Positions 1 to 44,070 of a stretch of DNA of 44,070 nt are shown piece after piece; positions within the stretch are counted from its first letter, which is position 1; each line of letters begins with the position of its first letter. The DNA comes from Alloascoidea hylecoeti (Eukaryota): contig BCKZ01000018.1 in the NCBI GenBank assembly GCA_001600815.1, forward strand, positions 525,974-570,043, given 5' to 3'. Below the pieces are notes generated by a model. That model searched no databases, was not told where the DNA came from, and saw only the letters and a list, made by a program, of their open reading frames with translations. The position numbers were made by a program, and so were the translations under genes.

Positions 1-2
1 CC

Positions 3-1802
3 TTTATTAAAAGATTTACCAATATTAATCAATGTTTCTGTATTATAATGAACTCTATAAAACCCAGTTTGATTTAAATTAAGTTTAATAAAATCTTCAC
101 GCCTTATAGGTAATTCAATAGTTCTATCAAAAAATACTTGACGTTTAACACCTTTACTTTTTGTTTTAAAAGTTAAAGGAATTGCATAAATCTCATCATC
201 TTCATCTTTAATATGATCTTCATGACCAGTAATAAAACGATGTTGTGTTAAAACTAATTTATCATCAAATTGTTCAACATTAATAACTGGGAATCCTGGT
301 TTTGAAGCCCAAGATCTCATAAAAGTTTTTGTAATTGTATTTGAAGTTTGATCAATAATATTCCATAAATCAATTGGTTTTGCAGATTTATATCTAAATC
401 TATTTAAATAATTTGTTATACCTTTAAAGAATTTTTGAGGATGTTCTTCATATGGATCAGCTTCAATATAACTAGAAACCATTCTTAATAAACAAATCCC
501 TTTTCTATATGTAACTGCATTAAAAAGAGCTGGATTTCCTTCATTTGTGTTTAAGACGTTTTCAGATTGTATTGGTGAAGAATCAATACTAGCATCTGCT
601 ACAAAGGCGGCTTCCATATCTTCCATAAAAGCTACCCAAGGATCTTTACCAGATGGAAGAGTTTGTTTAGGCTTTAAATTTTTCTCTTCAATTATTTTAA
701 TTAAATAATTTGTGATAAAAGTTGATAATGATTCATTTAACCAAATTGAGTCCCACCAGTCAAAAGACACAAGATTACCAATCCATTGATGTACCATCTC
801 ATGTGAAATAATTTGCTTGATAGATAATTTGGTTGCTAAATCAGGTTCTTGATTTTTAATAGTTAATAAAGAACCATATTTAACAGTGATTAATCCCCAT
901 GTTTCAACAGCTCCATCATCAAGAAACATTGAGGCGACAATATCCAATTTTTGAAGAGGGTATCTAAGACCAAGTGTTTTTTCCATTGGTTCAAAAAGTT
1001 CAACAGCGGCTTCAAGTGCAACTGTACCACTAGTATCAGTCCCTTTTGGTCTATAAAGACGTATTGGAACTCTTGTATTTTTTGATTCTTCAAGATCAAA
1101 ATCACCAATTACAAAACCAAAAACATTAGTTGACATGATTGGAGTTGTATTAAAAGTAGTTCTTTTCATTGTTAAGCCTTTATTAACTAAATTATTTTCA
1201 TTTTGAATTATTTCTTCATTTTTAATTGTCATAACACTTAGTACGGTATGTTTTGAAGAAGTTGTTATAGAAATATCAAATTTAGCCTTAGCAGATGGCT
1301 CATCTATGCATGGAAATACAGTTCTTGCAAGGCATGGCTGCATATGAGTAGTCAAAACATAGCACAGCTCTCCGTCATTGGCACAAGTATAACTCGTTTT
1401 GAATAAACCAGGCGTAGGCATATTATCATTACTAACAAATGAAATTCTTGCAGTATAAGAGATTTTTAAATGTAATTGTGAATTGTAGTCAATTTTATGT
1501 TGAGGGTCTAGAGAAAGAGTAACCAATTGATTTGGTCTATCATATTTCACAGTAGCTTCAGCTTCAAAATTTGATTGAGATACGATGGCTTTTGAGATTA
1601 TCAGATCGCACGCGTGTAAAGTTATAGAGAAGCCACCCCGATGGGTACTAAGCCTAGGAATGAAGCCAAGGCGTTTTGTCAGAGAAATGTCTACTACTCC
1701 CGTGAAGGCAGACCTGGCAGGCTCAACATGAAGACAAAGCTTGTATAAAGTGGGGAGGAAAGGGCTTGTTAATGATAGTTTAGGAATAGGTTGAACTACC
1801 AT
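3..1802 (-). CDS. TMA108: M1-family zinc aminopeptidase, TMA108-like (3' end lies beyond the left edge of the window)
   Basis: Manual translation from ATG 1802 is open for 600 codons to the edge. It contains THMQPCLARTVFPCIDEP, YPLQKLD, GAVETWGL (GAMEN motif position), HEMVHQWIGNLVSFDWWDSIWLNE (HEXXH-X18-E) and TYRKG. Missing from the ORF track because no stop falls inside the window. Neighbourhood matches the TMA108/OM45/APJ1 block. Confidence 0.85.
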   Translation of the reverse strand, partial: MVVQPIPKLSLTSPFLPTLYKLCLHVEPARSAFTGVVDISLTKRLGFIPRLSTHRGGFSITLHACDLIISKAIVSQSNFEAEATVKYDRPNQLVTLSLDPQHKIDYNSQLHLKISYTARISFVSNDNMPTPGLFKTSYTCANDGELCYVLTTHMQPCLARTVFPCIDEPSAKAKFDISITTSSKHTVLSVMTIKNEEIIQNENNLVNKGLTMKRTTFNTTPIMSTNVFGFVIGDFDLEESKNTRVPIRLYRPKGTDTSGTVALEAAVELFEPMEKTLGLRYPLQKLDIVASMFLDDGAVETWGLITVKYGSLLTIKNQEPDLATKLSIKQIISHEMVHQWIGNLVSFDWWDSIWLNESLSTFITNYLIKIIEEKNLKPKQTLPSGKDPWVAFMEDMEAAFVADASIDSSPIQSENVLNTNEGNPALFNAVTYRKGICLLRMVSSYIEADPYEEHPQKFFKGITNYLNRFRYKSAKPIDLWNIIDQTSNTITKTFMRSWASKPGFPVINVEQFDDKLVLTQHRFITGHEDHIKDEDDEIYAIPLTFKTKSKGVKRQVFFDRTIELPIRREDFIKLNLNQTGFYRVHYNTETLINIGKSFNK

Positions 1803-2403
1803 ATTTATCTGATAGGGGAGAGAAGAAGGTAATTTTGGCGAGTCTGTTAAAGGAGCGACAGTGGTCAGAAGACGACAAAAGATGCGATAAACGAAATGTA
1901 GTAAAAGGTGGCTTGTTGTAGAACCAAAAGTTCTAATGTAGTCAATTTAATGAAAAGATAACCCAGAAAAGAAAGAAAGAAAGGTTGTATTAACCCTGGA
2001 GAACAGGTCAGGTGCTACTGCTTATGTACCTTCATTCAACTCTTTCTGTGGTAAAACTCCGCACTGAAAGATTTCTTTAGGTCGTCAGCCCAACTTTGCA
2101 CTCTGAATTGTTTCTCCCCCATCCTGGCGACCAACGGGGGTGCCGGGCACCTTTCGACCACAGGGTTATGTCCCAGGAGGGATTTAGGTTTCAATACTTG
2201 CATCGGCATGATTACGTAATGGGAAGTCATGTGAGGCCCATCGGCGTATGTGGTGCTCATATATACGCTCATCGGCAGCCGCTGGGCGTATGCGTGAGCA
2301 TCACGAGGGCTGTGGTCTTTGGATTCCAGCAACTTCCATAGAACTTCCAGTATGCATAGCATAGGAGCTAACATACTGATTTTTGTACATTTTTCACGTC
2401 CTT

Positions 2404-3681
2404 ATGTCGCAACAGTATCACCTTTATGATCTTCTAGGCGTATCACCGTACGCCTCTGAATCAGAGATCAAAAAAGCATATAGGATGAATGCTCTCAAAT
2501 TTCATCCTGATAAGAATAAAGGAAATCCAGAGGCTGCAGATAAATTCAAAGATATATCCAGAGCATATGAAGTCTTATCTGACCCGCAAAAGAGATCAAG
2601 ATATGATACTTATGGGGAAAGTGGTCTAAATGGAAATACCACTTCTGATTTTAATCAGCCATCAAATACCTACACAAGAATGGGCGCTGAAGATTTGTTT
2701 AGTCATTTCTTTGGTAATATGGGTCCATTTATGGATATGGATATGGATATGGGCATGGGCCATTCTTTCTTTTCAACCAGTTCATCTTCTTCACGGCAAC
2801 GAAGGGGCCCTCGAAAAGGTCAGAATATTAAACATAGACTCAAATGTACTCTTGAAGACTTATATAATGGAAAGAGTACAAAATTGGCATTGAATAGATC
2901 GGTTTTATGCTCATATTGTGAAGGATATGGCGGGAGAAAAAATGCTTTTAAAACCTGTATGGCTTGTAGTGGATCAGGTTTTAAACAGATAACAAAAATA
3001 CTTGGTCCTATAAATAAAACTTATCGAACGACCTGTACTATTTGTCATGGTAAAGGCATAAGTATACCAGAATTGGATAAATGCAAATATTGTTTTGGAC
3101 GAGGTGCAACTAAAGAACGGAAAATATTGGAAGTCATTATAGAAAAAGGTATGGAAGATGGTGATTTCCAATTATTTGGTAATGAAGGCGATCAATCTTT
3201 GGATTTTATAGCAGGGGATGTCATTGTATATGTTGAGGAACAAAAACATGCTTTTTTTCAACGTAGTCGGAATAATTTGTTTTATTCCACTAAAATTGGT
3301 CTATCAACAGCTTTAACTGGAGGAAGTTTCCCAATCCTACATCTTGATAATACCTATATTATGGTTAATATTTTACCCGGTGAAGTGATTCAACCTGGTT
3401 CAATGAAGATCATTAAAGGAAAAGGTATGCCTGTTAAAGGAACTTCTTATTTTGGTGATTTATATATAAGGTTTGATGTTCAATTCCCTGCTCCTAATTT
3501 TACTTCTGAAAGTAAACTTGCTGCTTTAGCTGAATTACTTCCACCTAAAAACCAATATAAATTACCTGATGGCGCATTAATTCAAGATGTTTTTGCGGAA
3601 CCAATAGATGTTAACGTTTCTAAAGTTGATGAGTTTTCTCCAGATAGGAGCGTAAATGGAGCACAATGTACCCAACAATAA
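2404..3681 (+). CDS. APJ1: Type I Hsp40/DnaJ chaperone, APJ1-like (YDJ1 family)
   Basis: J-domain with HPD, four CxxCxGxG zinc-finger repeats, [13 protein letters not shown] motif as in Apj1, C-terminal CaaX-like CTQQ. ATG 2404 ([15 protein letters not shown]) aligns with family N-termini; the ORF-track start is a TTG. Syntenic with MKS1/MLF3/MSK1. Confidence 0.8.
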
Positions 3682-3795
3682 TGATACAGCATTTTCTTAG
3701 TTTTGGGAGCGGGTTCCAGTTATTTCTTTTTTAATTTGGTTTTATTTTATTTAAATATTTGTTCATGAACTTGATGATTTTTCGTTACTTTATTA

Positions 3796-4030
3796 TAACT
3801 ATATGAGTTTTTTTTTATTAATTTTGTATACAAATAGCATTGCTATTCAAACATGTTTTTTCTTTTGTTTTTTGTTGTTGATTGCACAGCGTTTAAGATT
3901 ACGACGACTTTGTAACTATATGGTTTTTTTTATTAGTTATGTGTTTAAGTAGATAGCATGCTATTTCAAGATGTTTTTTGTTTTGTTTTGTGTTGTTGAT
4001 TCCAGAGCGTTTAAGATTACGATGAGTACC
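3796..4030. repeat. Imperfect tandem duplication, unit about 118 bp, in the convergent 3' intergenic region
   Basis: taactatatg...atagca(t)tgctatt...tgttgttgatt.ca.agcgtttaagattacga occurs at about 3796-3912 and again at about 3913-4030. Confidence 0.8.
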
Positions 4031-4180
4031 ATACCAATATAGTATAATATTTATAAACAATATTTTTAGAATTACAAATTGCAATTGGCTTTTAATTTGT
4101 ACTAATTCATATATTATAATTAATTAACTAATGGAGAATTAATCGATACTATAATTAAGGGTTATATATTTTGTTGTTGT

Positions 4181-5044
4181 TTAATTGCCTTTAATCCATC
4201 TACCAAATCGAGATAAATAACTTTGACTTTTATCATTTGCAGTATCTAAACCATCTTTAGTTCCTTCAATTGCATCTAAACTAGCATCTTTAATATCAGA
4301 CTTAGCACTTCGTGCTATTTGTGCATTCTTTTCTCCTTGTTGATAATAATACTTCTTTCCGGCAGCAATCCTTTCATCAATATCTTCTTTTGTAGCATCA
4401 TAATATCTATTTCCAATCGTCTTTTGATTAATCCAATATTCTTCCGCTGCTTTTTTTCTATCATCTAATTCTTCTTGTGTTGCATTGGCAAATCTTCCAC
4501 CTTTATTTCTTAATTCATCAAGATAATCTTGGAAAGCATTTGATCTATCTTCTAGTTCTTCTTTAGAATAATTTACTAAATCTTTACCCTTTTGTTTTTG
4601 TTCTTCTGTATATTGGTTAAGCAATCTTCCTCTTTCATCAAGTTCATCCTTGGCATTTGAAAAAGTTCCAGTAACAGCATTCTTTGCTCTTATAACAGTA
4701 CCTTTCAAACCAGAAGCAGCTTCTTCAGTTTTATCTTTAACTTTAAGTGCACCTTCATCAACTTTTTTCCCAGCCCATTGTGCATTATGATTGGTACTAG
4801 TTGGATCATGTTGAGAAAAATAACCAGGTGTAACCTTATTCTTTATATCATCATAAGAATTGACAATCTTTTCACCAGCTTCATTTGCTTTCAAAGCAGC
4901 CTTTTCAGCAATTGAAGCTTGATCGAATTCTCTCTTAAGACGTGCTTCAACTCTTCTAGTATTTGTTGAGTTATAATAGTAAAGACCTCCGCCGCCAACA
5001 GCAACAGCTCCTAGTAAGACTTTAGTGTTTTTTGATAATGACAT
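4181..5044 (-). CDS. N-anchored hydrophilic helical-repeat protein, OM45/LEA-like (probable mitochondrial outer membrane)
   Basis: First ATG at 5044. Short hydrophobic anchor VLLGAVAVGGGGLYYY flanked by basic residues, then K/E/A/D-rich amphipathic repeats. Lies near the TMA108-like gene, as OM45 does in S. cerevisiae. Confidence 0.65.
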   Translation of the reverse strand: MSLSKNTKVLLGAVAVGGGGLYYYNSTNTRRVEARLKREFDQASIAEKAALKANEAGEKIVNSYDDIKNKVTPGYFSQHDPTSTNHNAQWAGKKVDEGALKVKDKTEEAASGLKGTVIRAKNAVTGTFSNAKDELDERGRLLNQYTEEQKQKGKDLVNYSKEELEDRSNAFQDYLDELRNKGGRFANATQEELDDRKKAAEEYWINQKTIGNRYYDATKEDIDERIAAGKKYYYQQGEKNAQIARSAKSDIKDASLDAIEGTKDGLDTANDKSQSYLSRFGRWIKGN

Positions 5045-6146
5045 TGTGTTTTTATAGTATTGTAATTTTGATTTTGATAGATATAAATTGTTTCCAAAGA
5101 GCGAAAGCAAGGACTATTTATATAGTTATAATATGAATAGCAATTGATTAATATTGATTGTGTCATGCCATATTCAGATAGACAGTATGTATATGACGAC
5201 ACGCACCCCAATTGACTTAAGCTTTCTTAATACTTAGCCCAATGCCATGTTAACAAAGAAAAGATTTAAAGTAATTATTCTATGCACCATGACATATTCT
5301 TCAAAGTTGGAGACCATTGCTCTCACTAATTAAACAGAGCAACTACCATTAACATTCTAGAATACATATGGTGGTACCACATGCTACTGTTAACTTACAT
5401 GAATAACCTCAAAAGTTTCACTAACATTTGATTTAATTGTTAATATATTGATTTCAAAGTTTTGTTTTCTCTCTTTCATTTTTAAATCTTTCCAATTTAT
5501 GGTACCACAGATGTATTTTGTTTTGAATATTAGTTGTACCAGTAGCCAGATCTCAGGATCAATCTTGGAAAGATTTTGTCCTTTTTTCCCTTTAGTTAGT
5601 GAAAACGCTATTGCAACTGCGCAATCTAAATATGAATGGATACCGAATACTGAATCATTAAATTTAAAACGGATGGCTACTCCATATAAAGCTTTACTCC
5701 AGTTTTAATACAGCTATCCAGAGTTCCCAGCTAATCTCACAACTTAATCCAGATATATCACTCATAAAATGAAGAAATAATAGTACCATAAGTCAAAGAT
5801 AATTTGGGTGGATCTAGTTGGAACTTGTAAGTAAATGCAAAAATTAATATTCGTTACTGTAAGGAACGGGAGTGAAGATTTAACTCTTACTTACTAATAA
5901 TAAATCTCCAAAACAACGAAATAGATTGATGTTTTTGCCGAAATTATGCAACCATACATGTTGCCTAGACAACTACACGTAAACATTTTCAGTTTTATAT
6001 AATTTATCAACTGCTTCAACTCCTTTCTCTTCTAACAGCATTTCTTTATTGAAGCCGATTTTTCTCGTGGTGCCCTTTTTGTTTATTGTCTAGATTCCAC
6101 AATTTTTGTTGTTAAGAAATTTGTACTTCCCCTGGCTTTGCGTACG

Positions 6147-6176
6147 ACGCGTCTGATTAAATACCCATATATAAAA
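6147..6176 (+). promoter_or_regulatory. MCB element (ACGCGT, 6147-6152) and TATA-like box upstream of TOP2
   Basis: ACGCGT and ATATATAAAA lie directly upstream of the TOP2 start region. Confidence 0.5.
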
Positions 6177-6317
6177 GAAACAACTAGTATAAATCAAATG
6201 GTAAGCTTGGTGGACTCTTCAATCGATAGATTACTTTCCACTGCTTCCAGAAAATCAAAGACTACTAAGACTAAGAGATCTACTCCATTGGTGGATACAG
6301 GAAATAAAATTAACGAA

Positions 6318-9300
6318 ATGTCTTATGTTATAAGTGATGATGAAGAAGGTATTTTTGCAAGCGATGATAATATCGAAGAAGATGAAGATGAATATGAAGA
6401 TGAGTACGGAGATGAAAATGCTAAGCCCAAACCAAAGGGAAAGCCAAAACCTACTAAGGCTACTAAAACTAAAGCCAAGACTACAACTGTGAAGAAATCA
6501 AGCGCTAAATCAACGAGATCTCCATCTCCAAATGTTTTTGAAGAACCAAAACCCACAGCGAAAAGTGGTAACAAATCCGCGTCTGAACAATACCAAAAGT
6601 TAACCCCATTGCAGCATATTCTCCAAAGACCAGATACTGTATGTTATTTTCAATTTCATTGTATCATTTATTTGTAACTAACTGAATATTTTAGTATGTC
6701 GGATCTGTGGAAAGAGCTGAGATGAATATGTGGGTTTATGATGAAGAATCATCTTCAATGGTATTCAAGTAAGCCTTTTTATTTTTCATGCTAAGATTTT
6801 AAACATTTACGTTAATACTAATCCTTTTTTTTTTTTTTTTTTTTCAATTAAAGACCTATTCATATAGTTCCAGGTTTATTTAAAATTTTCGATGAAATTT
6901 TAGTCAATGCTGCGGATAACAAAGCCCGTGATCCTTCTATGAAATCTATTAAAGTTACAATAAATCCCGAAAAAAACTTAATTGAAGTTATGAATGATGG
7001 TCGTGGTATTCCTGTTGAAATCCATACAAAGGAAAAAATTTATATTCCTGAATTGATTTTTGGAAATTTATTAACATCAAGTAATTATGATGATGATGAA
7101 AAAAAAGTTACTGGTGGTAGAAATGGTTATGGTGCTAAATTATGTAATATTTTTTCTAATGAATTTACTGTTGAAACTGCCGATAAAGCAAATGGTAAAA
7201 TTTATAAACAAACATGGTCAAATAATATGTCTAAAGTTGGAAAACCTAAGATTACCCAAATGAAAAAGGCAACTGAATATACAAAAATTTCATTTAAACC
7301 CGATTTAAGACATTTTGGTATGACTGAACTTGATGAAGATATCTTAGGTGTTTTAAGAAGAAGAGTTTATGATGTAGCAGGATCTGTTAAAGATGTTGCT
7401 GTTTATCTTAATGGAACACGCTTAAAAATCAGAAACTTTAAAAGCTATGTTGATTTATTTGTTAAAGCACTAGAAAGAAATAAAAATGATGATGATGCTC
7501 TTGTTAAAAAACCAACTGTTGTTTATGAAAGAATTGGTGAAAGATGGGAAGTTGCTTTTGCTATATCTGATGGTGGATTTTCTCAGGTTTCATTTGTTAA
7601 TAGTATTGCAACAACTTCTGGAGGTACTCATGTTACTAATGTAGCTGATCAGATTGTTGCAAAAATTCAGCAAACTCTCACAAAGAAAAATAAAGGTGCA
7701 ATTATTAAACCTGCTCAAATTAGAAATAATTTGTTTTTATTTGTTAATTGTTTGATTGAAAATCCGGCATTTACTTCACAAACTAAAGAACATATGACAA
7801 CTAGACCTTCTGATTTTGGTTCTAGATGCCAAATTCCAGATACTTTAATTCAACAAATATTAAAGACAGATCTTACTTCAATTATCATGGATAAATCAAG
7901 GCAGAATGCCGATAAAGAGTTGGGAAAGACCGATGGTGCAAAACGTAGTAGAATTACTGGTATATTGAAATTAGATGATGCCAATAAAGCAGGAACTAGG
8001 GAATCCCATAAATGTACTTTGATTTTAACAGAGGGAGATTCCGCTAAGTCTATAGCGGTAGCTGGTCTAGCAGTTGTTGGAAGAGATTATTATGGTGTCT
8101 TTCCATTAAGAGGTAAAATGTTGAATGTTCGTGATGCTGGTCATGAACAAATTGCAAAAAATGTTGAAATTCAAGCCATCAAAAAGATTATGGGATTTAA
8201 ACATAAAAAACTTTATACAGATGTGAAAGATTTAAGATATGGTAAGATTATGATCATGACAGATCAAGATTATGATGGTAGTCATATCAAAGGTTTAATT
8301 ATCAACTTTATTGAAACATCATTCCCAGGGTTATTACAAATACCTGGATTCTTGATTGAATTTATCACTCCAATTGTGAAGGTCTTTGTTCAAGGAAGGA
8401 AAAAAGAGATTATATCTTTTTATACCATGCCTGAATTTGAAACCTGGGTTTCGCAAAATGGTAAGACATGCACCTGGACTCATAAGTACTACAAAGGTTT
8501 GGGTACTTCATCACCAGTTGAAGGTCGTGAATATTTTGCTGCTCTAGAAAGACACATGAAAGAATTCAAAATTTTGGAAAATAGTGAAAGAAATTTAATT
8601 GATTTGGCATTTTCTAAAAAACGTGCTGATGATAGAAAAGAATGGCTTAAAAACTTTGAACCTGGAACCTTTTTGGATAGTACTTTAAAAATCGTTCCAA
8701 TTGGAGAATTCATTGACAAAGAATTGATTCTGTTCTCAATGGCTGATAATGTTAGATCTATTCCTTCTGTATTGGATGGGTTAAAACCAGCCCAGAGAAA
8801 AGTCCTGTTTGGTTGTTATAAACTTAATGCAAAAGAACATAAAGTTAGTGATTTGGCTGGTAAAATTTCAAGTTCTACAGAATATCATCATGGTGATGCC
8901 TCCTTGATTCAGACAATTGTAGCTCTTGCGCAAGATTTTGTTGGAACTAATAACATTTATATCATGCAACCAAAGGGAAGTTTTGGTACCAGAGCCGTTG
9001 GTGGTAAGGATGCTTCAGCTGCTAGGTATATTTTCACGGCTCTTTCAAGTATCACGAAAACTATATATAATAGAAATGATGACCCTATATTAACGTACCA
9101 ACAAGATGATGGTAAACCAATTGAGCCTGTTAATTATGTTCCTATTATTCCTATGGTTTTAGTTAATGGAGCTGAAGGTATCGGTACTGGTTACAGCACA
9201 AGTATTCCATCCTTTCATCCATTAGATTTAGTCAAGAATATTAGGCGTCTAATGGATGGTTCTGAATTGGAGGAAATGGCACCTTGGTACCGTGGTTGGG

Positions 9301-11147
9301 AAGGTCATATGGAGAAAGTTTCGCACAACAGGTATATTGCTCATGGTATAATCACACAGGTTGATGACAATACGTTAGAAATTACCGAGTTGCCTGTAAA
9401 AACTTGGACTATCAATATGAAACAATTTTTAATGGAAGCTATGACTGGGACGGATAAAGAAAGAGCATGGATTAAGGATATGACTGAACAACATGGTATT
9501 GGTATTAGATTTGTTATTACATTATCTGACGAAGAAATGAAGAAAACCTTATCGATAGGCCTTGAAGAGAGGTTTAAGCTCACTTCTACGATTAATCTAT
9601 CTAATATGATTGCTTTTGATAGAAACACTAAACTAAAGAAATATGACACAGCAGAAGATATTCTCAAGGAATTTTATTATGTTAGATTAGAATATTATCA
9701 AAAGAGAAAAGATTATATGGCAGGTAACTTCAAAAATCAACTAGATAGGTTGTCAGCACAAGCTAGATTCATCAAGCTCATCCTTGATAAGAAACTTACT
9801 GTGAATAATAGAAAAAAGGCCGAAGTGATAAATGAACTTCTGAAATTGAATTTCCCTTTATTCAAGAAAGATGGAACGCCAGTTGCATATGATGACTTAA
9901 TAAAGAAGGAGGAGGACGATGAAGAAGATGCTGAAGAATTATCAGCAGAGGAAGAAGATATAAAGACGCCCCTCACTTTGGCTGGATCTTATGATTATCT
10001 TTTAGCAATGCCGATTATGTCTTTGACTCGCGAAAGGTACGAAAAGTTAATGAAACAGCGTGATAGTAAGGAAGAGGAATTAGCAATTCTTCTAGGCTTT
10101 ACACCAAAAGATTTATGGAGACAAGATTTAGATGTGTTTGAAATTGAATGGGAGAAATTTGTAGAGGAGGATGAAGCAAAGCGAACATTAGATACCAGTC
10201 ATCTAGCTCAGGGCCGCAAGAAAAACCAAAGAAAAAGGGTCAAAAAAGAGGAGGATGACGAGTTTGTTCCGGGTGCAGCTAAAAAGAGAAAAGCAATTAC
10301 ATCAAAAATTGTTGCCACTAAGGGAAAATTAAAGCGAGAAGACTCCACAGATGATAGCTCGACAACTACGCTACAGAAGCAAAAACCCTCAGCTTCGTCA
10401 AAAACCTATATTGGCAAAGGTACCAAAAAGACCATTAATGAGTTTACAGAATTTACTGGAAAAACATTCTCACCTCTCAAAAAATCAAGGGATGCAGATG
10501 TGCATGATTTAGATGCAGACGAATTAGAGAATAGTTTTGAGAATATCTTTGGCTCTTTCAATGCACTTACTTCCAAAACCAGCTTGAAAACATCCACTAA
10601 ACCGAAAGTGGAAAGTAAGAAAACTGATAGTCTTTTTGTGTCTAGATTTGGTGGAGATCCTATTGATTTAGACTCTGATAGTGAAATGGAAGATATTCTA
10701 CCTGGAAAGAAAAAGACTACATCTACTCCAAAAATTTTAAAGCAAACAACTATCCGCGCTGCCCCTCCAAAACGAAAATCTGTTTTTGATGACGAAGAAG
10801 AAGATGATAACTCTAATGCTAGTGTTTCGCCTCCTCCCAAGAAAGCAAATACTTCTACTCGTACGAGTAAAGCAGTTTTCAATGGAAAATCATCAGCAAA
10901 GTCGAAGCCAACGATCAAAAAAAGAGAGCCTCCTAAAATTGTGGAATTAAGTGACGTGGAGGATAAAGAAGAAAGTGAGTTTGATGATGAAGAAAGCGAA
11001 ATCATAGTACCCAAATCTAGAGCTCGAAGTACCAGAGCAAAAAAACAAGTGAAGTATGATTTTGAAGAAGATGATGATGAGGAGGACGAGGAGCCTGAAA
11101 GTTTTGTCTCTGCTGAAGAAGAAGATGACGATGAATTTGAATTGTAA
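6318..11147 (+). CDS. TOP2: DNA topoisomerase II; exons 6318-6638, 6695-6768, 6854-11147 (alternative in-frame start 6198)
   Basis: Spliced product reads YQKLTPLQHILQRPDT|YVGSVE...MVFK|PIHIVPGLFKIFDEILVNAADNK, followed by GGRNGYGAK, LILTEGDSAK, PLRGKMLN, IMTDQDYDGSHI and the catalytic SAARYIFT. Confidence 0.97.
6639..6694 (+). other. TOP2 spliceosomal intron 1 (56 nt)
   Basis: GTATGT donor, AACTAAC branch, TAG acceptor; removal restores the conserved RPDTYVGS. Confidence 0.92.
6769..6853 (+). other. TOP2 spliceosomal intron 2 (85 nt, AAG acceptor)
   Basis: GTAAGC donor, TACTAAT branch, long poly-T, AAG acceptor; removal restores the frame into IVPGLFKIFDEILVNAADN. Confidence 0.88.
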
Positions 11148-12419
11148 TACTTTATTGTATTATTTATAAAACTATAGCTAGTATAATTTTTAGATATGTG
11201 TGATACCTTTATAATGTTTTTATTTTATTTATTTAATCTGTTACAGTAGAAGTCCTAGGGTTCCGTATACGTTTAAATACAGACGCGCACGCCAATATTC
11301 CAAGATGATAAAGACATTAGAGATTCAGAAACATAAATAGTTGATATCAATATTAAAAGGAAGAGAGATTTTTCGAGCTCACCTGAAAATATAATCAAAT
11401 TTAATGATCCAGACCGTAACCAATACAATGAAAGAAATGGGTTTAAAATCAAATTATTTAGATACAGCTAAAAATCAATTAATATATAATAAATTCTTAT
11501 TGTTTAGCATATGTTGAATTTGATTATACGTGATATTCTAATAAAATTCAAAATCCTGATTGCAGATAGAATCTTATCGTTTTTCAGATCAACTGATTAT
11601 GAAAACAAAAAAAAAATATCTAAATTTCCATTCAAATAATGTAGATAATATCTTCAATAGTACTATTATAGAAGAGTATTTACAACAAAATATAATTCAA
11701 AAATGTTTTTCAGATATAAATTCTGACGAGTGTAAAACAAAAATAAGAGCTTGTTTAGTGAAATGGGCCTTTAAACAGTATGAAGTGGATACTCAAAAAT
11801 CTTTATTAACGGGATTAATTACATATATTCCGTTAACTGCAAATCGAGGTATTCATTAATATTACTTATTGGAATAAATTACACTTACACTATTATAATA
11901 GCAAAATATTTTACTTTCTTTTTTTTTTTTTTTTTTTCACTAAATGAAGTAAACAATCTGAAGTCAATGTTACTTCTTCACCATGTGAATCTAAATAGGT
12001 TCAATCTGTTTCAATTGTTTCTTCAGTTATACTAGCACAACTTATCAAAATTGAATTATTTTTTAGAAAATGAATTCCAAAAACATCGGTTTCATTAATG
12101 GACTTGAGGGCTCTATTTGATATTTTATCTAAAGACTTTAAATGGTTATGGGTTGGTCTATATCAACTAAAACAGTCCAAAACAACACTAGATGAATTTA
12201 AGGGGTTAAGTATTATTTGTATGGTAAACGAGATGTATGGATGTAGCAAACCACATAACTAATTTTTGGTATATAACAAAGATTTTTGAAAACTGTGTAA
12301 ATAAATACTGATATATATAGATTGTAATTATAAGTACTATTACATATACTAATTACAACCTTAAGGTAAATCTTAATTTTGATTCTTGAGCTCGTTCTGT
12401 AATTATGTCATTACAGATT

Positions 12420-12720
12420 ATTAAATGAAGTATATTGATCTTATCTTAAGCTTGAACATTTCAAGCTTGTCATCAGGTTGCTCTTCAAATGGACCCAAAT
12501 CATAGCTCTTATACAACTTTGGAACGATAAGCTGATCCGAGACAGTATCAATATCCTCAATGGTGTGAGGAACAGTTTACAGCAGCTGAAGGCTCTCTCA
12601 CTTGCTGATGAAGAGGATTGCACAGCTAGCAAACGCCATGCAAGAATTGACAGTGTAGGAAATGTTTGGTCAATGGATTTCCAGAATACTAATAAATTTG
12701 TTAATATTCCTATGTAGAAG
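12420..12720 (-). mobile_element. hAT-superfamily transposase relic (C-terminal dimerisation domain)
   Basis: Minus-strand translation LLVFWKSIDQTFPTLSILAWRLLAVQSSSSASERAFSCCKLFLTPLR matches the hAT consensus L.WW....FP.L..LA..LL....SSA.SER.FS. There is a stop upstream and a probable frameshift downstream. Confidence 0.8.
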
Positions 12721-12858
12721 TTTCAGTTGGCGTTTCAAAGTTACCCTGACATCGAGGTGATTAGCTTAAAGTTTAAGGTAAGGTTATACTTCCTCCAACT
12801 TTCTTCTGGTCTAGTATATAAAAACTGGTAAAAAAACAAATTTGAACTATATAACCAT

Positions 12859-13833
12859 ATGATGCGCCATTCCCAAAATGACAGTACGTTTCCTCCTTTC
12901 CTTTATTAGAGACAGAATTTTCTATCCTAATATGTTTTTTGTCGAAATCAAACATGGAGTACTAATACACGGTCGTACCTCTTTTTAGATATACCATCTC
13001 ATGGTATTAGTAAACGCACTCAAAGACGACAAGCTATTTCATACCGTTTGGATTTATTATCTGACACATTTGTAAATGAGAGAGATCATCATTATCGAAA
13101 TATGCTACATCAATTACAGTGGACACTGGCCACGATACATCAGGGGACAAATACAGATTTTATCGAAAATCTAACCGACCTGGAAGAGAATCGAGATGAA
13201 GAACTCCTACGATTGAGCTTACAGGAAAAATATGAACGAGAGTGCGTGGAAAGGGAATTTCAACTCTCTGTTGAGCAAATAAATGAAGAACATGATCGAA
13301 TAATAAAATTGGCAAAGGAGAAATTGTACGGAAAATTAGAAAGACAAATCAAAAGACACAAGGAAGATAAGGCTCTTATTGATGTTGCAAATGATCATTC
13401 CTACTTTTTAAATAGTAGCTATTCATCAAGGTCAAATGGAAACACAAGTGAAACACCTGGTTCGCCTAAACTATCATCATTCTATTCTCATGAAAGACGT
13501 AATTTAAGAAAAAGAGGACTAGGAGGTTTAAGTAGTAACTATGATGATTCGGGAGATGGTGGATCTTCATCCAAACAGAGACGAACCCGTAGAACTAATG
13601 GATATCAAAGTGGTACTGGTGGGGGTAGTGGTCACAATAATAGCGAACACGATGATTTTATTAGTGATCATGATAGTATCGGGGAATTGCTCTTTGGAGA
13701 GACAAAACAAACATCTACCAGGAATAAGGTATCCCAAGGCGTTTCAAGTTTAAAGTCAGAGGACGTTGATTATGATATACAATTAATGAAATCCGCGATT
13801 GCTTCCATTAAAGGTATTCCTCATACAAAATGA
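12859..13833 (+). CDS. SDS3: Rpd3L histone deacetylase complex subunit Sds3; exons 12859-12883 and 12989-13833
   Basis: ERDHHYRNMLHQLQ..L..IHQG.N....LTDLEENRDEELLRL and LIDVANDHSY match Sds3. Intron 12884-12988 (GTACGT/TACTAAT/TAG, phase 1) joins MMRHSQND to NIPSHGISKRTQRRQAI in frame. Confidence 0.88.
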
Positions 13834-14246
13834 CTGCATCTGAAATTGATTACAATTATAATATATGATAGAGACATAAACTTACACATTACATAAAACA
13901 TTAGGAAAATATATGAAATTCTGGATATTTCTAACACTAGTTTATATTTAAAAGTCATATAGTTATACCATTTGAATTACATGTTTATCAATTAGATATA
14001 GATTTAAAAATGTTGATCATGATCAAGTATGAATAAAATTTCAAGTAATGTATTATGGGACCTAATTATAACCGAATACCACATGTCGTATGGGACTCAA
14101 ATCCGGTGCGAAAAGATCCAAACCTCCAAAATATATTGTATTTAGGGTACAAACCGCGAGCAAACATGCATCATAAAAACCACAAAACTAAAACATTTTT
14201 TAAAATTTAACAAAATTATTTATTGTTAATATAAAAGGTAATCATC

Positions 14247-14444
14247 TTATATGAGATGCAGGAGAATCCGGTACCGGTAATTTTTCTTGAAGATTTTACA
14301 AGCATTTGAACATCGTGTAATCAATATCGTAAAAGTGGAGGCCATCATGATTTCATCAATGTTAAGACTAGATACAATCTTAGCAACCCTCTTCACACAT
14401 AAGTTGACTCCATGACTAGAATATGGCCCGTTTGAGTTTTCCAA
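14247..14444 (-). mobile_element. Possible second hAT transposase fragment (degenerate CxxH region)
   Basis: PYSSHGVNLCVK resembles the hAT C-x-x-H-x-x-NL motif with a C>Y change (TGT>TAT), followed by LITRCSNACKIFKK. Confidence 0.4.
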
Positions 14445-14480
14445 TTTATTAAGAATTGTATGTGATATGAAGAGAAAAAG

Positions 14481-14620
14481 TACTTTGCGTTAATATCGAC
14501 CACTTGTCGACCTATATTCGCACATATTTTAGCTTATTGATTCGACCGTGATACACTAAACTAAATATTCGGCCAAACCTTGGATTAATATTAGACCATC
14601 CCCATTTAAGTTATCGACCA
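14481..14620 (-). repeat. Dispersed repeat family A, copy 1
   Basis: Reverse complement tgtgcgaatataggtcgacaagtggtcgatattaacgcaaagta is similar to tgggcgaatatattgaccaacaagtggccgctactaacacaaagta at about 27335-27380; both copies also share tggccgaatattta. Confidence 0.65.
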
Positions 14621-15501
14621 TCTTGCACTAATTTTCACATATACTTAAAGACGAAATACATGTTGATATGTAGCCGGTTTACATTGGATTCAATTTTTTC
14701 CTGATGCCAGCGATGGCGATGGATAGGTGCACTATCTACTATAACGTATTTCTTTTAGTCGATTCATATTACAATAATTCCACTTAGCTAGTCATCGGCA
14801 ATAACCAATTTTCTGCTGCGTTATTATGAACCGCGACCTACATATGGTACATAGTCAATAAATAGCCAATTACTTATATCGTTTCAAACAAATAGGACTC
14901 TCCAAGATGCAGATCTTACTTACTCTGTTGTTTCCGGAGTTTCACTCCAACACTTGAGCTTTAAATTTGTTCTTGATCTTAAAATGTAACACCACAATAC
15001 ACAAAATTGCATGGTGACTTCTAAATATACACTTAATAACGGCCATTTAATATACTAAATATTCAGCATTCATTTCTCATACTTAGGTCATCTTATTTTG
15101 AATCTTAAAACATTGATTCAAATAACTTAAAAATCAAATATAATATTAATATAATATATATAAGCTTAACTTTTTTAAATTTTCTAAATAACAGAAAATA
15201 TAATTTTTTTAAAAAACAAATATGAAGATGTAAAATATAAAATAAAAAAAACCCCCATATACTAATAATTAATTAATGCTTTTAATATGCTTTCTTTCTT
15301 TCTTTAATTCTTTCTTTCTTTTTTTTTTTTTTTTTGACCCTTTCCTCATGACACATAAAAAATAAAACAAATAAACAATATTAAAAAATAAATAAAAAAA
15401 AGATATCCTTCTTATTAATCGAGAAAAATATCATTAAGTGAAATAACTAATAAAATAAAATAAAATAAAATGACCATGTTAATTCTTAACCCCAATCGCA
15501 A

Positions 15502-16603
15502 TTACCAACCTCTCATATGATAATCAATTCCACCAGCCTCAAAATTTCCGAAATCTTCATATATTCTACCATCAGTATCTCTAAAACCAGCTTTAAAACC
15601 AGAATCTCTTCGTAAACCTAATTCCAACAATTCATCATCATCATCATCAATTTCTTCATCTTCTTTATCATTATTATTTTGATTATGATTATGATTAGGT
15701 ATAATATTATCAATTGGATTACTTCTTGTTCTTTGTAAATTATTAAAATTCGATGTTTTATGTTGATTATTATTATTTAAACTATTATGATGATTTTGAT
15801 TTAATAATTGATGTAATTGTGTTGAACTTTTTGTTTTAATTCTTGTTTGTTTTCTTTCAGCTAATAAACTTTCACGAATAGATTTTGATAATTCAGAATT
15901 TAATAACTGTCTTCTTGCTGTCCTTGGTGATAATGACATTATTGTTGTTTTTAAATTTTCATTCCCATTTCCACTATCATTCACATTTATATTATGATTT
16001 GAATTTTTAATTGGGGATGATTTTGAATTTATAGATTGAATATTTGAAACAACTTTAGTTAATTTATTATTTGATGTTGAATCAGATGATTGATTTTGAT
16101 CTTGAATTTGTAAAGAATATTCATTTTCATTAATTGGACTTTTTGCTAATAAAATAGGATTTTGAAAAACATGAGTTGTTAAAGCAGTTGGTAATAAATT
16201 TTGTGCAGCTAATGGTACATGGGAAGTACTTTTTTTTCTAAACATATCTGGTTTAATCATATTAACATTAATATTTGAATTATTATTATGATTTGAATTA
16301 TTATGATTTGAATTAAAATATGATTTATCAATAATATTATTTGAATTATGAGGATTTGGATTTGAATTTGCTTTTGTCATTGATAAATTTAAATTATTTT
16401 TTTTATTACGATTTGTTAAATATGTTAAACCAAGTACTGAATTTGATAATACATTAACAGTACCATCTTTAAAACTTTTAACTCTTTGTAAAAAAGGAGA
16501 TTGAGGAGGTTGTGGTGATTTTACATCATTATTCGTATCATTTTTATTATCATTTTTATTACTTTCATTTGAAAGTATATTTGTTGTTGAATTTGAATTA
16601 TTA

Positions 16604-16643
<40 letters not shown>

Positions 16644-18612
16644 CAAGAAATGTATTTGATACTAAAACATTTGATAAACTTGTTGAAGTAGTTGGATCAG
16701 CTCTTCCAATATTTGGGCCATTATTTCCCCCACCATTTCCATTTAAATTAATATCATCATCATCATCATTATTATTATTATTTTTTAAATAATTAATTGT
16801 TTTTGATCTCATTAATGGTGGTAACATTCCAATATTATTTGGACTTACTTGAGTTGATTTACTTGCAATAATTTTTGCTTTTAAATCTAATTTTTTTGAA
16901 ATTTGATTTTCATTATTTAAATTTTGAACAATTGATGCCGTTGTATCATTATTTTGATGATTTTGTTGTTGTTTTGTTGATAAATTTGATAAAAATAATG
17001 ATGATAATCCAGATGTTTTAATACATGAATTTGAATTTATTAATTTTTTTGGTCTTTCATCATCTTTTATAAAAATTAATTTTGATTTTGAATTTCCTTT
17101 ATTTTTACTATTATTATTAATTATAAAAGAATCAGAATCAGATTCTTCAGATTCAGAAACTGATGACCAAGAACTTTCAGATTCATCTTCATCTTCATTT
17201 GTTGTTGGTTTATCAACTGTTGAATTACTACTTGAACCTTGTGGATTATTATTTGTGTTTTGATGTGCGGTTGAATTTGAGTTTGTGGTTGGGTTTTGTG
17301 TTTGAGGATGTATTATAGTAGATTGTGTTTGTGTTAAAGATTTTAAAGGTGATTGATTTTTTTTAAATAAAGTAGATTTTAAAGAATTTGTTGATATTGC
17401 TTCAGGACTGGGAGAACTTTCAATAAAAAATATTTTATCTTTTGATTTAATAGGTTGTTGATTTTTAATATTAGATTGTGTAGTTTGAGTTTGAATTTGT
17501 GGTTTTGTAGTTGAAGTCATTGTTAAATTTTGTAAAACATTACGACGACGATTTGATCTAATTGGTAATTTTTGCACTTGTAATTGATGTAATTGTTGTT
17601 GAGATTTAAATTTTGGAATTTGTTTAATATTTCCATTTCCATTTCCAATTATACTTGTACTTGTACTTGTACTTGGATTTGGATTTATATTTGAAGTCGA
17701 TTCATTTAATTGTGTTTGTGATTTTGATTTTGATCCAGATGTAAAATCATTTAAATTATTATTATGACCATTCAAATTAATTTTACTGCGTGATACAGAA
17801 ATATGATCAGGATCAAAACCTCTAACTTTTGAAGTAGTTCTTTTTAACAAAGGTCTTGAAAATTGTTGTGATTGTTTTTGTGGAGAATTTGAATCAGATA
17901 AAGAATTTGAATTTGAACTTGAAGAAGAAAATGAAGATTCTGATGATGATGATGAATGATTTGGTCCATGATATCCAAAAGCATATCGTGGAGCTGGTTG
18001 AAATAAATCTTTTGAATTAATAGGTTTTGATTTTTTTTTCATATTTGTATTTAAATTTGTAGAAGTATTTAAATTTCTTTTTGTATTTGTGGGTTGTATA
18101 GTTATCGGTATATCCGATTCCGATTCCGAATCATAACTTGAACTACTTGTACTGACAATACTTTTTGCAATAGAAATATTTGAATTTTTAGATTTCTTAA
18201 TATTAATATTAATATTATTATTATTATTATTGTTATTGTTATTGTTATTATTATTATTAATGGTATGATCATTTTTAAATAAAGATTGTTTTGAGCGAGT
18301 ATTACTAGGAATATTATTTTTATTATGTACAGGTATATTAAAATCCCCACCGGGACCTTCAAAACATTGCAATAGCCATTTTGCAGAAACTTTAGTATCT
18401 TGATGGTTTTGCTGATGTCTCGCTAATAATCTCCAGCATAAATTTTCAATTCTTTTACCGTTTTCCATTAAATGAGAACAATGTAATAAAGCAAGGGATA
18501 ATGAGCCAATAAAATTGGGATCCGGAGCAAGCATAGAGTGAGGCTTTGAAGAGCCAAAGGAATTTTGATGAGCGATGCCCAAATGAAGTAGAGGGCCACT
18601 TCGCTTTTCCAT
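15502..18612 (-). CDS. MKS1: Mks1-like regulator of retrograde/nitrogen signalling, with Asn/Ser-rich expansions
   Basis: First ATG at 18612. Contains GKRIENLCWRLL (DUF1752-type), VRGFD, KIFF, SGLSSLFLS, SHVPLAAQNLLPTALTTHVF (Mks1 motif) and C-terminal SPRTARRQLL.SELS...DYHMRGW (DUF3295-type). Syntenic with APJ1/MLF3/MSK1. Confidence 0.85.
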
Positions 18613-18721
18613 TTGTGAAGATGTCGGAGGATTACCAGGAAGTTCGGGGAAAAGAAGGCAAAAATTTAATAGAAAGGGAAAAGATGGGGGTGTTGCTTGG
18701 GCGGGTGCGTGGGTGTTCTGC

Positions 18722-18760
18722 GTCACGTGGGCGTGCTGGGTTGCGGGCAGCAATTTTTCA
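18722..18760. promoter_or_regulatory. Cbf1-type E-box (GTCACGTG) and RRPE-like element (CAATTTTTCA) in the MKS1/RRT14 divergent promoter
   Basis: GTCACGTG at 18722-18729; reverse-strand TGAAAAATTG at 18751-18760, just upstream of a ribosome-biogenesis gene. Confidence 0.5.
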
Positions 18761-18794
18761 CGGCGCAGGTTTTACAGAGTGGCAGCACTGAAAC

Positions 18795-19121
18795 ATGAAC
18801 AGGACACAAAACACGGTAGCCAAATTTCTGGCGGAGGTTCTCCCCGAGAGCGCGTCGACGGGAGCGAAGGTCGTGAAGGTCGTGAAGGTCGTGAAGGTCG
18901 CACGGAGAGCCAAGCAGCGAGAACGGAGGCGGAGACGAGAGATCCGGGAGGCCGAGGAGCAGATCCAGCGGGCGGTGGAGGGGCGAGGCCGGGGCCAGGG
19001 CCAGGGCGAGGCCGGGGTGGAGGAAGCAGTTGGGCGACTACGTGGGCGGGCGTCGGTGGACGCGGACGAAGCGATCGGACGGATGCGAAGGGAGCTGCTG
19101 GGGGGGCGGACGGGGCAGCAG

Positions 19122-19159
<38 letters not shown>

Positions 19160-19262
19160 CAAAACACAGAGGACGACCGGCCTGACGACCGGCCTGACGA
19201 CCGGCCTGACGCCTGGTTTGGCACCCGTTGGCGACAGCGACAGCGACAGCGACAGCGACTGA
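18795..19262 (+). CDS. RRT14: Regulator of rDNA transcription Rrt14, strongly GC-shifted and repeat-expanded
   Basis: N-terminal TVAKFLAEVLP and C-terminal GLTPGLAPVG plus acidic/Ser tail are the Rrt14 signatures. It has an ATG start, an upstream RRPE, and lies next to TAO3 as YIL127C lies near YIL129C. Confidence 0.82.
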
Positions 19263-19411
19263 CTTTTCGTGCTATTCTATGCCTATGCTACTTAGTAAGA
19301 TAACAAGATAACCTCCGTGCACCTCTAGCCCTCAGTCTTTGTTTTGTAAAGGAGAAGCTCCGTAGAACCCAAGCACCGACCCCAAGCACCGACCCCGACC
19401 GGCAAGCAGGA

Positions 19412-22400
19412 ATGTACGAACCCTCGCCCCCCCTCTATTCCCCCGTGCAGCTGGTGGGACGCCCTCCCACGGAGCTCAAGTCTCCGGCGGAGTACACCCT
19501 CCACATTCTGTTCACCCAGGTACGTCCATCTTCCATGCCCTCTCTTGGCCATCAGTCTACCACCATCTAACAAGTAAACAGTTCGTCAGATACGCCGAAC
19601 GGAAACTCACTCTTTGCCTGAACTCCCCCATCGACGAGTCTCCCATCGCCAAACTCATAGCCCAAGGCGTGGACCCCCAGTTCGACAAGATCATCGCCTC
19701 GCTGGGCTACGTTGCCCGCCAGAAGCCTAAGCCTGTCATCGACTCCGTCATGTTTTGGCGGAAATCCAAATCTGAAGTCGCTGCAATGGCTGCTTCTGTC
19801 GCCGAAAAAGCGGTTATCCAAGCGAGGGAAGCAAGAAAATCCCTATTACATATAAATTCTTCAAACGCTTCCTCAAATAATAGTTCAAGCAGCATATCCC
19901 ATAAAAGAAATAATTCAAACAAAAGTTTTAACATAAACAACTCTTCAACAATGGATAATAAAAGTGTTGATGAATTACTAGAATCTCATATTGAACAAAC
20001 TAAAAAAATTGCCCTTGATGCTGAAAAGAAATCTCTTGTTTCTATTTATATTTTATGTCGAGTATTAATTGAAATCGTTAAACAAACTCCTCCTGATGTC
20101 TTAGGTGATGATTTAAGAGAAAAATTAGAAGAGATTGTCTTCACCCAGTTGAGAACTACTGATCCAATAGCAATTTCGGTTTCTGTTTTAAGAGCTGAAA
20201 ATTGGAATTTATTTTGTGATCTACTAGGTTATATGAGTGAAAAAAAATTCTTAAGTGTTTCTGATAGATTTATTGAATCTTTGGAAAAAATACCTGAAAA
20301 TATATCAAAAGATGATGCTATTCATATACATGTGTTAATTCATGGTATGAGAAAATTAAGATTATCGGTTTATCCAATTTTAGAAGAATCTGCTGAATTT
20401 ATTGAATCAATTGCTAAATTTTTTAAAAAAACTAAAAATGATCATTTATTAATTGCCTATTGTGAAACTTTATCTTACATGTTATTACCAATTGCTGAAG
20501 TTATAACTGCTGAAGCAAATCATCCAACTTGGGTTACTGCAATAAACAATTTATATGAAAAAGGAATTGATATAATAAATAATGGTAAAATAAAATCTCA
20601 AATTGCTTCAATTAAATTAATTTCTTCAACTTTAAGTGTTTCATCAAAAGATTTATTTACTCCAAATTGGTTAAAATTTATTGAAAATAATTATAATAAA
20701 TTTAAATCAAAATTTTATAAAAATGATTTTATTAATTTAATTTGTCAATTTATTTGGGTTTTAATGTTTAGATGTTCTGAAACTTTAAATAATCAATCAA
20801 GAAAATTAGATATTATTTTTACAAAAATTTTATTTCCAATAAATTCAAAAAAACAATGGATAACAAATGAAATTAATTTATTAATTCCAACTATTCAATT
20901 AATTCGTTTTATATCTTTTAATAATTTACATTATATTATTGATAATGTTATAACACCAATGTTACAATCAAATATTATTATGAATAATCAATTAAATCAA
21001 CAATCAATTTTAGAAAATATATCACAAGAAAAATTAATTATTTCAATTAGATCATATATTGAAATATTAATTGATTTACAATTAAGAAAAAGACCACATT
21101 TCCCAACTGAAATTTTATTAAATGAATATAAAAAAGATTATTTAAATTTTAATTATCAATTTCATCATAATATTTCTTCTGATACATCAAAAATTGAAGA
21201 ACTTGATAATGATAATGATATTGATAATGATGATTTATTATCTCATTATTTTATACCAATTGGTACATTTCATCAAGATTTTTGTCTTATATTTGAAAAA
21301 TTATTTTTAATTTTAGATGTATCAATTGGTAATTCATTAAATTCAAATTCAAATGAAATTTCACAACAACAACAACAACAACAACAATCAAAAACTCAAT
21401 CAACTATATCAAGTCTTGGTTTTCATTTTGGTTCAAGTAATAGTAATAATGATCAATCATCAATTTTAAAATCAAATAATAAAAAAATTTTAAATTATGA
21501 ATTATTTGCAAATTTAATTTATTCAATTCCATGGTGTTTACCACAATCAATTCCATATCCTAAACTTATTGAAGTATTATGTAGAAATTCAATTCATAAA
21601 GATTTAAAAATTTCAAAATCTTCAATAAATTCATTAAAAATTTTAGCTAGAAGATCAAATGCAAGAATTTTAATTAATACATTTGCAAGATTTTCATTTG
21701 ATTTTGATGAAAAATCTTGGATTCATTATGATGCTTCATATTTTACATCAAATAAATTTATATCTTTATTAAAATTATATGTTGATTTATTATATATTTG
21801 GTTAGATTCATTTAAAAAAAAAACAAAAAAAGAATTAAAAGAACAATTACAACAACAACAACAATTAAAATTAAATATTTATAATCATTCAAATTCTTTA
21901 TCTGAAACAAATAATAATAATATAAATAGTAATGGTAAAGAAATTGATAATAAATCTGGTGAATTAGAATGGAAAAATATTATAACAGTTATTGAAGAAG
22001 TTGAAGGAAATGGTTTATTTTTTTTATGTTCACAAGATTGTACAATTCGAAAATTAGCAATATCAATTTTAAAATTAACTTCTGATTTTGATTTAGCTAT
22101 AAAAGAAAGTACTGAATTAAAATATAAAAATATAAATTCAATTAAAGAAGAAAATGAAATTGAAAATGAAATTGAAAATGAAAATGAAAATGAAATTAAA
22201 ATTTCAACAACAACTACAAAAACAACAACAACAACAACAACAACAACAATAAATTCTGATATAACAACAACACCTGGAAATTCTTCAACAACAACAACTA
22301 TAAATTCAAAATTAGGTCATTCAAGAAAACCTTCTGTTTTATTTGCTGAAAAAGGTACAAGATTAGTAAGTATATTTGAATCTTTAGATTATATGGAATT

Positions 22401-25400
22401 ATTACCTGTTTTACCAAGTGATTTAAGTGGTGCAGAAAGACAAAGATTATCAAAATTACATGGAAAGAGAAAAGATTTACTTTTAAAATTAGCAGAATCA
22501 GATTATGGAGTTGATTCTGCTTTATGGTTTAGAGTATTTCCAAAATTATTAACCGTTTGCTTTAATACATGTCCAATGGCAATGGCATTATGTAGAGATA
22601 TTGTTTGTGTTAGATTAGTTCAAATGCATGAATCAATAATTCAATTTGCAGAATCTGAAAAATTAACAACAAGTTCAAATTTAAGAAATAATTTAATAAC
22701 AACAACACCACCAGAAATATTAATTGAACAATGGAAATTATATTTAATTGTTGCTTGTGTTACTGTTACTTCAACTGGTGAACAAAAAATGCATTTACCA
22801 AAAAATTCTAATAATAATAATCATGGTAGAAAAAAATCATTACAAATGTTTACAGTTCAATATCAAAAAATAACATCTGCAAGATCTATATTTATAATGG
22901 TTATACCATTATTAAAATCAGAACATTCAATTGTTAGAGATGCTGTTGTTTCTGCAGTATCATCAATAAATATTAATATTTTTAAAACATTAATTGAATG
23001 TATTGAACCAATTATTTTAAAATGGAAAAATAATATTTATAATAATAATAATTTAAGAAATATTCAAACATTAAATAATAAAATTGATGGAAGATTAAGA
23101 ATTGAATTAACAAATATTTTAAATTCAACAAGTCATTTTTTAAAAAATGAAATTATATATAATGATAATTGGATTTTAAAACAATTAATTTCATTTATAA
23201 AAGATTTAAAATATTTTTTATCACAAAGATTAATTCAATATGATATTGAATATCAAAAATTAAGAAGATATTTTTGTGGTTTATTAGAAAATATTTATAT
23301 TAGTATTAATTTATCAATTAATAAAAAAAATTGGTTACCATTTGAAGGTAGAGTTGCATGTTTTACATTTTTAGAAGAATGGTGTGAACATGGACAATTT
23401 GCAAGTTCTGCTCAAGATAGATATGATTATATGCAAGGGAAACCTGCTTCAAGAATTGAAGCTGGGATGATTAATGCTTCAATCGAATTTGAAAGATCTT
23501 CTTTAGAATATGCTGCTATTAAATGTATGGCTGTTTTATGTGCTGGTCCATTGGTAAAAGAAATTGAATCAACTGATGAAAATGAAAAAATTGAAAAAAT
23601 TGAATCTAATTCTGAATATTTATCTTTTGATATACCTGGTTTAACAGTTTGGTTAAAATCAGTTATTGGTTCAAAAGAAAAAATTCAAAGATTAGGTAAA
23701 AAAGCCCTAATGAATTTATTAAAAGAAAATCCAACTCAATTACAATTTTTTGAAACAATTATATCACAATGTTATGATGATAATAATTCAACAATTGGTG
23801 GGAAATATTTTTTAGTTATATCTGATTTATTAATTAAATTTCCAAATTATCCAATTAAAATTTGTCAAGTTTTTGCATTAGGATTATTTAAAATTGGTGA
23901 TTCAAATTTTGAAGTTAGACAACAAGGTTTTAAATTATTAGAATCAATGGAAAAAAGATTTTGGGGTACAAATTATATTCATGAATTTGAAGTTACTATT
24001 TGTAGTCATTCATTAGCTGTTTATAAAAGATCAATGTTTAATATTTCAACTAGATTTGCAACAGAATATTCAAACGAAAATTATCAAATAATTTCTGAAT
24101 TAACTAAATATTTTCATGTTGTTAGTGATAGATCAAGAAAAGATTTATTAACTGTTTTATTACCTTGGGTTCATACTGTTGAATTAAAAACTGAAGATGG
24201 TTGGAATAAATATCATGCAAATACAATGATGGTTTTAAATAATTTATTTGAAATTACAATTAGATTTGGTGATGTTATTCAAAATGAAGTTGAAGCTCTT
24301 TGGGTTGCTTTAGCCTATGGTGGTAGTCCTGAAAATCTTCAAATAATTTTAGATTTTATAATTCGAAGTAGTTTAGAATTAAAAAATCCAACATTTGTTG
24401 AATATGGAAGACAAGTAATGGTTTATTTAGCAATGGCTCCAGGTGGTACTTCATTAATGGATACTCTTTTAACTTATTTAGAACCAAGAGAAATGATTCC
24501 TCCACAACCAAATGATCGTCATTTACCAGATCAAAATCCTGAAGATATTGATGAATCAAATAAATTACCTTATATTGCAAATTTAACAAATGTTTTAAAT
24601 CATCCTGCAAAAGAAAATTTCTTTTCTCATGGTCAATTGGCATTAATTTTTTTGGTTGATATTTTTACAGTATCAAATGATGTAATGGGGAATAATTTAC
24701 CTTTATTATTACATGTTTCATTTGTTTTATTTGATCATTATTTACCAATAGTGCAAAATCAAGCTGCTGCAATGTTAATACATTTAATCCATGGTTTAAC
24801 AACTCCTGATGAACCTGCTTCTGTAGAAGCAATTAAAATGATTAAAAAACATAGTATAAAAACACCAATTTGGACTTATGATGATTTAAATAGTGAGAAG
24901 AATGGTATTAAAACCCCAAAAGATATGGATGATCTTGTTAAAAAAGTTTTGGAAGCTTTTGCTTCAACTGTACCAGATTTACGTGAACAATGGAGTCATG
25001 TTTCATTAACTTGGGCCACAACCTGTGCTGTTCGTCATATAGCATGTCGATCATTCCAGTTATTTAGGTCTTTATTGACTTATCTAGATCAATCAATGTT
25101 AAAAGATATGCTTCATAGATTATCAAATACAATTTCGGATGAAACTTCGGATATTCAAGGATTTTCAATGCAAATCTTAATGACTTTACATACAGTTACA
25201 ACTGAGCTTGATTCTGAAAAATTAATTGATTTCCCTCAATTATTTTGGACTTCTGTTGCTTGTTTAAGTACTGTTTGTGAACAAGAATTTATCGAAGTAT
25301 TAAATATTTTGGAAAAATTTGTTTCAAAAATTGATTTAGATACAGCAGAAACAGTATCTTGTTTAATATCTACTTTCCCTGCAGAATGGGAAGGTAAATT

Positions 25401-26919
25401 TGATGGTATTCAACCATTAATATTAATTGGATTAAGATCTGCTAATACTTATGATCATACATTAAGACTTTTGGATAAATTGGATCATTTACAAAATAGT
25501 AAAATTATTGGTGGTAGTAATAGATTATTATTATCATTTTTAGCAAATGCTCCAAGATTCTTATATACTTTTAATGAAAAAGGTCCAGGAATTACACAAA
25601 AAGTTATTGATGCTGCAAATCAATTAACTGTTATGGCTGATGCTGAAAATATGGGTGGAATGTCAAGAATAACAACTTCGGTTGCTAAAAATAGATTCAG
25701 AAGTAAAGAAGATTTCTTAAGTCAAAGTGTTCAAGTTATTCAACAATATTTTAGTGAATATGATGCAGAAACTTTAGTTTTCTTATTAGGATTATTATCA
25801 AATAAAATTGATTGGGTTAAAATCGAAACAATGGAATTATTAAAACATTATTTCCCTCTTGTTGATTTACAAAGAGAAGAATTTGCTGGGGTTGGAGCTG
25901 ACTTAATTTCACCTTTATTACGTCTATTATTAACTGATTATGCTGATAAAGCTCTTGAAGTTTTAGATAAAACTGTTAGTATATCTGGAAGTCAAATGGA
26001 TAAAGATATCCTTCGGATGAGTTTGGGTAATAAAACATTACGTAAAGAATATGAAAAGGCTCCTACATTATTCGGTATTCCTGATGAAAGTGGTTGGGCT
26101 ATATCAATGCCTGCTGTAACATCAATGACAACTAGACATAATGTTCATGCAGTGTTTCTCAATTGTGAAGTTCCTTTCAACACTGAAGAAGTTACACCTA
26201 ATGAAGAGATTCAATTTCATATGGAAGAATACTATGTTCCACCAATGCCTGTTGACGATGGAGATCAAGTATCATCTAGTGGTGGAGATAGAGATGCTTC
26301 ACTTAGCCATATGTGGGCTGCATTGGATAACCTCGATAATTTCTTCACTGCTAGCATATCAGGGGTTTCAAATACACCTGCTACAACAGTTCATGGTCAT
26401 TCATATACCACATCAGTTGATACTCGTTATAGTAATGATTCTTCAATTATGCCTGTTGAATCAGCTCCTCAAATATATGACAAGAGCGTTTCTGATATTT
26501 TTAGTAAATTGGCTCGATCACCTTCAGCCGCTTCATTTAGAAAATCATTAGCCGATTCTTTTGGAAATAATCCTGTGCCAACTGGTGAACCATTATATTC
26601 ACAACAAAGAACATCATACATGTCACTTCGTGGTAAAAGAGGGTTGAGAAAGAATTCTATGGTAAACAATCTTAGTAACCCAATTCCCAACTTTTTCGGT
26701 AGTAATCCAACATCCCCAAATTATTCATTCCGTGATGATACTGAATCTATATCAGCAATGATGTCACCCATGGATTCATCTATTCGTCCATCATCTCCAA
26801 CTTCTATTAGATACCATGGTGCAACAGATTCTCTTTCTACTGAAAATGGTGGAGCAAATGGTGATGCGATATTCCGATTTGAAAGCTTATTGAATGGTTC
26901 TGTAAGTGCACGAAATTGA
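19412..26919 (+). CDS. TAO3: RAM-network scaffold Tao3/Pag1 (Furry/Mor2 family); exons 19412-19519 and 19582-26919
   Basis: Exon 1 MYEP...KSPAEYTLHILFTQ splices to FVRYAERKL...DPQFDKII.SLGYVARQKPKPVIDSVMFWRKSKSE. Later motifs include EEVEGNGLFFLCSQD and WATTCAVRHIACRSFQLFRSL. Confidence 0.95.
19520..19581 (+). other. TAO3 spliceosomal intron (62 nt)
   Basis: GTACGT donor, TCTAAC branch, CAG acceptor, phase 0; restores conserved LHILFTQFVR. Confidence 0.9.
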
Positions 26920-27242
26920 AATTGAAATTGAAAAGGTTTATAATTTAAGTTAAAACATTATTTTTTTTTTTTTTTTTTTTGTTATTATTATTATGTTAAC
27001 ATTGTACTCTCCTTTACAAATTTTATGGTTTTTCTGAGTTTCATTTTCATTTTCATTCACGTATATATATATATATATATTTATTAAATCTGAGCGATCG
27101 TACCAATTTATGTTCAAATATGTGTCTTTATATATAATTAAGAGCAATTACTTCCATGTTCAAATCACTTAATTACGGGCTCTCTTACTCTGAATTTTTG
27201 ACACATTTAATCCGTCCATACTCTTGACGTTCCATATAAAGG

Positions 27243-27385
27243 TGGCCGAATATTTAATGCATAGTGGTCAAACTTGGCTAAAAAGACTGATCGAATATTA
27301 TTACATCATGTAGTCTAATGATTCGTTTAAGCTGTGGGCGAATATATTGACCAACAAGTGGCCGCTACTAACACAAAGTATCGTA
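27243..27385 (+). repeat. Dispersed repeat family A, copy 2
   Basis: Similar to the reverse complement of 14481-14620, with internal cgaatat sub-repeats. Confidence 0.65.
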
Positions 27386-27589
27386 AATTACCCACAAACA
27401 CGTAGATTCATCCTATGCTGAGTATTCAGTTTCCACTAGATCGATAATTATATAAAAATAGGGAGCAACGTTTAAACTCGTCATTCTTTCTTTTATTCGC
27501 CTTTGTTAATGCAAATTATAGAATGTAAACGACGACCATTTGAACATCAACTAAAGTTTAATTTACAACTCCGTATAGAAGCAGAAGTA

Positions 27590-27990
27590 TGGATTGATCG
27601 TAGTTACATTCATAATGGTATTATATATGGTAAAATATCAGGAGCGGTAAGATCCTGGAATATTGAAACGGGTCAAAGAATCCAAGAATTTCCATTTAAT
27701 AAAAAAAAACTATAAATTGCTTCGCAGTAAATGATCAATACTTATTTGTTTGTAAATCCACAACCTTTAGGTTGTAGTAGTTACCAACAAATAGGACAAT
27801 TATTTTGTCAGATCGAAGTGTAGACAGTTCAAGTATAAATAATAATAAAGTCTTTTCGGTTGGTGATGTTTAGACTATTAAAATATGGAATATAAATAAA
27901 ATTAATTAAAGAATTTGAAGATCCAGAAAGTTTAAATGAAAAATTAGAATTATATTTTTTACCAATTGATGCTGATTCAAAAAGGCTAGC
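27590..27990 (+). pseudogene. Decayed WD40-repeat gene fragment
   Basis: GAVRSWNIETGQRIQEF, INCFAVNDQYLFV and VFSVGDV*TIKIWNINK/LIKEFE occur in shifting frames with stops. Confidence 0.55.
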
Positions 27991-28539
27991 TGCTTTGTGA
28001 TCTTATGATTTTAGTGACAATTTAAGGAAAAAATATTTAAAACATTTATAATCGATTGAAAATTCATATTTTGTGTAAGAACCTCTGGGGAGTACTCCAA
28101 TATATGCAATATACACATATTTTCAATTGGTTCAGTTGTGTATTTTTATCATTGCACCTATTCAAGACTTCCTCTAAGTTGGTTGCTTATAAGTTACATA
28201 TTTATTATTATGTATTTATTAAGCGGTATAGATTAAATGAGTGGGATATGCCAGTGCTAGTTTCCATGCTTGTTCTCAGTTACGCGCATGGTTCCTATTT
28301 AGTTTAACTGTCTATAATTACTGTTATCGCCTCTTGTGTGTTCATGGCCTGACTAGTGACTACCTTCGTGGTAGCTTTTAAATTTTTTGATCTCCGCTTG
28401 ACACTTTCTATATCCAGCTTTACATACTTTCATTAAAGCGAATTAAATTAATTTATGCTGAGATATTTGGAAGCTATTTAGCACTTATATTGCTCTAGAT
28501 GATTTATCGTTTGAACGTTTCTGGCATTATACATACGAC

Positions 28540-30700
28540 AAACTCAAACAATCGTAATGAATGATAGGAACTAATTGTAAATGACGTTCTAACTATATCT
28601 ATTTATGGAAATGCAAGTTAATTTTGTGGCAAAATGTCCATGTTTGTATGGGATAATGGACATGAGGAATATTTAAGCTATTCGAGATATGTTAAGAATA
28701 AGCAATGTTAGAAAATATTACACCCAAATAAAGTTGGAAAATAACTGAAATTGTAAATTGCCAATTATGGAATGTTCATTTTTGCTAATAAAAATGGACA
28801 TTTTGGAACAAGTGAAGTACAAACTCAGACAAACAATCGCAAGGAAGCAATGACGTGTTCTAAATATTTCCATTTATGGAAGTGTAAGTTAAGTTTATCG
28901 CAGTCCTTGTTTGTAAATATTAGAGTTGGATATTAACTAAAATATTTTTAATTACCAATTATGAAATATTCATTTTTCCTACATAGTAGCTATCAAAATA
29001 TTGGAACAGGTAAAGATGCTCCTTCTGTCACATGTACAATTAATGGCCACTTGTGAAATGCTCACTTTTCTTAACTTATCAGAAGTGTTTTTGCATGTAT
29101 AGGCCTAGTACCATGCATTAGCAGTCGTTTGTACCTCAGCTTAAACGCTGATTATAAATTTAAATATATATTATTATTTTTAATTGGAGTGTTGGCTAGC
29201 CATTTGGTATCCGGTACTTATCCTTCTCAGGTTAAAATATCAAAATCATCTCAATAGGCAAAAATCAGAGTGACGCCAAGTATTTATATACATTTAATTT
29301 CCGCCATTTGTTGTAGTAAGCTGTTTTAATACATCTGTTAATTAAGCGGCTTCTAATAAATAATAATATTAAGCGGTTATTTTGCTCTGACATAATTTAT
29401 TTTTTGAACTTTTCTCGCATACACATACCATTTTTAAATACAAACTCAACCGCAAGGAAAGAAACTGGCAAGGTGCGGGTATATTTATTTATGGACTCTT
29501 AGTAGAGTTTGTCGCAAAATGTCCATATTTGTATGGAATAATGGACAAGAAGGATATCACAAATACGACAAGAATACGCGAGAACAAACGATATCTAAAA
29601 ATATTAAACTCGTCTAGTTATGGATATTTTGGAGCAATTAAACAGGTGAAAAATTCAGATACACTTTTTTTGTTTCTATTAGTGTGCTTTAGACTATACA
29701 TTTTTTATTAATCAGTCAATATGAATTCAAAATCAGCAAATATGTAGTACTGTAAGCTTATAAGTTAGGTATAAATAATATATTAATGCATAAACGTCAA
29801 CTCTTGATATTAAGCTTGCTTCTTTCGATTAAAAATGCGATCTAAAAGTTATAATCAAATATATCAAGGTTAGTTTAATTGACGATGATGTTAAACAATT
29901 TAATCATTCTCAGTTACCTATCGCTATAGGCAGATGCTTCATCGTTTTTAATTATATTATTTATCAAATAATCATTTCTTACAACTTTTTTCAAATTCTA
30001 TTAGTAAGGAATACATTTCTTGGGATCCTCAGGTATATCAGGTATACTTAGATTAAAATTTTTGTAATTCATTTAAGATTAAATAAATATGAATATGAAT
30101 ATGAACATGAACAATACTATCCATAAACTGGCCACTAACTTTTGGTTTAGAATCACACGACGCAGTGTATCAGACATTCACATAACACCCAATAGAATTC
30201 CGATTTATAATGGATTATGAGATGTCAAACAAACATAGCTACTAACTCTGGGTCAAGAAAACGAGTGGTGGGGAGTTGATTCGCCTCAGATGTTCTGACC
30301 AAGCCATTGGGTTTAGCGAACCTTCGAACACAAGGTTACAATTTAACATGAAATCAGGTAACATATCAAATCATTAATCTCTACTAGTACTAGATATTCA
30401 AATAAGAGGGAGGTAGAGGATTCTCCCTATATGGTTAAATAGTTTCTAATTAGAAGTTTTAATTGGAAATTTTATGAAGTTTAAGAATTAAAAAAAAGCT
30501 GTTTTCATTATTATCTGATTAATCGATAAAATTTCGATATCTAATGCTAGAATTTGTTAAATGTTCAATTTCCAATTTTATTCGGGTATTTGCAGGTTTT
30601 ATAGATCTCGGTAACTATTGCCGGCCCTCTTAAATATTTTTTGTCCATTAACCCATACAATTATGAACATTTTGCGACAAACTTAATTTAAAATCCTTAT
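28540..30700. repeat. Dispersed/tandem repeat family B: copies at about 28540-28820, 28820-29015 and 29440-29650 (+) and 30630-30700 (inverted)
   Basis: Core tttgt(g/c)gcaaaatgt(c/t)cat..ttgtatgg..taatggaca at about 28623, 29508 and (reverse) 30642-30681; shared flanks acaaactca...gcaaggaa...atttatgga. Confidence 0.75.
30022..30420 (+). mobile_element. Ty1/copia RT/RNase H relic ending in a polypurine tract
   Basis: Collinear fragments ILRYIRYT (30025), IPIY (about 30197), NIATNSGSRKR and SDVLTKPLG (about 30286; ADxLTKPL motif), then purine run AAGAGGGAGG (30404-30413). Confidence 0.6.
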
Positions 30701-31327
30701 AAGGTAAGTGGAGGTTCCTTCGCGAACGGAAAATTAAAAAATGGAGATCCGGGTAACCTAACAACTAGGTATCATAACCAGTTCGAATATTCACTCATTT
30801 GAACCAATTTTCCATGCTATTTTTATCCTTTGACAAGACTCCAGAACTTGAGGTGGCTTGCAGGTAATCTTCTTATATCCATTCTCTTTTCTGGTAACAC
30901 TACACGTCAAACGGTCAATAATAGCAACAACCCAACATGTCCTACAATTGTTGGGTTTATTGGAAAGGGGCCCAGTGCAGAGAAAAGTTAACTAACATTA
31001 CGTTTACGAATTTCATTTCTTAGAGGTTGAGCCTACTTCGGCGCTTAATACATGTGTACCTATATACAGCTATATTAAGTTTAAAAGTAAAAGTAAAAGT
31101 GATATTATGTTTGTCAAGAGATGTCTAGTATACCGATACCGAATGGTAACACTGTGTTATAATACGATTGTACTAATAACTAATTAAGGACGGATATGTT
31201 TTCCCCTGGCTAAGGAACCTAATAGGAAGATATGCAATTGCAACTGTAGTTTGTGTCTGAAAGTCACGTGTAAGTGTTAGAAAAGATCCCTAACATCCAA
31301 ACATTTAAATGTGCAAGAAAAAATGCC

Positions 31328-31413
31328 TCCCGCATAGCTCAGTTGGTAGAGCGTTCGGCTTTTAGGTTTAAAAGCTGACCGAAATGTCCAGGGTTCGAGC
31401 CCCTGTGTGGGAG
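31328..31413 (+). tRNA. tRNA-Lys(UUU) with a 13-nt intron (31365-31377)
   Basis: Acceptor TCCCGCA/TGTGGGA, A-box TAGCTCAGTTGGTAGAGC, anticodon stem TTCGG/CCGAA with TTT at 31361-31363, T-arm CAGGG-TTCGAGC-CCCTG, downstream T-run terminator. Confidence 0.97.
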
Positions 31414-31439
31414 TTTCTTTTTGAAAAATTCAATTTGAC

Positions 31440-31721
31440 AAGGTCTGGTGTCGATTTCCTACGTAGACTAAGTTTAAGAATATATAAGACAATAATATTT
31501 GAACATTTTATGGGAAAAGATTATCAACTAAATGAAATGATTTGTGATTGCACAAGAAACACAAATGAATTAATTCTATAGGAGAAGCAATTAGAAACTT
31601 GAGAAACAGAAGATTCGGAACAACAACATTAGAATCAACAGACGAAAAACTTTTAACTGTAGTGAAAGCTGACATTAGAAGAATCAATATAAAATAATTA
31701 AATTAGTAAGGTAAAAAAAAA
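31440..31721 (+). mobile_element. Possible 3' end of a non-LTR (L1/Zorro-like) retroelement just downstream of the tRNA
   Basis: Broken reading frame ending GEAIRNLRNRRFG...KADIRRINIK* (weak IWxxRN-like motif), a short 3' tail and an A9 run at 31713-31721. Confidence 0.3.
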
Positions 31722-32379
31722 GAAGGGATTTTTTTGCGCCTTGAGGTTTGAGGTTTGAGGTTTGGGCTTTTACATTAATTGAGCACTCAATTTGCTTCCT
31801 TTTCTCCACTTTTCTCCTTCCTTCGAGCACCAATGTCAAAGGCGACGCTATAATTATAGCGCTAAATGTATTACTTACCGGTATATAGTCCCCTTGTCTC
31901 CTTTAAATTGCTCTTAATGGATGTGTATATGGTACATCTACCACATTATTATATTTGATTTCAATAGGTAATTGCTTAAAAAACCATTTTATATTTTTTT
32001 TCATGCTGAGTATTTGTTACACCATGTGCCATGTGGAGGAAATTAAGTTGATTAATACTTGAGGGTCACCCACCCCGCTTTCCCTTTCTGAGATATTTGG
32101 ATTTCAGTTTTAAATAACTCCCGCTTGATCCTGAAACTACAATGTATTAGATATATGGTATAGTACGATTATAACATTTTGTTTTTGGACCGATGACTGG
32201 TATCAATCATTACATAAAATAAATTAATATTATTAGGCTATAGTGTTGCAATTGGGGCCATCCAAAGTTTATGATAGATCCATATTCTTTCCCTAATATT
32301 GATAATAATTACTATTATATGAATGATCAATTAGAAAGACCGATATAAGCTAAATTAAGGTACAACTAGCTATATTTAG

Positions 32380-32428
32380 TAATTATCACGGTATATAGTA
32401 TAATTATCACGGTATATAGTATAATTAT
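32380..32428. repeat. 21-bp tandem repeat, 2.3 copies
   Basis: taattatcacggtatatagta twice, followed by taattat. Confidence 0.9.
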
Positions 32429-33049
32429 ACTATTAAGAAAATAATTAAAACAAAGTTATAACTTATAAAATACTTGAAATTTTATCGGATAAAGGGCTAT
32501 TGATTGATTTCCCGCTTCTAGCTGAAAAATGTCTTTAATAAACTTCTAATTAGTTATTACATCACAATTATTAAAAGGTTAATTATGAGGATCAATTGAT
32601 GTTTAATTTGTTGTTTTGAACTAAGTCATGTATCATTCTTTACCATGTAACTGGTCATCTAGTCACTCATTATTTGTTTTGATGATCACTAATATTACTT
32701 TATGATTATTAATGATTTATTATTAAGGAGGAGACCAATTAATTCTATGATTTTCATTTGTTTTTGAGAGATTTAATTGATCATGATACATTATTGTTGT
32801 TTTAACATAACTAGCTGAAAACCTCTAGAAGAAACCGCGAATCGTTGCAAATTGGTTCGAGACAAGTCATTTAATTAATCAGTTATTAGGGGTATCATTG
32901 ATGATTGATTTGAAGGTCATTATATACAATTGCACTTTGAGATAACAGATTTTTATGGAACAGCATTAATATTCATTATGATTAATCATTATTTAGACTC
33001 TAGATCTCTTTGTACAAGTTTGTAGTAGATATAAGTTATATCGATCGAG

Positions 33050-34130
33050 AAGTAATTATTATTGATTAAGGTCACAACCATCAAATTCACCCAGTCCAAT
33101 GGATAGGCCCATTTCCCAATTGATTGTATTTGTAATTAATTATGAGCTCGAGGGTTATTAATTGAATCATACATAGTACTGTCCAAGAACCTTTGATGGA
33201 AACGATTGGATGCAGGTGAATATGGATTATGTTGACAATTCTAATAATTATAATAAAATCAAATCTAGTTAATAGATATTTTTCTTCTTTTCCATTATTT
33301 TCTACATCTATAATGACAAATTGACAATTAGGAATTTAAGATAACTATAACTAGATACTAAAACCTTTAATAGAACAAATTTTACAATATTTCATCAAAT
33401 TTAAAGGGATATATCGATATCGATAGTATTCGATACATGAATATTTAAATGTTGTGATTGTAAATATTATAATAGATCGCATAATATAACCATCGATATC
33501 TTTAAAACTGAACAAAATTGATATATAATTATATATGGCTCTGATCTATGTCACTAACCCCCAACTTTAGAGGATGTATATAGCTCGAGGGTCATCATTA
33601 ATTTGATGATATCGATGCCTAAGGGAATCTATTAGAAGGACTAGATTCACCCTTCAAACTCCAGGCCAGTCATGTGAGAAGGATCCATCAGTCGGGCACG
33701 CAACTGCGACGCGCTATAAAACTGCCGTTGCAGGCCGTTCAACCCACATAATTTGCAATTGAGCCTTTTAAATGATGGTGAGGTATTAAGCAAGTTGGGA
33801 TTAAGCTAATTTCACGGTATCATTTGATACTTATCATTAGAGACCACGCGGCTCTGGTCGGGCGTAATGGATATGGCTAGCTGACTACGCGTACGTTTCA
33901 AAATTTGAAGGTTTAAACCATCTTAGAAACTTTCACTATATAATAGATATCATCATCAATTATTAATATAAACGTTTTGGGGTTATTTTCTGTGAGTGAT
34001 TGCTTCACTAGCATTATTTATAAGATTTAAAAACTTAATTATTATTGTAAAATTTAAAGGGACGATCAATATCAATATAAACAATGATAATGAAACTGTT
34101 GCCTTGACAAAAGAAAAAAATTTAGATCAT
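33050..34130 (-). ncRNA. Long structured non-coding RNA, telomerase RNA candidate (ends not defined; may extend to about 32450)
   Basis: Nested complementary blocks 33377-89/34043-55, 33555-64/33977-85, 33604-13/33946-55, 33651-62/33900-11, 33667-72/33882-87 and 33683-90/33865-72, several extended by G-U pairs only on the minus strand. Template-like repeat at 33785-33806. Second branched domain at 33070-33236. No ORF. Confidence 0.55.
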
Positions 34131-34176
34131 TTTCTCATCATTCATCTACTCCTGATATTATCTTTCCATAATTGAT

Positions 34177-34325
34177 TTAACGCGTTAACTATTAATCGTA
34201 CGCGTACTAATTAACGTTAATTAACAATATATTAGAAGTTTTTTAAACGCCTTTTACAATTAGATAAAGAATAATTGTAATCGATCGATATATATCATGA
34301 TCATACTATAGCGCTAGCGCTATAG
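34177..34325. promoter_or_regulatory. Cluster of perfect palindromes including two MCB (ACGCGT) elements
   Basis: TTAACGCGTTAA 34177-88, GTACGCGTAC 34198-207, TAATTAACGTTAATTA 34208-23, ATCGATCGAT 34280-89, CTATAGCGCTAGCGCTATAG 34306-25. Confidence 0.55.
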
Positions 34326-35207
34326 CCGTATAAAATGCCAACTAGTTTCATTATTAATTATTTTCTTATAATATTAATACATTTATATAGGCTTAAGTTT
34401 TCATTTTCCATATCGATTTATTATCGATATCCTAGTTTTATGCCATATATCATTTCGAAAAATCAAATCAGCATGATGATTGTTGATCATCAAATAATAG
34501 TCATGATCATTCATTCATTTTTATAATTATAAAGCAATATAAAAGCATCATTTCTTTAATAGATTAGAATTTATTATAATAAACTTTTTTTATTTTTCAA
34601 TTTCAAATTTCCAATCCTCCGCAAAACGTGATTTAAAGGAAAAAGAAAAAGCAAAAATTGAAAATTGAAATTGTGTTGTTAATCTAGAAATGGCTTTATA
34701 ACTTATAAAATATTTATTATAAATTTATTTACATAATGTAAACATTTAATTTTATTATCGATTGTAATTACAATTGAAATTAATTAACACCAACAAAAAA
34801 AAACAATTTAGTTTATCATCTAATCAATTATAATGATCATAAATATTACCAGTACCTTTAAAATATAACATCATTTAATTAACTATAAACTTTTTTTGAA
34901 TAATTAACTTTTATATACCAATTCAATTTTAAATAAAAGTAACTTGTAAAGATGTAAGATACAAAAAATATCATCATTAGCATATTGTAAACTTTCTATT
35001 TTTGAGTTATTATTTTTTTGAATTTTATAAAATACATCATGAAAAATTATTGGTAAACATATTTCAAGTTTCAAATTCAAACATTAAACTATCATTTTCA
35101 TAATTGTAATTCAATTGTTTAAATCAACTGATTAGTTCAAGTTATAATGAAATAGGTACCATTGATAAGACATCCAATTTAATAAAAATGTAAATTATAG
35201 AACTAAT

Positions 35208-35265
35208 TCAAAAATCAAAAATCAAAAATCAAAAATCAAAAATCAAACTCAAAACTCAAAATTCA
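35208..35265. repeat. (TCAAAAA)n simple repeat
   Basis: About five near-perfect and three degenerate 7-nt units. Confidence 0.85.
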
Positions 35266-35772
35266 AGATAGATAAAAACAGATTAAACACATAATAATAA
35301 ACAAAAAAGGTAAAAAAGATATAAAAAAAATTAAAAATAAACATGACATTTCAAATAACAACAATTAACAAATATTTTTGTAGCAAAAACGTTTAATTTA
35401 GATAATTTTATTGTATTAATGTTTTAGATTTTTAGGATTCAAAATTTAGAATTTTAGAATTCTTTTCAATAAATTTTAGACCCTTTTTTTTCATTATAAA
35501 ACAATATATATGATAAAAAATAATAACAATGTATAAAAAAAAAGAAAGAAAAAAAGAAAAAAGAAGAAAGAAAATAAAAAACATTGGATATGATATATTA
35601 ATTAAAAAAATATACCAATTCTCTTTATATTCCAAAAAATCTATAAACTATAAGTTAATTGATTATATTGTTCACTGTTATATATGAATGAAATTATAAA
35701 TAATAATGATAAGACGGTATTTTCATGATATTGATATTCATAAATGAATATGAAAGAAAAAAAAAAATGATA

Positions 35773-37428
35773 TTAATTTGCAGCTATTGGTTCAATATTT
35801 GAATTTGTAATTGATTGTGCTGGATGATTTGAAATTTGAGAATGTGAATGAGAATTTGATGGTAATGTTTCACTATCAGAACCATTTTCAATCTGGTTAT
35901 TTAAATCATCAATATTATTGACATTATTATTTTTATTATTATTATTTTCATTTATAATTAATTTTTGATTTGATTTCATTTTATATAAATTTATATTTGT
36001 ATTTGTATTTGCAATTGCAATTTCACCAGTATGCCTACGTAAAGTTTCACCAACACTTGCAATTGTTAAAGATTCATCATAATCTTCAGGTATTGGCATA
36101 TCAAAGATTGAAAAAGCAGTCGATGCCCTAGATCTTATTGATTTTGGATGATCATTTATAAAAGATTGTTGAAATTGAGGTTGAGCAGGAGATGATTGAT
36201 AATCAATTGGTTGGAAATTAAATTCTTCATAATTATTAGCATTAGTATTATTTGCGTTATTGTTATTTGTTGAACCATTTGAGTTAAATGGAGAAATTGG
36301 AGAAAGTACTTGTTGTTTTCTCTGTTGAGTAGAATTATTCACATGAGGTGGAGATCTCGAACCATTAATATTCATGTTAAAAGCGATTGAATTAAGAGCA
36401 TTTGTACTATCAGGACTTATTGATCTACTAAGATAACCATTACTTGATATTGAAGAAGTTGTTCTATCTCTATCAAGATTTGAACTTAATGTAGGATGTA
36501 AATTTCTAAAAGAGTCGACTCTTTTGATTGAAAGATTTGAATCTCTTCTTCTGTATGGGCTTGTCGTTCCATTTACATTTCCATTTGGAATTCCATTTAT
36601 TGGAGGATTATTATTATAGATTGCTGAAAGACCAGACATTGAAGGTCTATGGGGAGCACCTGAACCAGGAGTGCATGACTCGTTATTGACGACATCAGCA
36701 AATGAATAAAAAGACAAGACTGGTTTTATCGTATGATTTTGCGGAGATGTTGATAAAGAGGTTGAACCAGAGGTTGAAGTCGGAGGGGTGTCTTTATACC
36801 AGTCTCTTAGGTTCGATGTACTATGCTTTGGGTCTGGTTGCTGACCCTGGGGTTGTGCCTGGGGTTGTGCCTGGGGCTGCGGCTGACCCCCCTGAGATTG
36901 GTACTGACCTTGACAGGGATATGACCCCAGAGCCATGTTCAGGCCAATCACACTGCTTCTACGACGGGCGTAAACCAAATCAACCTGATCGAGGTCCTGG
37001 GAGCTGGTGAGGATCTCGGTGGAGGCATCCAGCACGGGGGGTATAAAATTCTCGTTTCTGTGGTGGAGGGGGATGCTTTGGGATGACCCGTAGTGACCAG
37101 AAAAGCCAGAGAAGCCAGAGAAGCCTGCAAAATGGGAGCCCACGTGGGAACCAGAATGGGAATGGGAGCCCACCGAGTTAATACTGGCATCGTCCAGAAG
37201 CAGAGGCTGCAGAGGATCCTGAACCGACCGCTCGAAGATCAGCGAGGACACGCTTGTGGGTGACGAGGGTGACACAGGTACGGTGGTGGGCAGCAGGGGT
37301 CCCGCACCCGCACCCGCACCCGCACCCGCACCCGCGCTGGCACCCGGTGTGGGCGAGGGCTCCGGGGCAGAGGGCTCCGCAGCGTGTTTCTGGTGGAAGG
37401 AGAACACGTGAAGTCTGTGTGTGGCCAT
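35773..37428 (-). CDS. MLF3: Mlf3/Vhs2-family serine-rich protein
   Basis: First ATG at 37428. Motifs SLIFERSVQD, ENFIPPVLDAS, DLDQVDLVYARRRSSVIGLNMAL and LSFYSFADVVNNE. Divergent from MSK1, as YNL074C/YNL073W are. Confidence 0.85.
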   Translation of the reverse strand: MATHRLHVFSFHQKHAAEPSAPEPSPTPGASAGAGAGAGAGAGPLLPTTVPVSPSSPTSVSSLIFERSVQDPLQPLLLDDASINSVGSHSHSGSHVGSHFAGFSGFSGFSGHYGSSQSIPLHHRNENFIPPVLDASTEILTSSQDLDQVDLVYARRRSSVIGLNMALGSYPCQGQYQSQGGQPQPQAQPQAQPQGQQPDPKHSTSNLRDWYKDTPPTSTSGSTSLSTSPQNHTIKPVLSFYSFADVVNNESCTPGSGAPHRPSMSGLSAIYNNNPPINGIPNGNVNGTTSPYRRRDSNLSIKRVDSFRNLHPTLSSNLDRDRTTSSISSNGYLSRSISPDSTNALNSIAFNMNINGSRSPPHVNNSTQQRKQQVLSPISPFNSNGSTNNNNANNTNANNYEEFNFQPIDYQSSPAQPQFQQSFINDHPKSIRSRASTAFSIFDMPIPEDYDESLTIASVGETLRRHTGEIAIANTNTNINLYKMKSNQKLIINENNNNKNNNVNNIDDLNNQIENGSDSETLPSNSHSHSQISNHPAQSITNSNIEPIAAN

Positions 37429-37487
37429 TATATCGTTGAAAAGGAGTCTGAACAAATCTGTGAGGTTTTGCTTTATACAATTCCACA

Positions 37488-37525
37488 GTCACATGATACG
37501 GCCATCAGATGACCCCGCACGTGAC
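37488..37525. promoter_or_regulatory. Two Cbf1-type RTCACRTG sites in the 148-bp MLF3/MSK1 divergent promoter
   Basis: GTCACATG at 37488-37495 and CACGTGAC at 37518-37525. Confidence 0.5.
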
Positions 37526-37576
37526 GCCGCATGCGATTTCATTTTTCATATTTAAATTTCATTATTTGATTAGTCA

Positions 37577-39289
37577 ATGCTACGTTTTGCTGTGAAAAGG
37601 TCTCCCACGCGGGTGTGGGCGCGGGCGCCGCTCCTCCGCTCCTATAGTACCACCGAGGATGAATCTCGTAGGCAAAATGTCCAACTTCAGGAACACTCTG
37701 AACCAAATTCTTGCTATCCCTTGATGTCGGACATAACTCCAATTCCTCCCATAAGAATAAAAGAGTTTAGAGATTTATTTTCTACTTCTGCTGCTTTTGA
37801 TTCAAATCAATTCCTGTTACAAGGTAGAATCCTCTCAATTAGGAAATCTGGCAAATCTTTAATTTTCATGGACATTATACAAGATAATAATTCTCTACAA
37901 ATAATGATAAACGCTAAAAAAATTGGTCAACAACCTTCACTGTTTAAATCTCATCATTCAAATATACGTAAAGGTGATTTAATATCAATTTTGGGTACTC
38001 CATGTAAAACTAATTCTGGTGAATTAACTTTAAATGCTTCAACTCCAATTAATCTTGTTTCTCCAAGATTACGTTCTTTACCAAATACTCCATTAAATGA
38101 ATTAAGAAAATCTTCTGATAAGGTTTTACAATATTTATTATATCCTTCATTAAGATTACCAATTTTAATAAAATCTTCAGTCATATCAACAATTCGGAAT
38201 TATTTAATTTCTAAAAATTTTATTGAAGTTCAAACTCCAATATTAGCAAATTTAAATACAAGTGGAGCAAATGCAAAACCATTTGAAACAAAAACAAATT
38301 CAATAAATTTACCATTATCATTAAGAGTTGCACCTGAATTATGGTTAAAAAGATTAATTATATCAGGTTTTGATAAAGTTTTTGAAATTGGTCAATCTTT
38401 TAGAAATGAAGGAATTGATAAAACTCATAATGTTGAATTTATAACTTGTGAATTTTATTCAAGTTGGATTGAGATGATTGAATTAATGGAAATTTCTGAA
38501 GAAATGTTACAAATTATATTTAATGATATATTAAAAAAATTTGAAAATTTAAAAATTAATGATGATAATAATGAATATAATTTAAAAGGTTTAAAAAAAT
38601 TTATAAATAATATACCAATTGATAATGAAAATGGAAGATGGATATTTCAAAAATTAGAATTTATACCAGAAATTGAAAAATCAACTGGTTTACAATTCCC
38701 AATTTCAATAACATCAGAATCATTAATATTATATCATCAACAATTACAATTAAATTTGCCAATTATAAAATCAGTTCCAAAATTATTAGATAATTTATCA
38801 AAAATTTATTTAGAACCAAAATGTAAATCAATACCAACGTTTATTTATAATCATCCATCAATGGCATCACCATTATCAAAATCTTGCAAAATTTCATATG
38901 ATGATTCAAGAATTTATGATATTTCAAAAAGATTTGAATTATTTATAAACTCAAGAGAATATATAAATGCTTATGAAGAAGAAAATAATCCATTTCAACA
39001 AAATTTAAAATTTAAATATCAATTAAAACAACGTGAAAATTTTAATGATGATGAAATGTTAATTCCTGATTCAAATTATTTAAAGGCAATGGAATTAGGT
39101 ATGCCCCCAACTGGTGGATTTGGTTTAGGTATTGATAGATTATGTATGTTAATAATGGATTGTATCAAAAATCCTTCATCATCAATTGATAAAGTTGAAA
39201 ATGAAGTTGAAGATGAGAAAAATAAAGATGAAACTAGAATTGAAGAGGTTTTATCATTTGGAAACTTAAAAGATGTTGTAAATCAATAA
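37577..39289 (+). CDS. MSK1: Mitochondrial lysyl-tRNA synthetase
   Basis: Arg-rich presequence MLRFAVKRSPTRVWARAPLLRSYS, OB-fold, FIEVQTPIL, GANAKPF, LRVAPELWLKRL, FRNEGIDKTHN.EF and GMPPTGGFGLGIDRL. Confidence 0.95.
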   Translation: MLRFAVKRSPTRVWARAPLLRSYSTTEDESRRQNVQLQEHSEPNSCYPLMSDITPIPPIRIKEFRDLFSTSAAFDSNQFLLQGRILSIRKSGKSLIFMDIIQDNNSLQIMINAKKIGQQPSLFKSHHSNIRKGDLISILGTPCKTNSGELTLNASTPINLVSPRLRSLPNTPLNELRKSSDKVLQYLLYPSLRLPILIKSSVISTIRNYLISKNFIEVQTPILANLNTSGANAKPFETKTNSINLPLSLRVAPELWLKRLIISGFDKVFEIGQSFRNEGIDKTHNVEFITCEFYSSWIEMIELMEISEEMLQIIFNDILKKFENLKINDDNNEYNLKGLKKFINNIPIDNENGRWIFQKLEFIPEIEKSTGLQFPISITSESLILYHQQLQLNLPIIKSVPKLLDNLSKIYLEPKCKSIPTFIYNHPSMASPLSKSCKISYDDSRIYDISKRFELFINSREYINAYEEENNPFQQNLKFKYQLKQRENFNDDEMLIPDSNYLKAMELGMPPTGGFGLGIDRLCMLIMDCIKNPSSSIDKVENEVEDEKNKDETRIEEVLSFGNLKDVVNQ

Positions 39290-39555
39290 ATTGTATATAT
39301 TTGATCGACAAACAAATTAAATGATATTTCCTAATTATGTTAAAAGTTTAAAAGCTGCTGCATCGGAATCAAATATTACACTGGATTATATCATTCAAGT
39401 TGAGTAAACTTAGCATACAGTGATATAAGTCTTATAGTCATTTCACTTCTTGATCATTTGAATCATAAAAGTAATTAAACACACAGTAAAGTCATTACAA
39501 AATGTAAAACAAGTGACTTTATAATATAACTTGCCAAAAGTTGCCATACTATAAA

Positions 39556-39596
39556 TCCCCCCTATCACGCGGGAGAACAGGGTTTAATTCCCAGTT
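39556..39596 (+). pseudogene. Degenerate tRNA-Asp-like 3' half
   Basis: tccccc-ctatcacgcgggagaacagggtttaattccc resembles eukaryotic tRNA-Asp CCCCGCCTGTCACGCGGGAGACCGGGGTTCGATTCCC; the 5' half is absent and the B-box is mutated. Confidence 0.5.
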
Positions 39597-40190
39597 TCCT
39601 GGTATCTTTGAAACCTAGCCTTACAACAATGTTTTGCAGGCATCGGGCTGTGTCATGGACTTATAGTTAAAGATTTCTGATGAATAACTTCTCAATTTAA
39701 TGATTTTAATCATAAATGCAGGATTCATCGATGGCTAATATCCATGCATGACTTACCTAATCATAGCCAGCCAAACTCAAAAGTAGTGTTGAATTTCCCT
39801 GCATATACTTACATGTAATCCAGATCTGCACCCATTTGGGAAGATGTTGAAATGAGAAAAAATGAACCAACTTTTATAAAACTACCGGGAAGCATATCAA
39901 AGAAGATAAATCAAGTTTGGCTATACACTAGTAGGTTTCTGTAAAGCCAAATTTCCACTCTAATAATGTATATCTTGAATACTGAAGGTTGTCAATGAAC
40001 TATTGAAAAATGATGGTGACCATATATCCGGTTGACTCAAGAATATTCATATTAATATATTGTAAATGACATAATTAGTGAAAAAAGATCTGGGCCTCTT
40101 ATTCCATACAGAGTGTTCTCCTGCTTTAGTAGCAGGCCTATAATCCATGTCTAAAAGGACAGGAATGTTAACGCGCCGTAACACTATTTC

Positions 40191-40316
40191 GAGAGGGGGA
40201 CTGTAAGTTTTCATTATTAGGAAATTTTAAAAGTAAGCGGTCCGGACCGTAGAATGGGTACAACCTTATTATATTTCAATTCTAAATTCACGAACTGTAC
40301 AGAATATAAACTTACA
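40191..40316 (+). mobile_element. Polypurine tract plus short 3' LTR relic (LTR 40202-40316)
   Basis: GAGAGGGGGA at 40191-40200, then TGTAAGTTT...AAACTTACA: TG/CA ends with a perfect 9-bp terminal inverted repeat. Confidence 0.6.
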
Positions 40317-42497
40317 TGTATAATTGGTCTAATTTATATTAAAGTGCCTAAATCAGTTACACTAAACCGTCATAAGACTTCTTATTGACTGCCCAAGAAT
40401 GACACTTTGCAACATGTACAATTTAAGCTCAAAATTTTCCCAAACTAAAATATATTTCCATATAATAGGATTGAATCAGATCCATTGACGTAGATGGATC
40501 TTGAAAGTAAGATATTTGTTAATTCCGCGAGAACGAAATTTGAAGCATATTAAACAGAATAGAATTTCTACAGAACTAGTTTATATTATATATATTTTGC
40601 TAATTTATTATTATATTTATTAACCAAAGTCTGATTTAATAGGATTTAGATATGACAAGATCTTTCTCGGCCTTCGTAGTTTTTGTATTCAATTCCATTA
40701 TTAAGTCAAATTTCTTTGAAAGTTCTTGAAACCGTTTATTCATTCAAAGAAATATATTAGATAAAATTAAACACTACTTATTATAATCCAAAATAGCACT
40801 GTGTCCTATTTACTTACTCTTTACACTGCAAATCTAAACCTCTCTCGGTATTAATATATTCAGTCTCACTGTGAACTAAGACTAAGACTGATCACCTTAT
40901 ACAAAAAAAAGTTTATATTTCAAATACAATATTGATATTATTGCGTTTAATAGATATACGTACTACCAGGTATAGCCAATGGCCCAACCTTGATTTTTTC
41001 AAATACATTAATACAATTGTATCTAAATATATTGGCATGGACTGATGGGCTGTGTAAAAAATCTATTGAGGAGGTTTTGGAATTGGGAAATAAACAATAA
41101 TTCTTCAATTTAATTTCGCCAGGAATTTAGACTATAGTCGGGCATAATGATTAGTAATTATCCGACACCCGTTAACAAGTTCGGGTAACAAGGACGGGCC
41201 ATTCGAATAATTCGTGATTAACATGGCCTAGTATTTAATGCAAATAACCGCCGAAATTAAGTGGAAATACTGTATTTTGATACGTTCAAATCCAAAGTTA
41301 AATTGTAGTATTATATTAATTTGGCACTCTTGGGGAAGTCAGCAAGAGATTTTGTGGTTTTTTTCGCGTAACTGGTTCCAACAGGCATGTCAATATCGTA
41401 ACACCGCTACCATAATTGCATTGCTCTTGCTTAAACCTCAAACTTATATCCGTGATTCCGTGTAGGCTCAAATTATTAATCCACCCTTTCTACTTTGGTA
41501 TTAATTGCATTTGGTTACAATCTTGTTTATATACATTTAGATTTCATTGCCAGTTTATACACCAGGTTATATATATTACTTGCAATTAGAATCAGTATTG
41601 TAAAGATCATTAAATTTTGTCTTAAGTTAATCATTATTTAATGCAAACTTGAGGTGATTAATATATTCAATTCTTGGATCAATATTATATGAATAACCTA
41701 AACTATTGCAAGTTAATATATTTTGGGGTTGTCAACTTGTTATACTATTAAAATAAGGCGTTTTTTGTTGTAAAATACAACGGTATCTCATGGTTAATTA
41801 AAAAGGTGATGCTACTGTCCTTGTTGATCCGGATCCACCCTGAGTTGAGGAAGTATAATTAAGATTTATTTTAAGAGAAGGAAATTAGTGAAGAATGTCT
41901 AATAATGGGATCCGAAACTTGTATATTTCAATCAATGAGCTGATAGCAAAAGGGGAATCTGAAGTTGGTGATAACGATTTAAAGAAAGTAATATTTAATA
42001 TTGATCTCAATTGTTCAGGGTTAATAGTAAGTTGTCTATATCTGTTGCCCTCTCATAATCAAGTATTAATCATAAATTCTTAATTATATAAAAATCGATA
42101 ACTCCAATGATATTGAAATTAATATTATGAATTTATGATTGATATTAAGCTATCTCTATACTAGAATGAGTCGGTTTGATTTTTGACTTCGTGATATAGG
42201 CATATATCAAAAAGTTTACGCTAAGCTAAGGAGTATTGAATTAATTATAATGCATATAATAAAAAAATCATGATAAAGAAAATTGATGCTAGATCAAAAG
42301 TTCAAAACCGAAAACACTTCATAAGCTTAAGTCTATATTAGATAGCTATAGCTATCTGAAAATACGATGGGCGAGCACATGTTACACCATAATTCTGTTT
42401 CACTCTAAAACGCGTAAACCTCTTAATTTCATTTAATAATATCTCGTCTATTTGGTAGGGGCATGCCATACCTATGTTGAAACTAGATCTGTACATC

Positions 42498-42945
42498 AAA
42501 TCAACTGGTAGAAAGCCAATTGCAAAGTTATCTTCGCAGGGGGTCTATCTAAAAGATTTACAAAAAAGTCTGATGAAAAACGTATAGAGAAGTTTCAGGA
42601 AAATAATTATTCAAATTTGAATATTAAAGAAGTATTAGAACGGGTAGCAATACCTTTTATTTTGAATGTAGTGTCTTTCAACAGGAAAATACTCCAATCC
42701 TTAAATCAAAAAAGGAAGAAAATCCGATGGAACATTGAAAAACGTGTACACATACTCAAAAGTGAAGGAGAAGCAAATACCCGGAGTTAGCTATAAAGAG
42801 AGGTGACAAGAAGGTTAAGAATTGTCTCTCAGAAGTATTTCCAGAATTATGGGATCAACTGGATCAACCCCATTTTAACCAGCTCATCGCATCTGATGCA
42901 ACCAAAACTAGTTGTATGTCGTAGCAAAAGAAAGGTATGGGTATG
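42498..42945 (+). mobile_element. Tc1/mariner (IS630-like) transposase relic
   Basis: Collinear degenerate motifs KSTGRKP, IKEVLERVAIPFI, VFQQENTPILKSKK (FQQDNAPxH), ENPMEH (NPIEH) and KYPEL...LSEVFPELWDQLDQPHFNQLIAS, with frameshifts and a deletion. Confidence 0.75.
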
Positions 42946-43889
42946 TTTATTACTAGAATTATTTCCAGTGATACTTAAACAGGTCAGAGAATGTAGTTTA
43001 TATCTAGTAATATTATATCTAGAGTTGATCTTTTAATCAAGATTCAAGAGTTTATGTTTATAAATTGTATGTTTTTTTAGAGTGAAACAAACCTGTACTA
43101 TACATCAAGATTCAAGATAATAAAATGCATGTAGATACTGTAATTATAGCTAATTGTTTAAAATCTGGTATACGATATTATAATATATTATGTTTATAAT
43201 TATGAACTGCCTTCATTGTTTTAAGACCTTATAGTTATATTAGCTAAAGCTCTTTCCAAATCAAGCTCAAGTACCAATATATATATAAAATTATATTCAA
43301 ACCCATAAGTTTTAAGTACTCAATTAAAGAAAGGATATATAATTTTTTATTATTAATCAATAATATCGCAATTGAAATAATTATAGCCATTGATAGCTAC
43401 AACTTACTTGCAAATAGAAATATGATCAGGCATATTCAGATACCGTGAGAATATGGTAATATTTTTGTTACCAATATATCGATCCTATGATGGACGTATG
43501 GCACAAAACAAGTTACATGGGTTTATTTAGTTGCAGTCGCGCGCAGAGAAAAGAAAACCCTAGGGAATGAGATATTATATTCCCTTCTTAGTTATACATA
43601 TCAAAGACAATTTCGATAACGTTAACATTGAACATATAATTAGTTCTTTTTTTTCTCTCTTTTGTATAAAATAATTTTCGCTTTAAACGTGAGTTGCACT
43701 TAATATTAACTATAATAATAATTAATAAAATTATCTAGTAATTTTTATCCAACCGCGATTATATAAATGTTGAGTCCATCCGCAAGTACACATCTTTCAT
43801 TCAGTTAACAATTGTGACAGAAATTCATATCGGTTTTTCTGTTTCCATTATATCTTCAGCTTTCCAACTTACAATATACAATTTCCTAA

Positions 43890-44070
43890 ATGACAAACAA
43901 TCTTGCAGTTAATAATGTTGATTTAGAAGATATATTCACTCATGATGAGTTTATGAGAGCTCTTCCATCTTACTACAAATCAAAACCAATCCTAATGATT
44001 CCAAAAAATGAAGAGACACTTACCGATTATAGGTCTGTAACTGCTACAGAGTTTAATAAATGGATTGACT
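43890..44070 (+). CDS. 5' end of a gene running off the right edge; possibly an NRPS-like adenylate-forming reductase
   Basis: ATG 43890 is open to the edge: MTNNLAVNNVDLEDIFTHDEFMRALPSYYKSKPILMIPKNEETLTDYRSVTATEFNKWID. TATATAAA lies at about 43760. The P......DY..VT..EF...ID pattern recalls the A1 motif of adenylation domains. Confidence 0.55.
   Translation, partial: MTNNLAVNNVDLEDIFTHDEFMRALPSYYKSKPILMIPKNEETLTDYRSVTATEFNKWID

Follow-up and report, generated by a model that had tools for sequence, protein, structure and literature searches.

The question raised by positions 33364-34130 of the window (the whole 44,070-nt stretch of DNA that was analysed) is whether this interval encodes a structured RNA on its minus strand and whether such an RNA could be the telomerase RNA (TER) of the host yeast. 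Both were proposed in an earlier note on this DNA, made from its letters. Yeast TERs are described in PMC6115765 as evolving too fast for homology search and as unannotated in most budding-yeast genomes.

Nested pairing in an ORF-free region

The interval lies inside an 8.8-kb ORF-free region (26920-35772), one flank of which is a plus-strand gene for a 2389-aa MOR2/PAG1-type protein (TAO3-like, 19750-26919) and the other a minus-strand gene for a 551-aa product without a Pfam family (35773-37428). The description of the interval as free of ORFs held, all stop-to-stop frames overlapping it being 64 aa or shorter, and none of the six small frames in or beside it matched Pfam at E <=0.01; a weak WD-repeat match (E 0.073) was obtained for one frame of the surrounding 8.8-kb region. 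A search for self-similarity indicative of duplication or a transposon returned nothing meaningful, and both were rejected; a 13-nt direct repeat, AAATTTAAAGGGA (33397 and 34050), has no flanking terminal inverted repeats. Regarding the host, all of the best named matches of TOP2 came from Saccharomycotina; they belong to very different clades and show 55-63% identity, and the best named match of YDJ1 showed 51% identity. As judged from TOP2, the host yeast is at a broadly similar distance from every named budding-yeast clade. An intron in the TAO3-like gene indicates that GUACGU...CUAAC...AG is used by this yeast.

The candidate RNA and its helices, designated H1 to H6 from the outside inwards, are as follows.

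33370-34066, minus strand: candidate RNA, minimal span of approximately 697 nt, bounded by H1, ends approximate, minimum free energy (MFE) z of -2.11
34043-34055, minus strand: H1 5' arm, AAAUUUUACAAUA, perfect 13-bp complement of 33377-33389
33377-33389, minus strand: H1 3' arm, UAUUGUAAAAUUU, pairs with 34043-34055
33977-33985, minus strand: H2 5' arm, UAACCCCAA, 9 bp with one bulged base, overlaps the motif T2 described below
33555-33564, minus strand: H2 3' arm, UUGGGGGUUA, partner of 33977-33985
33946-33955, minus strand: H3 5' arm, UGAUGAUAUC, 10 bp, perfect
33604-33613, minus strand: H3 3' arm, partner of 33946-33955
33900-33911, minus strand: H4 5' arm, CCUUCAAAUUUU, 12 bp including three G-U pairs
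33651-33662, minus strand: H4 3' arm, GGAGUUUGAAGG, partner of 33900-33911
33882-33887, minus strand: H5 5' arm, UAGUCA, 6 bp including one G-U pair
33667-33672, minus strand: H5 3' arm, UGACUG, partner of 33882-33887
33865-33872, minus strand: H6 5' arm, AUCCAUUA, 8 bp including one G-U pair, putative core-enclosing helix
33683-33690, minus strand: H6 3' arm, UGAUGGAU, partner of 33865-33872
33691-33864, minus strand: enclosed core, 174 nt, GC content 0.47
34180-34205, no strand assigned: two ACGCGT hexamers (34180 and 34200), 125-150 nt upstream of H1 in the minus-strand sense
33887: third ACGCGT hexamer, within the candidate RNA

All six nested complementary blocks of the earlier note were recovered, and the core, which it had placed at about 170 nt, agrees well with the length measured here. 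Its argument that several pairs exist on the minus strand alone was also borne out: five G-U pairs in H4, H5 and H6 correspond to C-A mismatches on the plus strand, where H4 retains just 8 contiguous pairs. The energy of the six-helix scaffold was -37.9 kcal/mol on the minus strand versus -26.1 kcal/mol on the plus strand, the former being better by 11.8. In the predicted ensemble, H1 was the sole strong helix, with a probability of up to 0.99, and the probabilities of the remaining helices were 0.02 (H2), 0.19 (H3), 0.04 (H4), 0.24 (H5), and 0.29 (H6); forcing all six together raised the energy by approximately 15 kcal/mol above that of the unconstrained MFE structure. H4 to H6 as putative core-enclosing helices combine G-U pairs specific to the minus strand with ensemble probabilities of 0.04-0.29. 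When a three-way junction was looked for, the AT-rich insert of 165 nt between the 3' arms of H2 and H1 formed two hairpins in the constrained MFE structure.

The score for nested pairing was that of the optimal chain of co-linear helices, each at least 6 bp long, between two arms, with local dinucleotide shuffles as the null. For the arms defined in the earlier note, the chain score on the minus strand was 83 versus 46.8 ± 6.4 in shuffles, none of 300 of which reached 83, and that on the plus strand was 73 versus 48.3 ± 6.1. These arms are a post hoc choice, and the test was rerun with untuned arms of 330 nt, which gave a score of 103 on the minus strand (z 4.67, 0 of 100 shuffles) and of 78 on the plus strand (z 1.51, 8 of 100 shuffles). 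Calibration at 70 evenly spaced positions of the window on both strands, amounting to 140 tests, yielded z values with a mean of -0.08, an sd of 1.11 and a maximum of 3.27, none of them reaching 4. The locus is not unique by raw nested-helix score: a score of at least 103 was found at 14 of the 1442 window positions, the majority of which fall in coding DNA rich in repeats or in a GC-rich island, and ten other high-scoring positions that were re-tested had local z values of 1.77-3.99.

Folding energies were little better than those of shuffled sequences, a comparison that the earlier note had suggested as a check on its proposal. The MFE z of the 767-nt interval was -1.27 on the minus strand and -1.48 on the plus strand, and the respective values for a 281-nt core segment were +0.27 and -0.35, at the level of chance. 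Those for the 697-nt RNA were marginal, at -2.11 on the minus strand (1 of 80 shuffles as low) and -1.71 on the plus strand (5 of 80). Such conventional energy measures provide weak evidence at most.

The centre of the nested pairing coincides with the GC peak of the ORF-free region. The mean GC content of this region is 0.286, and its maximum, 0.45-0.47 in 200-nt windows at 33551-33900, corresponds to the core and its surroundings; its sole other GC peak is an intron-containing tRNA gene (31327-31414). Of the six ACGCGT sites that the 44-kb window contains, three are grouped at the 5' end of the minus-strand candidate and in the sequence upstream of it. This hexamer corresponds to the MluI cell-cycle box, an element of G1/S promoters in yeast.

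Taken together, a structured RNA on the minus strand receives modest support from the pairing, which is strand-specific and exceeds both the shuffles and the calibration, and gains little from the MFE, which lies near that of shuffles. We consider it probable that such an RNA is encoded here because of the nested pairing specific to the minus strand, its position at the GC peak, the lack of a coding signal, and the promoter-like cluster of motifs.

Template candidates and possible telomerase-type elements

The elements that bear on a possible telomerase function are listed below.

33785-33806, minus strand: template candidate T1, GCUUAAU-CCCAACUU-GCUUAAU, 7-nt repeat with a period of 15
33806-33840, minus strand: hairpin proposed as the template boundary, outer helix CUAAU/AUUAG, inner hairpin GUAUC/GAUAC, arms abutting T1
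33842-33859, minus strand: hairpin GACCA-GAGCCGCG-UGGUC, 5' margin of the core, probability of 0.75-0.81
33976-33991, minus strand: template-like motif T2, AAAAUAACCCCAAAAC, contains UAACCC, begins and ends with AAAA at an 11-nt spacing
33375-33381, minus strand: weak match to an Sm site, AAUUUGU, 3' end of H1, loose pattern only
33519-33512, minus strand: Sm-like site AAUUUUGU, loose pattern only

The direct repeat of GCUUAAU with a spacing of 15 nt, on which the earlier note had based its template, is present at 33806-33785. Each 15-nt unit contains five C and one G, and the predicted structure leaves T1 comparatively open, its mean paired probability being 0.39 versus 0.58 overall, which places it among the 4.5% least-paired windows of 22 nt. 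The terminal redundancy of T1 is not significant. A direct repeat of at least 7 nt with a period of 6-30 occurred in 312 of 2000 shuffled cores (15.6%), and the core itself holds a second such repeat, AAUGAUA with a period of 14, at 33838. Further copies of the 15-mer were not evident in the window, in which 2 matches with up to 3 mismatches were found versus 1.73 expected.

The arms of the proposed boundary hairpin, CUAAU and AUUAG, were found at 33840-36 and 33810-06, as proposed, and the inner GUAUC/GAUAC hairpin had a probability of 0.47-0.68; however, that of the outer helix was 0.02-0.11. AUUAGC, which includes the 3' arm of this helix, is predicted to pair preferentially with the 3' GCUUAAU of T1 itself (0.5-0.97). 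In addition, a G-rich segment in the 3' arm of H2, AAGUUGGGGGUUA (33567-33555), is complementary to T2 as well as to the T1 core CCCAACUU, and pairing of the latter with AAGUUGGG (33567-33560), which adjoins the 3' arm of H2, competes with a probability of 0.4.

The earlier note had reported neither a canonical pseudoknot nor an Sm site, and the searches made here found no triple-helix pseudoknot and no strict Sm site. The core contained no typical triple-helix arrangement of two U-runs and one A-run; its only runs are UUU, AAAA, and UUUU, in an order that is incompatible with the canonical pseudoknot. The best H-type option, UAAAA/UUUUA with CAAUUGC/GCAGUUG, has no U-rich crossing loop, and a loose search of the whole RNA returned 532 combinations, all AT-rich, located outside the core and non-specific. 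The candidate RNA may have a non-canonical or undetected pseudoknot. Strict Sm patterns (AAU4-6GG and AU5-7G), consensus patterns that do not derive from the snRNAs of the host, had no match when the minus strand was scanned from 34400 to 31500. A 5' splice site (GUAUGU, GUAAGU, or GUACGU) was not found nearby on the downstream minus strand, the sole match being located at 31878, 1.5 kb downstream.

Membership in the telomerase RNA class is not established; neither a triple-helix pseudoknot nor an Sm or splice site was found in canonical form. The covariance-model search proposed in the earlier note yielded no relevant Rfam match at E <=10 in 31700-35700, Sacc_telomerase included, and only a tRNA passed the gathering threshold in the whole window; this miss is expected for a telomerase RNA from outside Saccharomyces. 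The models for SRP, RNase P/MRP, U1, U2, U3, and snR30 were rejected as identities, none of them giving a match at E <=10 with permissive filters, and the 5'-end motif of U1 is absent from the minus strand.

Competing explanations for the locus

Telomerase RNA with the 15-nt template T1 is the leading identity of the candidate, to which we assign a probability of roughly 0.35. It leads because the RNA is approximately 700 nt or longer, has no Rfam match, and carries a single-stranded, C-rich, redundant element in a helix-enclosed core; its odds are held down by the lack of a recognised pseudoknot and of an Sm site, by a boundary helix predicted to be unstable, by a redundancy at chance level, and by the presence of a rival motif. 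The telomerase-specific evidence is weak. The step from a structured RNA to a telomerase RNA with a telomere of (GGGATTAAGCAAGTT)n was not strengthened.

One alternative is that no dedicated RNA is encoded here. The AT-rich intergenic DNA would then hold complementary blocks that match by chance or descend from an ancient inverted duplication, and the GC-richer patch would be either regulatory DNA, such as that containing the ACGCGT sites, or what is left of a decayed gene, within a gene-free region of unusual length. The 3.7 kb of AT-rich DNA around the locus holds 204 inverted pairs, and the raw nested-helix score is matched at the 14 positions mentioned above; the MFE of the core does not surpass that of shuffles and that of the whole RNA is marginal, ensemble probabilities do not exceed 0.24 for four of the six helices, the locus was picked by the earlier reader from a scan of 44 kb, and the ORF-free surroundings of 8.8 kb may contain decayed genes, one frame there giving the weak WD-repeat match (E 0.073). 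Nevertheless, the minus-strand z of 4.67 exceeds the calibrated maximum of 3.27 from 140 tests, the five mismatches in the helices are all G-U on the same strand, which has a two-sided chance of 1 in 16 if mismatches are strand-neutral, the centre of pairing falls on the GC peak, and the residual arm-to-arm similarity between blocks that is typical of a decayed palindrome is lacking. We regard this explanation as somewhat unlikely. An alternative that accepts the RNA and shares the structural and GC evidence of the telomerase explanation is that of another structured non-coding RNA on the minus strand, either a lineage-specific lncRNA or a known class too diverged for Rfam, in which the template repeat would be coincidental. 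The T1 repeat is a chance event at 15.6%, neither the pseudoknot nor the Sm site that define a telomerase RNA was detected, and the host is distant from its named relatives (TOP2 55-63%, YDJ1 at most 51%), so covariance models could miss a diverged member of a family. Against this stand the negative results for the SRP, RNase P/MRP, U1, U2, U3, and snR30 models (E <=10), the lack of the U1 motif, and the scarcity of other large structured RNAs; to our knowledge, budding yeasts possess very few structured RNAs of at least 700 nt besides telomerase RNA and the large snRNAs. An RNA of this kind appears rather unlikely.

It is also conceivable that the RNA is a telomerase RNA with T2, AAAAUAACCCCAAAAC (33991-33976), as the template, in which case the repeat would be an 11-nt unit of the type GGGGTTATTTT and the prediction of 15 nt would be wrong. 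T2 falls where the predicted ensemble is least paired, has termini of AAAA at a distance of 11 nt, is accompanied by a small AGUGA/UCACU hairpin 5 nt upstream, and carries UAACCC, which is reported in PMC6746865 as conserved in 10 aligned TER templates of the Yarrowia clade. However, the motif is the 5' arm of H2 and is situated outside the enclosed core, approximately 75 nt from the putative 5' end, and its redundancy is just 4 nt, consists of A only and occurs in an AT-rich context, so that chance is a likely source. A T2 template is very improbable on this evidence.

Returning to telomerase RNA with T1, the non-coding RNA of at least approximately 700 nt that runs from 34066 to 33370 on the minus strand would be the telomerase RNA of the AT-rich host. 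Its 5' and 3' parts would pair via H1 to H6 to form a long terminal arm, and this arm would close the GC-richer core of 174 nt, within which GCUUAAUCCCAACUUGCUUAAU (33806-33785) would serve as the template. A telomere end of ...ATTAAGC would anneal to the 3' GCUUAAU of the template, the reverse transcriptase would copy AAGTTGGGATTAAGC until it reached the boundary that the 33840-33806 hairpin would impose, and the extended telomere end would re-align, generating (ATTAAGCAAGTTGGG)n. Transcription, every structural role, and the telomere repeat are what we infer from the elements, the strand asymmetry, and the statistics described above.

The predicted repeat may be written as TTA-AGCAAGTT-GGG-A. 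A "TTAGGG split by spacer" pattern has been described for deep-branching yeasts in PMC12449055 and PMC7857110, and the predicted repeat, as read from the template, would fit this TTA-spacer-GGG arrangement. The 15-mer, in six rotations, did not occur in the main text of the literature searched, and among the matches listed for six 10-mers in literature text, none was related to telomeres by title. The repeat was also absent from the supplement text of PMC7857110 and PMC10100673. The 22-mer template had no match in collections of genome contigs and viral contigs, where yeast telomeres are not expected; one match among metagenome contigs was discarded as chance, being located in a phage-like coding region with only those 22 bases in common.

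A more far-reaching reading would be that of an unusually compact TER of approximately 700 nt from an isolated and fast-evolving lineage, without a recognisable triple-helix pseudoknot or canonical Sm site, that specifies an unreported 15-nt repeat, ATTAAGCAAGTTGGG, as an intermediate between the TTAGGG type and the long Rap1 type, with 33567-33555 acting as a built-in mask of the template. In its entirety, this reading is unlikely.

Significance and comparison with known telomerase RNAs

Whether yeast telomeres diverged from TTAGGG stepwise or in a "runaway" manner is debated, according to PMC12449055, and a verified TER and repeat from the host would add a data point to this debate. A verified TER would also supply a directly testable template. 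If the telomerase explanation is true, it would provide a telomerase RNA from a lineage for which no telomere repeat was reported in the literature searched; if it is not, the locus would be an ordinary curiosity, at most another uncharacterised candidate for an intergenic RNA.

In the TLC1 RNA of S. cerevisiae and the TER1 RNA of K. lactis, the 5' and 3' regions form a long arm that closes the template core. The candidate would resemble them in its predicted long 5'/3' arm and in a core with a C-rich, terminally redundant, single-stranded template and a hairpin just 5' of it; it is also intergenic and without a sequence homologue, and its U-rich Sm-like site adjoins the 3' end of the terminal helix. 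Unlike these RNAs, it has no recognisable Est1 or Ku arm and no triple-helix pseudoknot, its Sm-like site has three U only, and its boundary helix is predicted to be unstable. It is also approximately 700 nt long, not more than 1000 nt, and yeast TERs are "usually >1000 nt" according to PMC6115765. The list of telomerase RNA elements used for this comparison was taken from PMC6746865 and PMC3592445.

With the TERs of filamentous fungi and fission yeast described in PMC3592445, the candidate would share the general arrangement, in which a template is combined with a boundary element, a pseudoknot, and helices that enclose the core. It differs from them in the P6/P6.1 junction with its 4-bp stem and NUNGN loop that this paper reports, and also in the formation of the 3' end, which is made in those RNAs by spliceosomal cleavage (PMC3592445), whereas the candidate has no 5' splice site nearby downstream. 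A likeness to SRP RNA lies in the two halves, which would pair as a nested rod around a GC-richer apex; unlike SRP RNA, the candidate has no match to any SRP model (E <=10) and no GNRA-capped helix 8 motif.

The TERs of the Yarrowia clade, as presented in PMC6746865, offer the remaining comparison. Their repeats are 10 nt long (TTNNNNAGGG) and their template contains UAACCC, which is lacking in T1 and present in the candidate only in T2; their conserved three-way junction and CS3/CS4 pseudoknot were defined by an alignment of 10 species. An imperfect Sm site is also reported there for the Yarrowia TER. The candidate shares this imperfection with them, together with an origin in a deep-branching yeast and a predicted repeat of the TTA/spacer/GGG type, and in both, one or two core-enclosing helices would place the template.

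ORF-free region and GC-rich island

The candidate telomerase RNA, a putative structured RNA on the minus strand at approximately 33370-34066, lies within a region of 8.8 kb (26920-35772) without ORFs, which is remarkably long for an intron-poor yeast. Two features were noted in this region:

27476-27712, plus strand: frame with a weak WD-repeat/Utp21 match (E 0.073)
31327-31414, plus strand: tRNA gene with an intron, the anticodon of which was not resolved by ARAGORN

Decayed genes or a centromere-type region could be present in this interval.

On the plus strand, one flank of the ORF-free region is formed by a TAO3-like gene of the MOR2/PAG1 type, and its GC-rich first exon is located in an island (18650-19520) that reaches a very high GC content of up to 0.72 in 300-nt windows, against approximately 0.31 for the genome. 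The top nested-helix scores of the window, which are chain scores of co-linear helices, come from this island. The following features belong to it or to its border:

18795-19262, plus strand: frame of 155 aa with several short tandem repeats and a Pfam match to RRT14 (E 2.7e-08)
approximately 19520-19582: intron of the TAO3-like gene (GTACGT...CTAAC...AG), directly after the first exon

Short repeats around the candidate

Three of the six copies of ACGCGT in the 44-kb window were found inside 320 bp (33887, 34180, and 34200), at and upstream of the 5' end of the candidate RNA. Approximately 250 nt upstream of the candidate, in the sense of the minus strand, a perfect 18-nt palindrome, TATAGCGCTAGCGCTATA (34307-34324), is adjoined by ATCGATCGAT. 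A 13-nt direct repeat, AAATTTAAAGGGA, was present at 33397-33409 and 34050-34062, adjoining both arms of H1, the outermost candidate helix, and no terminal inverted repeats, which would point to a mobile element, accompanied it. A tandem duplication with a 21-nt unit (TATA..TAATTATCACGGTAT) occupies 32371-32431 and has the 9-mer TCACGGTAT in common with the hairpin that adjoins the template candidate (33812-33820); this 9-mer occurs three times on the plus strand (32386, 32407, and 33812) and once on the reverse strand (43440).

Matches and pairing of the template candidate

The 22-mer of the template candidate is identical to positions 675-696 of a metagenome contig with phage-like genes, in which it falls within coding sequence resembling a deaminase motif. 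The contig was rejected as a relative of the window, and the 22-base identity was attributed to chance. Within the candidate itself, the G-rich segment AAGUUGGGGGUUA (33555-33567, minus strand) has two possible partners, namely UAACCCCAA, the 5' arm of helix H2, and the template core CCCAACUU, the latter pairing having a predicted probability of 0.4. The dual pairing could represent a switch or a coincidence.
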